Part shown: positions 1 through 64,000 of the stretch, piece by piece
Position numbering within the stretch: position 1 is the stretch's first letter
How the letters are laid out: each line of letters begins with the position of its first letter
Source: an uncultured Alphaproteobacteria bacterium
GTDB taxonomy: Bacteria > Pseudomonadota > Alphaproteobacteria > RF32 > CAG-239
Length of the DNA: 64,000 bases
Assembly: GCA_944393695.1 (NCBI GenBank)
Contig: CALYAY010000002.1
Span: 112,892-176,891 of the forward strand
Direction of reading: 5' to 3'
Notes under the pieces: generated by a model
Seen by the model: only the letters and a program-made list of their open reading frames with translations
What the model was told of the DNA's origin: nothing
Databases searched by the model: none
Position numbers and translations under genes: made by a program

Positions 1-6047
<6,047 letters not shown>

Positions 6048-6089
6048 GTATTCAATCCTTCTTGGTTATAATTCTGCGGCAATTCTGTC

Positions 6090-6116
6090 AGAAAAAACTG
6101 CACCCCGCCCGCAGAA
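6090..6116 (-). terminator. Hairpin plus T-run immediately upstream of rpoB; rplL-rpoB-type attenuator or intrinsic terminator
   Basis: The minus strand reads ctgcgggcggggtgcag followed by tttttt (the plus strand shows aaaaaa ctgcaccccgcccgcag). It lies about 50 nt upstream of the rpoB start, matching the classic partial terminator between rplL and rpoB. Confidence 0.4.
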
Positions 6117-6406
6117 GGTTAAAAAATCTAGATTTAAAAAGCAAAAATCACACCAAACCCTCGAACTTTTGTTCTCTTGATGTCGATTCGCAGAATAATA
6201 CCTTTAAAAGTCGCTTTTTTATACTCCGGTCGGACTCGGATTGCAAGCAATTTTTCACAAAATGAGTCAAGAATTTTATTCTCTTTTTTAACAACCGGCC
6301 AGAGCAGGAGTCATTTTCCGATTCTCCCTCACCAAACCGCATTTATCCGGAATTGCAAAAAAAATTAACCATCCAAACAAGGCTTATTCCCCTTGCTCAT
6401 CATCCG

Positions 6407-6760
6407 TCACAAATTACCCCAAAAGCGCCAATACAGCATATTTCCGGCCAGATAAATCGTCGGCAACGCCAACACCAGCCAATAATTTTTATTTCTCCGC
6501 AATCGCATCCGTATACCAACTGCCAGCGGAACCAAAAACAAAACAACATTTATCATTGAACGCAACACATACATCTCCCGTGTACGATAAAACAAACCGC
6601 CCCAATCTCCGCCCCAATGCTCAAAATTGCAATACATACTGTAAGCATCTTCAATCCACAAACAGACCCAAAACAAATTCCACAAAACAAAAATCAACAA
6701 AATCTTGTTTCCCAGCACAAAACGCCAAAATGCATCATATTCCTCTGAGTTATCAGCCAT
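6407..6760 (-). CDS. Hypothetical small membrane protein (tandem paralog A, about 3 TM helices)
   Basis: 117-aa ORF MADNSEEYDAFWRFVLGNK...LALPTIYLAGNMLYWRFWGNL. It shares YDAFWRFVL, W.LFWV and the C-terminal LALP.(I/V)YLAGNMLYWRFWGNL with the adjacent ORF. Confidence 0.5.
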   Translation of the reverse strand: MADNSEEYDAFWRFVLGNKILLIFVLWNLFWVCLWIEDAYSMYCNFEHWGGDWGGLFYRTREMYVLRSMINVVLFLVPLAVGIRMRLRRNKNYWLVLALPTIYLAGNMLYWRFWGNL

Positions 6761-6781
6761 ACCGTTCTCCCCCGCCTAACG

Positions 6782-7126
6782 TCACAAATTGCCCCAAAAC
6801 CGCCAATACAGCATATTTCCGGCCAGATAAACCATCGGCAACGCCAACACCAATTTATAAAAACGTATCTTCCGCCACCACATAATTACTCCCGCGACCA
6901 ACGGCACCACCAGAAACAAACCACTTTGACAAACACAACCGGCATATGCGTCAAGGCTTACATAACATTCTCCGTTACCTTCCCAATATTCAAAGTTAGA
7001 ATAAGTTTCATAAACACTGTAACCAAGCAGCCACACCCAAAATAAATCCCATAGCAAAAAGAACAGCGCCGCCTTGTTATTCAGCACAAAACGCCAAAAT
7101 GCATCATACCCCTCTTCCTCGTTCAT
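6782..7126 (-). CDS. Hypothetical small membrane protein (tandem paralog B)
   Basis: Start placed at the internal ATG (MNEEEGYDAFWRFVLNNK...). The C-terminus LALPMVYLAGNMLYWRFWGNL is near-identical to paralog A. The track ORF extends to 7300 from an upstream alternative start. Confidence 0.5.
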   Translation of the reverse strand: MNEEEGYDAFWRFVLNNKAALFFLLWDLFWVWLLGYSVYETYSNFEYWEGNGECYVSLDAYAGCVCQSGLFLVVPLVAGVIMWWRKIRFYKLVLALPMVYLAGNMLYWRFWGNL

Positions 7127-7308
7127 CTCTCCCCTCACAGTCTTAAATAAAATATAATTTCCGGCCCCGACCAAACGCTCATCTCCCGATGATAGCCTCA
7201 TTTCTAACATAAATATTCCGCAATGTCCCCTACTTTTTTGTCCCGACATCTTTTTTTCAAAAAAACCGGCAATCACACATTGCCGGTTTTTACAAAACAT
7301 CTCTCAAC

Positions 7309-7860
7309 TCAAACATTCAGCTCTTTCTTACAATAATTCAGCGCCTCCGCAATCGTCTCCCCATCCGGAAACTGATGCAAAACCCGCTCGCTCCGGTCAC
7401 TCAGAGACAGCTCTTTCAAACACCGCGGCTTAAGCTGCCCGCGCTTCTCACTGTATTGAAACTCCAGAACAAACCAGACTTTTTCTCCCTTCATTTTCAA
7501 AGGCAGCAAAAGCTTGTCCGTTTTCTCAAAATGAAAAGCATCTTTCCGACAGGAAACAATCTCACATTCCCCGACAAGGTTCCCGTAATAAAAATCTCCC
7601 CGCCGTACCGCATAGAAACACCCCAGAAACTCACCGTCTCCCAAACTGCTGACATTATAAAGTCGCACCTCGGTCGACACCAGATGAACCGGGCTCCTCG
7701 TCTCCATGGCAATGGCTATTCCTAAACCCTCTATCAAATCTGCCGGATGAATCACCGGCTGTTCCATCCTGAGAAGAACCTGACACATTCCCTCTTCATT
7801 CAGAACTTTTTCTTTTTTTCGCCGTCTTAAAGCCAAAACAATTTTTCTTAACCAATTCAT
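7309..7860 (-). CDS. Hypothetical protein (183 aa), no recognisable family
   Basis: Clean ORF co-directional with rplL and rpoB, with N-terminus MNWLRKIVLALRRRKKEK. It lies in the inserted segment between rplL and the rpoB attenuator. Confidence 0.45.
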   Translation of the reverse strand: MNWLRKIVLALRRRKKEKVLNEEGMCQVLLRMEQPVIHPADLIEGLGIAIAMETRSPVHLVSTEVRLYNVSSLGDGEFLGCFYAVRRGDFYYGNLVGECEIVSCRKDAFHFEKTDKLLLPLKMKGEKVWFVLEFQYSEKRGQLKPRCLKELSLSDRSERVLHQFPDGETIAEALNYCKKELNV

Positions 7861-8124
7861 AAAAATAAATTTTAATAAAACAAAATAATTCTCTTTCTAG
7901 ACAAAAATTATAACGTCATTCCGAAAAAGTCAAGCTTCTTCCTTCCAGACACAAAAAAAATCCGGACTACCCCAACAATCCGGATAATTTCTCAAAACAA
8001 TAACAAAAACAAATAATGTTACCGTTCAAACCATAAAAAACGGCCAAAGCCTCTCCCCACAGGGATACCGTACTTTGACCGTTCTTAATTTTATTGAGCA
8101 ACAAGCTCAAGAATTGAAGTCAGA

Positions 8125-8496
8125 TTACTTCAATTCAACCTTAGCGCCGGCAGCTTCCAATTTCTTCTTGATTTCTTCAGCTTCAGCCTTGGCAACGCCT
8201 TCTTTAACAGTCTTCGGAGCACCGTCGACCAAATCCTTGGCTTCTTTCAGACCCAGCTGGGTAATAGCGCGGATTTCTTTAATAACGTTAATCTTGTTGG
8301 CTCCGGCTTCTGCCAAAACAACGGTAAATTCGTCTTTTTCTTCGGCAGCGGCACCACCGGCAGCACCACCGGCGGCAACAGCAACGGCAGCAGCGGCAGA
8401 AACGCCCCACTTTTCTTCCAACATTTTTGCAAGGTCAGCGGCTTCCATAACGGTCAAAGCTGACAATTCATCTACTAACTTGGCTAAATCGGCCAT
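8125..8496 (-). CDS. rplL: 50S ribosomal protein L7/L12
   Basis: [32 protein letters not shown], then an Ala/Gly hinge ([20 protein letters not shown]), then the C-terminal domain ...[52 protein letters not shown]. Confidence 0.95.
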
Positions 8497-8629
8497 TTTT
8501 TTTCTCCAATAAAAAATTAAATCTAAATTAAATTACCAAAAATTCTCTTTTGCTCAAAATTCTGCCTGAATTTCATTTCCGCCGCTTTCTCAAAATGCCT
8601 GACCGGCATCCCCAAGCGGCAAAACAAAA

Positions 8630-9112
8630 TTAAGCGGCTTCCTTCTCGCTGTATGCCTTTGCCAGACGAGCCAGCTGAGCACCGGGAGCCTGCAAAAGAC
8701 CGATAAGTTTGGCACGCAGCTCGTCCATAGACGGAATGCTGGCCAGCTTCTTGATTTCGTCAACGCTGAGCATACCTGTGCTCATGGCACCGCCGACAAC
8801 AATCAGCTTTTCATTGTCTTTTGCAAAATTTACACAAACTTTGCAGGCCGAAATCGGATCATTGGCAAATGCAATGGCCGTCGGGCCGGTAAACAAATCG
8901 GCCAGGCCTTCAAATTTTGTACCTTTAAGAGCAAGACGAGTAATGCGATTTTTAGTAACTCTGAATCCTGCACCGGCTTCTCTGATTTTGTTTCTCAATT
9001 CAGAAACTTCCTGAACGGTAAGTCCTTTGTAGTGCGATACGACCACAACTTCTGAATTAGAAAACAATTCATTCAGCTCGCTGAGCAGTTCTGATTTTTC
9101 TTCGCGATTCAC
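8630..9112 (-). CDS. rplJ: 50S ribosomal protein L10
   Basis: 160-aa ORF (MNREEKSELLSELNELFSNSEVVVVSHYKGLTVQEVSELRNKIREAG...) immediately upstream of rplL, the L10 position and family pattern. Confidence 0.93.
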   Translation of the reverse strand: MNREEKSELLSELNELFSNSEVVVVSHYKGLTVQEVSELRNKIREAGAGFRVTKNRITRLALKGTKFEGLADLFTGPTAIAFANDPISACKVCVNFAKDNEKLIVVGGAMSTGMLSVDEIKKLASIPSMDELRAKLIGLLQAPGAQLARLAKAYSEKEAA

Positions 9113-9521
9113 TTGTTGTCTCCATTAAAACATCACACGGCTTCCGCCCCATGACGCATTTTACACATCCGGAGCAGCTTCATCACTTTCGCAACAAAAG
9201 CCCCGGCACCAATTTCTGTCCAGGAGAAAAAATATTCTATGATTTACTCCCGTCTGCGCAGGATATTAAGACGAAAACCTCAAAAGCACCGGCCTTTTCG
9301 CCCATTTCGGACCTCAGCCCGACCAACGGTTCACCCGGCTCATTTAAAATCTTCAACCACCTGCGGTCTTGGACAGTTTTCAAAAACCTTCCCTGTTCTT
9401 TCCGGCTTTTACCTTCCGGAACCTTCCGGTTTCTGAAGAGCGGGCAAGATGATGACCATCCCGCCCAAAACTTTCAAAGACAGGCAGGAGCATTTAACAG
9501 CCCCGCCCGTCCGCAACACAA
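9113..9521 (-). promoter_or_regulatory. rplJ 5' leader region (expected L10(L12)4 autoregulatory leader)
   Basis: A ~400-nt non-coding gap between rplA and rplJ, where bacteria carry the L10 leader. I did not fold it. The plus-strand ORF 9151..9591 that covers it is judged spurious. Confidence 0.35.
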
Positions 9522-10205
9522 TTACAACGCCGTCGCGTCAACACGCACACCGACACCCATGGTGCTGCTCAAAGAAATCTTCTTCAAATAAGTTCCCTTG
9601 GCACCGGCCGGCTTGGCCTTGATGATAGCATCAACAAAAGCCTTGGCATTGTCATAAATTTTATCTTCCGAAAAGCTTGCCTTGGCAACACCGGCATGAA
9701 CAATACCGTTCTTTTCGACACGATACTGAACTTCACCGGCCTTGGCCTTCTTAACGGCATTGGCAACATCGGTGGTAACCGTTCCCAGCTTCGGATTCGG
9801 CATCAAACCTTTCGGCCCCAGAATACGGGCAACCTTTCCGGCCAGACCCATCATATCCGGAGTAGCAATGCATCTGTCAAATTCGATTTTGCCGCTGAGG
9901 ATGGAGTCAACCAGATTTTCAGCGCCCACCAAATCAGCTCCGGCTGCTTTGGCTTCATCGGCTTTTTCGCCCTGAGCCAAAACCGCCACACGGATTGTTT
10001 TGCCGTTGCCGTGAGGCAAAGCACACACGCCGCGAACCATCTGGTCGGCATATTTCGGGTCAACACCCAGATTAACTGCCACATCAATGGTTTCATCAAA
10101 TTTTGCGGTTGCATTTTCTTTAACGATTTTCACCGCTTCCTTCAAAGAATAAGACTTTGTTTTGTCAACGGTTTTATAAGCGTTTACGATTCTTTTTCCC
10201 TGCAT
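9522..10205 (-). CDS. rplA: 50S ribosomal protein L1
   Basis: From ATG at 10205: [59 protein letters not shown]..., the L1 family. The track start at 10220 is a TTG that would overlap the rplK stop. Confidence 0.93.
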
Positions 10206-10209
10206 TGCC

Positions 10210-10647
10210 TTACTCCACAACCTTAATGCCCATAGAAACAGCCTGACCTTTAACCATATTCATGGCCGCCTCGACTGTTGAGCAGTTCAAATCCGGCAAT
10301 TTGGCAGTGGCAATTTCTTTCACCTGAGCCAGAGTAATCTGACCGGCAAAAGACTTGCCCGGCTCTTTTGAAGCCGACTTAACGTTAGCCGCTTTTTTAA
10401 TGTAATAAGAAACCGGCGGCAGCTTTGTGACAAACACAAAAGACTTGTCTTCGTAAGCGGTAATAATCACCGGCACGGGGATACCCGGTTCCATCTTCTG
10501 GGTGGCAGCGTTAAACTGTTTGCAGAAATCCATAATGTTCAAGCCCTTTTGGCCCAGAGCCGGACCGACCGGAGGAGAAGGATTAGCCTTTCCCGCGGGG
10601 ATTTGAAGCTTGATTAATCCTAAAATCTTCTTTTTGGACTTAGCCAT
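10210..10647 (-). CDS. rplK: 50S ribosomal protein L11
   Basis: From ATG at 10647: [49 protein letters not shown], the canonical L11 N-terminus. An AGAGG RBS lies upstream. Confidence 0.93.
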
Positions 10648-10803
10648 TTTCAAAACCTCTTAATTCAGGTTCGTGGTTTTCACGGGCGATGGCTCGCCTC
10701 CCACGAAATTATTAAAAACTGCGATTCTCCGAAACAAGGGCACAAGCCCCTTTTCAGAGTCGCTTTTGTATAACAGCATTTTTTTTCAAAATCAAGACCT
10801 TTC

Positions 10804-11310
10804 TTAATCTTTTTTCATTTTGTCCTTATTTTTCGGCAAATCGGAAGTACAATGCGGACACTTAACCGCCTCCGCCGCAATTTCCAAACAACAATACGGA
10901 CAAATCTTGGTCTTGGGCGCCGCCTTGGCCGCGTCTGCCGCCTCTTTCTTGTCTATTTTGGCTTGCAGGTTGTTAATCGCCTTAATCAGAATAAACACGG
11001 CAAACGCCACGATAACAAAGCTGATAAGCGCATTGACAAACAAACCGTAATTCAGCGTAACCGCACCGGCCGTCTGCGCCGCCGCCAAAGAATCATACGG
11101 CCCGGCCTTACCGCCTTCTTTCAATATCAGATACAAATTTGAAAAATCAACCTTCCCCAAAATCAGCCCGATAGGCGGCATGATAATATCCTTAACCAGT
11201 GAATCCACAATCTTGCCGAATGCTGCTCCGATGATAATACCGACCGCCATATCGATAACATTGCCCCGCATGGCAAATTTTTTAAATTCATTGATAAAAC
11301 TCTTCAACAT
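10804..11310 (-). CDS. mscL: Large-conductance mechanosensitive channel with a C-terminal zinc-ribbon extension
   Basis: From the internal ATG: [49 protein letters not shown]...., the MscL N-terminus, TM1 and TM2. The C-terminus ends ...[34 protein letters not shown] (Cx2C-X11-Cx2C) instead of the usual helical bundle. Confidence 0.8.
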
Positions 11311-11410
11311 ACTGCTTACCTTTCCCTGAAAAAACAAAATTACGCTGCCCTGAAAGCATATAAACATTTATCAAAAAAAGGAACTGTTTTTTTAAACAGT
11401 CCCCCTTAAC

Positions 11411-12046
11411 TTAAACCTCCGGCAACTTCCAAACCGGCCGCGCCAGATAGCGCATATGCTTGGTACAACTGCCGGTAAAAAAGCTCTTTCCCGACCGGAA
11501 ACTAAACATAAACACCAGACACGCCCCGTTCAGCTCTTCTTCTGCCCAATACCACATACCGTCAACCAACGGCTGTCCGCCGAGTTTCTCCAGCAGCGAA
11601 TTAAGCTGTATCAGCCCTTCTTTTCCGTATTGCCGGGCAAGAATTTCCCAAAAATGAAACAAACTTCCCTGCGAACAAGCCTTTTGGTCAATCTCAATCT
11701 GTGCACACGCCTGAATGGCACTGTCCCGGTTCATGGCATCTGGCAAATCTCTCAGCGTCAGCAGATATCCGCACACCACAACCCCCAACGGCCGCACTTC
11801 GGATAAAATCTCCGTTGAACGCCGCAGGTCTTCGTACAATACCTCAAAATCGAATTGCCTGGAACACTCCTCTTCCGTCCGCACTTCCCGGGGAACAAAT
11901 GTACCGCCGAAAGCCTGGGCCAAACTGTCGATATCAATGTTTAATCCGGACATAACATTCATAACTGTCCGTAAAGCCTCAATTTTTTCCATAATTATCA
12001 AATTAATAATGAATATTCCGAATAACCAAAGCACATTCTCAGCCAA
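11411..12046 (-). CDS. Hypothetical protein (211 aa)
   Basis: ORF between nusG and mscL, co-directional with both. No family recognised. An alternative internal start gives MEKIEALRTVMNV... Confidence 0.45.
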   Translation of the reverse strand: MAENVLWLFGIFIINLIIMEKIEALRTVMNVMSGLNIDIDSLAQAFGGTFVPREVRTEEECSRQFDFEVLYEDLRRSTEILSEVRPLGVVVCGYLLTLRDLPDAMNRDSAIQACAQIEIDQKACSQGSLFHFWEILARQYGKEGLIQLNSLLEKLGGQPLVDGMWYWAEEELNGACLVFMFSFRSGKSFFTGSCTKHMRYLARPVWKLPEV

Positions 12047-12102
12047 AAAGCAACAAAAAAAGCTCCGGAAAACCGGAGCCTTGACCTAAAAACGCCATTA
12101 AC

Positions 12103-12636
12103 TTACTTGATTTTCTCAACCTGGCTGAATTCCAGCTCAACCGGCGTCGAACGACCGAAAATCGAAACCGAAACTTTCAGCCGCATTTTCTCGGTATCCA
12201 CTTCTTCCACATAGCCGACAAACGAAGCAAACGGCCCGTCCGAAACGCGGATCTGCTCGCCCACTTCAAAATCAACCGCCGTCCGCGGACGCTCAACACC
12301 TTCCGTCATCTGTTTGATAATCCGCTCGGCTTCGGCATTGCTGATCGGCTGCGGCTTGTTGCGGCTTCCCAGAAAACCGCTCACCCGCGGCGTATTCCGG
12401 ATAACATGCCAGCATTCATCCGACATAATCATCTTCACCAGCACATATCCCGGAAAAAATTTTCTCTCACTGTTGACACGGGCACCTTTTTTCATTTCCA
12501 CCACCTCTTCGGTCGGCACCATAACCTCAAGGATTTTATCTTCCATTTTTTTCAGAACGGCCTGTTCCCTGATAGATTCGGCCACTTTCTTTTCCGAACC
12601 GGAATAAACGTTCACAACATACCAACGGGCTTCCAT
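12103..12636 (-). CDS. nusG: Transcription termination/antitermination factor NusG
   Basis: [25 protein letters not shown]... with the C-terminal KOW segment ...[25 protein letters not shown]. It lies downstream of secE. Confidence 0.92.
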
Positions 12637-12641
12637 AAGAC

Positions 12642-12839
12642 CTAAACTCCAACATCTAAAATTAATTTAACAATCCAGCCGATAATCTGATCAACAAAAA
12701 AGAAAAACGTCGCGGCAATCGCCACCAGAATAATCACCATGATTGAAGTCTGCACAACTTCCTTTCTTGTCGGCCAGGTAACTTTTTTAACTTCCTGTTT
12801 AACCTGCCTGAAAAACTGTATCGGACTAACTTTTGCCAT
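12642..12839 (-). CDS. secE: Preprotein translocase subunit SecE
   Basis: 65 aa: [58 protein letters not shown] single TM helix, positioned directly before nusG. Confidence 0.85.
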
Positions 12840-13102
12840 GAATCTACCCTAAAACAAACCAAAAACACACCGATGCATCCTTTCGGCACAACCGCACCCC
12901 ATAAGTCCGATGCATCTCGGCTCAATGCCGCTAACATATGAAATTATTTCTCATCTGTCAATAAAATATTCGCTGTTTATTCAAATAATCCCGGACCTTT
13001 CCGCCCCTCCGCAAAAATTCTGCAAAAAAATATTTACAATCGCCAAAAGCAAGATATAATGCAGGCGATATTAAATTATTATTCACCTTAAATATTATTT
13101 TT

Positions 13103-13507
13103 ATGAAACAACAAATTGAAGAACTTCTGCCGGAGATTAAAAATATTTGTCCCGCAGAATGTGATGTAACGATTGTTCCCGCAAAGTATCTGAAATCCCG
13201 CCGTCTCATCATCATCAGGTTTCCCGAAAAGGACATTAACCTTGACAGTTGGGCCGCCGCACAGGTTTACCCTCTTCGGAAAAAGGTAAATGCCGTGCTT
13301 GAAGAACCAAAAAAATTCAGGGAAATCTATTGCAGCGGCAACAAATTTGTTTTTTATTCTCCGTTCATACTGCACGTCCTGAAAAAATTCCAAGGTCACT
13401 TAGACTACAAAACGCGCAGCAGCCACGGATGGCACCAATACATCGGAGAATGCCAGAACATTGACGAGCTGATAACCTTCCTCTCGGAAGAAACTCTCAT
13501 GTACTAA
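13103..13507 (+). CDS. Hypothetical protein (134 aa)
   Basis: Clean ORF MKQQIEELLPEIKNICPAECDVTIVPAKYLK... followed by a hairpin terminator. The minus-strand ORFs overlapping it (12958..13236, 13088..13399) are judged spurious. Confidence 0.45.
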   Translation: MKQQIEELLPEIKNICPAECDVTIVPAKYLKSRRLIIIRFPEKDINLDSWAAAQVYPLRKKVNAVLEEPKKFREIYCSGNKFVFYSPFILHVLKKFQGHLDYKTRSSHGWHQYIGECQNIDELITFLSEETLMY

Positions 13508-13512
13508 GTCTC

Positions 13513-13568
13513 ATTCCTCTCCCGCCTCAAGCTCTGCAAGCCTGACTGCCGGAGAGGAATATTTTTTA
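13513..13568 (+). terminator. Putative intrinsic terminator after the 13103..13507 gene
   Basis: attcctctcc ... ggagaggaat (10-bp stem with a long loop) followed by tttttt. Confidence 0.3.
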
Positions 13569-13863
13569 TTCCTCAAAAAAACCTTGTCTCCAAGATACAA
13601 ATTAATATAATACACTTTTCTCAAAAAGAACTCGGTGTCTGCCCGGAAATAACCATTCACTCCGTTTCCGCACCTTCATCCAATTCTTTCCCTTGAAACA
13701 CCTTGTTTCAAGAGTTTTCTTTTTAACCGGCATATTGACTATGATACCCCCTGAAAAACAAAAGCCCCCTGCCCTGCAGCTCTGTCATAATTCAAATAAA
13801 CTTCAAATCTGACCTATGACTTTATCTTGACTGGCAGAAACACATAGTGCAATCCACAAATCA

Positions 13864-14199
13864 TTAAACATTTCCCAACACAAAAATTAAAACAAACTGC
13901 CATACAAAAAACAAAATAATATATAATGTAGCAATCAACAAAATTTTCAACCATATTTTTAGATTGTGCATCTTTTTGATAAAATACATAAACAAATAGG
14001 TAAAAATAAAACTTATAATGGCGGCATCCATACATAGCTTATAATACACATCACCTGTTGTATTTAACAACGCTACAATTTCAGCATCCCCGATATAATT
14101 CAAATATGCAAAAAATCCTCTTACAAAGCTTAAAGGTATGACTGTAAGCAACAGTATAAAAATGACAATATGTTTTGCTTGTGTTAAAATTTTTTGCAT
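13864..14199 (-). CDS. Hypothetical membrane protein (111 aa, 3-4 TM helices)
   Basis: Hydrophobic ORF MQKILTQAKHIVIFILLLTVIPLSF... in the AT-rich island. Confidence 0.4.
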   Translation of the reverse strand: MQKILTQAKHIVIFILLLTVIPLSFVRGFFAYLNYIGDAEIVALLNTTGDVYYKLCMDAAIISFIFTYLFMYFIKKMHNLKIWLKILLIATLYIILFFVWQFVLIFVLGNV

Positions 14200-14223
14200 G
14201 TTATATATATTCTTTTCAAAATT

Positions 14224-14604
14224 CTATCGTTTATTTTGTAATTTTAAATATTCATCACACATATTTTGTAGCATATAATTTTGTGAAAATCCATCAGAAT
14301 TAACAGCCTCATAATAATCCTGCTCACTCCATGACGAAACATTTTTTCGTGATGGAGAGTTAGGACGATTATATTCATTCATAACAATATCTTCATTCTC
14401 ATTCAAAGAATTCAAACTTTCAATACCCAAAAAAAAGCCGTACTGCCAATAAAGCAATACGGCGAACAAAATTTAAGAAAATTTTCAATACAGAATAAAA
14501 CCGCAAAAAGAACACTCAATATATCCTGGACGGATCAGATGAGCAATTCTACCACAACGCGGACAAACAATAAGAAAATAGCCCTGTTTTTTCTTAGACA
14601 ACAT
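14224..14604 (-). pseudogene. Zinc-ribbon ORF (39 aa, CPRCG...CSFCG) in frame with the downstream 81-aa ORF but separated by a TGA; candidate disrupted gene, or two small genes
   Basis: ATG at 14604 gives MLSKKKQGYFLIVCPRCGRIAHLIRPGYIECSFCGFILY, then TGA at 14485-14487. The same frame continues KIFLN-LFAVLLYWQYGFFLGIESLN... (track ORF 14224..14469 starting at TTG). Confidence 0.3.
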
Positions 14605-14769
14605 AATTTCAAATAATTTAAGTGATACAATAATTTTATTTAATATTCATATAATTAACATACTTTTAATAAAAAACGAGAAATATTTTTGTCAAAAACT
14701 TAGTTGTTCACGCAAGTAGAAAGCTTGAAGCTTTCGTAGCGGCACAAACAACCTCTTTTATGGCGCCTC

Positions 14770-14844
14770 ACACGGACTCGGTTAACTTATTGATTTATAA
14801 AGAAAAAAGACGCTTTTCAGCGTCTTCATCTTGATTGGCAGGGG
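14770..14844 (-). repeat. Direct repeat copy B: duplicate of the tRNA-Trp 3' end (9 nt), its terminator hairpin and about 40 nt of flank (att-like)
   Basis: ...cacacggactcggttaacttattgatttat..aaaaaagacgcttttcagcgtcttcatcttgattggcagggg matches 17600..17676, with an A/T indel and a g/t change. Confidence 0.6.
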
Positions 14845-14864
14845 ATATAGGATAATATACGGAC
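14836..14864. repeat. 29-nt cassette-junction repeat, copy 1 (tggcaggggatataggataatatacggac)
   Basis: It recurs at 16683..16711 with 2 mismatches. It begins with the tRNA-Trp 3' fragment tggcagggg. Confidence 0.5.
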
Positions 14865-14925
14865 TTTTATTATTCCATTTATCTGAAGAATATGCTATTA
14901 TGCGTAAAAATTTGAAGGAATCAAT

Positions 14926-15459
14926 ATGACAAAATTTTATCACTATATTACCAAAGGAAATACAGCTCTAACTGAGGGGATATTGTCGTTTGCAAAAAAT
15001 CCTAATGCTGATTTAGGGTATTACTACAAGCGTACCGGCGGCGAAACAACGCATGCCGGAATTGTCAACTGGATGGAAAATTGTTTTGAAGGGCGCAGCC
15101 GTGCAATCAGAGGTTTTTCCGAACCCATTCAATGGACTGAAAAAAGCATCAATATGTTCAAACCTTTTATTGAGAACGCGGACTTGTTCTCTATTGATTT
15201 AGATGCTCTACAAAAAGACGGATTAATTGAAGCCGTTTATGTTTCACCTGCTCTCCGTCCCAATTTAGATAATGAATTACCGCAAGATTGCGATGAAAAA
15301 TTAGTCAAACTAAATTCTATTGCCAACATAGACACTTCACCGGTTGATTGGTCCGTATGTGATGAAAAATTAGGCTTAAGGTTTTCGGTCGTGCCTTACT
15401 ACTTAATCGTCATCAAGGGCGGCATCATCCCTCCCCGCTACATTCATAAAGAAAATTAA
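14926..15459 (+). CDS. Hypothetical protein (177 aa)
   Basis: ORF MTKFYHYITKGNTALTEGILSF... in the island, preceded by an AAGGAA RBS. No family recognised. Confidence 0.45.
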   Translation: MTKFYHYITKGNTALTEGILSFAKNPNADLGYYYKRTGGETTHAGIVNWMENCFEGRSRAIRGFSEPIQWTEKSINMFKPFIENADLFSIDLDALQKDGLIEAVYVSPALRPNLDNELPQDCDEKLVKLNSIANIDTSPVDWSVCDEKLGLRFSVVPYYLIVIKGGIIPPRYIHKEN

Positions 15460-15519
15460 TACAAAAATTTTATTTACATTTTTCAACATCTCCCTATAAT
15501 CGCAAAAAATTTAATTACA

Positions 15520-15825
15520 TTGTCTAACAATTATTTTGTACTAAGCTTTATGAAAACAAATTTATCTATCTGTAGCATAACAGTTGATTTTATTGATTGT
15601 GAGAGGAATAGCGTTATAAAAGCTATTGAAGATATGGTAGAAATATCTAAGCTGACCAATCCCAGCTGCAGCAAAGTTTGTGCCACATTAAAAGGCGTTT
15701 ACGTATCGGTAAACAGCCAAAGCGACATTGCGGAAACCTACAAAAAATGGGACAAAGACTGGCACGAAATGATGATAAAAAAAGAAAAGTGTTCTAAGGA
15801 AAAAACTCCTATTAGAGGCTGTTGA
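15520..15825 (+). CDS. Hypothetical protein (101 aa)
   Basis: ORF followed by a strong intrinsic terminator. Confidence 0.4.
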   Translation: MSNNYFVLSFMKTNLSICSITVDFIDCERNSVIKAIEDMVEISKLTNPSCSKVCATLKGVYVSVNSQSDIAETYKKWDKDWHEMMIKKEKCSKEKTPIRGC

Positions 15826-15843
15826 ACACTTTTACCTCAACCG

Positions 15844-15875
15844 AACCGCTTTTTCACAAGCGGTTTTTTTATTTT
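15844..15875 (+). terminator. Intrinsic terminator
   Basis: aaccgctt ttttcac aagcggtt followed by tttttttatttt. Confidence 0.5.
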
Positions 15876-16002
15876 CATACAAACTTTCCACCACAACGCC
15901 GCATTTTTTGACGATTTTGTCTAAAACGAGCTTTACACCACATTTATTCTATGATATACAAAAAGCACAGTTAACAATATTAATTAATTAAATTTATCTA
16001 TT

Positions 16003-16281
16003 ATGAAACTTAACATTCAAGGCTTAGACAAAGCTGAAGTTTTTAAAGCTCTCTACGACAACGCCTCCCCGCAAGGCTTAGGCATCCTCCATTTTATTCC
16101 AGGAAATCTAGGCATAGAAGAAGCCCGTAAGGCTGTGAAAGAACAAACCCGTTTTGACTACTACCGCGGACGGGTAATGAAAGTTGACATCAGCGGGGAT
16201 GAGCTTGAAACTTGGCTCTATGACCGCGATAACGGCGAAGGTGCTGCAGAACGTGCGCTCAGCTCTCTACGAGCAAAATAA
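16003..16281 (+). CDS. Hypothetical protein (92 aa)
   Basis: ORF MKLNIQGLDKAEVFKALYDNASPQGLGILHFIPGNLGIEEARKAVKEQ... A hairpin plus T-run follows at about 16300-16340. Confidence 0.4.
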   Translation: MKLNIQGLDKAEVFKALYDNASPQGLGILHFIPGNLGIEEARKAVKEQTRFDYYRGRVMKVDISGDELETWLYDRDNGEGAAERALSSLRAK

Positions 16282-16355
16282 AAGAGTTTATAAAAAAATT
16301 ACACCCCAAGACAACCAACGTCTCAGGGTGTTTTTTTTGCCAATACATCAGCTTG

Positions 16356-16571
16356 CTAATCCAACAACTTCATTTCATTTAAGATGAATGCCGCAACAGC
16401 GCAAAGCAAACACCAAACCAATATCAATCCGCCGGTACTATTATGCGCGATTTCATTTCCATAATGGTCATACGACACACCATATTTTTTATCCAAACGG
16501 TTATCAATAACCAGCCCGACTATAGCCACAACGACCAAGCCGACACCTGCAATACAAAAAAAAGCAAACAT
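16356..16571 (-). CDS. Hypothetical small membrane protein (71 aa, 2 TM helices)
   Basis: MFAFFCIAGVGLVVVAIVGLVIDNRLDKKYGVSYDHYGNEIAHNSTGGLILVWCLLCAVAAFILNEMKLLD. It converges on the preceding gene. Confidence 0.35.
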   Translation of the reverse strand: MFAFFCIAGVGLVVVAIVGLVIDNRLDKKYGVSYDHYGNEIAHNSTGGLILVWCLLCAVAAFILNEMKLLD

Positions 16572-16682
16572 AACGTAAAATTTTTAAATAATATTCATAT
16601 TTTTAATTAAAGTACGCCAAAGATAAAACCAACCACAATTTTTGTCAATAAAAAAACCGCCCTTCCAGACAGTTCTTTTTAT

Positions 16683-16711
16683 TGGTAGGGGATATAGGAT
16701 AATATACAGAC
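16683..16711. repeat. 29-nt cassette-junction repeat, copy 2 (tggtaggggatataggataatatacagac)
   Basis: Matches 14836..14864. Like copy 1, it lies upstream of a plus-strand ORF. Confidence 0.5.
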
Positions 16712-16888
16712 TATTTTTATTACGATACTCGCCCCTAAAACAAGAAATTTCAATAAAATGAAACTATACCTAACATTCAAATATCTTAACAAATATTTTT
16801 GATTATACTTAATTTTTGACTTCCACTAAAAATATGTTACATTAAATCTACTATTTGGGATTTAGTATTTTATCTCAAGGAAGAATGA

Positions 16889-17410
16889 ATGAAAAATTTT
16901 TTAGAAAAACTAAATACAAAACATGTTCTTTTGATTTCAGTATACATACTTTCCATATTTCTATATGTTTACATTTTTGGAACAGAAGCAACATTTTTTA
17001 GTATATTCATCAACCCTTTTTTCTTTTTCGGAATTCCCTACTTAATTTTAAATCATTTACGCTATAAAGAGCTAAAAAGGACATATAAAAGCTATCCCAT
17101 AAATTTATTTATTGAAGTATATAAAAAGGCACCAGATTTTTCTTATGGAAAAGAAGTTATCTACTCTCACAATTTTCTTGAAACAACTTTCTATGACCAA
17201 GAAACCATAAATCAATTAAAACCTCTAGCTAAAAATATGCTATCAATCTACAATGAATCTTTTTTTTCTGATGAAGAATTAGCTGAGGCTCAAAACTCAT
17301 TAGAAAACTTTATTACGCAAAAATATCTTAATAAATTTAAATCATTAGACTTTATTTCTGCAACAATTTTAGCCATATATTTTCAATTAATATTCTGGCA
17401 AATCGTATAA
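16889..17410 (+). CDS. Hypothetical membrane protein (173 aa)
   Basis: MKNFLEKLNTKHVLLISVYILSIFLYVYIFG... Very AT-rich codon usage. No family recognised. Confidence 0.4.
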   Translation: MKNFLEKLNTKHVLLISVYILSIFLYVYIFGTEATFFSIFINPFFFFGIPYLILNHLRYKELKRTYKSYPINLFIEVYKKAPDFSYGKEVIYSHNFLETTFYDQETINQLKPLAKNMLSIYNESFFSDEELAEAQNSLENFITQKYLNKFKSLDFISATILAIYFQLIFWQIV

Positions 17411-17599
17411 ATAAATTTATTTATAATCTATACTGAATAAAACTTATATTCTAAATTCTTAGCTAATTTAATAAAAATAAAAAAACTAATAAACCGTCCT
17501 AACTTTGGCTAGTTTATAATCACATTAACTACTTGTAAATCAAAGAATTTTGTTTTGTATAATTGTGTAACAAACGGATATCGACCTCAATGGATACAC

Positions 17600-17676
17600 G
17601 CACACAGGCTCAATTAACTTATTGATTTATTATAAAAAAAGACGCTTTTCAGCGTCTTCATCTTGAGTGGCAGGGG
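17600..17676 (-). repeat. Direct repeat copy A (native tRNA-Trp 3' end plus its terminator and flank)
   Basis: Counterpart of 14770..14844. It includes the terminator hairpin gacgcttttcagcgtc plus an A7 run, which reads as U7 on the tRNA strand. Confidence 0.6.
17634..17667 (-). terminator. Intrinsic terminator of tRNA-Trp
   Basis: The minus strand reads ctcaagatgaag gacgctgaaaagcgtc ttttttt immediately after the tRNA 3' CCA. Confidence 0.6.
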
Positions 17677-17743
17677 CAGAAGGATTCGAACCCTCGACAC
17701 TCGGTTTTGGAGACCGATGCTCTACCAACTGAGCTATACCCCT
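17668..17743 (-). tRNA. trnW: tRNA-Trp (anticodon CCA)
   Basis: The minus strand reads AGGGGTATAGCTCAGTTGGTAGAGCATCGGTCTCCAAAACCGAGTGTCGAGGGTTCGAATCCTTCTGCCCCTGCCA. It is 76 nt with a cloverleaf, anticodon loop CTCCAAA, T-loop GGTTCGAATCC and an encoded CCA. Confidence 0.9.
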
Positions 17744-17897
17744 ATCAAACTTCGTATAAAGTGATACACAACTATCACCAATAAATCAAGATTTTTTTTC
17801 ATTAATACAAAAAATAATAACAGGCAGCGCCCCCGCACCACAAAGATACAAGAGACGCCGCCTTTTTCCTTAATTCAGGACAAGCATTATGCCAGTC

Positions 17898-20321
17898 TTA
17901 CTCTTTGGTCTGAATCCGCATGGCATAGAACGAACGCCAAACGAAAATCAAAGCCAAAGCCATAAAGACGGCTCCCAGCGTCAGCGAAACGCAACGCGGC
18001 GCCGACACGGCAATTTCCACCGCCAGCAACCCGAACAAAGTCGTAAACTTAATAATCGGGTTAAGCGCCACGGAAGAAGTATCCTTATACGGATCACCCA
18101 CAGTATCGCCGACCACGGCCGCCGCATGCAGATCCGTTCCTTTTTCGCCCAGATCAACTTCGACAACCTTTTTGGCATTATCCCATGCCCCACCGGCATT
18201 CGCCATATACAGCGCCTGGAACAAACCGAAAACGGCAATTGAAATCAGATAACTGGCAAACAAATTCGGATCAAAGCAGGCAAACGCCAGTGTAAACGAG
18301 AAAATGGCCACAAAGATGTTCAGCATGCCTTTCTGGGCATATACCGTACAAATACGCACCACTTCCTTGCTGTCCTCCACCGAAGCCGCTTTTTTGGTAT
18401 TCAGCTTGATGTGTTTTTTAATAAAATCGACCGCACGGTAAGCACCGGTTGAAACCGCCTGCATCGAAGCACCGGAGAACCAGTAGATAACCGCACCGCC
18501 CAGAATAATGCCGAACAGCACTTCCGGATCAAGCAACGACAACTTCAGGTTCAACAGCAGGATAATCGAAAAGATCATCGTTGCCGCACCGATAACCGCC
18601 GTACCGATAAGCACCGGCTTGGCCGTTGCCTTAAAGGTATTTCCGGCACCGTCATTGGCTTCCAGAAAATGTTTGCCGCTTTCAAAATCAGGCTTAAAGC
18701 CGAAATCTTTTTCAATTTCTTTGTTAATACCCCGCATATTTTCAATCTGCGACAATTCAAACACCGACTGGGCGTTATCCGCCACCGGCCCGTAACTGTC
18801 AACGGCAATATTAACCGGCCCCATGCCCAACATACCGAAGGCCACCAGGCCAAAAGCAAAAATACTGGGATAGACCATATAGGCATCCAGACCCGAACGC
18901 GATGTGGCATAAGCCACCGCCATCAGGGCCACCATAACGACACCCTGCCAGAAAGCCGAGAAGTTTCCGGAAACAATACCCGAAATAATATTCAGCGAAG
19001 CCCCGGCCTCACGACTGGAGGAAACAATTTCCTGAACATGCTTTGACTTCGGCGAGGTAAAGATTTTGGTAAATTCCGGAATCAACGCCGCAGCCAAAGT
19101 ACCACAGGAAATAATAACCGAAAGCTTCCACCACAAATCCGGCCCCATATCGCCGATCATCACATACGAAACACCGAAGGTAACCAAAATCGAAATAATC
19201 GAAGTCAGCCAGATAAGGTGTGTCAACGGCTTTTCAAAATCAAAAGTTTTCTTGTTGCCGTAAAGGAGTTTGGAAAACCAGCCGTTAAGCGCATAAGAAA
19301 GCATGGAAGTAATAATCATCAGCACGCGCATGGCAAAAATCCACACAATCAAACGTGCCTGAATATCAATTCCGCCGCTCATCAAAGCCAGCTCGCCGTT
19401 TTGATTATACATCATTCCGGCACCCAGAACAATAAAGCTGATAAGCGCCACACCCGTCACGCCATAGGTTTCAAAACCATCGGCAGTCGGCCCCACGGAG
19501 TCACCGGCATTATCACCGGTACAATCGGCAATCACACCCGGATTGCGGGCATCGTCTTCATCAATTTTAAAAATAATCTTCATCAAATCGGCACCGATAT
19601 CGGCAATCTTGGTAAAGATACCGCCGCAAATACGCAGCGCCGCGGCACCCAGCGATTCTCCGATGGCAAATCCCACAAAGCAGGCACCGGCACTTTCCTT
19701 AGGAACATACAGCAGAATGATAATCATCATGATGAGTTCAACACAGATTAACAAAACGCCAATTGACATTCCCGAACGCAGCGGCAGGCTCATAACCGGA
19801 TAAGCCTTACCCTGCAGCGACAAAAAGGCCGTGCGGGAATTGGCATAAGTGTTAATTCTCATACCGAACCAGGCCACCGTATAAGACCCCAGAATACCCA
19901 AAACCGACCACATCAGAATTGTCAGCACTTTAGGCATCGGCGTATTGTTCAGATAATAGAAATAATAAAAAATACAGGCCGCAATAAACAATTCCAAAAC
20001 CAGCAGCAGTTTCGACTGTTGCTTCATATAAGTTTTGCAGGTTTCATAAATGGTATTGGACACATTAAGCATTGCCTTATGAGCCGGAATTCTTTTAATC
20101 TTAAAAAATTCATACAGCCCGAAAAGCATCCCCAAGATACAAATTCCGATACCATAAGCCAAAATCTGACTTCCGGTCACAGCATAACCGAAAATATTAT
20201 ACCCGACATCCAGGCTCGGAACATTAAGATCAATTTCTGAAGCATGAGCTTTAGAAAGACCGGCTGCCAAAACCATAACCATGGCCGCGGCAAAAGAACC
20301 GATTCTTTTTAGTGCAGACAT
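17898..20321 (-). CDS. hppA: Membrane-bound proton/sodium-translocating pyrophosphatase
   Basis: 807 aa and polytopic. It carries the signature motifs GDNAGD, DNAGG... and ...VGDTVGDPYKDTSSVALNPIIK. Confidence 0.9.
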   Translation of the reverse strand: MSALKRIGSFAAAMVMVLAAGLSKAHASEIDLNVPSLDVGYNIFGYAVTGSQILAYGIGICILGMLFGLYEFFKIKRIPAHKAMLNVSNTIYETCKTYMKQQSKLLLVLELFIAACIFYYFYYLNNTPMPKVLTILMWSVLGILGSYTVAWFGMRINTYANSRTAFLSLQGKAYPVMSLPLRSGMSIGVLLICVELIMMIIILLYVPKESAGACFVGFAIGESLGAAALRICGGIFTKIADIGADLMKIIFKIDEDDARNPGVIADCTGDNAGDSVGPTADGFETYGVTGVALISFIVLGAGMMYNQNGELALMSGGIDIQARLIVWIFAMRVLMIITSMLSYALNGWFSKLLYGNKKTFDFEKPLTHLIWLTSIISILVTFGVSYVMIGDMGPDLWWKLSVIISCGTLAAALIPEFTKIFTSPKSKHVQEIVSSSREAGASLNIISGIVSGNFSAFWQGVVMVALMAVAYATSRSGLDAYMVYPSIFAFGLVAFGMLGMGPVNIAVDSYGPVADNAQSVFELSQIENMRGINKEIEKDFGFKPDFESGKHFLEANDGAGNTFKATAKPVLIGTAVIGAATMIFSIILLLNLKLSLLDPEVLFGIILGGAVIYWFSGASMQAVSTGAYRAVDFIKKHIKLNTKKAASVEDSKEVVRICTVYAQKGMLNIFVAIFSFTLAFACFDPNLFASYLISIAVFGLFQALYMANAGGAWDNAKKVVEVDLGEKGTDLHAAAVVGDTVGDPYKDTSSVALNPIIKFTTLFGLLAVEIAVSAPRCVSLTLGAVFMALALIFVWRSFYAMRIQTKE

Positions 20322-20557
20322 CTTACTTTCCTTTTATTGGTTAAAACAAAATTTCAATAAAACAAAATCACGCCCTTTGGGTGATTCTTTTTTATATGCG
20401 CTCATGATAGATTCCTGAGTCTAAATTTTGTGTTAACGCTTTAAAATGATTCAATAAATCGACCTTCGTCCATATAAAAAAATATTGCAAAGACCTCTTG
20501 ACAAAATTTGTCCATCATGCTATTTTGCCCCACGAACTGTTATAATTATAATATATT

Positions 20558-21160
20558 ATGAAAACAATAATAGAAGACATCTGTGATATTATCTCAACGA
20601 TAATGCCGGATGAGGAAGAAATCAAAATCTACAAACAGCGTTGCGACAACATATTCTTTGCGGATATGCTGCTGGATATTCTGGTCTCAAACCTGATATT
20701 CAAGCTGTTTGTTGTACGAAATGCCTCAACTGACGAAGAATATAATGCACCTTCCTCAGTTGCGTTTTTGACCAAACTCAAACAAGTTTTCAATAACGAG
20801 GAACTCAACAAAGAATGGCTGACTTTTTCCAGACTTCATATTGAGTATGTCCTGACTTGGGAAGATCTGAATCCCAGCGTAAGAAAATTCTTGGAATTTG
20901 AGTTTGAGTATGAACACAAAGACATTTTTTCCGAAACCGAAATATGGGAACAGGGAGACAACGAAGAACTCATCTTTGATTATCTCACCCACCTGACCGA
21001 AAAACCGGAAAGGCTCAAAACCGAAGAACAATCCCTCCGCATCCTGTTGGAAGGCATTGTAATTCTCCATCCCCATATTTTGGTAGAAGAAAGATTTCAG
21101 GAACTGATTGGTGATAATATGAAAGAGCTCCAATCCGTTCTTGCTCTGGAAAACTTTTAG
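20558..21160 (+). CDS. Hypothetical acidic protein (200 aa)
   Basis: Clean ORF MKTIIEDICDIISTIMPDEEEIKIYKQRCDN... No family recognised. Confidence 0.45.
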   Translation: MKTIIEDICDIISTIMPDEEEIKIYKQRCDNIFFADMLLDILVSNLIFKLFVVRNASTDEEYNAPSSVAFLTKLKQVFNNEELNKEWLTFSRLHIEYVLTWEDLNPSVRKFLEFEFEYEHKDIFSETEIWEQGDNEELIFDYLTHLTEKPERLKTEEQSLRILLEGIVILHPHILVEERFQELIGDNMKELQSVLALENF

Positions 21161-21173
21161 AAAAAGGCCCGGG

Positions 21174-21875
21174 TCAACCCTCGGCCTTTTCTTTTTTACA
21201 TTTTTCAAATTGCTCTGTCCGGCTCAAAAACAAAGCCGCTTCATCCGCCCGGGCACAAATCCGCTCATAAGCCGGCCGATTCCCTTGCCGACGGTAAATA
21301 TCCTCCAACACATCACATATTCCCAAAATATCACGATACTTATCCTCCGCACCGACAGCCTCATCCGGCACATACTCCAAAGCCTTTTCCAACAGATAAA
21401 CCTTAAAATCTTCATCTTTTGCCTTAACCGCCAAATTACGATAAGCCCGGCTTTTTACCTGATTGTCAAAATAGCTGCCAGCCTCTTCCCGATAATGAAA
21501 AAAAGCTGGCTCTCTGCTGCCCAAATCATAAAGCGCTTTGATTTTTTCCGCCAACACGGCTTTTTCTTTTTTATCCGTCCCTGCCAGCATGGCTTTTTGA
21601 TAAAATTCTGCGGCCCGGGTGTAATAAAGCGGATAAAAATCCTTTTCCGAAGAATTTTCGTTCTTTTCTTCATACATCTCAGCCAAAAACAAATAAGCCT
21701 GATACGGAAAACGGCTTTTACATCTTTTCTTCCCGGAAAAATCACTCATAAACACCGCCAGCTCTTGCATGGCATGACTTTTTCTCAACATCGGATAATG
21801 TTTGCCTGCAGTCAGACCGGACTTTGGAACCAAATGCTGCTTTCTTTCCATAACAACAACTCCTCGTATTTTCAT
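21174..21875 (-). CDS. Hypothetical protein (233 aa; true start may be the internal MERKQHLV...)
   Basis: ORF convergent with the previous gene. Helical composition. No family recognised. Confidence 0.45.
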   Translation of the reverse strand: MKIRGVVVMERKQHLVPKSGLTAGKHYPMLRKSHAMQELAVFMSDFSGKKRCKSRFPYQAYLFLAEMYEEKNENSSEKDFYPLYYTRAAEFYQKAMLAGTDKKEKAVLAEKIKALYDLGSREPAFFHYREEAGSYFDNQVKSRAYRNLAVKAKDEDFKVYLLEKALEYVPDEAVGAEDKYRDILGICDVLEDIYRRQGNRPAYERICARADEAALFLSRTEQFEKCKKEKAEG

Positions 21876-21943
21876 ACGGGTAAAATAAATCTCACCAGCC
21901 CGGCAATCAATCCACCTACAACCAATTATTACTTAAATTTTAG

Positions 21944-22234
21944 TTATACTCTTTTAAACACGCCTTCTTCTATCGGCGGCAAAAAACCACTCCACCGGCC
22001 CACGACAAACTCCACTTTGTCCACCCGCGACAATGGCGGCCCCTTATGACACGCCAGCAACATTTTATCCAGCTTATCCTCCTCACCGGACATCATAATC
22101 TCCACACTGCCGTCTTCTACATTTCGCACCCAGCCGGAAATTCCGCCGATTTCCTGAGCATTTTTCACAGCCCACCAGCGAAATCCTATTCCCTGCACCC
22201 GGCCGCGGATTTTAATGTAAACTTCTTTAATCAT
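21944..22234 (-). CDS. acyP: Acylphosphatase
   Basis: From ATG at 22234: MIKEVYIKIRGRVQGIGFRWWAVKNAQEIGGISGWVRNVEDGSVEIMMSGEEDKLDKMLLACHKGPPLSRV, matching the acylphosphatase signature VxGxVQGVxFR...GWVxNxxDGSVE. Confidence 0.8.
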   Translation of the reverse strand: MIKEVYIKIRGRVQGIGFRWWAVKNAQEIGGISGWVRNVEDGSVEIMMSGEEDKLDKMLLACHKGPPLSRVDKVEFVVGRWSGFLPPIEEGVFKRV

Positions 22235-22246
22235 AATTGCCAAAAC

Positions 22247-22753
22247 TCATTTTTTGCCCGGTCGGACAAAACGGGAAATCTCTCTCAGTTCTTCTTTTAT
22301 TTTCTGCCGTTTATCCTCGGCTTCCGGCACTTTACCCCATTTTTCCGCCTGCCACAATTCCTCCAGAAAAGCGGCATCAAAAGCTTCATCCGCACTGATT
22401 TTTCCTTCGACTAAAGCCGCCCCCAGATTAACCGACCGCATATTAACCGCCGCCAGATACAAAGCCGTCAGCTTATCATCATCCAGCTGTTCCATAAAAT
22501 TTTTCAGCTTACCGGTTTCTTTTTCGTTTTTAGCCGGAGTTTCCAATCCCTCCGTTGTTTCAAAATCAGCCCCGAAACGTTTTCTGGCCCATTCCAGTAC
22601 CGGCAGCCATTTTTCTTTTTGCCGGGCCGACAGTTCCGGATTTGAACTCCAGAACAATAAAGTATCCGCCCGGGCAAACTGCAACAACCGGCTGATAATC
22701 TCGGTCCTGTTTTCCTTCACCTGCCGACAGGCTTGTTCCCAATATTCCCGCAC
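22247..22753 (-). CDS. ATP12-family chaperone-like protein (tentative)
   Basis: 168 aa. The segment ...LTALYLAAVNMRSVNLGAALVEGKISADEAFDAAFLEELWQAEKWG resembles the ATP12 family. This is a recollection-level match only. Confidence 0.4.
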   Translation of the reverse strand: MREYWEQACRQVKENRTEIISRLLQFARADTLLFWSSNPELSARQKEKWLPVLEWARKRFGADFETTEGLETPAKNEKETGKLKNFMEQLDDDKLTALYLAAVNMRSVNLGAALVEGKISADEAFDAAFLEELWQAEKWGKVPEAEDKRQKIKEELREISRFVRPGKK

Positions 22754-22760
22754 TCAAACC

Positions 22761-24968
22761 TCACTTTTTCTTCAAAGAATTCAGAAAATCTTTGGCGGCA
22801 TTTCCCAAATCCTTCACTGAATTTTTCAAATCTTTGCCGGTTGTCTTAACCGCATCGACGCTGCCTTTAACCACATCACCGGCTCCCTGATAAACATCCT
22901 GTGTTGCCTGATTAACCTTACTCGGAGCCGGAAAACGTTTTTCATACCCGGTTCCTTTCAGCGCCGTATAACAGGGAGAACTGTCCGTATCCAACAACAA
23001 TTGCGAGCCGAAATAAGCCGTTCCGCCGGTAGCTGCCACCCCGACCAATGCTTTAATCGCCTGAACGTCATCCAGCACGATTTTCGGATCATTCAACGTG
23101 CCTTTAATCTTAATAAACGAAGACAAAGCCTGCGCCAGATTCGCATCAATCACTTCGCCGGAATATGGCCGGAGCGAAAAATCAAGCGCATCATTTCTCA
23201 AATTCAATTTTCCGTCACTGACCAGATTCAGCTGCTTGGCATTCAGGGCAATTCCTTTCGGAAAGTTCAGCATTCCGCCCGAAACATCCGCCCGCACAAC
23301 TGCACATTTCACATCAATATCGGTCTTGGACGAAGTATCCAGCTTCAAAGTATGCAAAATCTGGGTAATAAAATTACCGCTCAGCATATCCAGCTTTCCG
23401 GGTTGCAAAACCGTCTCCCCGGCAATAATGATGATTCGTCCGTCCAGACTATCCCCGATTTGGCGATAAGTACTGCCGGCACCATTCAGACTAATATCCA
23501 AATCCAGCTTACCGCCGTCGGCAATACCGAACTTTCCGCCCTTTTGAGCCTGCAGTGGAGCATAAAGCTGGGTCAGGACAATATTACTGCCTTTGGCCGC
23601 CAGCTGCACTTTTTTGCTGTTGGCGTTAACCGTCGCATTCGCCGTCAGATCGCCGCCGCCAACTGTCAGACTCAGTGGTTTAACGCTCAGCACCCCGTTG
23701 GCCAGTGCCGCCGTCAGTTTCACATTCTCGACCTTAATCTCCGGATTAACCTGTAAATTTCCGATTTCCACAACCGCATCAGCATTAACCGTTTTTAACA
23801 AATCATATGGCACCGCCGTTGCCGGAATCAGCTCCGAAGCCTGAGCTTCACCGATAAACGAAGGCATATTCCAAGCCGTATTCTGCGTCGTCCGGGCAAT
23901 TGTCTGAAGATTAATCAAACCGCTGTTCAAAACTGCATTAACATAAGGAACACTCTCCGAAATATCGGCACTGACCTTACCGGTAATCACATTACCGTTC
24001 ACATCCAGCTTAAGAATATCGGCATTAACTGCTTTCAGATTTCCGCTCACCGCCGAATTCAGTTCAATCGCCGGCGCCCCCATATTTCCCAGCGGATTGC
24101 GGACATCTGCCGTTGCCGTAAAGGATATATCCCCGCTCTTAATTCCACTCACCGTTCCGTTCAACGCAATATCCGCGCCAAAAGCCTGAACATCGGCTTT
24201 CACCGGATAAGGCTCAGTCTCGGCCATTAACGTTGCCAGCCCGCCGAACTCGCCTTCGCCCTTAATTTCCTGTCCGTTATACACCACGTCAAATTCCAGA
24301 TTAATGGCACTGTTCATGTCCGGCGCCGACATCTCCAGACTTTTAATCTCCGCATTAATATTCTGTCCGGTCTGCTGATTAATCATGCTGAACACACCGT
24401 TCTCAATGGACACATGTCTGGCGGCAAAACCGGCCAAAGCCATAACCTGCGGATTTTCCTTAACCATCTCGGCTGCCGCATCGGCTGTTTTCATATCAAT
24501 CAAACCGCTGGCAATTGCCTGATCCTTCAGCAAATCGACTTGCTGGGGATTAAGGTCAACTTTTTTCCCTCCTTTTGAAAAATCCCAGTTTTTTTGCCCG
24601 TCGGCGCTCACTTCCAGATAAACCGCCGGAGCCACAATCGTCACATTGTCGATCTCCACCTGGCGTTTTAACAGCGGCAACAATGAAAGCTTCACTTCCA
24701 GACGGCCGACGGAAACCATATCTTCCGTTGAAGCCCAGTCGGCATTGGCCAGAGTAACATCATTCAAAATCAAGGTCGGCACAAACGACAACCCGAGTTC
24801 GGCTTCACCGTTAATCGCCAGCTGGCGTCCCAGCTGTTTCTGGGTCATTTCCGCAATCATCGGCTTATATTTGTTAAGATCGAAATTGCGGATAAACAAA
24901 TACATTGATACCGCAATAACGATAACCAGCCCGATAAGAACTTTAAACAAGACTTTAAAGAAACTCAT
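22761..24968 (-). CDS. AsmA-family outer-membrane biogenesis protein
   Basis: From the internal ATG: MSFFKVLFKVLIGLVIVIAVSMYLFIRNFDLNKYKPMIAEMTQKQLGRQLAINGEAELGLSFVPTLILNDVTLAN... An N-terminal TM anchor followed by a long beta-rich repetitive body typical of AsmA-like proteins. Confidence 0.7.
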   Translation of the reverse strand: MSFFKVLFKVLIGLVIVIAVSMYLFIRNFDLNKYKPMIAEMTQKQLGRQLAINGEAELGLSFVPTLILNDVTLANADWASTEDMVSVGRLEVKLSLLPLLKRQVEIDNVTIVAPAVYLEVSADGQKNWDFSKGGKKVDLNPQQVDLLKDQAIASGLIDMKTADAAAEMVKENPQVMALAGFAARHVSIENGVFSMINQQTGQNINAEIKSLEMSAPDMNSAINLEFDVVYNGQEIKGEGEFGGLATLMAETEPYPVKADVQAFGADIALNGTVSGIKSGDISFTATADVRNPLGNMGAPAIELNSAVSGNLKAVNADILKLDVNGNVITGKVSADISESVPYVNAVLNSGLINLQTIARTTQNTAWNMPSFIGEAQASELIPATAVPYDLLKTVNADAVVEIGNLQVNPEIKVENVKLTAALANGVLSVKPLSLTVGGGDLTANATVNANSKKVQLAAKGSNIVLTQLYAPLQAQKGGKFGIADGGKLDLDISLNGAGSTYRQIGDSLDGRIIIIAGETVLQPGKLDMLSGNFITQILHTLKLDTSSKTDIDVKCAVVRADVSGGMLNFPKGIALNAKQLNLVSDGKLNLRNDALDFSLRPYSGEVIDANLAQALSSFIKIKGTLNDPKIVLDDVQAIKALVGVAATGGTAYFGSQLLLDTDSSPCYTALKGTGYEKRFPAPSKVNQATQDVYQGAGDVVKGSVDAVKTTGKDLKNSVKDLGNAAKDFLNSLKKK

Positions 24969-24972
24969 TTTG

Positions 24973-34732: not shown

Positions 34733-34811
34733 GCTTGCTTTAAAAACTAACTGATTGTATGTCACTAAGGGGTGAAGCGGATTCGCCCCTTAACTCTTAA
34801 CAGGAATCAAC

Positions 34812-35552
34812 ATGCGTTACAAACTCACCATAGAATACGACGGCACCACTCTCCTCGGCTGGCAGCGTCAGCTTGACGGCCCGAGCGTCCAGCAATACCT
34901 GGAAGAAATCCTCGACCGGCTCAACGGCTTTCATTCCGAAATCGTTTCCGCCGGACGCACCGATGCCGGTGTTCACGCCCTCGGCCAGGTAGCCCATATT
35001 GATCTTTCCCGTCAGATGGAACTCTGGAAAATCCGCGAAGCCTTCAACGGCAATCTTCTGGCACAAAATGCACCTGTTTCCGTTCTTGAGGTGGAAGCCG
35101 TTTCTGATGACTTCAACGCCCGATTCTCCGCTCGCAAACGCTGCTATCGCTATCGTCTGCTCAACCGGCGCGCTCCGTCGGCACTCAACCGCAGCCGGGT
35201 CTGGTGGGTTCCGGTTCCCCTGGACATTGAAGCCATGCGCCAGGGAGCCTCTTTTCTCATCGGACACCACGATTTCTCATCTTTCCGGGCCGCCGCCTGT
35301 CAGGCAAAATCCCCGGTCAAAACATTAGATAAAATTGACATCTTCCAAGACGGTGATGAAATCATTTTTGAAGTGGAAGCCCGTTCATTTCTTCATCACC
35401 AGGTACGCAACATTGTCGGAACACTGGAAATGGTCGGTGACGGCCGCCTGCAGCCTGAAGACATCAAAAGGATTCTCAAAGCCCGCGACCGCAAAGCTGC
35501 CGGCCCCACGGCTCCCGCCTGCGGCCTTTATCTGACCAGAGTCCTTTACTAA
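34812..35552 (+). CDS. truA: tRNA pseudouridine(38-40) synthase
   Basis: MRYKLTIEYDGTTLLGWQRQ...SAGRTDAGVHALGQVAHIDL..., the TruA catalytic Asp motif (RTDAGVHA). Confidence 0.9.
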   Translation: MRYKLTIEYDGTTLLGWQRQLDGPSVQQYLEEILDRLNGFHSEIVSAGRTDAGVHALGQVAHIDLSRQMELWKIREAFNGNLLAQNAPVSVLEVEAVSDDFNARFSARKRCYRYRLLNRRAPSALNRSRVWWVPVPLDIEAMRQGASFLIGHHDFSSFRAAACQAKSPVKTLDKIDIFQDGDEIIFEVEARSFLHHQVRNIVGTLEMVGDGRLQPEDIKRILKARDRKAAGPTAPACGLYLTRVLY

Positions 35553-36010
35553 TTATTATTTTGCTTGTTTATCAGCAAAACCCTTGTCAACATATCCTGC
35601 AAAATAATCTGCAATTCATCTTCATTCACGCTTTGTCCGGCCAAACCGCAATCCGGCGCACAATAGCGATTCCGCTTATATAAATCACCGTAAAAACCCA
35701 AAACGTTTAAGCGGACGCCTTCCACAAACTTCATAACCTCGCCCTGCCGCTCCTCATCAAAAGCCTGCCGCACCTGTTGCCTGATCTCCTCCACCAGACA
35801 ATCATTGGCATCCCATGCCGCCCGTTCCAAATCCAGACTTTTCTGAGGATTCTCGGCATAAGCATAACCACAACAGCGTTCCGTAATCTTTTTAACTTCT
35901 GCCCCGACTTGCCGACGGATCTGCCTGTCACTCAACGGCGGCTGCGCTAATGCCGATCCCGCAACCACCAGTGCCATAAAAAATATTCCGGCCTTTTGCA
36001 TTTTTTTCAT
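35549..36010 (-). CDS. Secreted hypothetical protein with 4 Cys (possibly DUF1311/LprI-like)
   Basis: Signal peptide MKKMQKAGIFFMALVVAGSALA, then a body containing CCGYAYAENP...C...CAPDC. Confidence 0.45.
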   Translation of the reverse strand: MKKMQKAGIFFMALVVAGSALAQPPLSDRQIRRQVGAEVKKITERCCGYAYAENPQKSLDLERAAWDANDCLVEEIRQQVRQAFDEERQGEVMKFVEGVRLNVLGFYGDLYKRNRYCAPDCGLAGQSVNEDELQIILQDMLTRVLLINKQNNN

Positions 36011-36160
36011 AACCCAACCTCCATTTTTTTAACGATAATAAAAACCATACACGAAAGCAAGTTCTTATCTGCCTTTGTCAATAAACAAAAAAACATTGAC
36101 AATTATACCCCGCAAGGGTATATTGATAAGCAGAAAGCAACCAAATTAAGGAGAAATCAA

Positions 36161-36343
36161 ATGCGCAACTGCAATAATCCTAAATGCAAAAACCCCGATT
36201 GTACCTGTGGCGACCACTGCACCTGTGACGAAAACCACCAGTGTTCGGAAAACTGCCATTGCCACGAAGGCTGCACCTGCGGGGATGACTGCCGCTGCAC
36301 CGAAGAAAACAAATGCTCGGATAAATGTCACTGTGACAAATAA
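36161..36343 (+). CDS. Metallothionein-like Cys/His-rich small protein (60 aa)
   Basis: An AAGGAG RBS lies 7 nt upstream of the ATG. MRNCNNPKCKNPDCTCGDHCTCDENHQCSENCHCHEGCTCGDDCRCTEENKCSDKCHCDK has 16 Cys and 4 His with repeated CxC/HCxC units. A strong bidirectional terminator follows. Confidence 0.6.
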   Translation: MRNCNNPKCKNPDCTCGDHCTCDENHQCSENCHCHEGCTCGDDCRCTEENKCSDKCHCDK

Positions 36344-36372
36344 AACCAAACACTTTCAATATCCGTTTTAAT

Positions 36373-36404
36373 CTGCTCTACTCCCCGGTAGAGCAGACTT
36401 TTAT
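36373..36404. terminator. Bidirectional intrinsic terminator between the convergent metallothionein-like gene and recX
   Basis: tctgctctac tccccg gtagagcaga followed by cttttat. Confidence 0.5.
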
Positions 36405-36923
36405 GGCCACATCATAATCAAACCCCGCCCGGGCCAGCGCGGCCAAATCCTTTTGCCGGAAAGCCTCCCGCTGTTCCTCCGGACGAAACCGGCCGATTCT
36501 CTTTTTGCGGGCAAACTGCAGGGCATTTTCCAGCGGATCAAATTCCTCATTTTCCAAAATCTCGTTGACAATATCCTCCGGCACGCCCTTTTCCGCCATC
36601 TTCTGCCGTATATATTTTTCCGACTTTCCCGCCGCCAGGTAATCCCTTATTTTCAAGCCGGCATAACGACTGTCATCCACATACTTATAACCCTGAAACT
36701 GTTCCACAATCTCATCCACCCATCCCCGGGCTTCTGCGGCATTAAAATCAGGATTATAAAACGCATATTCATTCACCCGCCGCAGCAACACCCGCCGCAA
36801 ATTCTCCGAAGAGGTTTCAAACCGCTGCAAATAATACAAGGCTATATTTTTCAATCTCTGCCGGGTGATTTTTCTGAGTTTTTTCACCCTGACGGAATTT
36901 TCTTCCCTCTCTGACACTTGCAA
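36378..36923 (-). CDS. recX: Recombination regulator RecX
   Basis: ...LKNIALYYLQRFETSSENLRRVLLRR... plus the three-repeat helical architecture of the RecX family. The track start is a TTG, so the true start is uncertain. Confidence 0.75.
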   Translation of the reverse strand: MQVSEREENSVRVKKLRKITRQRLKNIALYYLQRFETSSENLRRVLLRRVNEYAFYNPDFNAAEARGWVDEIVEQFQGYKYVDDSRYAGLKIRDYLAAGKSEKYIRQKMAEKGVPEDIVNEILENEEFDPLENALQFARKKRIGRFRPEEQREAFRQKDLAALARAGFDYDVAIKVCSTGE

Positions 36924-36980
36924 AATTTCTCCTTATCGCCTAAATATACAATAACGGATTATATCATAAGGAAACCGACA

Positions 36981-37898
36981 TTGTTGAATCAAAATTTTGA
37001 CACCTGTGCATCTTTTCATATTAATAACGGCGCCTTTTTCGGCCGCTTTGTCCGCCTGGACAAAGTTCTCTCCGATATTTTCACCCATCGCGCCTATTCG
37101 CCGACGGCCGCCGGTATTCTCGCTGAAAGCACGGCTCTGGCCGCTCTGCTCTCCGGCATCATAAAATACGACGGCCTATTCACTTTCCAAACAAAAAGTG
37201 ACGGCCCCGTAGGCATGATAGTAGTTGACGTTTCTTCCGACGGCACCATCCGCGCCTCGGCCAATTATGACGAAGACCGCATCAATGCCGCCAAAGCCCT
37301 CCGCAAAACTGAAGCCTTGGATGAAGCCACGCCCCATTTTCTGGGCAATGGTTACCTGGCTTTCACCGTTGACCAGGGCAGCGGCACGCAAATTTATCAG
37401 GGAGTTGTCGACATCCGGGGCAAAACCCTGGCCGACTGTGCCATACGCTATTTTCAACAGTCCGAACAAATCGAAACTCACCTGAAACTTTACCTGCAAA
37501 AACCCGCCGAAGGTCAAACAAACTGGAAAGCGGCAGGCATTCTTCTGCAAAAGCTGCCGGAAAAAGGCGGAAAGATTGACAACGAAACAGATATTGTCGA
37601 AGCCTGGAACGAAGCCGTCATTTTCCTTGACAGTCTGCGTTCCGATGAAGTTTTCAACCCCGAACTCTCCTCCCGGGATATTCTGCACCGTCTGTTTCAT
37701 GCCCACGACCTGCAAACCGAAATTATCCGTCATTACAAATTCGGTTGCCGTTGCAGCCGTGACAAACTTCAAAATATCTTACAGGCAATGAAACCCGAAG
37801 AAATCGATTCTCTGGCCGAAAAAGGCAAAATCGTTGCCGAATGCAGCTTTTGCGGACAAAAATACAGTTTTGAAAAAGGCGAACTGCTCAAACAATAA
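36981..37898 (+). CDS. hslO: Redox-regulated chaperone Hsp33
   Basis: ...FGRFVRLDKV...GNGYLAFTVDQGSGTQIYQGVVDIRGKTLADC... and the C-terminal zinc centre FGCRCSRDKL...CSFCGQKYSF. Start placed at the in-frame TTG at 36981, which is preceded by AAGGA. The track ORF begins at TTG 36918, which would overlap recX. Confidence 0.8.
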   Translation: MLNQNFDTCASFHINNGAFFGRFVRLDKVLSDIFTHRAYSPTAAGILAESTALAALLSGIIKYDGLFTFQTKSDGPVGMIVVDVSSDGTIRASANYDEDRINAAKALRKTEALDEATPHFLGNGYLAFTVDQGSGTQIYQGVVDIRGKTLADCAIRYFQQSEQIETHLKLYLQKPAEGQTNWKAAGILLQKLPEKGGKIDNETDIVEAWNEAVIFLDSLRSDEVFNPELSSRDILHRLFHAHDLQTEIIRHYKFGCRCSRDKLQNILQAMKPEEIDSLAEKGKIVAECSFCGQKYSFEKGELLKQ

Positions 37899-37969
37899 CC
37901 ATTTTTTAATCTATACACATTAAACTAAAACCAAAATTAAAAGTTTAATTGTTTCAGATTGGAAAATTC

Positions 37970-38581
37970 ATGTTAAAGAAACTGTTTACGTTATTTGCCT
38001 TCCTGCTTCTGCTGCCGGCCTGCGCCGGCATCAGCGATGACATGGCCGAACCGCGTCGTTACGAAGAACCCCGCTTCACCAATCAGCCGCCAATCCGCCT
38101 GAAAGTCAGCAAAATTGATATTTCTTCCGAATTCACTCCTTCGTTCAAACGGCCGAATGTTGAACATCTGTTCCCTGTATCCATCGAAAAAACCGCCCGC
38201 ATCTGGGCCCGTGATCGTCTGGAAGCGGTTGACTTCGGCTCCAAACGGACGGCTCAGTTCATCATAAAAGACGCCAGCGTCACTGAAGAACCGTTGACTT
38301 CCAACGATGTCTTCACCCAGGACCGGCTTAAATACCGTGCCCGCCTGGTTGTTACCCTGCGCATCTCCGATCAGGATTCCATGAGCAGTGCCGAAACCTC
38401 CATTGAAGCCTGGCGCGAACTCACCATCCCGGCCAACACCGATATTGATGAAAAAGAAAGATACTGGAATGGCATGGTAGATAAACTCTTTAATGAGTTT
38501 AACCGCAGCATGGAAGCCAACATTAACCAATACCTGAACATGTACGTTGTCGGCAGCAGCCACATTCAGGAATATAACTAA
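37970..38581 (+). CDS. Hypothetical lipoprotein
   Basis: MLKKLFTLFAFLLLLPACAG (lipobox LPAC) from the ATG at 37970. No family recognised. Confidence 0.5.
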   Translation: MLKKLFTLFAFLLLLPACAGISDDMAEPRRYEEPRFTNQPPIRLKVSKIDISSEFTPSFKRPNVEHLFPVSIEKTARIWARDRLEAVDFGSKRTAQFIIKDASVTEEPLTSNDVFTQDRLKYRARLVVTLRISDQDSMSSAETSIEAWRELTIPANTDIDEKERYWNGMVDKLFNEFNRSMEANINQYLNMYVVGSSHIQEYN

Positions 38582-38636
38582 AAACAAAAAGCCCGGACAA
38601 CCCGGGCTTTTTACTAAAAACTTGTTCAGAAACAAT

Positions 38637-39101
38637 CTAATTCAACGCCATCGACATCTTAAGCGACTTGGAAGAACGCCGTCCGCCCAGCATAAAAGTC
38701 GGAATCTTCACATCTTCCGTCACATTTTTTCCGTCTTTCAAAACCCGACAGCTGCCATAAAAAACCCCGCTCGGCGTATTCAGCGGCGCCACACTGGTAA
38801 ACTCATAATATTCACCCGGTTCCAAAATCGGAATTTCGCCCTTAAAGCCCAGAGAATCATCGCAAAACCGATTCCCCTTACCGTCGGTAATATTCCAATG
38901 CTTACCTACCAGCTGAATTTTTTCCGAAGAATTATTTTCAATACAGAGATAATAACCGTAAACAAACTTTCCCGCGTTATCACGATCTTTTTCATCCTCG
39001 CCCAGCTCAACCGTACAGGCAGAAATTACAATGTCATCGGTTGCGGCAGTAACGAAATCTTCTTCATTAATCATTTCATTTACCTTATTTCTCTGAAACA
39101 A
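38637..39101 (-). CDS. apaG: ApaG (DUF525) domain protein
   Basis: ...FVYGYYLCIENNSSEKIQLVGKHWNITDGKGNRFCDDSLGFKGEIPILEPGEYYEFTSVAPLNTPSGVFYGSCRV... matches the ApaG fold pattern. The start may be the internal MINEED (39074). Confidence 0.7.
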   Translation of the reverse strand: MFQRNKVNEMINEEDFVTAATDDIVISACTVELGEDEKDRDNAGKFVYGYYLCIENNSSEKIQLVGKHWNITDGKGNRFCDDSLGFKGEIPILEPGEYYEFTSVAPLNTPSGVFYGSCRVLKDGKNVTEDVKIPTFMLGGRRSSKSLKMSMALN

Positions 39102-39300
39102 CTTATGTTTAAATTATGAAAAAGCTTTACTTGATTCGCAACCGCATAACAAGTTGTTCACAATATTATCCCCATATATTTAAATTCTGAAAAAAAGGTA
39201 TTGATTTGATAAACATTTATTTCCCGTAACAATACCCGATTCTCCAAACAAAAAAGAGTCCGAAACCGCTTCGGACTCTCCTTGCATAAAAAAACACAAA

Positions 39301-39813
39301 TTACTTGGCTAAAACCTCAACCAGCTGCTTGGTTGCCTCTTCCTGGGTAATGCTGTTGCACACGGCATATTCGCTGGACAGACGGTTTAAGGCCTGCTCA
39401 TAAATCTGCCGCTCGCTGTATGATTGTTCCGCCAGATTCTCATGCCGGTACAAATCTCTGACCACTTCGGCAATAGCCACCGGATTCCCCGAATTGATTT
39501 TATTCTCATACTCTTGGGCCCGGCGCGACCACATAATCTTCTTAACCTTGGCTTTTCCTTTCAGCACATTCACGGCATCATTCATTGTCGTAGCTTCGGA
39601 TATTTTACGCAGCCCGATAGTTCCTGCTTTTGCCATCGGAATACGCAGGGTCATTTTATCTTTATCAAAATTCACCACAATCAGTTCCAGCTCCGACCCG
39701 GCAATTTTCTGCTTGGAAATATCCGCAACCTTGCCCACGCCGTGAGCCGGATAAACCACAAAATCGCCCGAAGAAAACGCTGTCCCTGAAGAACTTTTTT
39801 TATTCATAATCAC
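39301..39813 (-). CDS. cdnL: CarD/CdnL-family transcriptional regulator
   Basis: ...FSSGDFVVYPAHGVGKVADISKQKIAGSELELIVVNF..., the CarD_CdnL_TRCF N-terminal domain. Confidence 0.85.
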   Translation of the reverse strand: MIMNKKSSSGTAFSSGDFVVYPAHGVGKVADISKQKIAGSELELIVVNFDKDKMTLRIPMAKAGTIGLRKISEATTMNDAVNVLKGKAKVKKIMWSRRAQEYENKINSGNPVAIAEVVRDLYRHENLAEQSYSERQIYEQALNRLSSEYAVCNSITQEEATKQLVEVLAK

Positions 39814-40003
39814 TCCCTGTCATGTTTTTAAGATTAAGGAACCGAACAATTACAGTCCCGACGACAAGCGCTAACATACCACATTTTTAAGCACAAATCT
39901 AGTCCTAAAAGCAAAAAACTTTTGTCAATATCGATATTTTTCATCATTATGCCTTATAATTGCACCAAAAAATAAAATATTTTTAGAGAAAATTCCTCTT
40001 GTT

Positions 40004-40486
40004 TCAATACGCCGGATAATTGGTAACGGTTGGCTGCGCGGGTGATTCTATCTGCTCCACATCTCCCGCCGGATAAGACTGAATATCATAAATCCGCCCA
40101 CCGGATTCATAAAGCGTATCCTGTATTTTATCTTTCATATCCGCCGGATTCGGCTCCTCACTGACAGTCGGATTTTGCATATTTTCCTGCGAAATAACTT
40201 TCGCCGCCGGCCCTGCCTTCACGGCTGCCTCTGCCTGACCCGCCGCAACAGCATCCTCACTTGCCGCTTGATTCTCCTCTTCATTCTCCGGCAGCGGATT
40301 CCCCAAAGGATTAGGCTCGTTTTCGCCTTGTTTCACCAAAAATTCCGTCATCTGCCCATCGGCCGTTTCCGCCTCTCCGAAAACCTCCGCCTGTCCGGCT
40401 CCGGCCTCTTCCGCCCGCACAAACGCCGCCACTCCGCAGCTCCAGATAAAAACAGCACCATATATCAAAATCTGCCTGCAAAACAT
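40004..40486 (-). CDS. Secreted low-complexity acidic protein (hypothetical)
   Basis: Signal peptide followed by an Ala/Glu/Pro-rich body. No family recognised. Confidence 0.35.
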   Translation of the reverse strand: MFCRQILIYGAVFIWSCGVAAFVRAEEAGAGQAEVFGEAETADGQMTEFLVKQGENEPNPLGNPLPENEEENQAASEDAVAAGQAEAAVKAGPAAKVISQENMQNPTVSEEPNPADMKDKIQDTLYESGGRIYDIQSYPAGDVEQIESPAQPTVTNYPAY

Positions 40487-40582
40487 ATTTATCTCCTTTC
40501 ATTTAATCCTCCTCATATATAATCACTTTTCCGCACAAAAAAAGGGCTCCGCCCGGAACCCTTGTTTTTTTAATCTTATTTA

Positions 40583-41764
40583 TTACTTAATCAGATTAAC
40601 CGTATCTTTGGCAATCATCAGTTCTTCATTCGTCGGAATAACAAAAACCCTGACCTTCGAACCGGGTTTTGAAATCTCCACATTTTCACCGCGCTTGGCA
40701 TTATTTTCCTCGTCAAGCTCGATTCCCAGATATGCCAGCTTATCGCAAATCATCTTGCGCAACAGCGGTGAGTTTTCGCCGATTCCCGCCGTAAAGACAA
40801 TCGCCTCGACCCCGCCCAGAACGGCAATATAAGAACCGATAAAGCGGATAATGGAATGCACATAAACCTCCATTGCCGTCTTGGCCTTTTCATCACCGGC
40901 CAAAAGTTTCTGCTCCACATCGCGGTTATCCGAATAGCCGCACAAACCAAGCATACCGCTTTCTTTGTTCAGCAAATCGTTAACTTCGTCAACCGTCTTG
41001 CGCTGATACTTCATGATATGCAGCGGAATATAAGGGTCAATATCCCCGCAGCGTGTTCCCATAACAATTCCCGCCAGCGGCGTAAATCCCATCGACGTAT
41101 CAACGCACTTACCGTTTTCCACGGCCGAAATTGACGCCCCGTTCCCCAGATGGCAGGTGATAATCTTGCCTTTCTTGCCAATCATCCTGGCCGCAACTTC
41201 CGACACATATTTATGCGATGTCCCGTGCGCACCGTAACGACGTATCTGATGCTTTTCATACTGTTCCAGCGGCAAAGCATACAAATAAGCTTCCGGCGCC
41301 ATGGATTGATGAAAAGCCGTATCAAAAGCCGTCACCTGCGGAACATTCGGCAAAGCGTTTTTCACGGCGCGGATTCCCAACGCGGCCGCCGGATTATGCA
41401 GCGGAGCCAGAGTCGACAACTGCTCGATTTTTTCCAGCACCTCATCATCAACCAGCACCGAACGGTCAAAATAGCTTCCGCCCTGAACCACGCGGTGACC
41501 GACACCGTCCAGTTCATCCAGACTTTTCAAAACATGCCCCAGCAACAGGTTTAACACCTCGCGGATTGCTTCATTGTGCGAAGGCAACGCCACGTCTTTG
41601 ATAACCTTATCCCCGTCGCCAACCTTCATGCTCACAAAAGAGCCGTAGATTCCGATACGTTCGGCATTTCCCTTGGCAATCACTTCATAATCATCACCGT
41701 CCACATTAAACAGCTGATATTTCAGGGACGATGATCCCGAATTCAAAACCAAAATTTTTTTCAT
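40583..41764 (-). CDS. ackA: Acetate kinase
   Basis: MKKILVLNSGSSSLKYQLF... and the full acetate/propionate kinase fold motifs. Confidence 0.92.
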   Translation of the reverse strand: MKKILVLNSGSSSLKYQLFNVDGDDYEVIAKGNAERIGIYGSFVSMKVGDGDKVIKDVALPSHNEAIREVLNLLLGHVLKSLDELDGVGHRVVQGGSYFDRSVLVDDEVLEKIEQLSTLAPLHNPAAALGIRAVKNALPNVPQVTAFDTAFHQSMAPEAYLYALPLEQYEKHQIRRYGAHGTSHKYVSEVAARMIGKKGKIITCHLGNGASISAVENGKCVDTSMGFTPLAGIVMGTRCGDIDPYIPLHIMKYQRKTVDEVNDLLNKESGMLGLCGYSDNRDVEQKLLAGDEKAKTAMEVYVHSIIRFIGSYIAVLGGVEAIVFTAGIGENSPLLRKMICDKLAYLGIELDEENNAKRGENVEISKPGSKVRVFVIPTNEELMIAKDTVNLIK

Positions 41765-41776
41765 AAATCTCTCCTT

Positions 41777-42781
41777 TTATTTTTTCGCCTGCAAAGCGGT
41801 AATGGCAATAACCCCGACAATATCCTCCACCAGAGCGCCGCGGGACAAATCATTAACCGGTGCATTCAAGCCCTGCAGCATAGGTCCGTAAGCCTCACAA
41901 CCGCATAACCTCTGCAACATCTTATAACCGATATTTCCGGCTTCCAGACAAGGAAAGATTAAAACATTGGCCTGTCCGGCAACTTCGCTTCCCGGAGCCT
42001 TTTTCCGTCCCACCACGTCATTAAGCGCTGCATCCGCCTGCATTTCGCCGTCCAGTTTGATATTCAGCCCCTGATATTCCGGCTTTTGCAAATCGGCCTT
42101 GGCCATTTCCGTTGCCCGTTTAACTTTGTCAACCGATTCGCCTTTTCCCGAACCATATGTTGAATAAGACAACATCGCCACTTTCGGTTCCATCCCGAAC
42201 TTCAGGGCGCTTTCCGCCGCATCCAGGGCAATATCGGCCATTTCCCGGTCAGTCGGATTAATCATAATTGCACAATCTGAAAACAGATAAGGCTTGTCAT
42301 TTGCCACCAAAATCAGACAGGAAGAAACCGCCCGCCCCTTTTTGGCTGATTTGATAATCTGCAATGCCGGACGAACCGTATCGGCCGTTGAATGATTGGC
42401 TCCCGAAACCATACCGTCGGCATGTCCGGATTTAATCATCAGTGTTCCGAAATAATTGTAATTCAGCGCCAGCTTGGCCGCGTCTTCCTGTGTCAACCCT
42501 TTTTCCTTGCGCAATTCATACAATAACTGTGTATATTCGGACAAACGGGGAGAATTTTCCGGCTTAATCACTTCAATACCGTCCATATCCCAGCCTTTGG
42601 ACGCATAATAACTTTTAATCTCGCTTTCCTCGCCGAGGATAATGATTTTTGCCACTTTTTCCGAAGCAATGATATGCCCCGCTTCCAGAATACGCAAATC
42701 CTCCCCCTCGGGCAGCACGATTGTTTTGTTCAAAACCCGGGCCTGATCCATCAACCCTTTCAAATACTTGCTGTAAGACAT
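41777..42781 (-). CDS. pta: Phosphate acetyltransferase (short PTA_PTB form)
   Basis: 334 aa, ...NKTIVLPEGEDLRILEAG...SGANHSTADTVRPALQII... It sits directly upstream of ackA. Confidence 0.85.
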   Translation of the reverse strand: MSYSKYLKGLMDQARVLNKTIVLPEGEDLRILEAGHIIASEKVAKIIILGEESEIKSYYASKGWDMDGIEVIKPENSPRLSEYTQLLYELRKEKGLTQEDAAKLALNYNYFGTLMIKSGHADGMVSGANHSTADTVRPALQIIKSAKKGRAVSSCLILVANDKPYLFSDCAIMINPTDREMADIALDAAESALKFGMEPKVAMLSYSTYGSGKGESVDKVKRATEMAKADLQKPEYQGLNIKLDGEMQADAALNDVVGRKKAPGSEVAGQANVLIFPCLEAGNIGYKMLQRLCGCEAYGPMLQGLNAPVNDLSRGALVEDIVGVIAITALQAKK

Positions 42782-42976
42782 AAAATTTCACCCCTTATCT
42801 TGTATTACGATGATTAAGCATAAACGCCGCACCCGCCGGGCCCGGCTCATTTATACTCCCTAATAAACAATGACAAAAGCAAATTGTCCATAAAAAACTT
42901 TTGCTTTTTTATCGCAAATAGAATAACATCAAATCAACTTTTAACATACACCGGCAAATAAATGAAAGGGACGGCC

Positions 42977-43393
42977 ATGGAAAGAACCTTATCCATCATC
43001 AAACCGGATGCAACCGAACGCAACATCACCGGACTGGTAAACGCTATGATAGAAGCCGCAGGCCTGCGCATTGTCGGACAGAAACGCATCCGGCTGACCA
43101 GAGAACAGGCTGAAGAATTTTACCGCGACCACAAAGACAAAGCTTTCTTTCCGGGCATGATAGAACAAATGATTTCCGACCCCGTTGTTGTTCAGGTTCT
43201 TGAGGCCGAAAACGCCATCAGCCACTACCGGCAGATTATGGGAGCCACCAATCCCGCCGTTGCCGAAGAAGGCACCATCCGCAAAACTTATGCCCTGTCC
43301 ATTGAAAAAAACACCGTTCACGGCTCCGATTCGCCGGAAGCCGCCGCCCGGGAAATCGAATTTTTCTTTAATCATACCGAAATCGTTGGTTAA
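42977..43393 (+). CDS. ndk: Nucleoside diphosphate kinase
   Basis: [33 protein letters not shown]... ...[20 protein letters not shown] from the internal ATG. Confidence 0.92.
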
Positions 43394-43410
43394 AAGAAGG
43401 AGACCTATAT

Positions 43411-44468
43411 TGCAAAAGTTGTTTTATCTGCTGTTTGTTTGTGCCGTTTTGTTCCCGCTTTCCGCCCGGGCCCAAATTCAGGATCTGGAAAAATACACCG
43501 CCGAGGTCAGCATTGACGTCACCTCTGCCAATGCCGCCGCCGCCCGGGAAAAAGGCATGAACAATGCCTACCGCAGCGCATTTATGGCCATTGCTGCCAA
43601 AAACACCAATGAAGAAGGCCTGAACCGCCTCTCTGCCCTGACCGACCAGCAGCTGGTCAATTTCATCAAAGAAGCTGAAGTCGTTTCCGAAAAAACTTCC
43701 GACATCCGCTACATGGCCACACTGCGCATCAAAATCAACGGAGAACTGCTCAAAACCTACATGCAGGAACAAAACATTCCCGTTGTCATCCATAGTGCCG
43801 CCAATATCATTGTCATCCCGACTTTCCGAGAGTTTCCCGGAGACGAACCCATGTTGTGGGAAAGCGGCAACCTTTGGCGCAAAGCCTGGGAAAAAAATAC
43901 CAATGCCAATAGCAACAACCGCTATATTTCGATTCCCGCCGACGGTATTAATTATGCAGCCCTTGACGCAGAAAAAGCTGTCGCACTCAACGGCCTGGCC
44001 CTGGATACCGTTGCCTCCCATCTGGGAACTTCCGACATCTTCGTGCTTGATGCAGTTTACAACGGCATTGAAGGCCTGAAAATCACCGTCATGCCCTATC
44101 GGGGCAGTAATCCACAAACCATTTACGTCAGTGGAGACCGCAGTCCTGAACTTTTTGCCAAAGCCATCCCTCAGGTAACGGCTTATATCGACAGCATTGT
44201 CACGCAAAAAAACATTTCCATGAACGAAACACCAAATGAAATGACAGTCCTTTATACATACCCTTCACTTAAAGACTGGGCTGCCATTGAAAAGAAAATC
44301 AAAAACCTTAATTACGTCAACAATATAAACGTCGATGCCATCGGCAACGGAAAAATCCAGTTCAAAATCAACTATATCGGTAGTCCCGTAGATTTAAACG
44401 CCGCCCTGCGAAGCAGTTCTCTCCGGCTTGAAGCCCGTGACGGATTCTATATTCTGGAAAAAATATAA
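43411..44468 (+). CDS. Secreted hypothetical protein (about 352 aa, TTG start)
   Basis: An AGGAG RBS lies 7 nt before the TTG at 43411. LQKLFYLLFVCAVLFPLSARAQ is a signal peptide. The track ORF starts further upstream inside ndk. Confidence 0.5.
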
Positions 44469-44481
44469 GGAAACATAAACA

Positions 44482-45549
44482 ATGACCGAAATAACCAAAA
44501 CAAACCGCAACTGGATGTTCTGGCTCGTCCTGTTCATTATCTTTTGCTACGCCGTTTATATTTTACGCTCGGTCATCTTGCCCTTTGTTGCCGGCATTAT
44601 CATCGGTTATCTGCTGGATCCCTGGGTGCAAAAATTCACCAAATACGGCATGAACCGCACGCTGGCCACCTCGCTTGTCCTTTTGCTGCTGATTTTGATT
44701 GTCGTACCTGCCGTTGCCCTGCTTTTAGGCGTCATCAACGAGCAGGTCGGCCGGTTTATCACCGTTGTTCCTGACTACTTGTCTGCCCTGAGCCGCAAAA
44801 TCGAACCCTGGCTCAATGACCTGCACCAAAATTTTCCCGGCCTGAATGCCGACAAGATTAAAGATTACCTTCGCGGAAATATGGCCAACAACCTGAAAGT
44901 CGTCGGCAAAATTGCTCAAAGCGTCATCACCAGCGGCTTTGCCTTGGTCAATATCATTTCCCTGATTCTAATCACTCCGGTCGTCGCCTTTTATATGCTG
45001 CGCGACTGGGACGGTTTTATTCAAAAGATTGACAGCCTCCTTCCCCGCAAATCAAAAAAATCCATCCGCCAACAGGCCAGAGAAATTGACCGGGCTCTGG
45101 CTGGTTTCATCCGCGGACAATTAAGCGTCTGTCTTTTGTTGGGAACCTTTTATTCCGCAGGTTTATACCTTGTCGGGCTGGAACTGGGAGTCCTTGTTGG
45201 ATTTCTGGCCGGCCTGATTTCCTTCATCCCTTATGTCGGCAGCATCAGCGGCTTCATCATCAGTCTGGCCATCGCCTTTGCCCAGTTTGACACTCTCGGC
45301 CCGGTTGTCCAGGTCATTGCCGTATTCATGATCGGCCAATTTCTGGAAGGCAATTTTCTCACCCCCAAACTGGTGGGAGACAGTGTCGGCCTGCATCCGG
45401 TCTGGATTATGTTTGCCCTGCTGGCTGGCGGTGTTCTCCTTGGTTTTCTCGGCCTGATGATTGCCGTCCCGGCCGCTGCCGTCATCGGTGTTCTGTTGCG
45501 CCACGCTATTGAAAACTACAAGCAAAGCAGCCTTTATCTGGAAAAATAG
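44482..45549 (+). CDS. AI-2E family transporter (PerM/YhhT-like, UPF0118)
   Basis: 355 aa with 8 TM helices and the typical AI-2E topology and motifs. Confidence 0.8.
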   Translation: MTEITKTNRNWMFWLVLFIIFCYAVYILRSVILPFVAGIIIGYLLDPWVQKFTKYGMNRTLATSLVLLLLILIVVPAVALLLGVINEQVGRFITVVPDYLSALSRKIEPWLNDLHQNFPGLNADKIKDYLRGNMANNLKVVGKIAQSVITSGFALVNIISLILITPVVAFYMLRDWDGFIQKIDSLLPRKSKKSIRQQAREIDRALAGFIRGQLSVCLLLGTFYSAGLYLVGLELGVLVGFLAGLISFIPYVGSISGFIISLAIAFAQFDTLGPVVQVIAVFMIGQFLEGNFLTPKLVGDSVGLHPVWIMFALLAGGVLLGFLGLMIAVPAAAVIGVLLRHAIENYKQSSLYLEK

Positions 45550-45553
45550 CCCT

Positions 45554-46276
45554 TCAGTTGTTTTCCTTATAAAACTTCTTGCGTTCCCGCCGGGAAAGGC
45601 TCCACAGGTTTCCCCGGCCGTTAACCGGCTGCACCTCATAACGCGAAACAAAATCAAAATCCCGGGAAAAAAACAAAGATGTTGTTTTGGTATAAACATT
45701 CATCGGGCAAAATCCGTAAAAATCCACCTGTAAAAGACCGGCTCCCCGCAAAATTGCCACTGCATTTTTATATTCCTGACTGGTATTAACTCGGTCACTG
45801 TCATCCAATATAATCAATCCGCCTTCGTTTAATCTCTCAATAGCATAACGAGCACAATCAGCCCGCCTCTTGCCGTCAATAACAATCACATCATAAACTT
45901 CACCGTCTTCCGCAACCGCCCGGTAATATTCTTCACCGTCATCCCGCTGCCTGACATCCAGATTCGGCCGGTTAAATTCCCTTTGCCACTTTTCAAACCA
46001 TTGCGGATTATCCTCAATGCTGACCACCTTCTCGGCCCTTTCTGCCCAAAACAAAGAAGAATACCCGCACCCGAACTCAAAAATCCGTTTTTGGGAATAA
46101 TCAAACTGCGACAAATATTCTATCGCCGGATATGTATACCAGGGAAGAGGCCTTCCGTCGCGATCAAGACAAACTTTTTCATCAATCGTCCGCTCAATTC
46201 CAAAATCCTTCCGCCATATTTCAATAAATGTCAAAAATTTTTCACTGCACAAAAAATTTTTCATAATATCAAACAT
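45554..46276 (-). CDS. Class I SAM-dependent methyltransferase
   Basis: ...KRIFEFGCGYSSLFWAERA... (motif I) ...YDVIVIDG... Confidence 0.7.
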   Translation of the reverse strand: MFDIMKNFLCSEKFLTFIEIWRKDFGIERTIDEKVCLDRDGRPLPWYTYPAIEYLSQFDYSQKRIFEFGCGYSSLFWAERAEKVVSIEDNPQWFEKWQREFNRPNLDVRQRDDGEEYYRAVAEDGEVYDVIVIDGKRRADCARYAIERLNEGGLIILDDSDRVNTSQEYKNAVAILRGAGLLQVDFYGFCPMNVYTKTTSLFFSRDFDFVSRYEVQPVNGRGNLWSLSRRERKKFYKENN

Positions 46277-46345
46277 TTCCTTTGAATTTAAACCATAACC
46301 GTGTTATACGTCAAAACAAAATAATTCTTATCTAAAAGCTTAAAC

Positions 46346-46645
46346 ATGTCAAAAGTTGAACTGATATTAAAAAACCCCGCAACCGAAAAATTCCGCACCG
46401 CACCGCTTGGCTTTTCCTGGACGGTTTTGTTTTTTGGCTTTTTGGTTCCTCTCTTCCGTCGCGACTGGAAGTATACGTTTATCTTTCTGCTTCTTTATAT
46501 CCTAAGTCTGGGCTGCCTTTCTCCTGTCATGGCCTGCCTTTACAATCGCTCTTACGCCCGCCGCATGTTGGCTTCGGGCTACCGTCTTTTTTACATTCGG
46601 GGAAATCTGAAATCCGACACTCTGGAAAAACTGATAGCTCAATAA
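46346..46645 (+). CDS. Small membrane protein (DUF2628-like)
   Basis: 99 aa, ...FRTAPLGFSWTVLFFGFLVPLFRRDWKY... Confidence 0.45.
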   Translation: MSKVELILKNPATEKFRTAPLGFSWTVLFFGFLVPLFRRDWKYTFIFLLLYILSLGCLSPVMACLYNRSYARRMLASGYRLFYIRGNLKSDTLEKLIAQ

Positions 46646-47685
46646 GCCCGGCTCAGTTTGGCTGAAGCCGCTGCCGCCGCCGAAGCCACCTGCATCAAGG
46701 CATAACTCACCACCTCTTCCGCCGGCATATTGGCATTGCGCGTATCCCGCTCGCATTTATACAACAACTCCAAAACCCCAAACACTCTGTCCCGGTTCCA
46801 AATACTCAGCTGTTTTTTAAATCCCGGTTCCCTGAAAAAAATAATCCTCGGCACCAGCTTTTTCACCGCACTGTCAATTCCCTCGCCGTTTTCCATAATC
46901 GCCAGACAATTTAATAACTTCATAAAATGATAAGTCAACCCGCGCACAATCATCACCGGATCAACCCCTTCGCCCAAAAGCTTTTGATAAGCCTGCAATG
47001 CCTTTTCTTTCTGCCCGCCGGCCGCAGCATAGCAAACATCCTCCGTATCCGAAGACGACGTATCGCTGATAACCAGAAGCACATCCTCCGGCGTCACATT
47101 TTTCCGCTCCCCCAGATAGGTTACCAGCTTGTCAATTTCGCTCAGATTACTTTTTCTGTCGCTTGACAACCGGGCACACAACAACTGCAAAGCCTCATTC
47201 CCAGCACTGATTCCGTTTTCCGCCAATGCCGTCCGCACGGTAGAAAAAACATCCTCGTCCCGGTCTTCATAACAGGCAACAACCCCCAGATAATCCGTCT
47301 CCTCACCCAACTTGACCAGCGATGACTTTTTATTCAACCCGGAAGAATAAGCCACAATCAGCGTATCCGACTTGGTATCTTCAAACAATTGTTTAAACTG
47401 CTTGGTCAGATTGTTATCCGCATCTTTAATAACGATCACCCGGCGCCCGCCCATTAACGACTGAGCATTAAATTCACCGGCCAAAAGCCCCGGATCCGCA
47501 TTCACCGCTTCTCCGGTCAGATACACCACCTGAAACGGATCATAAATATCTGGAGAAATTGCCGCTGTCAGCTTCTTCACATATTCCGACATCAACCCTT
47601 CGTTTGAACCGTAGATAATCCAGGCCCTGACGCTGTTGTCCGGCTTTTTGATATATTTTTCCAGCTGAGCCGCCTTATAAATCAC
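46639..47685 (-). CDS. holA: DNA polymerase III subunit delta
   Basis: 348 aa, ...AWIIYGSNEGLMSEYVKKL... Conserved leuS-lptE-holA order. Confidence 0.8.
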   Translation of the reverse strand: MIYKAAQLEKYIKKPDNSVRAWIIYGSNEGLMSEYVKKLTAAISPDIYDPFQVVYLTGEAVNADPGLLAGEFNAQSLMGGRRVIVIKDADNNLTKQFKQLFEDTKSDTLIVAYSSGLNKKSSLVKLGEETDYLGVVACYEDRDEDVFSTVRTALAENGISAGNEALQLLCARLSSDRKSNLSEIDKLVTYLGERKNVTPEDVLLVISDTSSSDTEDVCYAAAGGQKEKALQAYQKLLGEGVDPVMIVRGLTYHFMKLLNCLAIMENGEGIDSAVKKLVPRIIFFREPGFKKQLSIWNRDRVFGVLELLYKCERDTRNANMPAEEVVSYALMQVASAAAAASAKLSRAY

Positions 47686-48220
47686 TGTCCGGCCCCTGCT
47701 TTGTTATACGGGAATGAAAATAAGCTCCGACCCCGAGAGAAATATCATTGGCAATAATCTGCGCGGCATTTTTTTCTGCTTTCTGCTCGGCAATCGTGGT
47801 TGAATAAGGATTTTTCAAAATATCATAGCTGACATAGGCCACACTGTTGTTTTTAAACAACTGCTTGTTGCCTTCCTTCAGATAATAATCCACCTTAAAC
47901 ACAATCATCTCACGCGTTGCCGTAATATCCTCACGCAAAGCCTGCTCATACACATTCCGGCTTTTCAGCTCAACATACAAACGATACTTTGGTTTTGACG
48001 GAGCTCCGAGCGGTGTCAGCAAATCCAGCAGCTTATTCCGCAGCAACTGTCCGAAACGGTCTCCGATAGGTTCGATTTTAACCTTCGCCATTTCGTCGGA
48101 AATAGACGTATCATATGTTCCGCCGAAAAATCCCTGACCGCTTTCCTTCTGGGCATACAGAGGCGAAAAGCCGCAGCTTCCGATCAAAAAACACATCAAA
48201 ACCAAAACCAGCTTTTTCAT
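47675..48220 (-). CDS. lptE: LPS-assembly lipoprotein LptE
   Basis: From the internal ATG: MKKLVLVLMCFLIGSCGF, a lipobox. It lies between leuS and holA, the canonical LptE position. The track ORF extends upstream into leuS from an alternative start. Confidence 0.7.
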   Translation of the reverse strand: MKKLVLVLMCFLIGSCGFSPLYAQKESGQGFFGGTYDTSISDEMAKVKIEPIGDRFGQLLRNKLLDLLTPLGAPSKPKYRLYVELKSRNVYEQALREDITATREMIVFKVDYYLKEGNKQLFKNNSVAYVSYDILKNPYSTTIAEQKAEKNAAQIIANDISLGVGAYFHSRITKQGPDSDL

Positions 48221-48236
48221 TGGCTTTCCTCTGAAA

Positions 48237-50720
48237 TTATGCCGCCACGATATTAACAATTTTATTCGGCACGACAATAACCTTCTTAATCTCGCGACCC
48301 TCCGTCTGACGTTTGATATTTTCCAGCGACAACGCAGCCTTCTCCACATCTTCACGGGCAGCGTCTTTGGGCATTTCAATCGTCCCGCGCATTTTTCCGC
48401 ACAGCTGAACCGCAATCGTGACCACGCTGTCTTCGGCCAGATTCTGGTCAAACTGCGGCCACAAAGCCGTAACTGCCAGTTCTTCATGCCCCATACGCGC
48501 CCACATTTCCTCGCACAAATGCGGTGTAAACGGACACAACAGTCTTATCAGTGTTTCATAAAGTTCCGCCGCAATTTTTTCTTTATCGGACAGATAGTTC
48601 ACATAAGTCATCAAAGATGAAACTGCCGTATTAAATTTCATCTGATCAATGCGCTCCGTAACCTCTTTAATGCACTTATGCATTGCCCGCAAATCTTTTT
48701 CCAAAGCTTTTTCCGTCTCCGAAACTTTCTTAAACAGACCGTAAACTTTATTAACAAAGCGGTAAACGCCCATCAGACTTTCCTCAGACCACATGGCCAC
48801 CTGGTCAAACGGCCCGATAAACATCTCATACAGCCGGAAAGTATCCGCCCCGTAACTGTCGACAATATCATCGGGATTAATGACATTACCCCGCGATTTT
48901 GACATTTTTTCTCCGTTGGAAGCCAGAATCATCCCATGCGACGTCCGGCGCCGATAAGGTTCCTTGGTCGGCACATAACCGCAGTCATACAAAAATTTAT
49001 GCCAAAAACGCGAATACAGCAAATGCAGTGTTGTATGTTCCATACCGCCGTTATACCAGTCAACCGGCATCCAGTATTCCAAAGCTTCTTTTGAGGCAAA
49101 CTCCTTATCGTTATGCGGATCACAATATCTCAGAAAATACCACGAAGACCCGGCCCAGTTAGGCATGGTATCGGTTTCCCGCCGGGCTTTGCCGCCGCAT
49201 TTCGGACAAGTCGTCTCCAACCAGGCCCCTGCCTTTGACAAAGGCGATTCTCCTTCGTCATTGGGATGATAATCCGGCACTTCCGGCAAAGTCAGCGGCA
49301 GTTCGGATTCGGGAATGGGCTGCCAACCGCAATGCTCGCAGTAAACCATCGGTATCGGCTCTCCCCAATAGCGCTGACGAGAGAACACCCAGTCACGCAG
49401 TTTATAATTAACCTTTGAATTGCCGAAACCACTTTTCCGGGCATACTCAATCGCCGCCTTAATACCGTCTTCCTTGTTCATCCCGTTCAGAAAACCGGAA
49501 TTCATATGCGCTCCGTCTTCTTCCCAGGCTTTCTCGGAAATATCTCCGCCTTCCAACACCTGAATAATCGGCAGATTAAACTTTCTGGCAAAATCATAGT
49601 CTCGCTGATCATGAGCCGGCACCGCCATAATCGCCCCGGTTCCGTATCCGGTCAGCACATAATCGGAAATAAACACCGGAATAAGCTCGTTGTTAAAAGG
49701 ATTCTTTGCCTTTATTCCTTTCAGCTCGACACCGGTTTTGCTGTCATCTGCCGTCCGCTGCAAATCAGATTTTTTAGCTGTTTCTTCAACATAAGCCTGA
49801 ACCTCATCCGGATTCTCAAAACGGCTCATCAACTCCTTGACATACTGGTGTTCCGGCGCCATCACCATATATGTCACGCCGAATGCCGTATCCGGCCGGG
49901 TGGTAAACACTTTCAGCTTTTTCCCGTCCAGGACCTTTCCGTCATTGTCGGTCAGTTCAAAATCCAGCTCGGCACCTTCCGAACGCCCGATCCAGTTAAT
50001 CTGCTGAGACTTCACCCGCTCGATAAAATCCAGATCATCCAAATCATCAATCAGCCTGTCGGCATATTTGGTAATGGCCACCATCCACTGTTCTTTGTTT
50101 TTGCGTACAACCTGCGCCCCGCAGCGTTCGCAGCAACCGTTGACCACTTCTTCATTAGCCAGTCCGACCTTACATGACGGACACCAGTTAATCGCAATTT
50201 TGTCTTTATAAGCCAAACCTTTCTTAAACAGCTGGATAAACATCCACTGCGTCCATTTGTAATACTCGGGATCACAGGTTGAAATACATCTGTCCCAATC
50301 AAAGCTAAAACCCAAAGACTTCAGCTGCCGGGTAAAATTCGCAATATTGGCTTTAGTCGACACCGCCGGATGCACCCCTGTCTTAATGGCATAATTCTCT
50401 GCCGGCAGCCCGAATGCGTCAAAACCCATCGGATACAAAACATTAAAACCCTGCATTCTCTTCTTACGCGCAATCACATCCAGCGCCGTATAAGACCGCG
50501 GATGTCCCACATGCAGCCCCGCCCCCGAAGGATACGGAAATTCCACCAGCGCATAAAACTTTTCTTTGCTCTTATCAATCTCTACTTTATAAGCTTTTTC
50601 TTCATCCCAGATTTTCTGCCACTTGCTTTCAATCGTCCTGAAATTATAGCGGTCTTCCAATTGCCATTCTTTCTTCCATTCTTCAAACGATTCTTTCCCG
50701 TTATATCTGTCTTTGTTCAT
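48237..50720 (-). CDS. leuS: Leucine--tRNA ligase
   Basis: 827 aa with the HVGH-like P..GAGLHVGHPRSYT and KMSKS motifs. Confidence 0.95.
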   Translation of the reverse strand: MNKDRYNGKESFEEWKKEWQLEDRYNFRTIESKWQKIWDEEKAYKVEIDKSKEKFYALVEFPYPSGAGLHVGHPRSYTALDVIARKKRMQGFNVLYPMGFDAFGLPAENYAIKTGVHPAVSTKANIANFTRQLKSLGFSFDWDRCISTCDPEYYKWTQWMFIQLFKKGLAYKDKIAINWCPSCKVGLANEEVVNGCCERCGAQVVRKNKEQWMVAITKYADRLIDDLDDLDFIERVKSQQINWIGRSEGAELDFELTDNDGKVLDGKKLKVFTTRPDTAFGVTYMVMAPEHQYVKELMSRFENPDEVQAYVEETAKKSDLQRTADDSKTGVELKGIKAKNPFNNELIPVFISDYVLTGYGTGAIMAVPAHDQRDYDFARKFNLPIIQVLEGGDISEKAWEEDGAHMNSGFLNGMNKEDGIKAAIEYARKSGFGNSKVNYKLRDWVFSRQRYWGEPIPMVYCEHCGWQPIPESELPLTLPEVPDYHPNDEGESPLSKAGAWLETTCPKCGGKARRETDTMPNWAGSSWYFLRYCDPHNDKEFASKEALEYWMPVDWYNGGMEHTTLHLLYSRFWHKFLYDCGYVPTKEPYRRRTSHGMILASNGEKMSKSRGNVINPDDIVDSYGADTFRLYEMFIGPFDQVAMWSEESLMGVYRFVNKVYGLFKKVSETEKALEKDLRAMHKCIKEVTERIDQMKFNTAVSSLMTYVNYLSDKEKIAAELYETLIRLLCPFTPHLCEEMWARMGHEELAVTALWPQFDQNLAEDSVVTIAVQLCGKMRGTIEMPKDAAREDVEKAALSLENIKRQTEGREIKKVIVVPNKIVNIVAA

Positions 50721-50740
50721 TTTCTTCTGTTCCTTAAAAT

Positions 50741-51223
50741 TTATCTTGCAGCCACATCATTGTAATATAATTGTTTGGCCCGGATTAAAATATTCTTTTC
50801 CAATTCATCGGACAAATGCCCGTCTGCCTCGTCATCAATCCACAAACCATTTTTAAGCACCCGGCGGTAAACTTCGGCTTTAACGCTGTCCGCCCTCAGA
50901 TCCTGGGTATAAATATTAACCACCACCTTAAACTGCTCATTATGGCTCATTGTTTTCCATTCGGTCACAATAACCCCGCCCTGGGCATCGGTTGAAGCCA
51001 GCGGCATAAACGCCAGAGAATCAAGCGAAGCCTGCCACAAATACGGATTGACACCCGGCCGGACATCCTTTTCCTCATCTGCCTTTTCCTCACTCACCGG
51101 AAGAGATGCCGCCTGCAGACTCTCTCCTTCATCGGAAACATCTCCCGTCCACACGCTTTTCAGAACCGAACAACCGCTCAGCAGCACCAATACCGCAACA
51201 GCCCAAACAATATGCTTTTTCAT
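50741..51223 (-). CDS. DUF3576-like lipoprotein
   Basis: MKKHIVWAVAVLVLLSGCS, a lipobox. It sits upstream of leuS, as is common in alphaproteobacteria. Confidence 0.55.
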   Translation of the reverse strand: MKKHIVWAVAVLVLLSGCSVLKSVWTGDVSDEGESLQAASLPVSEEKADEEKDVRPGVNPYLWQASLDSLAFMPLASTDAQGGVIVTEWKTMSHNEQFKVVVNIYTQDLRADSVKAEVYRRVLKNGLWIDDEADGHLSDELEKNILIRAKQLYYNDVAAR

Positions 51224-51356
51224 TGCTTTATTTTTCCTCTTGCTTAATTTTTTGCCCATTATAAAAAGTATTTCCGCAAAAAACAAGTCACTTTAACTTG
51301 TAATTAACGCCAAAAGCATTAAACTGAACTCCGAAACCATCATTAACGGAAACACC

Positions 51357-52625
51357 ATGCCCGACATACGCACTCATGCAGCAAATCTCTATCAAAAAAG
51401 CCTCTCGGAGAAAAAATTCTTTGAAATTGAATCTTCCGGACAAACCGCTTATTTAAACATGCTGTTGCTGACTGCTGCCCGCAATCGTGTTTTCATTGAA
51501 ACGATTCTCCGGCAATTCATCCGCCGTCCCGTTCCCCGGAAAAACATTTTTGCCTTCTATGCTCTGCTTCTGGGAAGCACCGAACTTCTGTTTATGAACA
51601 CTCCGCCTCATGCCGCCATCAACGGCTGGGTTGAAGCGGTCAAAAAACAATGTGACAAATTCCTCGGAGGCATGGTCAATGCCGTTTTACGCCGCATTTC
51701 CGAAAACCGCAGTGATTTGCTCCAACAACCCCGCCGTTTCTTTCCCGCCGAATTTCTCAAAATCCTGCGGCAAGACTACACCCCCGAACAAATTGCCGCC
51801 ATGGAACAGGCATGTTTTTCCGAACCGCCTCTGGCCGTGAGCGTAAAAGAAGCTCCCGAAATCTGGGCTCAAAAGCTGAACGGACAGCCGTTATCCAACA
51901 ACACCCTCACCATTCCCGCCGCCGGCCCGGTTCCTTCCCTCCCCGGCTACAAGGAAGGAGCCTGGTGGGTACAGGATTTTGCCGCTTCCCTGGGCGTCAC
52001 CGCCCTTGTCCCCTGCCCCGGTCAAAAGATTCTCGACCTCTGTGCCGCCCCCGGTGGAAAAACGGCTCAGCTTCTCAATGCCCGAGCCGCTGTTACCGCG
52101 CTTGACTGCTCACAGGAACGCCTGCAAACCCTGCGTCAAAACCTGACCCGGCTGCAATTTCCTCTTCCCGAAATCATCTGTGCCGACGCACGCGAATGGC
52201 TGCAATCCGCCCCCAAAGAAAGTTTTGACGCTGTCCTGCTGGATGCACCTTGTTCCGCTACCGGAATCTTCCGGCGTCACCCGGAGATTCTCGCTTTCAA
52301 AACACTAAACGATGTCCGGCGTCAGACTGAACTGCAGCAACAGATTCTCACCGCCGCCGCTCCCGTTATAAAACACGGCGGCACCCTGATTTACTGCGTT
52401 TGCTCAATTGCCAAAGACGAAGGTGAAAAACAAATCACCCGTTTTCTTAAGGCCCATCCGGAATTCTGCATCTCCCCCCTGACCGAACGCGAAATCAACA
52501 GTTTTCACGACGGCCGCCTCTCCTCTCTGCTCACCGCCGAAGGCTTCATCCGCACTCTGCCGTCCATGCTGCCGGAATTCGGCGGCGTCGATTCGTTTTT
52601 CATTGCCCGTTTGCAAAAGGCCTGA
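51357..52625 (+). CDS. rsmB: 16S rRNA (cytosine-C5)-methyltransferase RsmB/Sun family
   Basis: ...ILDLCAAPGGKTAQL... ...DAPCSATG... ...LIYCVCS... Confidence 0.85.
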   Translation: MPDIRTHAANLYQKSLSEKKFFEIESSGQTAYLNMLLLTAARNRVFIETILRQFIRRPVPRKNIFAFYALLLGSTELLFMNTPPHAAINGWVEAVKKQCDKFLGGMVNAVLRRISENRSDLLQQPRRFFPAEFLKILRQDYTPEQIAAMEQACFSEPPLAVSVKEAPEIWAQKLNGQPLSNNTLTIPAAGPVPSLPGYKEGAWWVQDFAASLGVTALVPCPGQKILDLCAAPGGKTAQLLNARAAVTALDCSQERLQTLRQNLTRLQFPLPEIICADAREWLQSAPKESFDAVLLDAPCSATGIFRRHPEILAFKTLNDVRRQTELQQQILTAAAPVIKHGGTLIYCVCSIAKDEGEKQITRFLKAHPEFCISPLTEREINSFHDGRLSSLLTAEGFIRTLPSMLPEFGGVDSFFIARLQKA

Positions 52626-52627
52626 TC

Positions 52628-53551
52628 ATGACAAATTCTCAGCAGACAAATTTTCAGTCCCCCGTTTACATCTTAGGCACCAATGCTGTCGGCTGCTACC
52701 TTGCGGCAAAGCTCCAAGACGCCGGAGAACGCGTCGTCATCATCGGCTCTGCAGACAAAAACAATTCTCTTTTTTCCAACGGCATAACCGTCAAAGAAGA
52801 TTTTTCCCTCCGGAAAAAACACTATACTTTTGAAACTGCCGTTTGGACCAGAGAGGAAGGAAAAGCTCTCCTCATCACTGCCGCCCCGGCCGAAATACAC
52901 TCCGCACTCATCCGCATCATGCCGCACAAAATCACCGCCGCTCCGGTCATCTGTTTCACTTTGTTAAAAAACATCGGCATTTTGCGCGATATTCTGGGCA
53001 CCGGTATTTTTCAGGCCGTTTTTTCCGGCTGGCCGGCTGCATCTGACCGGTTGGTCTCCGTTCTCGGAGAAAAACCGGAAATAATCGTTTATTCCCCGAC
53101 AGATGCCTCTCAACGCAAAAACATTTCAAACCTTTTCAAACCGGCAAACCTCTCTTTCCGCTTTGCCAAGGAAGAAGACCAGACTTTCTGGGAATATTTC
53201 GGCATTTATGCCGTTTGCTCGCTCATCACCGCCGCCCACAACAAAACCCTTGTTCAAATCATCAAAAACCGTCAGCTATACTCCCTGCTTGAAGACCTGG
53301 CGGCCGAAATATCAAAACTCGCCTCCGGCCCGAAGTTTTCATTAACGACAGACACCGTCCTGAACAAAATCAACAACATTCCCTCCGGTTATGTTTTTCC
53401 GCTCCAGACCGAACTGCACTTCGGCCGCCGCGGCGATTTTGAAGTCATCAGCTCGGTTTTAAGCTCCGCCGCCCGCAGCAAAGGAATTAAGACCCCGGCC
53501 ATAGACAGCCTGATCGAACGCATCTGCAGCATATATCTTAGTATAACATAA
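52628..53551 (+). CDS. Ketopantoate reductase (ApbA/PanE) family protein
   Basis: N-terminal Rossmann YILGTNAVGCYLAAKL plus family-like architecture. Divergent. Confidence 0.55.
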   Translation: MTNSQQTNFQSPVYILGTNAVGCYLAAKLQDAGERVVIIGSADKNNSLFSNGITVKEDFSLRKKHYTFETAVWTREEGKALLITAAPAEIHSALIRIMPHKITAAPVICFTLLKNIGILRDILGTGIFQAVFSGWPAASDRLVSVLGEKPEIIVYSPTDASQRKNISNLFKPANLSFRFAKEEDQTFWEYFGIYAVCSLITAAHNKTLVQIIKNRQLYSLLEDLAAEISKLASGPKFSLTTDTVLNKINNIPSGYVFPLQTELHFGRRGDFEVISSVLSSAARSKGIKTPAIDSLIERICSIYLSIT

Positions 53552-53560
53552 TTCAAAAGG

Positions 53561-54673
53561 TTGAAGTCCTTTTCAAAATATTATACATTACAGCCAACGG
53601 ATTATTTCAGAATCAGGGCCGCCATGGAAAAAATTTTAATCATAAACATTGCCGTTTTCTGCGCTTGTTTTTTATTTTGTTTCAGTGGACTGAAATTCCT
53701 TCTGTTGCGGAGAAAAAAGCAGGCTTTCTTCCCTTTGTGGCTTTCTCTGGGCATTGCCCTGCCGCTCTTAAGCGTTATCATCCCCTCCCGCGCTGACTTT
53801 ATCGGCACGCTTTCTTTTTACGAAACCTCGGCTGTTGTCATATTATCGGGCATCTGCTTCTTGCTCGTTGCGAAGCTGCCGGCAGCACTGTCCTTTTTAA
53901 TAATTCTGATTTGTGCCGAAACCGGAAGCCTGTTTCTTCCTGCCGGAATATTTTTCTTTTCACCCGAACTCCCCTTCTGGGCCGACCGCGGCCTGCTCAT
54001 TTTAAGCTGGAGTCTTTTTGCCTTTTGCTTCCAATATTTGCGGGTCATTGACGGCATTTTCGGTCTTCAGGGACTGACCTCGGCAATCGGTATCACCTTA
54101 CTGTCGCTCATCGGCGCCGCTCCTGCTCTGCTGGGATACATGAGCATGTCCTTATTCGCCGTTTTCTGTGCCTGGCAGCCGTTTAATGCTTTCCCTGCCA
54201 AATTGCATATGCCGCGCGCCGGCAGCATTTCCCTGGGTTTTCTTCTCGCCTGGCTGATCGTCAAATCCTCTGCCGAAGGAGCCGCCCCCTGCAATCTGTG
54301 CTTCAATATGTTTTATTTCTACCAGATAGTTTTCGGACTGCTGAAAATGTTCTCGCTCAACCGCCGCAACCGCAGCCTGGCGCACAACACCGACTATTAC
54401 CGGGTGTTCGTCAGCGGCCTGTCTCAGCAAAACATTTGCCGGGCAGTCGGCAAACTGATGATTCTGTTGTTGATTTTTGGCTGTTTTGCCGCTTATTCGC
54501 CCAAGTTTTATGCTCTTCCGGCCCTGTCTCTGCTAACCTGTTTCTGGTTTGCCAACCGGCTGCAAAACTGGAGAGAAAACATTCCGACCTTTGCCGAAAT
54601 CAATCAAGACATGGTCAACACCTTCAAAAACAACGTCAATGATATAAAAAACGGACTAAACAGGGACAATTGA
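53561..54673 (+). CDS. Glycosyltransferase family 4 (MraY/WecA-like) polytopic membrane protein, catalytically degenerate
   Basis: RVIDGIFGLQGL aligns with NxxDGIDGL, and HMPRAGSISLGF aligns with MGDAGSxxLGF. The second Asp, the GDAGS Asp and an N-terminal DDxxD motif are missing. Confidence 0.55.
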   Translation: MKSFSKYYTLQPTDYFRIRAAMEKILIINIAVFCACFLFCFSGLKFLLLRRKKQAFFPLWLSLGIALPLLSVIIPSRADFIGTLSFYETSAVVILSGICFLLVAKLPAALSFLIILICAETGSLFLPAGIFFFSPELPFWADRGLLILSWSLFAFCFQYLRVIDGIFGLQGLTSAIGITLLSLIGAAPALLGYMSMSLFAVFCAWQPFNAFPAKLHMPRAGSISLGFLLAWLIVKSSAEGAAPCNLCFNMFYFYQIVFGLLKMFSLNRRNRSLAHNTDYYRVFVSGLSQQNICRAVGKLMILLLIFGCFAAYSPKFYALPALSLLTCFWFANRLQNWRENIPTFAEINQDMVNTFKNNVNDIKNGLNRDN

Positions 54674-54676
54674 CGC

Positions 54677-56035
54677 ATGAAACTTCTGAGGAAACTAAAA
54701 AACTTTTTTTTCCCGCCGGTATCTTCAGATGAAAAACTTCTGAACGAAAACAACTTTCATGTCCGGTTCACCGTCGGCGTCATTGAGTTTGCCGACAATG
54801 TCGAAAGCGACGGCGGCCGCAATTTCTGCAAACTTCTTGAAAACCGGCCTGATTTAAATGTTTTTTACTTTGATGAACCTTTTCCCAAAAATTTTCTGAC
54901 CTTGGAAAGCCGCACCTTTTTTGACATGATAGACCGCGGCCAAACCATCATCGACCGCACCAAAGCCGACGTCATCATCTGGGGCTGCCGCGAAAACGAC
55001 AAAATCCGCCTCAACTTCCAAACCGGCAAACAATACGAGATTGAAGACAAATCCTTTGTTTCCCTGCTTGACAGCCTATACATCCCGGCCGCCATGGTTG
55101 AAAACCCCGCGCTTTTTCCGCCGGCTCTGATCACGCTCATCTGCGGCGCCATAATCAGTGCCGTCACCCCCGCCGATTCCGAGACCAGAATCTACCGGCG
55201 TTACTTGTTGAAAAAAATCATTCATTCTCTGTCCGTTGACGATTCTGCCAAAAAACTTCCCTCGGAATACATGCCCTATATCATGAATTTTCTGGGCATC
55301 ATTTACCTGAGCTACGCCTACGACCGCGAAGACGGCCGCAACTTCCGCACCATTCACAACCTGCTCGACACCGCGCTCAAACATCAGGATCTCATCTCCA
55401 ACCCCATCCACCTGGGCTGCATTTATTATCACATCGGCCAGCTCTATAATTCCGCGGCTCTCTACACCACTCGCAGCCCCGTGCCTTATATGAAAGGCGC
55501 CATAAATTACTACCGCCAGGCTCAGAAATATCTCAGCAAATATACCTACGCCTACGACTACGGCTACATTTCCTACAAACTGGCCGGACTTTTTTTCATC
55601 TACTGGAAACAAACCGAAGACATTCAGGCCCTGCGCGATGCCGTTTTTCAACTGCGCGAAGCCGAAAAAATTTATACTTACGCTTCGTTTCCGTCCTTCT
55701 GGGCCGAGCTTCAGGGACTTTTGGGTCAAATGCTCGCCCTTCTGGGCAATATCACCAAAAGTGCCGAAATATCAGAAATCGCCATTGACTGTTATCACAA
55801 TCAGCAAAAAGTCGTCACCGAGCGCCGCAACCCGCTGGCCTGGGCAAAAATTCAGGAAGCCATTGGCGAAATCCACTGCCACCTTGGTCAAAACGGCGGC
55901 GGACGTTCACACTTCGAACAAGCCATGGAATATTTTCACGATGCTCTTTATGAATACGAAAACCTGCAGCAGGATGAACTCATTCGCAAAATCACCGCCG
56001 GCATCGCCCGTGCCCGCCGCAGCATGAACTATTGA
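54677..56035 (+). CDS. Hypothetical protein (452 aa), C-terminal TPR-like helical repeats
   Basis: Clean ORF with Tyr-rich helical repeats in the C-terminal half. No family recognised. Confidence 0.45.
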   Translation: MKLLRKLKNFFFPPVSSDEKLLNENNFHVRFTVGVIEFADNVESDGGRNFCKLLENRPDLNVFYFDEPFPKNFLTLESRTFFDMIDRGQTIIDRTKADVIIWGCRENDKIRLNFQTGKQYEIEDKSFVSLLDSLYIPAAMVENPALFPPALITLICGAIISAVTPADSETRIYRRYLLKKIIHSLSVDDSAKKLPSEYMPYIMNFLGIIYLSYAYDREDGRNFRTIHNLLDTALKHQDLISNPIHLGCIYYHIGQLYNSAALYTTRSPVPYMKGAINYYRQAQKYLSKYTYAYDYGYISYKLAGLFFIYWKQTEDIQALRDAVFQLREAEKIYTYASFPSFWAELQGLLGQMLALLGNITKSAEISEIAIDCYHNQQKVVTERRNPLAWAKIQEAIGEIHCHLGQNGGGRSHFEQAMEYFHDALYEYENLQQDELIRKITAGIARARRSMNY

Positions 56036-56137
56036 AATCTTACAATAAAAAAATACTTCCTTTCCTGAAAAATTTTAATTTACAATTTACTATTCCGGAA
56101 GTATACATCCCTCGGAAAAAAACAATAGGGAAAAGAA

Positions 56138-57508
56138 ATGATACAAAACATGACCTCGGGAAACCCGACAAGTCTGATTGTCCGGTTTACCATTCCTTTG
56201 CTTATCGGCAATGTCTTTCAACAGCTTTACAGCATTTCCGACATCATCATTGTCGGCCGCCTGCTGGGCATTAATGCTCTGGCTGCTGCCGGCTCGACTG
56301 GTCCCCTGATTTTTCTGCTTATGGCCATAACCATCGGTTTCACCTCCGGCTTAACGGTCATCACCGCCCAGCGCTTCGGCTCCGGCGACAACAGAGGCGT
56401 GCGCCGTTCCGCCGCCACCTCCATCATCATCAGCACCTTGTTCACCCTGACCTTCAGCCTGATAATGATGTTCTTTCTCCGCCCCATACTTCATATGATG
56501 AACGTCCCCGAAGAAATTTTCGAAGACGCCTACAGCTTTATTTCCGTCATGGCTCAGGGGCTGGTTATGATTGTTTTCTACAACCTGCTTTCCGGCATCA
56601 TCCGCGCTCTGGGCGACAGCAAAACCCCGTTGTATTTTCTCATCTTTGCCTCATTGCTAAACATCGCGCTTAACTACTTTTTGATTCAGGGGCTTGGATT
56701 CGGTGTCGAGGGATCTGCTCTGGGAACCGTCATTTCCCTTAGCATTTCCGTCATCTGCTGCTTTTTTTATATTGTCAAAAAATTCCCTATTCTGCGTTTT
56801 CACAAAGACGACTGGCGCATGGATTGGAAATTCACCCGGCAGCACCTGGCCATTGCATTCCCCATGTCTGTCCAGTTTTCCATTATTGCTTTAAGCAGCA
56901 TAGTCATCCAAAGCGTCTGCAATTCCTTCGGCCCGGTCACCATTGCCGCCTTCACCTCGGCCATGCGCATTGAACAGCTGGCCTCCCAGCCGATGGTCTC
57001 CTTTGGCATCGCCATGGCCACCTACACCGCGCAAAACTATGGTGCCGGATTAATCGGCCGCATTCGCCGCGGCGTCTTTAATTGTTCGATGATTTCTCTC
57101 GGCCTCAGCCTGGCAATGGCAGTCATCATTTTCACACTGGGCGAAGAACTGGTTGATATCTTCATCAAAGACCGCAGCGACGACGTGACCGCCCAGGCCC
57201 GGACCTACTTGAACATCAGCGTTTTGTTTTACTTTTTCCTCGGTCAGATATTCATCTACCGCAACGCGCTTCAGGGATTGGGCCGCCCGGTTATTCCGCT
57301 CATTTCCAGCATTGTTGAATTGGGCATGCGTTCTTTTGCCGCAATTGTTCTGGCCGTACACTTTGGCTACATCGGTGTTTGCTGGGCCAGCCCCATTGCC
57401 TGGATCGGCGGCGCGGCCGTTGTCTGCTTTGGTTATTTCTACACCATTCACAACATCGGCACCCGCTACCTTTATTGCCATCACCATTCCGAACTCCCCT
57501 GGCATTAA
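56138..57508 (+). CDS. MATE-family efflux transporter
   Basis: 456 aa with 12 TM helices and the NorM/DinF-like pattern. Confidence 0.85.
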   Translation: MIQNMTSGNPTSLIVRFTIPLLIGNVFQQLYSISDIIIVGRLLGINALAAAGSTGPLIFLLMAITIGFTSGLTVITAQRFGSGDNRGVRRSAATSIIISTLFTLTFSLIMMFFLRPILHMMNVPEEIFEDAYSFISVMAQGLVMIVFYNLLSGIIRALGDSKTPLYFLIFASLLNIALNYFLIQGLGFGVEGSALGTVISLSISVICCFFYIVKKFPILRFHKDDWRMDWKFTRQHLAIAFPMSVQFSIIALSSIVIQSVCNSFGPVTIAAFTSAMRIEQLASQPMVSFGIAMATYTAQNYGAGLIGRIRRGVFNCSMISLGLSLAMAVIIFTLGEELVDIFIKDRSDDVTAQARTYLNISVLFYFFLGQIFIYRNALQGLGRPVIPLISSIVELGMRSFAAIVLAVHFGYIGVCWASPIAWIGGAAVVCFGYFYTIHNIGTRYLYCHHHSELPWH

Positions 57509-57601
57509 CAAAAAGCGCATACTTTTATCTTAAAGCTTGCAATTTTTCAAATTCATGCTTAGATAATTACGTGTTTTTTCAATCTCTCGGGAGCAAATTT
57601 C

Positions 57602-57973
57602 ATGAACACTTCAACATTAAAATCTCTGTTCGACACCTATTTCGTTGATGTTTTAAAAAATCACTACATCGACGCTGAAGGAACCGCCAACCGTCCGCAA
57701 TACTGGTATTTCCAGCTTTTTGCTTTCATTTCTTTATTTATTGTCAGCCTGATTTTCACCACCATCGGCCTGGACATCGTCGTTTATCTCTGTGCTCTGG
57801 CTTTGCTGGCACCGTCACTGTGCCTCGGCATCCGCCGCTTGCATGACCTTGGCCAGTCCGGCTGGCTGATTTTGGCCTCATTCATCCCGGTTCTGAACCT
57901 CGCTTTATTGGTATACTTTTGCTTTCCCGGCAAAACCTCATCCAATTCCGACAGCCGGAAAAAAGCCGCTTAA
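57602..57973 (+). CDS. DUF805 (YhaH-like) membrane protein
   Basis: ...RPQYWYFQLFAFI... ...RRLHDLGQSGW... Confidence 0.6.
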   Translation: MNTSTLKSLFDTYFVDVLKNHYIDAEGTANRPQYWYFQLFAFISLFIVSLIFTTIGLDIVVYLCALALLAPSLCLGIRRLHDLGQSGWLILASFIPVLNLALLVYFCFPGKTSSNSDSRKKAA

Positions 57974-58079
57974 CTAATATTCTAAACAGAAAAAACACCG
58001 CCCCGAATGGTTTCGGGGCTTTATTTTTACCAACAATTAACGGCTCCGTGCAATTATCAATAATAATTGCAGGAGAGCC

Positions 58080-58913
58080 ATGACCAATAACCAGACAAAA
58101 ACAAGAATTACACAAATTGATACCCTGAAGGGTTTTCTGATTTTAAGCGTATGCCTGAGCAACACGCTTCACATTCTGCCTGCCTCAAACCTGAACGCTT
58201 ACACCTGCTCCGTCCTTTATCTTTTCAACATCCAGCTGTTCATCTTTTTCTCCGGCATGTTCTCGCCCCGTTTTTCGCCCAAACGCCTGGGAATTATTTT
58301 TGGCAGCTTTATCCTCTACGGCCTGTTGAGCAACTACCCTTCGCTGACCTTAATACCGCAGATGTTCCTTAACCCGCCTGCCAATCTCTGGTATCTGGAA
58401 TGCCTCATTTTTTGGAAAATAATGATAATTCCTCTATATCCCTTGTTAGCACGCCACCCGAAAAAAATCCTTTTTGCCGCCGCGATTGTTTCTTTGCTTT
58501 GCGGCTATCTTCCCCTGCCGTTGGAAATCGGCAACATCTCCCGCACTCTGGTTTATTTTCCGCTGTTCATTCTCGGGCGTATCTGCACCTGGCCGCAGGT
58601 TAAAAATTTTGCCGACAAAATCTCCCTGCACCGACTGTTATGGGCACTTTTGCCCGTCGGCTACATCCTTATTCTGGCCAATATCGCTTACAGCGACCTC
58701 TATGTTGTTTTTTACAATAAATTCAACTATTTTCACACCCAATGGCCGGATTTTGCCATTTTACTGCGCCTGTTCCAATTCACCGCCGCCGGCATCATCA
58801 GCCTTTTGCTCATCAAAACTCTTCCCGCCGGCAACCGCTTCTTAAACCTCACCGGCCGACATTCTCTTGCCGTTTATCTCGGCTGGTCTTACCTGCTTTT
58901 CCTCCTCAATTAA
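58080..58913 (+). CDS. Acyltransferase family 3 (OafA/YrhL-like) membrane protein
   Basis: ...RITQIDTLKGFLILSVCLSN... A multi-TM protein of 277 aa, on the short side for this family. Confidence 0.6.
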   Translation: MTNNQTKTRITQIDTLKGFLILSVCLSNTLHILPASNLNAYTCSVLYLFNIQLFIFFSGMFSPRFSPKRLGIIFGSFILYGLLSNYPSLTLIPQMFLNPPANLWYLECLIFWKIMIIPLYPLLARHPKKILFAAAIVSLLCGYLPLPLEIGNISRTLVYFPLFILGRICTWPQVKNFADKISLHRLLWALLPVGYILILANIAYSDLYVVFYNKFNYFHTQWPDFAILLRLFQFTAAGIISLLLIKTLPAGNRFLNLTGRHSLAVYLGWSYLLFLLN

Positions 58914-58914
58914 A

Positions 58915-59520
58915 ACCTCTCCCCCTGTCATACTCCACCTCCCTCCTATCATCCCCCCCTCTCCCATCTGTCATTCCCGACCTCTCTTATCTGTCATTCC
59001 CGGCTTGCCCGGAAATCCAGGTAAAACCAAACTTCCTATTCTCCTCCCCCTAAAAACTTAGGGCTGGAGGCAGAAAATATCTCCGGTGGAGATATTTTCA
59101 ACGACAGGCGAGAGTTTGTTAGCTCATGAGCTAGCGGTAGCGAAGCGAAATGAGAGTTACAAACCGAGTGACCGCAGCGACTTAGCAAACGTAGTGAGCT
59201 TAGGAGCCAGAAGGTCGGGGAGGGTTTCATATTCAAACAAAATAAAACTGTCATCCCTCGTTCAGCGCCAGCCTGAACGTCAGGGGATCTTCAAATTTGT
59301 CACCCTCTCATAGATGAGAGGGCCGGGGAGAGCAAATTCAGCCTTACCTTTCTCACCCTCACCCGCGTCACTCCGTTCCGCGACCTCTCCCCTCAAGGGA
59401 GAGGTAAGAATAGGGACAATATCATCCTCGGGTTTAACCCGAGGAGCCAGTCAAACCAACCTTCCTATTATTCTCCCCCTAAAATCTTAGGGGGAGTTAG
59501 AGGGGGTTTTAAAATCCCCC
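58915..59520. repeat. Cluster of direct repeats and perfect hairpins (REP/MITE-like element array)
   Basis: A direct repeat aaccaaMcttcctatt..tctcc.ccccctaaaa.cttaggg occurs at about 59020-59065 and 59452-59495. It holds at least 8 perfect 8-12-bp stem-loops, for example gaaaatatctcc-ggt-ggagatattttc. Tandem ctgtcat(t)ccc(g) motifs sit at 58925-59005. Confidence 0.6.
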
Positions 59521-59763
59521 TCACTTAATCAAAATCTTCACCTGAACCCCGTACACCGACGCCAACATCAAAAGATGCTTCAAAGAAAACGAACGCCCAT
59601 TTTCTATCATCTCAATCCGGCTGACTGAAATCCCGCAGGCCTCCGCCACTTCGGGCAGACTCATTTCCTTTTTCTTGCGCAAAAGCCTCAAACGCCCTCC
59701 CATATCCCGTTTGATACAAAAAATCCGATATTTAATTTTCTTTTTGGAAACCATAATTCTCAC
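59521..59763 (-). CDS. XRE-family helix-turn-helix transcriptional regulator (small)
   Basis: ...MSLPEVAEACGISVSRIEMIENGRSFSLKHLLMLASVYGVQVKILIK is an HTH_XRE domain. The true start is likely an internal Met. Confidence 0.55.
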   Translation of the reverse strand: MRIMVSKKKIKYRIFCIKRDMGGRLRLLRKKKEMSLPEVAEACGISVSRIEMIENGRSFSLKHLLMLASVYGVQVKILIK

Positions 59764-59980
59764 TCCTTTAATCTGTTACCCAAAACAAAACCTGCCTCAC
59801 ATAATCGCAAAGCAGGCGGAGCTCAAAAGCTGTAAACATACAGTCGTCCCTATTCAATATATTCAGGACACTCCGCCCCATAGCGGAGAATATCATCGTT
59901 TAGATGCTTTTGAGACACCACCGGCGACCTCTCGCCGGCAACGCTCATCATAAAAGAAAGGAAACAATATTGCAAGCCAT

Positions 59981-60010
59981 AAAAAAACTGCCCGCATTCA
60001 CGGGCAGTTT
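59981..60010 (-). terminator. Intrinsic terminator of tRNA-Arg
   Basis: The minus strand reads aaactgcccg tgaatg cgggcagttt followed by ttttttt. Confidence 0.55.
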
Positions 60011-60016
60011 CCAAAC

Positions 60017-60093
60017 TGGCGTATCCGGCGGGGATCGAACCCACAACCTTTGGCGTCGGAGGCCAACACTCTATCCAATTGAGCTACGGATAC
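60017..60093 (-). tRNA. tRNA-Arg (anticodon CCG)
   Basis: The minus strand reads GTATCCGTAGCTCAATTGGATAGAGTGTTGGCCTCCGACGCCAAAGGTTGTGGGTTCGATCCCCGCCGGATACGCCA. A 77-nt cloverleaf with anticodon loop CTCCGAC. Confidence 0.88.
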
Positions 60094-60261
60094 AAACAAC
60101 TATTCTCTTTTAACCTAATTTATTTCAAGACTCAAGTAAAATCTCACAAAATTTAACCGGGAAAAACATTTCCTCCGCATTTTTCTCTTGACACTAAGGC
60201 AATTTACGTCTATTAAAGGGCAACAAGTTTATGTTTTGTTGAGAAATAAGGATATTTTAAC

Positions 60262-60537
60262 ATGTCTAAAAAATGTGATATTACCGGCACTGGCGTTATG
60301 AGCGGAAACAACGTTAGCCACGCTAACAACAAGACTCGTCGCCGTTTTCTGCCGAATCTGCAGGTTGTTTCGCTGCTTAGCGAAAAACTGGGCAAAGTAT
60401 TCAAATTAAAAGTATGCTCCAAAACTCTGCGTTCCATTGAACACAACGGCGGTTTGGACTCTTACTTGGAATCCACTTCCAACACCAAACTCAGCAAAGA
60501 AGCTCAGAAAATCAAAAAACAAATTGCCAAAGCTTAA
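60262..60537 (+). CDS. rpmB: 50S ribosomal protein L28
   Basis: [34 protein letters not shown]..., the L28 signature. Confidence 0.9.
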
Positions 60538-60562
60538 GTTCTGATTTGGTTACGCTCATTTT

Positions 60563-60590
60563 CCCGCTGCCCTTCAGCGGGATTTTTTTA
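60563..60590 (+). terminator. Intrinsic terminator after rpmB
   Basis: cccgctg ccctt cagcggg followed by attttttta. Confidence 0.55.
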
Positions 60591-60672
60591 TAACCGGCCG
60601 GCTGAAACCTTGCATTCCCCGAAAAAATAGGCTATAAGAAAACCACTGTTCAAACAAGGAAACTTCAAAACC

Positions 60673-62151
60673 ATGGATAACAACATTGATCCGGCGCTTC
60701 TGCCGCAAAATCTCGAAGCCGAGCAGGCGCTTCTCGGAGCGATTCTGGTCAACAACAAAGCCTTTGAAAAAATTTCGGAATACCTGAAACCCTTTCACTT
60801 TGCCGACGCCATTCACAGCAAAATCTTTGAAGTTATCTCCAAGCTCATCCAGCGCGGCCATGTTGCCAGTGTCATCACCCTCAAAAACTATTTTGAACAG
60901 GAAGGAACCCTCAGCGAAGTCGGCGGTCACAAATACCTTCTCAAACTGGCCGACAGCGCCTCTCCCCTGACCAACGTTGAATACTACGGACAATTCATTT
61001 ATGACAAATACCTCCGGCGTGAATTAATTGCCACCGGCTACGAGATTGTCAACGCCGCCCTCAAGGAAGACCTCGATTCTGATGCCAACACCCAAATTGA
61101 ACAAGCCGAAAAACACCTCTTTGAACTATCCAATCAGGGCGACATTCAGGGCGGATTTGTTCCTTTTGGCGAGGCTTTGTCTTCATCCCTTTCTCTCATT
61201 GAACAGGCTTACCAGAAAGAAGGCAAACTTTCCGGTCTGCCCACCGGACTTGACGCGCTTGACGCCAAAACCGGCGGCCTCAACAACTCCGACCTGATTA
61301 TCCTGGCCGGACGTCCCGCCATGGGCAAAACCGCTCTGGCCACCAACATTGCCTTCAACGTGGCCGAATACATGAGCCGAGCCAAAGACCTTGATGAAAA
61401 GAGCAAAGGCGTGGCCTTTTTCTCGCTGGAAATGTCTGCTGACCAGCTGGCCAGCCGTATCCTTTCCACCGTCACCCAAACCAGCAGCCACAAAATGCGT
61501 ACCGGCGAACTTGAAGAATCCGAATTCATTCGCATTGCCGCCGGCGTGCGTGAGCTGGAAAACATTCCGCTTTACATCGACGATTCGCCGGGTGTAAACA
61601 TCAACACCATCCGCACCCGGGCCCGCCGTCTCAAACGCACCAAAGGCCTTGGCCTGATTGTCATTGACTATATTCAGCTAATCAGTGGCAGCGGCAGTAA
61701 AAAAACCGAAGGCAACCGCGTGCAGGAACTTTCCGAAATCTCCCGCGGCCTGAAGATTCTGGCCAAGGAATTAAACTTGCCGGTCATTGCCTTGTCCCAG
61801 CTCAACCGCGGTGTGGAACAGCGCGACGACAAACGCCCCGTCATGTCTGACCTTCGTGAATCCGGCTCCATTGAGCAGGATGCCGATATTGTCATGTTTG
61901 TCTTCCGTGAAAACTATTATATCAAAAACGAAGAACCCAAACAGCACGCCGGCGAAACGCCTGAACATTTCCAAAACCGCATTGAAGAATGGGAAACCCG
62001 CCTCCGCAAAACCGAAAACATCGGCGAAGTCATCATCGGCAAACAGCGTCACGGCCCCACCGGCACCGTCCAGCTGTTCTGGAATGGCGAATTTGCCCAG
62101 TTCGGCAACCTGATTCGCGAAGAATACCTGCCTGACCAGATAGGAGCATAA
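60673..62151 (+). CDS. dnaB: Replicative DNA helicase
   Basis: ...PQNLEAEQALLGAIL... ...LIILAGRPAMGKTALATNIA... ...IVIDYIQLI... ...GKQRHGPTG... Confidence 0.95.
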   Translation: MDNNIDPALLPQNLEAEQALLGAILVNNKAFEKISEYLKPFHFADAIHSKIFEVISKLIQRGHVASVITLKNYFEQEGTLSEVGGHKYLLKLADSASPLTNVEYYGQFIYDKYLRRELIATGYEIVNAALKEDLDSDANTQIEQAEKHLFELSNQGDIQGGFVPFGEALSSSLSLIEQAYQKEGKLSGLPTGLDALDAKTGGLNNSDLIILAGRPAMGKTALATNIAFNVAEYMSRAKDLDEKSKGVAFFSLEMSADQLASRILSTVTQTSSHKMRTGELEESEFIRIAAGVRELENIPLYIDDSPGVNINTIRTRARRLKRTKGLGLIVIDYIQLISGSGSKKTEGNRVQELSEISRGLKILAKELNLPVIALSQLNRGVEQRDDKRPVMSDLRESGSIEQDADIVMFVFRENYYIKNEEPKQHAGETPEHFQNRIEEWETRLRKTENIGEVIIGKQRHGPTGTVQLFWNGEFAQFGNLIREEYLPDQIGA

Positions 62152-62227
62152 AATCATGACCTTTTACAAAGAAATCATCAACACTTTTCTCGTGTTCGGA
62201 CTAATGCTTTTCACCCTTGTCCGGCTG

Positions 62228-62590
62228 TTACTCCTCACTTTTCTGGGATTCGTCTCCCTCGTATTTAACCGAACGGTCAAACTGATGCGTTTCTGCATTA
62301 AACCGATAACTGGCCCGCAAACCGGTCGAAGAAAAAGTTAATCCGTCATACGAACAAGCCCCCTTTTCCGGCTCATTCTGCCCCTTTTGGCAATGACAAT
62401 CTCCGCCGCAGCTACCGCCGCAATCGCACGATTCGCATTGCCTGGCGTCTGGCTTTTCCGATTCGCTGCCGTTTTCATCATCCAGAATAGCCTTTTGCAT
62501 CTGCCGCAGACGTTCCTTTTTTCCCTCGCAGCAGGCGCAAGTCCCCTGCACCGGGGTTTTCACAATCATATCCGCCAGCCATTTAAACAT
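62228..62590 (-). CDS. Cys-rich putative metal-binding protein (120 aa; tentative)
   Basis: ...GTCACCEGKK... and ...CESCDCGGSCGGDCHCQKG... clusters. It overlaps an alternative plus-strand 61-aa hydrophobic ORF (62156..62341). Only one of the two is likely real. Confidence 0.4.
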   Translation of the reverse strand: MFKWLADMIVKTPVQGTCACCEGKKERLRQMQKAILDDENGSESEKPDARQCESCDCGGSCGGDCHCQKGQNEPEKGACSYDGLTFSSTGLRASYRFNAETHQFDRSVKYEGDESQKSEE

Positions 62591-62672
62591 TTTTGTTTCT
62601 CCTTAATCAAATTAATGCTATTATCCTACACGCACAAAATTACAAAACACTTAATAAGCAAAGGTTCGACCA

Positions 62673-63053
62673 TTGGCAAAAGCGCTCAAAGACTATACCC
62701 CTCAGGAATGGGAAAACATCTGCACCCGCTGTGGCAAATGCTGTCTGCTCAAACTTCAGGACGAAGACAGCGGCGAAATTTATTACACCGATGTTGTTTG
62801 CCGTTATTTCGATTCGCAAACCTGCAGCTGCACGGTTTACGACCGCCGTTGTCAGCTGGTGCCCGAATGTATCAAACTCACCCCTGATAATGTAGATAAA
62901 ATCAGCTGGATGCCCGATTCCTGCGCCTACCGCCGTCTGCTGGAACATCGTCCGCCCGCACCGCACACCACCATAAAAGGCCGCTGCATATCTGAAACTC
63001 TGGTGGAAGAAGCCGACTTGGAAGACCACATCGTGGATTGGGACGACTTATAA
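62673..63053 (+). CDS. UPF0260/YcgN-family protein, paralog 1 (TTG start)
   Basis: ...EWENICTRCGKCCLLKLQDEDSGEIYYTDVVCRYFDSQTCSCTVYDRR...PDSCAYRRL... The stop overlaps the next start (TAATG). Confidence 0.7.
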   Translation: MAKALKDYTPQEWENICTRCGKCCLLKLQDEDSGEIYYTDVVCRYFDSQTCSCTVYDRRCQLVPECIKLTPDNVDKISWMPDSCAYRRLLEHRPPAPHTTIKGRCISETLVEEADLEDHIVDWDDL

Positions 63054-63559
63054 TGGCCGATTCTTATTTTATAGAAGACAAATTCAACCCCGAAGACCGG
63101 TTCAGAGAAGCGCTGCAACAGGTCGAACCCGGATTTTGGAAAAAGAAACCTCTGGCGGAAATGAACAAAACCGAATGGGAGCTGCTCTGTGACGGCTGCG
63201 GCAAATGCTGCCTGAACAAGCTTGAAATCAAAGGCAAAATACGCTTCACCAACGTCCGTTGCCGTTTTCTTGACTGCCAAACCTGCCTCTGCCGGATATA
63301 TCCCCGCCGTTTTGAAAAAATGGACGACTGCCGCGACATTGACCTTGCCGCCATCCGTGAAAAACCCCGCTGGCTGCCCAAAACCTGCGCCTACTGGCTT
63401 TTGGACAACGGTTATGATCTTCCCGCTTGGCATCCGTTGGTCAGCGGCAGTGCCAATTCCGTTCACCGGGCAGGAATGTCGCTGCAAAACCGCCGCCTTA
63501 TTTCAGAAACAGGAATAACCGATTATGAAAATCACATTGTTGACTGGCCAGACCTATAA
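63053..63559 (+). CDS. UPF0260/YcgN-family protein, paralog 2
   Basis: From ATG at 63053: MADSYF...EWELLCDGCGKCCLNKLEIKGKIRFTNVRCRFLDCQTCLCRIYPRR...PKTCAYWLLDNGYDLPAWHPLVSGS... Confidence 0.75.
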   Translation: MADSYFIEDKFNPEDRFREALQQVEPGFWKKKPLAEMNKTEWELLCDGCGKCCLNKLEIKGKIRFTNVRCRFLDCQTCLCRIYPRRFEKMDDCRDIDLAAIREKPRWLPKTCAYWLLDNGYDLPAWHPLVSGSANSVHRAGMSLQNRRLISETGITDYENHIVDWPDL

Positions 63560-64000
63560 TATTGAGCAGGAATTTGACTTTCCCCTTAAAGTCATCAAAA
63601 ATTCCCGGGCCAAAAAGCTCACTCTGCGGATAGATTCCAAAGAGCGACTGCCGGTATTGACTGTTCCCCGCTATTGCTCACAGAAAAAAGCCGTTGCCTT
63701 TGTCTGTTCCCATCGTGAATGGATAAACGAAAGCCTCAGCCGCATTCCCGTCGCCAAACCCTTTGAAAACGGCGAAACCATCTCCCTCTTTGGTAAAAAC
63801 GTCACCATCACCCATGCCCCCGAACGCCGCCTCGGCGCCAAACTGGAAGACGGCAAACTCCTGGTTTCCGGCGACCTTGAATTTTTGCACCGCCGGGTCA
63901 AAGACTTCATCAAAAAACAGGCGCAAAGCGAATTTTACAAACGTTCAAACCGCTATGCCAAAAAACTCGGACACAAAATCAACAGCGTCACCATCAAAGA
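63525..64000 (+). CDS. DUF45/YgjP-like metal-dependent hydrolase (5' part; continues past window end)
   Basis: ATG at 63525 gives MKITLLTGQTYNIEQEFDFPLKVIKNSRAKKLTLRIDSKERLPVLTVPRYCSQKKAVAFVCSHREWI..., the DUF45 N-terminal pattern. It remains open to the window end and overlaps the previous gene by 35 nt. Confidence 0.5.
   Translation, partial: MKITLLTGQTYNIEQEFDFPLKVIKNSRAKKLTLRIDSKERLPVLTVPRYCSQKKAVAFVCSHREWINESLSRIPVAKPFENGETISLFGKNVTITHAPERRLGAKLEDGKLLVSGDLEFLHRRVKDFIKKQAQSEFYKRSNRYAKKLGHKINSVTIK

Follow-up and report, generated by a model that had tools for sequence, protein, structure and literature searches.

The rplL-rpoB junction is among the most conserved bacterial gene neighbourhoods, and in the Escherichia coli rplKAJL-rpoBC operon an attenuator lies in the intergenic region between these two genes. 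This operon with its attenuator is mentioned in two earlier papers (PMC4324240; PMC5371410). Orphan immunity genes left by effector displacement are a documented pattern, with examples in the T6SS auxiliary clusters of Vibrio cholerae (PMC5361080) and in the acquired interbacterial defence clusters of gut Bacteroidales (bioRxiv 10.1101/471110; PMC12247911). For the Tlde1-Tldi1 pair of the Salmonella SPI-6 T6SS, a small protective gene is expected after the effector gene; residues H121 and C131 of Tlde1 have been described, and Tldi1 was expressed with a sec signal (PMC9638812).

The window, the whole 64-kb stretch of alphaproteobacterial DNA that was analysed, shares with E. coli the order rplK-rplA-rplJ-rplL-rpoB-rpoC, hairpins after rplL, and a structured RNA before rpoB. 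Unlike the E. coli operon, it has a spacer of ∼2.1 kb with three genes, and rpoB apparently has a promoter to itself; rplL is not even adjacent to rpoB in several sister species. Nor is the conserved RNA a terminator like the E. coli attenuator; it is specific to the clade and adjoins the ribosome-binding site. The gene order on the minus strand is rplL, a 183-aa ORF (p183), two small paralogs (parA and parB), and rpoB, with the following features.

8125..8496, minus strand: rplL (ribosomal protein L7/L12), a 123-aa ORF and the upstream boundary of the island.
8030..8086, minus strand: terminator-like hairpin 1 with a U6 run, ∼40 nt past the rplL stop.
7952..7985, minus strand: terminator-like hairpin 2 with a U8 run, from a terminator scan.
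7907..7933, minus strand: TTGACT-15 nt-TATAAT, a promoter-like site preceding p183.
7309..7860, minus strand: p183, predicted to be cytoplasmic (183 aa), from an unnamed family of ∼180-aa proteins; a basic amphipathic helix at the N-terminus is combined with an alpha/beta domain.
7255..7297, minus strand: terminator-like hairpin CCGGCAAU/AUUGCCGG with a U7 run, directly 3' of the p183 stop.
7127..7254, minus strand: conserved leader from the p183 terminator to parA, fused in frame to parA in the window.
6782..7126, minus strand: parA, a 114-aa small membrane protein with three predicted transmembrane (TM) segments; its ortholog P0005 has 114 aa in five assemblies.
6407..6760, minus strand: parB, a 117-aa small membrane paralog with three TM segments predicted from hydropathy.
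6287..6406, minus strand: strain-variable segment 3' of parB, aligning poorly between strains; the approximate 3' edge of the island.
6218..6246, minus strand: rpoB promoter-like site TTGCAA-17 nt-TATAAA, a unique match.
6039..6122, minus strand: structured rpoB 5' leader, with an outer stem UUCUGC/GCAGAA enclosing an inner hairpin that has a U6 run as its loop.
1884..6047, minus strand: rpoB, a 1387-aa ORF and the downstream boundary of the island.

The rplL ortholog, identical in L001 and L006, has a Pfam Ribosomal_L12 match and 100% amino-acid identity across strains, and the rpoB ortholog carries RNA_pol_Rpb2 domains. The spacer between the two genes is 2,077 bp, ∼1.25 kb of which is coding. 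A preliminary description of the sequence had reported three co-directional ORFs, which are present, and a coding insert of 1.6 kb, which is too large. Among 70 other alphaproteobacterial loci in which both rplL and rpoB were found, the gap is 123-507 bp in 66. The other four (L062, L073, and the two Caulobacter loci L085 and L087) resemble the window in having spacers of 1.1-5.1 kb, but their contents are unrelated and include no p183 or par homologs.

Only assemblies with RpoB N-termini 99-100% identical carry the block, apart from L011, which has a partial variant; at least ten independent assemblies, which come from several projects, show the same arrangement. The nearest species representatives, L012 and L013 (RpoB N-terminus 84%; gaps of 507 and 392 bp), lack it, and homology with the L012 spacer starts only at ∼6286. 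Comparison of related rplL-rpoB spacers, a check proposed in the preliminary description, thus gave no ancestral core-like arrangement, and the lineage-specific insertion that it had claimed is borne out as a species-specific one. Amino-acid identity of p183 among strains is 83-95%, versus 99-100% for the flanks, indicating faster divergence. The surroundings of the island showed no integrase, flanking repeat, or secretion-system gene. A phage or plasmid origin was considered and rejected: p183 and par have no relatives in viral contigs or plasmids, and no PHROGs or PADLOC match.

All three ORFs are real coding genes. They are under purifying selection, with dN/dS of 0.05-0.35 overall (p183, 0.20-0.35; parA, 0.05-0.17; parB, 0.12-0.20), which answers the concern raised at the outset that they might prove non-coding; no diversifying selection was seen in par. 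Par copy number varies at this one site among strains with RpoB N-termini 99-100% identical: there may be one copy with a stop at codon 3, two copies, or three. The single copy in L001, L002, and L004 carries both the codon-3 stop and a 12-nt deletion. In the window, the parA ORF reads 172 aa by way of the in-frame upstream leader, and other strains start at a Met that gives 114 aa. The 7127..7254 leader is a separate 50-65-aa ORF in a different frame in other strains, and it is probably non-coding because its reading frame differs between strains.

Several features of the spacer point to separate transcription units. Hairpin 1 past rplL (MFE -24.7 kcal/mol, z -4.27, 0 of 200 shuffles as good) is conserved in four of four aligned strains, and hairpin 2 (MFE -16.2 kcal/mol, z -3.64) has a stem that varies between strains with pairing kept. 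The TTGACT-15-TATAAT site that follows is a unique exact match, nearly invariant across four strain variants (1-3 substitutions), and as a consensus-like sequence may serve as the p183 promoter; it was not listed by the promoter scan, whose rule requires a 16-18 nt spacer. The hairpin after p183 (MFE -19.6 kcal/mol, z -5.70, 0 of 200 shuffles as good) is conserved in all strains and, because it is flanked by an A-run, may act as a terminator in both directions. No convincing promoter for parAB was found by eye or by scan. The consensus-like TTGCAA-17-TATAAA site upstream of rpoB is a putative promoter: its position and sequence are kept in L012, L016, and L020, including species without rplL upstream of rpoB. 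Site and leader together are kept in L014, L016, L017, L018, and L020, all without rplL upstream of rpoB.

The rpoB leader itself has comparative support as a structured RNA. RNAalifold gives 10 pairs, 5 of them with compensatory changes, and a covariance model of the leader (R1), run on 81 sources, matches only 9 gut-clade loci; no Rfam match to the leader and no known RNA family in the spacer were found. The preliminary description had seen an attenuator hairpin with T6 at 6090-6116. The sequence is present, but its stability and terminator role do not hold. Folded alone, the element at 6098-6114 has an MFE of -5.2 kcal/mol and a z of +1.1, no better than shuffles, and the stable hairpin and U-run kept in relatives that would mark an E. 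coli-type attenuator were not found there. Comparative structure places the T6 run in the loop of the inner hairpin, inside the conserved outer stem, and the run is not conserved in relatives. The run thus belongs to a two-stem rpoB leader conserved in the clade and is not the tail of a terminator.

The protein encoded by p183 belongs to a clade-restricted family with 62 representatives (clusters at 50% identity, E ≤ 1e-3) and has no match in Pfam, NCBIfam, PADLOC, PHROGs, or PDB sequences. Structure prediction, another check suggested at the start, gave a confident AF2 model (pLDDT 89.2, pTM 0.81) from a 53-sequence alignment, which replaced an unusable first model from three sequences (pLDDT 50); the predicted fold matches nothing in PDB or in the viral set BFVD. 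No hydrophobic segment, signal peptide, or secretion marker was found in p183, and among the 53 members none of the polar columns reaches 90% conservation. A role in binding or structure is proposed for it in preference to enzymatic or toxic activity, and the basic amphipathic N-terminal helix may attach it to the membrane. Homologs in nine other genomic contexts, located by exact look-ups and one metagenome scan (a profile word-index search gave only four proteins), stand alone among housekeeping genes, with no par-like or small-TM neighbour. Because of this, p183 is unlikely to be a toxin. Two other ideas about p183 were discarded. Its RRRKK and NVSSLG motifs recall PilZ proteins, but the motif does not persist in an 83%-identical ortholog (KVSSLE) or across the family, and there is no Pfam match. 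A link of the family to ribosomal or RNA polymerase genes would rest on three of nine contexts (at rplL-rpoB, after rplA, and between rlmH and rsfS; P ∼0.05 at an assumed 10% background), and the six others are unrelated.

The two ∼115-aa paralogs with similar N- and C-termini noticed in the preliminary description are confirmed: ParA and ParB are 51% identical (E 2e-34) and have N- and C-terminal motifs in common. Hydropathy places the parA segments at ∼19-36, 60-85, and 89-107, and the predicted topology of both proteins, with three hydrophobic segments, one loop rich in aromatic residues, and one that is basic, has the same layout as a small membrane protein from Cupriavidus considered below. 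Neither has a Pfam match. At the nucleotide level, the last ∼72 nt of the two genes are ∼93% identical and the N-terminal motif 80%, with most of the rest at 40-65%. The middle par copy of L005 joins a parB-like body to a parA-like C-terminus. Amplification by unequal crossing-over fits the sequences, because the 3' ends are near-identical and the middle copy of L005 is a hybrid.

A functional link for the par genes comes from L011, a single 1,082-bp contig whose rpoB leader is 93% identical to that of the window. At the same site it has a par homolog (P0006, 58% to parA), 69 nt after a gene ending ...FTIHGGSVFGSAGCIDL..., of which only the last 84 residues are present. This fragment of a putative toxin gene resembles Tlde1-domain proteins (tblastn E 2e-14 and 1e-8; 45% identity, pairwise E 2e-22). 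Alone it scores weakly against Pfam (E 0.022), and its Eleftheria homolog passes the Pfam cut-offs for Tlde1_dom and YkuD. The Tlde1-type H-x9-C spacing and an SxGCh motif are consistent with H121 and C131 of Tlde1 (PMC9638812). In four of five unrelated plasmid loci, a small protein with two or three TM segments is encoded immediately after the Tlde1 gene or overlapping it (Cupriavidus, 110 aa; Eleftheria, 84 aa; Ralstonia, 91 aa; Photobacterium, 87 aa); at the fifth, in Ciceribacter, the Tlde1 domain lies inside a 653-aa protein. A par profile compared with the Cupriavidus and Eleftheria partners gave an hhalign probability below 1%.

Taken together, this gene order suggests that parA and parB may be orphan immunity genes against a Tlde1/YkuD-type peptidoglycan toxin. 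The label orphan is provisional, as it was judged within the window, where neither a tblastn hit nor a motif of a Tlde1 remnant was found; in the window and in ten same-species loci, p183 takes the upstream position that the Tlde1-type gene has in L011. Like described orphan immunity arrays, the par genes are small, putative immunity genes in tandem, gained and lost at strain level without an adjacent toxin, in a gut community, and a sister strain (L011) retains a putative toxin gene directly upstream of a par homolog. Unlike those arrays, the island has no T6SS cluster, integrase, or mobile-element context and sits in a chromosomal rplL-rpoB gap, and an immunity role for par follows from gene order, with no sequence relation to described immunity families. 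Comparison with Tlde1-Tldi1 is similarly mixed. L011 has a Tlde1/YkuD-type catalytic region and the order of putative effector then small gene. The window, in contrast, lacks a Tlde1 gene, and its par products are predicted to be integral to the membrane, unlike Tldi1, presumably a soluble periplasmic protein.

These observations can be assembled into a mechanism. The island would be a species-specific, strain-variable accessory block in a gap open to insertions, since in the gut clade rplKAJL and rpoBC would be transcribed separately; rplL would end in tandem terminators, and rpoB would use its own promoter-like site and structured leader. One module would be p183, a monocistronic passenger gene unrelated to its neighbours, with its own promoter-like site and terminator. 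The other would be parA-parB, tandem three-TM proteins of an immunity type directed against a periplasm-acting Tlde1/YkuD-type toxin, retained as orphan immunity in the absence of the toxin gene and changing in copy number by unequal crossing-over. The anatomy alone, an accessory island of two separate modules between two separate transcription units, is highly probable. With the immunity function included, the explanation as a whole is tentative and falls somewhat short of an even chance.

A serious possibility, though one held with less than even confidence, is that these are lineage-specific genes with no role in antagonism. The par genes would then encode other small envelope proteins (for example in membrane stress, as transport accessories, or in signalling), p183 would be an unrelated cytoplasmic protein, and the Tlde1 adjacency in L011 would be a coincidence in a gap that collects cassettes. 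Consistent with this are the lack of any family, defence, or phage library match for the three proteins, the low dN/dS, the frequency with which this clade rearranges the rpoB neighbourhood, the second insertion in the window (see below), and the absence of sequence similarity between par and other Tlde1 partners. Against it, small multi-TM proteins follow Tlde1-subfamily genes at most of the plasmid loci and in L011 alike, and dispensable accessory genes, immunity genes among them, typically show tandem amplification, variation in copy number between strains, and interruption near the N-terminus. The same strain variation bears on whether the ORFs are non-coding, decaying pseudogenes, or an assembly artefact. 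The interrupted single copy and the leader ORF that shifts frame between strains might suggest so, but this reading is already refuted by the number of independent assemblies, by dN/dS well below 1 in all three genes, and by the size of the p183 family and its confident fold.

The preliminary description had also tentatively offered two models of how the genes work together. In one, the inserted genes are expressed by read-through from rplKAJL; spelled out, they would have an attenuator in common with rpoB and so be tied to growth rate. All genes are co-directional, parAB has no convincing promoter, and intrinsic terminators are rarely 100% efficient; even so, two tandem terminator-like hairpins between rplL and p183, a third past p183, conserved promoter-like sites for p183 and for rpoB with its own leader, and an attenuator hairpin that is unstable alone and whose T-run is not kept in relatives make the model improbable. 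The toxin/immunity idea survives in part, in that par has an immunity-like link through the L011 homolog after a Tlde1-type gene; p183 as the toxin or bacteriocin of a single operon with parA and parB as cognate immunity is very unlikely. The genes are adjacent, p183 always occurs with at least one par gene in the species, and its rapid divergence relative to the flanks might be expected of a toxin. However, the predicted terminator and a 180-nt leader separate p183 from parA, which argues against co-transcription; p183 homologs elsewhere have no small membrane partner; and the gene upstream of the par homolog in L011 is a different one. Nor do sequence libraries, the 53-member alignment, or the fold search reveal a toxin domain or catalytic invariants in p183, which also lacks secretion features and has dN/dS not above 1.

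The island does not overturn current understanding, but it indicates that genes as tightly linked as rplL and rpoB can be parted when rpoBC is served by a promoter and leader of its own, after which the junction becomes a landing site for accessory genes. If the par proteins are immunity proteins, they add a membrane-embedded type of immunity to peptidoglycan-targeting Tlde1 effectors and show orphan immunity genes in little-studied gut Alphaproteobacteria. A broader proposal is more speculative and, taken whole, doubtful: the par proteins would constitute a new family, integral to the membrane, that confers immunity to Tlde1-type L,D-transpeptidase/carboxypeptidase effectors, small partners with two or three TM segments would be a general solution for one Tlde1 subfamily, orphan copies would expand and contract by unequal crossing-over, and the adjoining p183 would be the first noticed member of a clade-restricted family whose fold has no PDB match. 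In any case, p183 offers an entry point to an unnamed family with a confident fold unlike any solved structure.

A gene elsewhere in the window, orf211, was considered as a p183 paralog, as both products are ∼183 aa, but was rejected on an hhalign probability of 0.3%. Together with mscL, orf211 forms a second insertion in the window, between nusG and rplK.

In this uncultured gut alphaproteobacterium the genes run, all on the minus strand, secE, nusG, orf211, mscL, rplK, rplA, rplJ, rplL, p183, parA, parB and rpoB. The spacer between rplL and rpoB is 2,077 bp in the window, about 1.25 kb of it coding. The promoter and terminator activities assigned to the features below are predictions, with promoters taken from consensus matches.

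Features of the rplL-rpoB region of the window
8125-8496, minus: rplL
8030-8086: terminator-like hairpin and U-run directly after rplL (-24.7 kcal/mol, z -4.3)
7952-7985: second terminator-like hairpin and U-run after rplL (-16.2 kcal/mol, z -3.6)
7907-7933: promoter-like site TTGACT-15-TATAAT ahead of p183, nearly invariant
7309-7860, minus: p183, 183-aa ORF
7255-7297: strong hairpin and U7 after p183 (-19.6 kcal/mol, z -5.7)
6782-7126, minus: parA, small membrane protein
6407-6760, minus: parB, paralog of parA
6218-6246: promoter-like site TTGCAA-17-TATAAA upstream of rpoB
6039-6122, minus: structured rpoB 5' leader directly before the ribosome-binding site, also in L012-L018 and L020
1884-6047, minus: rpoB

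Judged by sequence comparison, the three-gene block is a species-level insertion. The rplL-rpoB distance was measured in 80 rpoB loci fetched from species-representative genomes; both genes are present in 70, with a gap of 123-507 bp in 66 and 1.1-5.1 kb of unrelated content in four (L062, L073 and Caulobacter L085 and L087). In the closest representatives, L012 and L013 (84% identity to the window over the RpoB N-terminus), the gaps of 507 and 392 bp hold no trace of p183, parA or parB. These genes occur only in metagenome assemblies with a 99-100% identical RpoB N-terminus, and always at the same site, upholding the proposal in the preliminary description of an insertion rather than an ancestral core arrangement. 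Since homology to the L012 spacer restarts at about 6286, the island spans roughly 6290-8120.

The same description put the insert ahead of an attenuator kept before rpoB, which the predicted signals do not support: two terminator-like hairpins come directly after rplL, p183 has a promoter-like site and a terminator-like hairpin of its own, and rpoB has a promoter-like site. The hairpin and T6 in question (6098-6114) score no better than shuffles (z +1.1). In ten relatives the 80 nt leading up to the rpoB start codon form a conserved two-tier structure, and in the window the U6 run is the loop of its inner hairpin. The outer stem (UUCUGC/GCAGAA) and inner hairpin carry compensatory changes in 5 of 10 pairs, and the leader also has invariant blocks, AACC(U)UC...CGGG...GAUAGGAU...AACC. 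Matches to a covariance model of this leader are limited to nine gut-clade loci among 81 sources searched, and an Rfam search matched no family. The leader may control rpoB translation. The rpoB promoter-like site is kept in L012, L016 and L020, and leader and promoter-like site are also found in L014, L016, L017, L018 and L020, loci in which rpoB is not preceded by rplL. These patterns suggest that rpoBC is transcribed as a unit of its own in the clade, which would explain why insertion is tolerated at this site.

Those five loci are among the nine closest species representatives, so rplKAJL and rpoBC have been separated repeatedly in the clade. Upstream of rpoB they have pseudouridine synthase-like genes, large unknown ORFs or methyltransferase-like genes instead.

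The island ORFs are true genes, because between-strain dN/dS is low (p183, 0.20-0.35; parA and parB, 0.05-0.20). Between-strain dS in the island (6407-7860) is 0.03-0.29, mostly 0.06-0.29, several-fold to ten-fold above that of rpoB (1884-6047; 0.011-0.024) and rplL (8125-8496; 0.035-0.060). The excess could stem from tight codon constraint on rpoB and rplL, or from island alleles that are older or that recombine.

Three par states appear when four strain variants are aligned. Two par genes are present in the window and in L006-L010. L005 carries a third, and its middle copy joins a parB-like body to a C-terminus resembling that of parA. In L001, L002 and L004 parA is gone, leaving a single parB-like copy with a 12-nt in-frame deletion and the start M-K-stop-EEEYDAFWRF, either N-terminally truncated (GTG restart, 99 aa) or a pseudogene. 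In the window parA is in frame with an upstream leader, which extends the ORF to 172 aa; other strains begin it at the Met that yields 114 aa. ParA and ParB share 51% identity (E 2e-34), and the N- and C-terminal motifs earlier quoted as common to both are indeed present in each. Identity between the genes is about 93% over the last ~72 nt, 80% in the N-terminal motif and 40-65% over most of the rest; gene conversion or unequal crossing-over could readily act on the near-identical 3' ends.

A word-indexed search with p183 returned two close orthologs only; a full HMMER profile search returned 62 representatives at E<=1e-3, 46 of them at E<=1e-10. Members align end to end, and nearly all are 160-195 aa. 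The family has no model in Pfam, NCBIfam, PADLOC or PHROGs and no sequence relative in the PDB. Conserved columns are hydrophobic, aromatic, Gly or Pro, all polar residues are below 90% conservation, the first ~20 residues form a basic amphipathic segment family-wide, and the hydropathy profile of p183 has no hydrophobic segment. The protein is read as a putative cytoplasmic binding or structural protein, possibly membrane-peripheral, and not an enzyme. One P0007-type gene of the family is split into two 109-aa ORFs (L099 5935-6554; L100), probably through a frameshift or misassembly.

Homologs of p183 occur in nine other contexts. These include the opposite strand between rlmH and rsfS-obg-rpmA-rplU (L095-L098, about 5900-6490), the position directly after rplA (L094 840-1319), and the interval between LemA/DUF3137 and malate dehydrogenase genes. 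Other homologs adjoin MFS transporter and hexapeptide-repeat genes; SIMPL, flavodoxin and TatCA genes; two different glycosyltransferases; or an aldose epimerase gene. A tie to translation genes was considered and rejected: three of the nine contexts touch them, which is not significant, and six are unrelated. In all nine the gene is single and has no par-like neighbour, which argues against the suggestion that p183 is the toxin of a p183-par pair.

Each par protein contains three hydrophobic segments. The loop that follows the first is rich in aromatic residues, and the one linking the second to the third, RLRRNKN, is basic; 21-26% of all residues are Trp, Phe or Tyr. No match was found in family libraries, plasmids or viral contigs. 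The only relative outside the species is P0006, a 120-aa protein with 58% identity to parA. It is encoded on L011, a contig of 1,082 bp whose rpoB leader is 93% identical to that of the window and which therefore represents the same site in a sister lineage. The gene upstream of P0006 is not p183; it ends ...RDSFTIHGGSVFGSAGCIDLADGMDDF... and matches Pfam Tlde1_dom weakly (E 0.022). With tblastn the fragment finds a Cupriavidus ORF (E 2e-14; 45% identity, pairwise E 2e-22) and annotated 'tlde1 domain-containing proteins' of Eleftheria (E 1e-8) and Photobacterium, the Eleftheria protein scoring above Pfam cut-offs for Tlde1_dom and YkuD. The His-to-Cys spacing and SxGC-hydrophobic motif of the fragment agree with the active site of Tlde1a, H121 and C131 (PMC9638812). 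These similarities identify a predicted Tlde1/YkuD-type toxin domain, the link being drawn from this single short contig.

A Tlde1 subfamily with the motif [FT]IHGG..PGSAGCIDL is carried on plasmids or megaplasmids of Eleftheria, Cupriavidus, Ralstonia and Photobacterium. A small multi-TM protein overlaps or directly follows the Tlde1 gene in four of five plasmid loci opened. These partners, unannotated or 'hypothetical', have 84-110 aa and 2-3 TM segments and are candidate membrane immunity proteins.

Plasmid Tlde1 partners and loci
Cupriavidus partner: 110 aa, 3 TM, aromatic loop and basic loop
Eleftheria partner: 84 aa
Ralstonia partner: 91 aa
Photobacterium partner: 87 aa
L104 2728-3485: Tlde1 gene with small-TM gene
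L105 2620-3532: Tlde1 gene with small-TM gene
L106 1225-1973: Tlde1 gene with small-TM gene
L108 1078-1973: Tlde1 gene with small-TM gene

Three statements make up the most economical reading. The rplL-rpoB gap would be insertion-tolerant in the clade and have gathered cassettes, p183 would be a stand-alone passenger belonging to a clade-restricted family mobile around the genome, and the par proteins would be immunity-type membrane proteins against a Tlde1-like periplasmic toxin, retained here without it, their copies multiplied or lost through unequal crossing-over. Support is good for the anatomical part. An immunity function for par, suggested by the L011 neighbour, is tentative, at somewhat under an even chance; the par family has no sequence similarity to the plasmid partners, and the resemblance is therefore one of layout, not membership. 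The main rival is that the par proteins are simply lineage-specific envelope proteins. Under the immunity reading they would resemble arrays of orphan immunity genes reported to persist once effectors have been displaced (PMC5361080; bioRxiv 10.1101/471110; PMC12247911), being toxin-less within the 64 kb in view and variable in copy number.

Elsewhere in the window, an AT-rich segment (about 13600-16000; 28-37% GC against 45-55% nearby) adjoins secE, with a tRNA gene (17671-17743, minus) little beyond it. It is crowded with short ORFs whose L006 counterparts have no Pfam match, and may be another accessory island. Between nusG and rplK, orf211 and mscL (10804-12046, minus) form a second break in the classical cluster. 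The former has no family match and is restricted to the species of the window; mscL lies in the same place in L012 (76% identity), and the MscL of the window bears a zinc-ribbon-like C-terminal CxxC...CxxC extension.

Follow-up and report, generated by a model that had tools for sequence, protein, structure and literature searches.

The tRNA-Trp to secE interval and its contents

The window analysed here, a 64-kb stretch of DNA, carries a tRNA-Trp gene separated from secE by small genes, terminators and short repeats. GC content is 24-33% in 13600-14800 and 16400-17600 versus ~47% in the flanks, bearing out the AT-rich segment described in a first-pass annotation, and a terminator scan returned 15 terminator-like sites where 4.1 were expected. 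PF00584 and PF02357 are on record for secE and nusG genes identical to or conspecific with those of the window. Genes and ORFs below are from the ORF list, and core copies and right arms from the junction listing, with the repeat search for the right arms, unless otherwise given.

12103-12636, minus: nusG, next to secE
12642-12839, minus: secE, the core gene bounding the array
12840-12992, minus: secE promoter and leader region (promoter scan, conservation, empty-site sequences)
12993-14405, no strand: distal block, common to all 10 conspecific contigs
13103-13507, plus: distal-block 134-aa ORF, with a promoter-like site at 13033-13060
13864-14199, minus: distal-block 111-aa membrane ORF
14224-14385, minus: distal-block 53-aa ORF
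14406-14425, no strand: scar of a lost junction (alignments break at window positions 14425/14416 and 14406/14484)
14437-14604, minus: Zn-ribbon cassette cargo region (ORF 14485-14604, terminator 14437-14463)
14700-14835, minus: Zn-ribbon cassette, left arm Y2 (ATCAAGAT, a terminator at 14806-14827, conserved flank with GAGTCCGTGTGAGG)
14836-14874, minus: right arm P of cassette B (AGTCCGTATATTATCCTATAT) and core copy O3 (CCCCTGCCA)
14875-16642, no strand: cassette B cargo region, four ORFs (ORF list, terminator scan)
14926-15459, plus: cassette B 177-aa conserved ORF
15550-15825, plus: cassette B 91-aa ORF
15843-15866, plus, and 16301-16331, minus: cassette B terminators (terminator scan)
16003-16281, plus: cassette B 92-aa ORF
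16356-16571, minus: cassette B 71-aa membrane ORF
16643-16682, minus: X-type left-arm terminator (ATAAAAAGAACTGTCTGGAAGGGCGGTTTTTTTATTGAC; 37 nt match the X unit at locus L009 with 84% identity)
16683-16721, minus: right arm P of cassette A (AGTCTGTATATTATCCTATAT) and core copy O2 (CCCCTACCA)
16889-17410, plus: cassette A cargo, a 173-aa ORF with TM-like segments
17518-17667, minus: cassette A, left arm Y1 (CTCAAGAT, a terminator hairpin at 17638-17659 with T-run, then a conserved non-coding flank of ~110 nt)
17668-17676, minus: core copy O1, the last 9 nt of tRNA-Trp (TGGCAGGGG on the plus strand, CCCCTGCCA in tRNA sense)
17668-17743, minus: tRNA-Trp(CCA) (ARAGORN; Rfam tRNA, 69.5 bits)
17898-20321, minus: H+-PPase

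Searches of the island ORFs against Pfam, PHROGs, PADLOC and NCBIfam gave no significant match; three of these ORFs (111, 71 and 173 aa) contain TM-like segments. The window shares cassettes with arrays of relatives at L003 (90%), L002 (77%) and L007 (83%). Cassette A, whose cargo is present in some conspecific strains and absent in others, has 94% amino acid identity to the L003 cassette and 90% nucleotide identity over 812 nt, and cassette B has 77% nucleotide identity to L002 over 608 nt. The 177-aa ORF of cassette B, in which no Pfam domain was found, has 415 homologue clusters (78-92% identity among the 120 matches listed) and lies beside a right-arm/core junction in 13 fetched arrays. 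The Zn-ribbon gene had been described as disrupted, but the ORF at 14485-14604 (minus strand) is intact, encoding 39 aa with a CxxC..CxxC pattern (CPRC..CSFC), carrying its own terminator and showing 92% identity to the L084 copy. The L007 copy has lost its in-frame ATG start, apparently by frameshift.

The first-pass annotation had offered an array of orphan immunity genes as an alternative. On such a reading the content would be immunity genes, alone or paired with toxins, retained for competition between bacteria, and the repeats would be incidental; the ORFs are indeed small, and several encode membrane proteins. Defence-type cargo does occur in the arrays of relatives (Shedu, AAA_15/21, restriction-modification, Fic), and a model of the 177-aa protein weakly matches ART folds (DarT, Tpt1/KptA, pertussis S1; E 0.1-0.5), but these matches fall short of significance, and the quality of the model is moderate (pLDDT 70). 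The family searches lent the idea no support, as no window ORF matches immunity, toxin or defence families in Pfam, PADLOC, NCBIfam or PHROGs. We regard this as the least probable of the readings considered; it bears on the function of the cargo and does not compete with growth of the locus by accretion.

Empty sites and junction repeats

In 10 related genomes the site is empty, with tRNA-Trp followed by ~45 nt, without a terminator, and then the secE start, so that for this clade tRNA-Trp does normally lie just upstream of secE. The gap is 0.65-7.5 kb in 12 other relatives and ranges from 0 to >12 kb among relatives overall; they differ at this locus rather than sharing the same 4.8 kb. A promoter for secE itself is predicted by promoter scan at 12961-12933 (TTGACA-17-TATGTT), and the ~150-nt region containing it is kept in most occupied-site genomes and missing in empty-site genomes.

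The ~75-bp repeat reported at 14770-14844 and 17600-17676 was recovered by a repeat search of the window (14769-14853 against 17601-17685, 86% identity over 85 nt) and by blastn (89.5% over 76 nt). A 38-nt block made up of the terminator, TCAAGAT and TGGCAGGGG occurs twice in the 64-kb window, versus no copies expected from 100 shuffles. The terminator at 17600-17676 had been taken as native to the tRNA; because empty-site genomes have none after the tRNA, it is element-borne, and both repeat copies belong to inserted cassettes as their left arms. The tRNA 3' end occurs a third time, missed in the first pass, at 16683-16691 (TGGTAGGGG). The 21-nt motif ATATAGGATAATATAC[A/G]GACT adjoins both this copy and that at 14836-14844, and the motif plus core gives two matches versus none expected.

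Read in tRNA sense, a unit consists of a left arm, a cargo of one to four small genes, a right arm and the core. The left arm comprises [A/C]TCAAGAT, an intrinsic terminator and a conserved flank with GAGTCCGTGTGAGG; the right arm, AGTCCGT-N2-ATTRTCYT-N4, mimics the tRNA T-loop and the end of the T-stem; and the 9-nt core, CCCCTGCCA, equals the tRNA 3' end including CCA. Arm Y1 matches the flank beside the tRNA in L003, L016, L026 and L005 at 78-84% identity and is absent from empty-site genomes. The tRNA-like X body found after the X-type terminator in relatives is missing in the window. A right-arm/core junction directly follows the Zn-ribbon terminator in L007, L138 and L139, and at the scar L139, L138, L140, L142 and L144 carry such a junction and/or 0.6-2.8 kb of other sequence. 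With three intact junctions and one lost junction near 14406-14425, the window thus contains at least four units.

Some 50 loci yielded 56 candidate right-arm/core junction sequences, the few from non-gut contigs being probably chance pattern matches. All junctions placeable relative to a flanking tRNA or secE lie downstream of tRNA-Trp and in its orientation, and in all tRNA-placeable loci the repeats are confined to the interval between tRNA-Trp and the next core gene. Even where secE lies elsewhere (L121 and L134), the junctions follow the tRNA. The repeat is not a genome-wide dispersed element.

Strain differences and their breakpoints

Among 10 conspecific contigs, defined by identical NusG, the array, and in particular its tRNA-proximal end, differs in every one. 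The distal block at 12993-14406 is present in all 10 at 85-99% identity (97-99% in nine; 85-92% in L137, with ~150 nt missing), which marks it as the old, fixed end of the array. The decay proposed earlier applies unevenly: this distal part is fixed in the species, and the tRNA-proximal part is the young and variable end.

L136 equals the window minus 14845-17667, the remainder being 98.9% identical, and has its tRNA fused directly to the Y2 arm. L141 matches the window at 98.6% over 5051 nt and has an additional cassette of 1.07 kb beside the tRNA. L144 is the window with a further 2.8 kb at the boundary 14416-14484, and the cassette A right-arm/O2 junction is also found in L141, L142 and L144. 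Against near-identical backgrounds, L128 corresponds to L110 plus 12.4 kb at the tRNA 3' end, bounded by TCTTACTGCCCCTGCCA. It also corresponds to L085 with a recombinase-less cassette of 2.9 kb added, the overlap at the core being 18 nt. Breakpoints of cassette presence and absence fall at the core repeat both in these backgrounds and in the 10 conspecific contigs. Together, the empty sites, junction repeats and core breakpoints support the earlier suggestion that units integrated site-specifically, one after another, at the 3' end of tRNA-Trp. The interval 12993-17667 is probably an accretion array, in which insertion at this end, driven by a large serine recombinase (LSR), has left att-flanked cassettes that lack a recombinase.

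Some of these differences could also arise at a homologous-recombination hotspot, if the gap between tRNA-Trp and secE-nusG, both of them highly conserved, were swapped wholesale after DNA uptake and unequal crossing-over between the 76-150-nt arms made internal gains and losses, a site-specific recombinase mattering only for rare full-length elements. The arms, 80-95% identical, are long enough for RecA-dependent exchange, flanks are 97-99% identical among strains, and the window is without an LSR. L136 joins the window sequence inside a perfect repeat of 38 nt, so that a homologous deletion would explain the 2.8 kb by which these two differ equally well. However, such exchange leaves unexplained the tRNA 3'-end mimic and core at every unit end and the units of unrelated cargo that have common arms across species. 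Some breakpoints, moreover, lie on a core repeat of 17-18 nt, a length at which homologous exchange is inefficient, and LSR genes and remnants hold a fixed position relative to the right arm. We consider the hotspot an unlikely account of the array.

A large serine recombinase and growth of the array

The LSR linked to these arrays has 530 aa, with Resolvase, Recombinase and Zn_ribbon_recom domains and the motif ARVSSKRQ. Intact copies occur in arrays L085, L115, L086, L033 and L128-L133 and, at the tRNA-Trp locus, in two of the 10 conspecific contigs (L138 and L143, 95-96% identical to the L085 copy); C-terminal remnants persist in eight other arrays. The gene always lies in tRNA sense, one or two genes before the right arm, and is carried by elements of 9 to >13 kb that have the same two arms and, in the loci examined, a tRNA-Trp-type junction. 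L128, for example, runs from the tRNA and left arm to the LSR, a 304-aa gene, the right arm and core, cassettes and secE. This association suggests that the 530-aa LSR is the cognate recombinase, its assignment to the att sites being by co-location.

Several results count against the LSR-driven reading: tblastn with the LSRs (E<=50) returned only noise in the window, in agreement with the recombinase-free island first described, dyad symmetry about the core is weak (at best 40% complementary positions versus 25% by chance), and no circular or excised form was observed. Canonical LSRs (phiC31, Bxb1, A118) recombine attP with attB only, whereas new units are found here beside a resident left arm, an attL-like site, which calls for an LSR of relaxed specificity or a different route. 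The core might instead be acted on by a tyrosine recombinase, Xer-like or integron-like, encoded elsewhere on the chromosome, with the LSR as mere cargo of some elements. This would suit the window array without any recombinase, the weakness of the dyad symmetry that an LSR site should show, and the fact that tRNA 3' ends are classical targets of tyrosine integrases (PMC5704250). No such enzyme was found, however, among ~36 large array ORFs scanned against Pfam, among the Pfam-annotated genes called in the fetched array loci or among ten 200-430-aa window ORFs, and the LSR is the sole recurring recombinase, always in the same position and orientation; we judge this possibility very unlikely.

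Accretion has a precedent in ICESt1/ICESt3 of Streptococcus thermophilus and in cis-mobilizable elements (CIMEs), which have lost integration genes and kept attL and attR. Such elements line up in tandem with an arriving integrative element where a conserved gene ends at its 3' side, and their arrays gain members by accretion and lose them by deletion (PMC5704250). The window cassettes resemble CIMEs, although classic CIMEs involve tyrosine integrases and conjugative elements, whereas here the linked enzyme is an LSR, no conjugation genes were seen, and the units are numerous and of 0.4-3 kb. SCCmec, SCC composite islands and the Enterococcus cassette chromosome, which use ccrAB LSRs at rlmH/orfX, likewise insert at a conserved gene's 3' end without disrupting it, with short direct repeats at each junction and tandem composites that include recombinase-less pseudo-elements (PMC6222049). 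Here, in contrast, the target is a tRNA gene, a single LSR stands in place of the CcrA/CcrB pair and is not a Ccr equivalog (NCBIfam CcrB, 65 bits versus a cut-off of 900), and the host is a Gram-negative gut alphaproteobacterium.

The Prochlorococcus tycheposons, compared by description only, are a precedent for tRNA-proximal island growth: as outlined in bioRxiv 10.1101/2020.12.28.424599, their islands show repeated integration, partial tRNA copies between units, fragmented integrases, strain heterogeneity that peaks beside the tRNA and adaptive or defence-related cargo, and a minority use LSRs. Most, however, have tyrosine recombinases and replication modules, and that outline mentions no counterpart of the conserved two-arm mini-cassettes and their built-in terminator. 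Integron arrays and CALINs share with the window array small, mostly single-gene, recombinase-less cassettes and a recurring recombination site adjoining a fixed platform, but here the tyrosine recombinase IntI, attI and the Pc promoter are all absent, the cassettes lie in either orientation and carry their own promoters and terminators, and the junction is not an attC-type imperfect palindrome; the sequence of its hairpin is variable and a T-run comes after it, which makes the hairpin a terminator.

The tRNA-Trp/secE array belongs to a known type of genomic island and is well documented here. Under accretion, at least four small units would have been stacked one by one at the tRNA-Trp 3' end via site-specific recombination, driven, as its association with the arrays suggests, by the 530-aa LSR arriving on 9 to >13 kb elements. 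In the clearest cases new units enter beside the tRNA and shift older ones towards secE; hence each of the 10 conspecific contigs has a tRNA-proximal end of its own, and all have the secE-proximal 1.4 kb. The window cassettes have lost, or never had, a recombinase but keep both arms. Left-arm terminators would insulate cassette transcription, and in most occupied-site genomes secE-nusG would have gained a promoter of its own (12961-12933). Finally, the LSR on an incoming full-length element could move or delete the cassettes of the window.

Layout and repeated units of the tRNA-Trp to secE interval

The interval between tRNA-Trp and secE is filled by an array of small stacked cassettes, which begins at the first base past the tRNA gene and leaves that gene intact. 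Downstream of the tRNA, secE, nusG, an orphan ORF, mscL, rplK and rplA follow on the minus strand, and the H+-pyrophosphatase gene lies upstream on the same strand. The 4.7 kb from the tRNA to the secE promoter have a GC content of 34% overall, with dips of 24-33% between flanks of about 47%, and contain 15 terminator-like sites against 4.1 expected.

Features of the locus in the window, in tRNA sense
17668-17743, minus strand: tRNA-Trp(CCA), gene intact, Rfam-type tRNA score 69.5 bits; its 3' end is the core
17518-17667: left arm Y1 of cassette A, followed by a 173-aa ORF
16683-16691: core copy, preceded by a right arm
16643-16682: terminator, the remnant of a unit (X) that has a tRNA-like element in relatives
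Next in order: the 71-, 92-, 91- and 177-aa ORFs of cassette B
14836-14844: core copy, preceded by a right arm
14700-14835: left arm Y2, followed by the Zn-ribbon ORF and its terminator
Next in order: 53-, 111- and 134-aa ORFs, then the secE promoter
12642-12839, minus strand: secE, downstream of tRNA-Trp

The first-pass annotation had described a repeat of about 75 bp at the tRNA end and again inside the island. This repeat is real, pairing 14769-14853 with 17601-17685 at 86% over 85 nt (or 89.5% over 76 nt), and a perfect 38-nt block occurs in two copies against none in shuffles. Beyond that pair, the tRNA 3' end recurs once more, as TGGTAGGGG, at 16683-16691. The unit boundaries thus carry three direct repeats of this end (17668-17676, 16683-16691 and 14836-14844), far above chance, and on the plus strand the last two both run into ATATAGGATAATATAC[A/G]GACT. 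Cassettes A and B each retain left arm, right arm and core, and neither carries a recombinase. A further candidate for a decayed terminal junction, AGGTCCGGGATTATTTGAAT at about 12971-12990, was dropped because in other occupied genomes it aligns with A/T-rich sequence that precedes the conserved secE promoter.

Listing all core-like sites with their context yielded 56 candidate right-arm/core junctions, a few of which, on non-gut contigs, are probably chance matches to the pattern. The right arm has the consensus (T/A)AGTCCGT-N2-ATT(G/A)(T/C)C(T/C)T-N4, and its least diverged form, GGATTGTCTTACTG followed by CCCCTGCCA, mimics the T-loop, T-stem and acceptor end of the tRNA, GAATCTTACTG followed by CCCCTGCCA. 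The left arm opens with [A/C/G]TCAAGA(T/C) and continues through a hairpin and a T-run to CTTTATAAATCAA..TTAA..GAGTCCGTGTGAGG. The pairing of the hairpin is kept while its sequence varies, and hairpin and T-run together are, to judge from the sequence, a terminator and not a protein site. The same two arms bound units of unrelated cargo across species, and fresh insertions in relatives show a core repeat of 17-18 nt. A dyad scan of 21 junctions found ATCTTRA..CCCCTGCCA..TCAAGAT to be partly symmetric, with a weak best score of 40% of positions. Viral contigs scanned with the right-arm/core pattern gave no match, and hence no evidence for a phage origin.

An array of orphan immunity-type genes had also been proposed for this island; searches of all nine island ORFs against Pfam, PHROGs, PADLOC and NCBIfam returned no significant match, a result that neither supports the idea nor speaks against it for the window's own ORFs. 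The Zn-ribbon gene, previously called disrupted, is an intact ORF of 39 aa. The 177-aa protein (14926-15459, plus strand) is widespread but Pfam-less: it has 415 homologue clusters, the 120 of them that were listed being 78-92% identical, with an invariant N-terminal YHY motif, and in several related arrays its gene occupies the last right-arm-bounded cassette before secE. Its AlphaFold model (pLDDT 70, moderate) gave non-significant Foldseek matches (E 0.1-0.5) to DarT, Tpt1/KptA and pertussis toxin S1, all of them ADP-ribosyltransferase folds; at such E-values and model quality a DarT/Tpt1-like fold is a lead and was not retained as a result. The arrays of relatives contain genes for defence and accessory functions: Shedu, AAA_15/21, restriction-modification genes (MmeI-like and type I), Fic, a toxin-antitoxin pair, an autotransporter and APH.

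The X unit, of about 190 nt, often lies 3' of tRNA-Trp or of a cassette. It consists of a terminator and a tRNA-like element of about 150 nt. The element opens with the acceptor 5' strand AGGGGTAG, has an almost invariant hairpin of 8 bp (GAACTCAC/GTGAGTTC) inside, and closes with the same 19 nt, CCA included, that end tRNA-Trp.

Occurrence of the X unit in fetched loci
L009, 8861-9235: two tandem copies
L002, L005, L007, L010, L011, L025, L029, L032, L081: present
L084, L088, L092, L094, L098, L103, L115, L125: present
L144, about 3355-3518: present, same species as the window

Covariation in X is modest (0.196 against 0.143 in shuffles; 2/500), with four of six pairs compensatory in one helix and some G-U pairs. 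X has no match in Rfam, where a scan by E-value gave noise only; at the gathering threshold, the window and five related loci returned tRNAs and nothing else. A hammerhead was rejected, as the CUGAUGA core is not conserved, as were a tmRNA, which ARAGORN does not call, and a small ORF, which is not conserved. X may be a tRNA-mimic RNA or an additional attachment site.

Empty and occupied sites in relatives and conspecific contigs

A NusG scan with one genome per species provided about 35 loci of uncultured gut Alphaproteobacteria, whose NusG proteins share 77-92% identity with that of the window. At ten of these loci the site is empty: the tRNA is followed after about 45 nt by the secE start codon, and no terminator is present. 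The terminator beside the tRNA in the window, which the first-pass annotation had taken as native, is therefore the left arm of an inserted unit. In twelve other loci the tRNA-secE gap ranges from 0.65 to 7.5 kb. Together with breakpoints at the core, the empty sites and variable gap bear out the earlier proposal of successive integrations at the tRNA-Trp 3' end. Whole cassettes are common to the window and other genomes (17460-16654 with L003, 90%; 15434-14831 with L002, 77%; 14673-14416 with L007, 83%), and in the NusG-scan loci and the window the junction sequences are confined to the interval from tRNA-Trp to the next core gene. Literature searches gave no relevant paper on an island between tRNA-Trp and secE.

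Scanning metagenomes for the right-arm/core pattern added 47 loci, most of which come from the human gut and again lie between tRNA-Trp and secE; the arrays in them reach more than 12 kb. Pairs of near-identical loci (96-97% at the DNA level) capture single steps. L128 equals L110 plus 12.4 kb placed exactly at the tRNA 3' end, with flanks TCTTACTGCCCCTGCCA, and it equals L085 plus a recombinase-less cassette of 2.9 kb, with an 18-nt overlap at the core. In L121 (4141-5815), secE-nusG is inverted and upstream of tRNA-Trp, with the array still 3' of the tRNA; in L134 (1112-4424), a large serine recombinase (69% identical) and the same right arm-core are followed by LptF/Gmk/YicC genes instead of secE. 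In these two loci the array follows the tRNA end rather than secE.

We also observed three versions of the tRNA-Trp T-stem (window 17680-17696; L001-L038), GAGGG/CCTTC, GTGAG/CTTAC and GTGGG/CCTGC, which do not track NusG similarity. Each tRNA and its adjacent X unit carry the same version, suggesting concerted evolution, or else exchange, of the 3' half of the tRNA.

A strong secE promoter, TTGACA-17-TATGTT, with a conserved leader is common to most occupied-site genomes (window 12933-12992; L002, L003, L005, L007, L009, L025, L032), and their secE starts with ATG; empty-site genomes have no such promoter, and their secE starts with GTG about 45 nt past the tRNA. Rewiring of the secE-nusG transcription unit appears to accompany occupation of the site.

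An exact-NusG lookup identified ten contigs (L135-L144) of the same species as the window, and their arrays all differ from one another. L136 corresponds to the window without 14845-17667, the tRNA being fused to window 14844-12637 at 98.9% identity; a homologous deletion would explain this difference equally well, the joint lying inside a perfect 38-nt repeat. L141 corresponds to the window (98.6% over 5051 nt) with an additional 1.07-kb cassette beside the tRNA that has its own right arm, and L144 to the window with 2.8 kb more after the Zn-ribbon terminator. Directly 3' of that terminator, L138, L139 and the related L007 have a right arm-core, which indicates that the Zn-ribbon gene is a separate cassette and that the window has lost this junction, leaving a scar at about 14406-14425. 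Window 12993-14406 is found in all ten contigs, at 97-99% identity in nine; L137 is 85-92% identical over this segment and lacks about 150 nt of it. The conspecific comparison therefore describes an array that is young and variable at its tRNA end, and old and fixed at its secE end.

Other spots in the window deserve mention. The rplL-rpoB interval (about 6050-8000; about 12780-14600 in L135-L144) is a second strain-variable spot, with conspecific ORFs of 183 aa and then 52/59/65, 114, 117, 172 or 200 aa, one of which, in L136, has a weak match to the type VI effector-like domain Tlde1_dom; as a place for toxin/immunity genes, this spot may be a better candidate than the tRNA-Trp array. Between nusG and rplK (10804-12046), the usually contiguous nusG-rplKA cluster is broken by an orphan ORF (211 aa if read from a TTG codon; 183-193 aa as called in conspecific contigs) and by a homologue of MscL whose C-terminal tail has the pattern CxxC..CxxC, and MscL stands at the same place in L128/L129. 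Finally, the AT-rich stretch 20000-21200 (34-40% GC), just past the H+-PPase gene, holds a 200-aa orphan ORF (20558-21160, plus strand) that has no Pfam match and is kept in conspecific contigs, for example at 2310-2912 in L136.

A large serine recombinase and the proposed assembly of the array

In agreement with the earlier reading of the island, we detected no recombinase there: the large serine recombinase (LSR) of related arrays is absent from the window sequence and from ORF searches, no integrase was found within the window, and ten window ORFs of 200-430 aa comprised eight from housekeeping or unrelated families, two without a match and no recombinase. The large ORFs of the first twelve related arrays likewise included none. 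Pfam searches of metagenome-array ORFs then identified a 530-aa LSR with Resolvase, Recombinase and Zn_ribbon_recom domains (PF00239, 8e-17; PF07508, 1.8e-13; PF13408, 1.7e-4; related and conspecific arrays) and the catalytic-serine motif ARVSSKRQ, as read from the sequence. It is intact in related arrays (L085, L115, L086, L033, L128-L133) and, 95-96% identical to the L085 copy, at the tRNA-Trp locus of two conspecific contigs (L138, L143). Eight further related arrays retain C-terminal fragments, of which the window has none. The LSR gene always lies in tRNA sense, one or two genes before a right arm, as L128 illustrates.

Layout of L128 from tRNA-Trp to secE
Part 1: tRNA-Trp, left arm, ..., small resolvase, 163-aa gene, LSR, 304-aa gene, right arm-core
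Part 2: RTX-like cassette, core, left arm, two small genes, right arm-core
Part 3: left arm, 177-aa gene, right arm-core, MerR, secE

The family comprises at least 235 clusters at E <= 1e-30, and the few with a source name are labelled Alphaproteobacteria. About a dozen members, those whose context was examined, have the tRNA-Trp 3' end as target. The nearest curated families, CcrB and XisF, both fall far under their cut-offs (65.5 bits for NCBIfam CcrB against a cut-off of 900), and the solved LSRs TP901-1 and A118 are remote relatives only. Neither the scanned array ORFs nor the Pfam records of the fetched loci include a tyrosine recombinase, and one related element encodes DUF5906, a possible replication module.

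The array is best explained by LSR-driven accretion followed by loss of the recombinase gene. The attP and attB sites of LSRs are about 40-50 bp long and form imperfect dyads centred on a crossover of 2 bp, and to our knowledge canonical LSRs recombine attP with attB only. Against LSR accretion, new units adjoin the resident left arm, and dyad symmetry around the core is weak. On the favoured account, the LSR would have stacked units site-specifically at the 3' end of tRNA-Trp, and recombinase genes would then have been deleted, leaving att-flanked cassettes that resemble cis-mobilizable elements (CIMEs; cf. PMC5704250). Unit anatomy, empty sites, core breakpoints and the placement of the LSR in the arrays are directly observed. 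The LSR is probably the enzyme responsible, and cassettes without it may still be movable.

Relation to known systems

The locus belongs to a known kind, the site-specific accretion island at a tRNA gene, and works like CIME/ICE accretion arrays, SCC composite islands and tycheposon islands. What is unusual here is a serine rather than a tyrosine recombinase, the very small size of the cassettes and a predicted terminator within each left arm. An integron consists of the IntI tyrosine recombinase, attI, the promoter Pc and attC-bounded cassettes; the present locus differs in having neither IntI nor attC, and its junction hairpins vary and would act as terminators. SCCmec integrates in rlmH (orfX) through CcrA/CcrB or CcrC, whereas the LSR is no Ccr equivalog and its target is tRNA-Trp. 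Tycheposons are defined by integration and replication gene families in common with the Prochlorococcus elements; at the level of architecture, the locus has the polarity described for islands built by them, young at the tRNA (bioRxiv 10.1101/2020.12.28.424599).

A bolder reading, to which we give rather little credence, is that the locus is the serine-recombinase counterpart of an integron, with tRNA-Trp as platform and one LSR acting in trans. Recombinase-less cassettes of 0.4-3 kb would then be captured, reshuffled and lost one by one at tRNA-Trp, every one bearing a full right-arm/core/left-arm site with its terminator built in. The LSR would come from occasional full-length elements and, unlike canonical LSRs, would accept attL-like sites, and attachment sites would be multiplied by X, the tRNA-mimicking RNA or DNA of about 150 nt that relatives and conspecific L144 carry. 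If the LSR does act in trans on attL-like junctions and recombinase-less cassettes, the accepted range of LSRs would be extended.

For annotation, the terminator that follows tRNA-Trp and the promoter of secE in this genome are both to be read as consequences of element insertion and not as ancestral features. The LSR family is now linked to candidate attachment-site arms, which can be of interest to the discovery of recombinase tools. Moreover, the locus offers a clean natural series for island building, from the empty site through single cassettes and the full-length element with its recombinase to decayed arrays; as this series lies within one uncultured species of human-gut Alphaproteobacteria, the process can be traced unit by unit.

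Follow-up and report, generated by a model that had tools for sequence, protein, structure and literature searches.

REP elements of enterobacteria and their BIME arrays consist of short imperfect palindromes that form mosaics between convergent genes; a role in stabilising upstream mRNA and in attracting insertion sequences has been ascribed to them. A REP is a palindrome of 20–40 nt with a GTAG-type 5′ head, is present in tens to hundreds of copies, and has a cognate RAYT, an IS200-like Y1 transposase whose gene is flanked by REPs. MITEs are recognized by terminal inverted repeats and a target-site duplication of 2–10 bp. Among loci built around repeats, CRISPR arrays are made of repeat-spacer units with cas genes, retrons have an adjoining reverse transcriptase, and diversity-generating retroelements show adenine-specific differences between repeat copies.

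Besides REP/BIME elements, the described systems closest to the locus presented here are of four kinds. The NIMEs of Neisseria are intergenic arrays of dRS3 inverted repeats and RS units that vary between strains, lie beside surface-structure genes, and contain opportunistic insertions (PMC1797815). The pneumococcal BOX (boxA-boxB(n)-boxC), RUP, and SPRITE repeats are modular, structured, and variable in module number; they are largely limited to one species and its nearest relative, have been interpreted as parasitic, and can affect co-transcribed genes (PMC3049150). The cuckoo/alpha-r14 RNAs of alphaproteobacteria are multicopy, often tandem, three-hairpin RNAs of ~120–150 nt in varied contexts (PMC4615179). 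CIMEs (cis-mobilizable elements) are integrase-less, att-flanked derivatives of tRNA-targeting integrative elements (PMC5704250).

The block of interest occupies positions 58914–59522 of the window, which is the whole 64-kb stretch of gut alphaproteobacterial DNA that was analysed, and is situated between two convergent genes. In a Pfam scan, the right neighbour (59521–59763, − strand) is clearly an HTH_3/XRE protein, while the left neighbour (58080–58913, + strand) matches Acyl_transf_3 at 24.4 bits against a cut-off of 31; the XRE regulator of the original prediction is thereby firm, and its acyltransferase-3 gene is a weak assignment. Look-ups of the XRE protein with three alternative start codons returned no record. 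The further Pfam-scanned neighbours are Glycos_transf_4, an unknown 452-aa protein, MatE, and DUF805, and to the right lie tRNA-Arg and, as placed from the gene tables of orthologous loci, L28 and DnaB. None of the six Pfam-scanned genes adjoining the block is a reverse transcriptase, transposase, or Cas gene, which agrees with the prediction. A CRISPR array, retron, or diversity-generating retroelement was rejected on this ground, together with the absence from the block of a regular repeat-spacer pattern and of adenine-specific differences between its two direct-repeat copies.

The predicted enrichment in hairpins is real. Five perfect stem-loops with stems of at least 8 bp fall inside the block, out of 26 in the entire window, whereas in 300 dinucleotide shuffles of this sequence the average is 0.11 and the highest count 1. 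The figure of at least eight was an over-count; six had been listed, and the stem reaches 8 bp or more in five. The predicted CTGTCAT motifs are found at 58925, 58968, and 58991, with another at 59248, and include a 23-nt tandem pair. The direct repeat also exists (59021–59063 and 59450–59492, 43 nt, 88% identical, 429 nt apart), but its copies do not flank an insertion and are instead successive H1 modules of a tandem super-unit. The block comprises one super-unit of ~430 nt, with hairpin modules in the order H1, A, H2, H3, H4, and then the next H1 (Table 1). The composite repeat is otherwise ~270 nt and is lengthened here by a 153-nt insert, termed the core. The spacer thus contains one copy of the composite repeat and the start of a second, and its modules are gained, lost, and swapped between strains.

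Table 1. Features of the block, by position in the window, and tRNA-linked copies of the core elsewhere.
Feature	Position	Strand	Composition and occurrence
Pyrimidine-rich tract	58914..58990	+	CTGTCAT motifs and 23-nt tandem pair (58952–58974, 58975–58997); left edge of the mosaic, strain-specific: shared by the window and L001 only, with different modules here in other strains
H4-type hairpin module	58991..59022	+	CTGTCAT-TCCCGG-CTTG-CCCGGAAA-TCCAGGT; GTCAT...stem-loop...ATCCAGG family, with other-stem members in L004–L008 and L050, e.g., GTCATACTCCGGTTTAACCGGAGTATCCAGG
H1 module, left direct-repeat copy	59021..59063	+	pyrimidine leader plus 5′ arm and loop of the CTCCCCC-TAAAAACTTA-GGG hairpin; 3′ arm interrupted by the 153-nt element directly after TTAGGG; H1 copies also in L009, L014, L050
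153-nt structured core element	59061..59213	+	inside first H1; basis: covariance model R1, covariation, homologues
Core 5′ part			(GGG)CTGGAGG
Core P1	59073–59099		
Core conserved single-stranded segment	59099–59110		CAACGACAGGCG
Core P2	59114–59164		
Core conserved segment	59166–59180		GAGTGACCGCAGCGA
Core P3	59177–59207		
Core 3′ part			GGAGCCAGAAG
H1 tail and linker	59214..59247	+	GTCGGGGAGGGTTTCATATTCAAACAAAATAAAA; common to L004–L009; shared spacer part begins here
A-hairpin module	59248..59289	+	CTGTCATCCCTCGTTCAG-CGCCAGC-CTGAACGTCAGGGGATC; elsewhere at L009 7233–7331, L014 19358–19401, L050 10306 and 10564
H2 module	59303..59333	+	CCCTCTCAT-AG-ATGAGAGGG, then CCGGGGAGAGC; in L014 and L050 this position holds the variant stem CTCTCCCCTTT..AAAGGGGAG
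H3 hairpin	59383..59405	+	ACCTCTCCCC-TCAAG-GGGAGAGGT; also in L014 and at L050 10448
H4-type hairpin	59421..59452	+	ATCATCCTCGGG-TTTAA-CCCGAGGAGCCAGTC; copies at L050 10018 and 10480
H1 module, right direct-repeat copy	59450..59496	+	intact hairpin 59473–59496; kept in all strains; opens next super-unit
Imperfect palindrome overlapping XRE stop codon	59500..59522	.	GAGGGGGTTTTAAAATCCCCCTC
Perfect stem-loop, 12 bp	59073–59099		
7-bp palindrome	59120–59133		
Perfect stem-loop, 9 bp	59303–59322		
Perfect stem-loop, 9 bp	59383–59405		
Perfect stem-loop, 10 bp	59425–59445		
Perfect stem-loop, 10 bp	59473–59496		
Core beside tRNA-Pro			species B; direct repeats with tRNA 3′ part
Core beside tRNA-Val			L050; 72-nt direct repeat
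Core beside tRNA-Gly			L053, L054; direct repeats with tRNA 3′ part

The modules are not unique to this locus. They occur in the same order at five or more other loci of the species, with at least five clusters within the ~100 kb examined, and the idea of a nest of dispersed hairpin repeats is borne out by their recurrence at L009 7203–7331, L014 19225–19604 and 20735–20782, and L050 9990–10830. The L009 stretch is 98% identical to window positions 59220–59318, L014 19225–19604 has the same part order as the window, and the contig end of L014 and L050 9990–10830 carry repeated units of ~257 nt. Comparison of the spacer between strains, as had been proposed, reveals that they differ by whole modules, in number and in content. 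Spacer lengths are 607, 634, ~730, and 808 nt, with ~400 nt in L008, where the left-hand gene is a different one. The A module is found once in the window spacer, twice each in L004, L006, and L007, and three times in L005. At the orthologous position, H1 is uninterrupted in L004 and L006, in contrast to the element-filled H1 of the window. Metagenome contigs terminate inside the block, which indicates assembly breaks, and the block adjoins a strain-variable set of surface-glycan genes that is swapped in L008.

The sister species has no module in ten 21-kb loci around dnaB, where ordinary terminators are found instead. A scan of a genome collection that does not hold the source genome, with CTCCCCCTAAAANCTTAGGG, gave a single chance match in Tepidibacillus; the JGI metagenome scan with a 23-mer of the A module and the viral scans with module and core strings gave 0 matches, and the plasmid collection gave none. 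The concatenated six-frame translation of the whole block, used as a protein query, returned nothing, and the literature under the organism name held nothing relevant.

Dispersal, strain variation, and absence from the 21 kb around dnaB in the sister species characterize the block as a mosaic of intergenic repeats that is similar to NIME, BOX, and BIME arrays. As in NIMEs, its modules vary between strains, border a swapped glycan-gene set, and carry a nested element (the core), a resemblance that is one of behaviour only. The 20-bp dRS3 motif ATTCCCN8GGGAAT is not enriched: when up to 2 mismatches are allowed, the 64 kb contain 5 matches where 3.9 are expected, and one near-match falls within the block (58996–59015); the module order is the fixed one given above and not dRS3-RS-dRS3; the host phylum is different; and no associated recombinase is known. 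BOX repeats are likewise modular composites, and the lack of modules around dnaB of the sister species recalls their narrow range, but their sequences are unrelated to those of the block. The clustering of palindromes between convergent genes is shared with REP/BIME mosaics. The block modules are longer and ordered, however, and they begin with CTGTCAT or with CTCCCCC after a pyrimidine leader as the shared head, with no GTAG head in the module sequences read and no RAYT among the six scanned neighbours. A nest of REP/MITE-type elements had been predicted; the nest of dispersed repeats holds, whereas the defining features of REP, NIME, and MITE elements that were looked for were not found. A MITE was rejected for the core because its ends, CTGGAGG... 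and ...GCCAGAAG, are not inverted repeats and because there is no short flanking duplication, those that exist being 60–75 nt long. By analogy with NIME and BOX repeats, the mosaic may be DNA of a selfish or neutral kind, spreading and being rearranged as its copies recombine with one another, and its hairpins could shape the 3′ ends of the transcripts that converge on it from either side. Its place at the edge of the strain-variable glycan set suggests, on the same analogy, a role as a recombination junction.

A structured-RNA locus had been predicted as well, and strong covariation bears this out for one segment of the block, the core. Covariance model R1 finds a single full-length match in the window (170.5 bits) and no additional copies in the rest of the window or in the sister-species loci. 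In an alignment of 12 copies from at least four lineages, 41 pairs are formed, with 97.9% of cells paired. Compensatory double changes affect 18 of these pairs, compared with 1–4 when the partners are slid, and none of 500 shuffles reaches the observed value; as copies are near-identical inside each species, this covariation rests on ~5 independent sequence types. The core therefore has the conserved fold and compensatory changes of structured RNAs in general. G-U pairs in some variants replace the Watson-Crick pairs of other copies and would be A-C mismatches on the opposite strand. If the core works as a folded single strand, this would most simply be RNA read from the + strand. The suggested Rfam scan (Rfam 15) yields no family overlapping 59061–59213 at E values up to 10. 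Only tRNAs pass in the window, and at the species-B array locus the tRNA alone reaches the gathering score. On neither side of the window copy is there a convincing promoter or intrinsic terminator. Many compensatory changes thus preserve the three-hairpin fold across four or more gut alphaproteobacterial lineages, and the core is non-coding and has no Rfam family.

Relatives of the core are numerous. A focused profile of a single core reading frame found at least 62 divergent core-containing clusters of predicted proteins in the ORF space of public data. The core is multicopy and often forms tandem arrays with periods of 153, 229, and 318 nt, also 239 nt, and 1–3 copies among strains; all ten species-B strains carry at least one copy. 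Relatives typically lie antisense and just downstream of a tRNA gene, bracketed by 60–75-nt duplications of the tRNA 3′ end and terminator. In tRNA-linked copies, the core 5′ end follows a GG(G) run at which it is joined to the tRNA 3′ end in complement, and this junction is seen again in many of the 62 clusters, whose peptide flanks are antisense tRNA. CIME-type direct repeats that include the 3′ part of the tRNA are present in species B, L050, L053, and L054 and absent from the window copy, which, unlike most relatives, has no adjoining duplicated tRNA end. No recombinase, reverse transcriptase, transposase, or integrase is linked to any core copy. At the tRNA-Pro locus of species B there is a serine-recombinase prophage, which inserts at a different point. 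No clean pair of empty and filled core sites with otherwise identical flanks was found, core orientation relative to GC skew is inconsistent across loci, and looser core anchors in the viral scans gave one chance match only, in a coding region (L049). A 2.8-kb insert at tRNA-Trp in the same genome has on its flanks a 76-nt repeat of the kind that brackets the core at the other tRNAs.

The block is probably non-coding repeat DNA of two nested kinds, the mosaic and the 153-nt putative mobile element. The core would be a small non-autonomous element, duplicative or mobile, that acts through a folded single strand and lands at G-run sites in hairpin contexts, namely the tRNA T-arm/acceptor, a tRNA anticodon loop, and the H1 loop; in the window, it would have entered a repeat hairpin as a secondary insertion. 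A very unlikely alternative is that the block hairpins do no more than terminate the two convergent genes, as intrinsic terminators, and that the direct repeat arose by chance or by local duplication. The location between convergent genes would suit terminators, as would the final palindrome that overlaps the XRE stop codon and may be the 3′-end hairpin of the XRE transcript, and at five of the seven core loci the gene upstream has the same orientation as the core. Yet no block hairpin is followed by a T-run, the consensus terminator scan calls none in the block, the final palindrome included, and ordinary terminators elsewhere in the window look unlike the block hairpins. Moreover, the modules differ from strain to strain and are found again at other loci, and their dispersal rules out a purely local origin. 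That the block is degenerate coding sequence, either a pseudogene or a small repeated peptide gene, is extremely improbable. Frame 2 is stop-free in 9 of 12 core copies (the open frame of L031:1422-1577 is labelled frame 1 because its match starts 4 nt later), the 62 predicted-protein clusters contain the core, and the 153-nt period equals 51 codons. The variable columns of the core, however, are spread evenly over the codon positions (29, 27, and 25 of 51), its invariant stretches are unbroken runs of 12–16 nt that take in third positions, and the periods of 229 and 239 nt cannot be divided by 3. With stop codons in the L052 copies, called ORFs that extend into antisense tRNA, and the 18 compensatory base pairs, the coding reading of the core is effectively refuted.

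For the core itself, a host small-RNA gene family, acting in trans in multiple copies or as a protein sponge, spread by gene duplication and not mobile, with the surrounding hairpins as terminators or insulators, is possible though doubtful. The conserved fold has two invariant single-stranded blocks that could be seed or binding sites, L053 copies finish in a terminator-like hairpin with a U-run, and an A/T-rich hexamer (TAAAAA, TATAGC, TAAAGA, GATAAT) stands 7 nt upstream of CTGGAGG at several loci; this hexamer is absent in species B and at L050 5961, no promoter is common to all loci, and a terminator is missing from the window copy. Alphaproteobacteria do have tandem sRNAs in multiple copies, such as cuckoo/alpha-r14 (PMC4615179), which the core resembles in being multicopy, often tandem, and three-hairpin. 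It lacks their CCUCCUCCC loop motifs, however, no Rfam family, including those of alphaproteobacterial sRNAs, matches it at E up to 10, and the association with tRNA ends and the long flanking duplications belong to the core and not to the cuckoo RNAs. Placement in hairpin loops and in the anticodon loop of a tRNA pseudo-copy and target-type duplications of 60–75 nt at different tRNAs would be unusual for gene duplication, and core presence differs between strains at one locus. Less probable is a cis-acting DNA site of tRNA-targeting integrative elements (a transfer origin, single-strand origin, or attachment-site arm), whose copies would be att-flanked, miniature CIME-like remnants and whose window copy would be a stray fragment brought by recombination. 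The repeats that run from the anticodon stem, T-loop, or acceptor past the tRNA 3′ end bracket the core at tRNA-Pro, -Val, and -Gly in a classic attL/attR picture with tandem accretion at the same tRNA, the tRNA-Trp insert and the prophage at the species-B tRNA-Pro fit it, and CIMEs are by definition att-flanked and without recombination genes (PMC5704250). However, the unit is only ~150–260 nt and gene-less, integrase adjoins no copy, the core is antisense to the tRNA at three tRNAs, and copies also occur away from tRNAs, as in the window. The repeats reach ~50 nt into a host-specific terminator at each different tRNA, which argues for duplication in place and against an imported attP. Pure 153-nt tandem arrays and the H1 insertion without a tRNA repeat misfit att integration, and stem covariation is unexpected for integrase arm sites, though an origin folding as ssDNA could fit.

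The mobile reading, in its most specific form, is offered tentatively and is itself rather unlikely. The core would be the first of a new class of tiny, gene-less mobile elements of gut alphaproteobacteria that fold as RNA or ssDNA, insert after GG(G) in stem-loops, chiefly at the tRNA T-arm/acceptor end, create 60–75-nt target duplications, amplify in tandem, and are mobilised by some enzyme. Several further candidates were rejected. Closure of the core as an acceptor stem by flanking tRNA-like pieces fits L054 alone, and an RfaH ops-like GCGGTAGCG in P2 is not kept in other copies. An IS110 bridge RNA was judged unlikely, as the internal loops of the core look too small; IS200/IS605 ends were considered and dropped; and a self-cleaving ribozyme has no Rfam signal. 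The antisense tRNA end has the wrong geometry for a primer-binding site in copying the core.

Uncultured alphaproteobacteria of the human gut thus possess intergenic repeat arrays that are species-specific and similar in behaviour to those of NIME and BOX repeats. These arrays fragment metagenome assemblies and mark strain-variable surface-glycan loci, which makes them useful for MAG finishing and strain typing. The core is a well-supported structured element outside the Rfam families, and its geometry at the ends of tRNA genes is both unusual and recurrent. Should it be an RNA, a little-known gut lineage would have a new family of multicopy sRNAs. Should it be mobile, the 60–75-nt duplications and the targeting of hairpins and tRNAs would point to an undescribed insertion mechanism.

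The block fills the intergenic spacer at window positions 58914-59522, which has convergent genes on both sides. The neighbours named in the original prediction were an acyltransferase-3 gene and an XRE regulator; the second is confirmed by an HTH_3/XRE match, whereas the Acyl_transf_3 match of the first is weak. Rightward beyond the XRE gene are tRNA-Arg(ccg), L28, and DnaB. The expected direct repeat is present (43 nt, 88% identity, copies 429 nt apart), as are the CTGTCAT motifs, including a tandem pair of 23 nt. The count of at least eight perfect stem-loops was too high: five are perfect, with stems of 9-12 bp, and the others are shorter or imperfect palindromes. Dinucleotide shuffles of the block give a mean of 0.11 perfect stem-loops (maximum 1) against the five observed; the full window has 26, these five included. 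No second block-like region occurs anywhere in the 64-kb window, and the Rfam scan that had been proposed returned two tRNAs as its sole matches there. The + strand of the window (1-64000) is C-rich from end to end, with a very strong, uniform GC skew of -0.16 to -0.29 in each 4-kb bin.

The block is a dispersed, ordered, strain-variable mosaic of hairpin repeats. Its modules, denoted H1, A, H2, H3, and H4, recur at other loci (table), and the order H1, tail, A, H2, H3, H4-type, next H1 is common to L014, L050, and the window. The H1 hairpin carries a pyrimidine leader and is followed by the tail GGGGAGGGT.., the A hairpin contains GTCATCCCTCGTTCAG.., and the H4-type hairpin has the pattern GTCAT..stem..ATCCAGG. 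Given this shared order, the two direct repeats once thought to flank the block are really H1 modules that follow one another in a tandem super-unit. Hairpins at homologous positions differ in arm sequence yet stay complementary; the H2 arms are CCCTCTCAT/ATGAGAGGG in the window versus CTCTCCCCTTT/AAAGGGGAG in L014 and L050. The modules are absent from ten 21-kb loci around dnaB of a sister species (DnaB at least 90% identical), which have ordinary terminators. In the spacers of L004-L009 (e.g., L005 8189-8230), some H1 modules have the sequence GGGAGGGGCGGGGAGGG, whose four G-tracts and one-base loops make up a G-quadruplex-type motif in competition with the hairpin.

Features of the spacer, module recurrences, and element junctions (/ marks the junction)
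Feature	Location	Strand	Description
Left flanking gene	58080-58913	+	weak Acyl_transf_3 match
Right flanking gene	59521-59763	-	HTH_3/XRE protein
Module recurrence	L009 7203-7331		~4.2 kb past dnaB, at contig end
Module recurrence	L014 19225-19604, 20735-20782		3-5 kb outside left end of window
Module recurrence	L050 9990-10830		between another pair of convergent genes
Spacer length	window		607 nt
Spacer length	L004, L006		634 nt
Spacer length	L007		about 730 nt
Spacer length	L005		808 nt
Spacer length	L008		about 400 nt
Element junction	H1		TTAGGG/CTGG
Element junction	anticodon loop		TTTGGG/CTGG
Element junction	T-stem complement		GAGAGG/CTGG
Element junction	acceptor complement		GCGGG/CTG

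Eight strain-level loci with identical DnaB protein cover the spacer or its right-hand part, and this comparison, also proposed earlier, revealed variation in length and in left-hand modules. The right ~300 nt (59214-59520) are conserved among strains, and the left part is swapped by whole modules. Contigs bearing the acyltransferase gene terminate within the block. Judging by their sample names, the records with matching proteins appear to come from human-gut cohorts. Left of the spacer, L008 (1-2979) has dTDP-sugar (rml-type) genes where the window (53561-58913) has an acyltransferase, DUF805, and MatE set; the block therefore borders a strain-variable glycan gene region, beside tRNA-Arg.

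What distinguishes the window and L001 from the other strains is a segment that splits the first H1 immediately behind TTAGGG; H1 is intact at the corresponding position in L004 and L006. This 153-nt segment is a nested structured element, conserved and non-coding, that occurs in multiple copies, tends to form tandem arrays, and is associated with tRNA ends. It is 96% identical and in the same position in L014 and L050 (10145-10297). Four clustered substitutions separate the L001 and window versions, and the L001 version exactly equals that of L050, which suggests that copies have exchanged sequence or that the assembly combined different copies. A search with R1, the covariance model built for the element, gives a single hit in the window (59061-59213, +, 170 bits; E-values are rough owing to shortened calibration). 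A distant BLAST match (72% identity, E 9e-12) lies on a contig from faeces catalogued as 'Bacteriophage sp.', a classification that was rejected: it is really a piece of the chromosome of another gut alphaproteobacterium, species B, labelled 'Azospirillum sp. 51_20'. Anchored pattern scans located the element in 9 further species B contigs. A frame-translation profile recovered spurious ORFs over more copies, four of which were fetched among L050-L054, and when 1.84 billion representative proteins were searched exhaustively by profile, 62 clusters of such ORFs with the element signature emerged, several holding two units. Copies are nearly identical within species.

A structural alignment of 12 copies, comprising about five sequence types from at least four lineages (an earlier covariation test used two), supports three hairpins, P1, P2, and P3, with the invariant single-stranded blocks CAACGACAGGCG and GAGUGACCGCAGCGA between them. 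Over 41 base pairs, 97.9% of cells are paired; double-sided changes occur in 18 pairs versus 1-4 with partners slid, and none of 500 shuffles attains the observed pairing values. P3 is variable: L053 lacks it and has a terminator-like hairpin instead, and in the L050 5961 copy it is lengthened to an 8-bp stem. Some variants have G-U pairs where other copies have Watson-Crick pairs, which is compatible only with the strand corresponding to + in the window. The idea of a structured ncRNA locus thus appears sound as regards a structured element, judging from the covarying fold. A coding reading was rejected, since variable columns are even over codon positions and some copies contain stop codons.

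In species B, tRNA-Pro(tgg) and its terminator are followed by a partial second copy of this tRNA (anticodon stem to 3' end plus terminator), and the element lies within it, inserted exactly after the anticodon-loop TTTGGG; strains carry 1, 2, or 3 tandem 153-nt units. At tRNA-Val(tac) in L050, tRNA-Gly(ccc) in L053, and tRNA-Gly(gcc) in L054, it sits shortly downstream on the opposite strand, its 5' end abutting the complement of the tRNA 3' end. On each side it is bordered there by a direct repeat (60-72 nt) made of the tRNA end and the same tRNA's own terminator region. Tandem units measure 229 nt in L052 and 318 nt in L053. Many of the 62 ORF clusters continue into typical antisense-tRNA translations at the same junction (MAYPEG/WRKK versus MAYPEG/FEPTT; NWWELRG/WRQEK versus NWWELRG/SNSRPS), and the junction follows a G-run in every context. 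Each 318-nt unit of L053 also has a 23-codon ORF (MRVFVVSQAILERYNKFTRNWSC; 3414-3485, 3732-3803) after the terminator-like hairpin, with an AGGAG Shine-Dalgarno ahead, not seen at other loci.

Within the window, the last ~9 nt and terminator hairpin of tRNA-Trp(cca) (17668-17743, -) are duplicated 2.8 kb away (14769-14844 versus 17601-17676, 76 nt, 89% identical; also 14831-14874 versus 16678-16721). The segment between has low GC (0.37-0.41) and small ORFs without Pfam matches, and has the look of a short insertion at the 3' end of a tRNA gene; its repeats are of the same type as those bracketing the element at other tRNAs. Two adjacent small genes in the rplL-rpoB interval share short paralogous stretches (6405-6477/6780-6852, 94% identical; 6663-6746/7032-7115, 76% identical).

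The element would act as a folded single strand, in the simplest form an RNA from the + strand. It would spread by a site-preferring process, and would have reached its place in the window secondarily, by landing in a repeat hairpin. One main rival makes it a host sRNA family; the other, a cis-acting DNA site left behind by tRNA-targeting integrative elements. Against an imported att site is the host-specific terminator sequence within the long repeats. No reverse transcriptase, transposase, or recombinase adjoins any element copy, and neither empty alleles nor a helper gene was found among the loci examined. The serine-recombinase prophage of species B at the tRNA-Pro locus uses a different insertion point from the element. 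This prophage (L038 671-12310, L046, L047) directly follows the second tRNA-Pro fragment and encodes a large serine recombinase, DUF2924, a gpA-type terminase, a ParB-methylase, and a SAM synthetase; its presence accounts for the viral listing of these contigs in IMG/VR.

An H1-type module lies at L014 20399-20442, inside a called gene (19605-20627, -), and P0154 and P0158 contain a copy of the 153-nt element; in each case the repeat falls in the N-terminal part of a predicted Cys-rich secreted protein and is read as peptide. Such cases are either in-frame repeat insertions, like those of Rickettsia palindromic elements, or mis-called start codons. The notion of a nest of REP/MITE-type elements survives as regards dispersed hairpin repeats but not as regards type, the block modules having neither a REP-type head nor MITE ends. 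The block behaves like NIME arrays (PMC1797815) and BOX arrays (PMC3049150), yet belongs to neither family; dRS3, the inverted repeat of neisserial NIME arrays, is not enriched in the window. The mosaic, we infer, consists of selfish or neutral DNA that recombination reshuffles; by analogy, it may mould the 3' ends of convergent transcripts.
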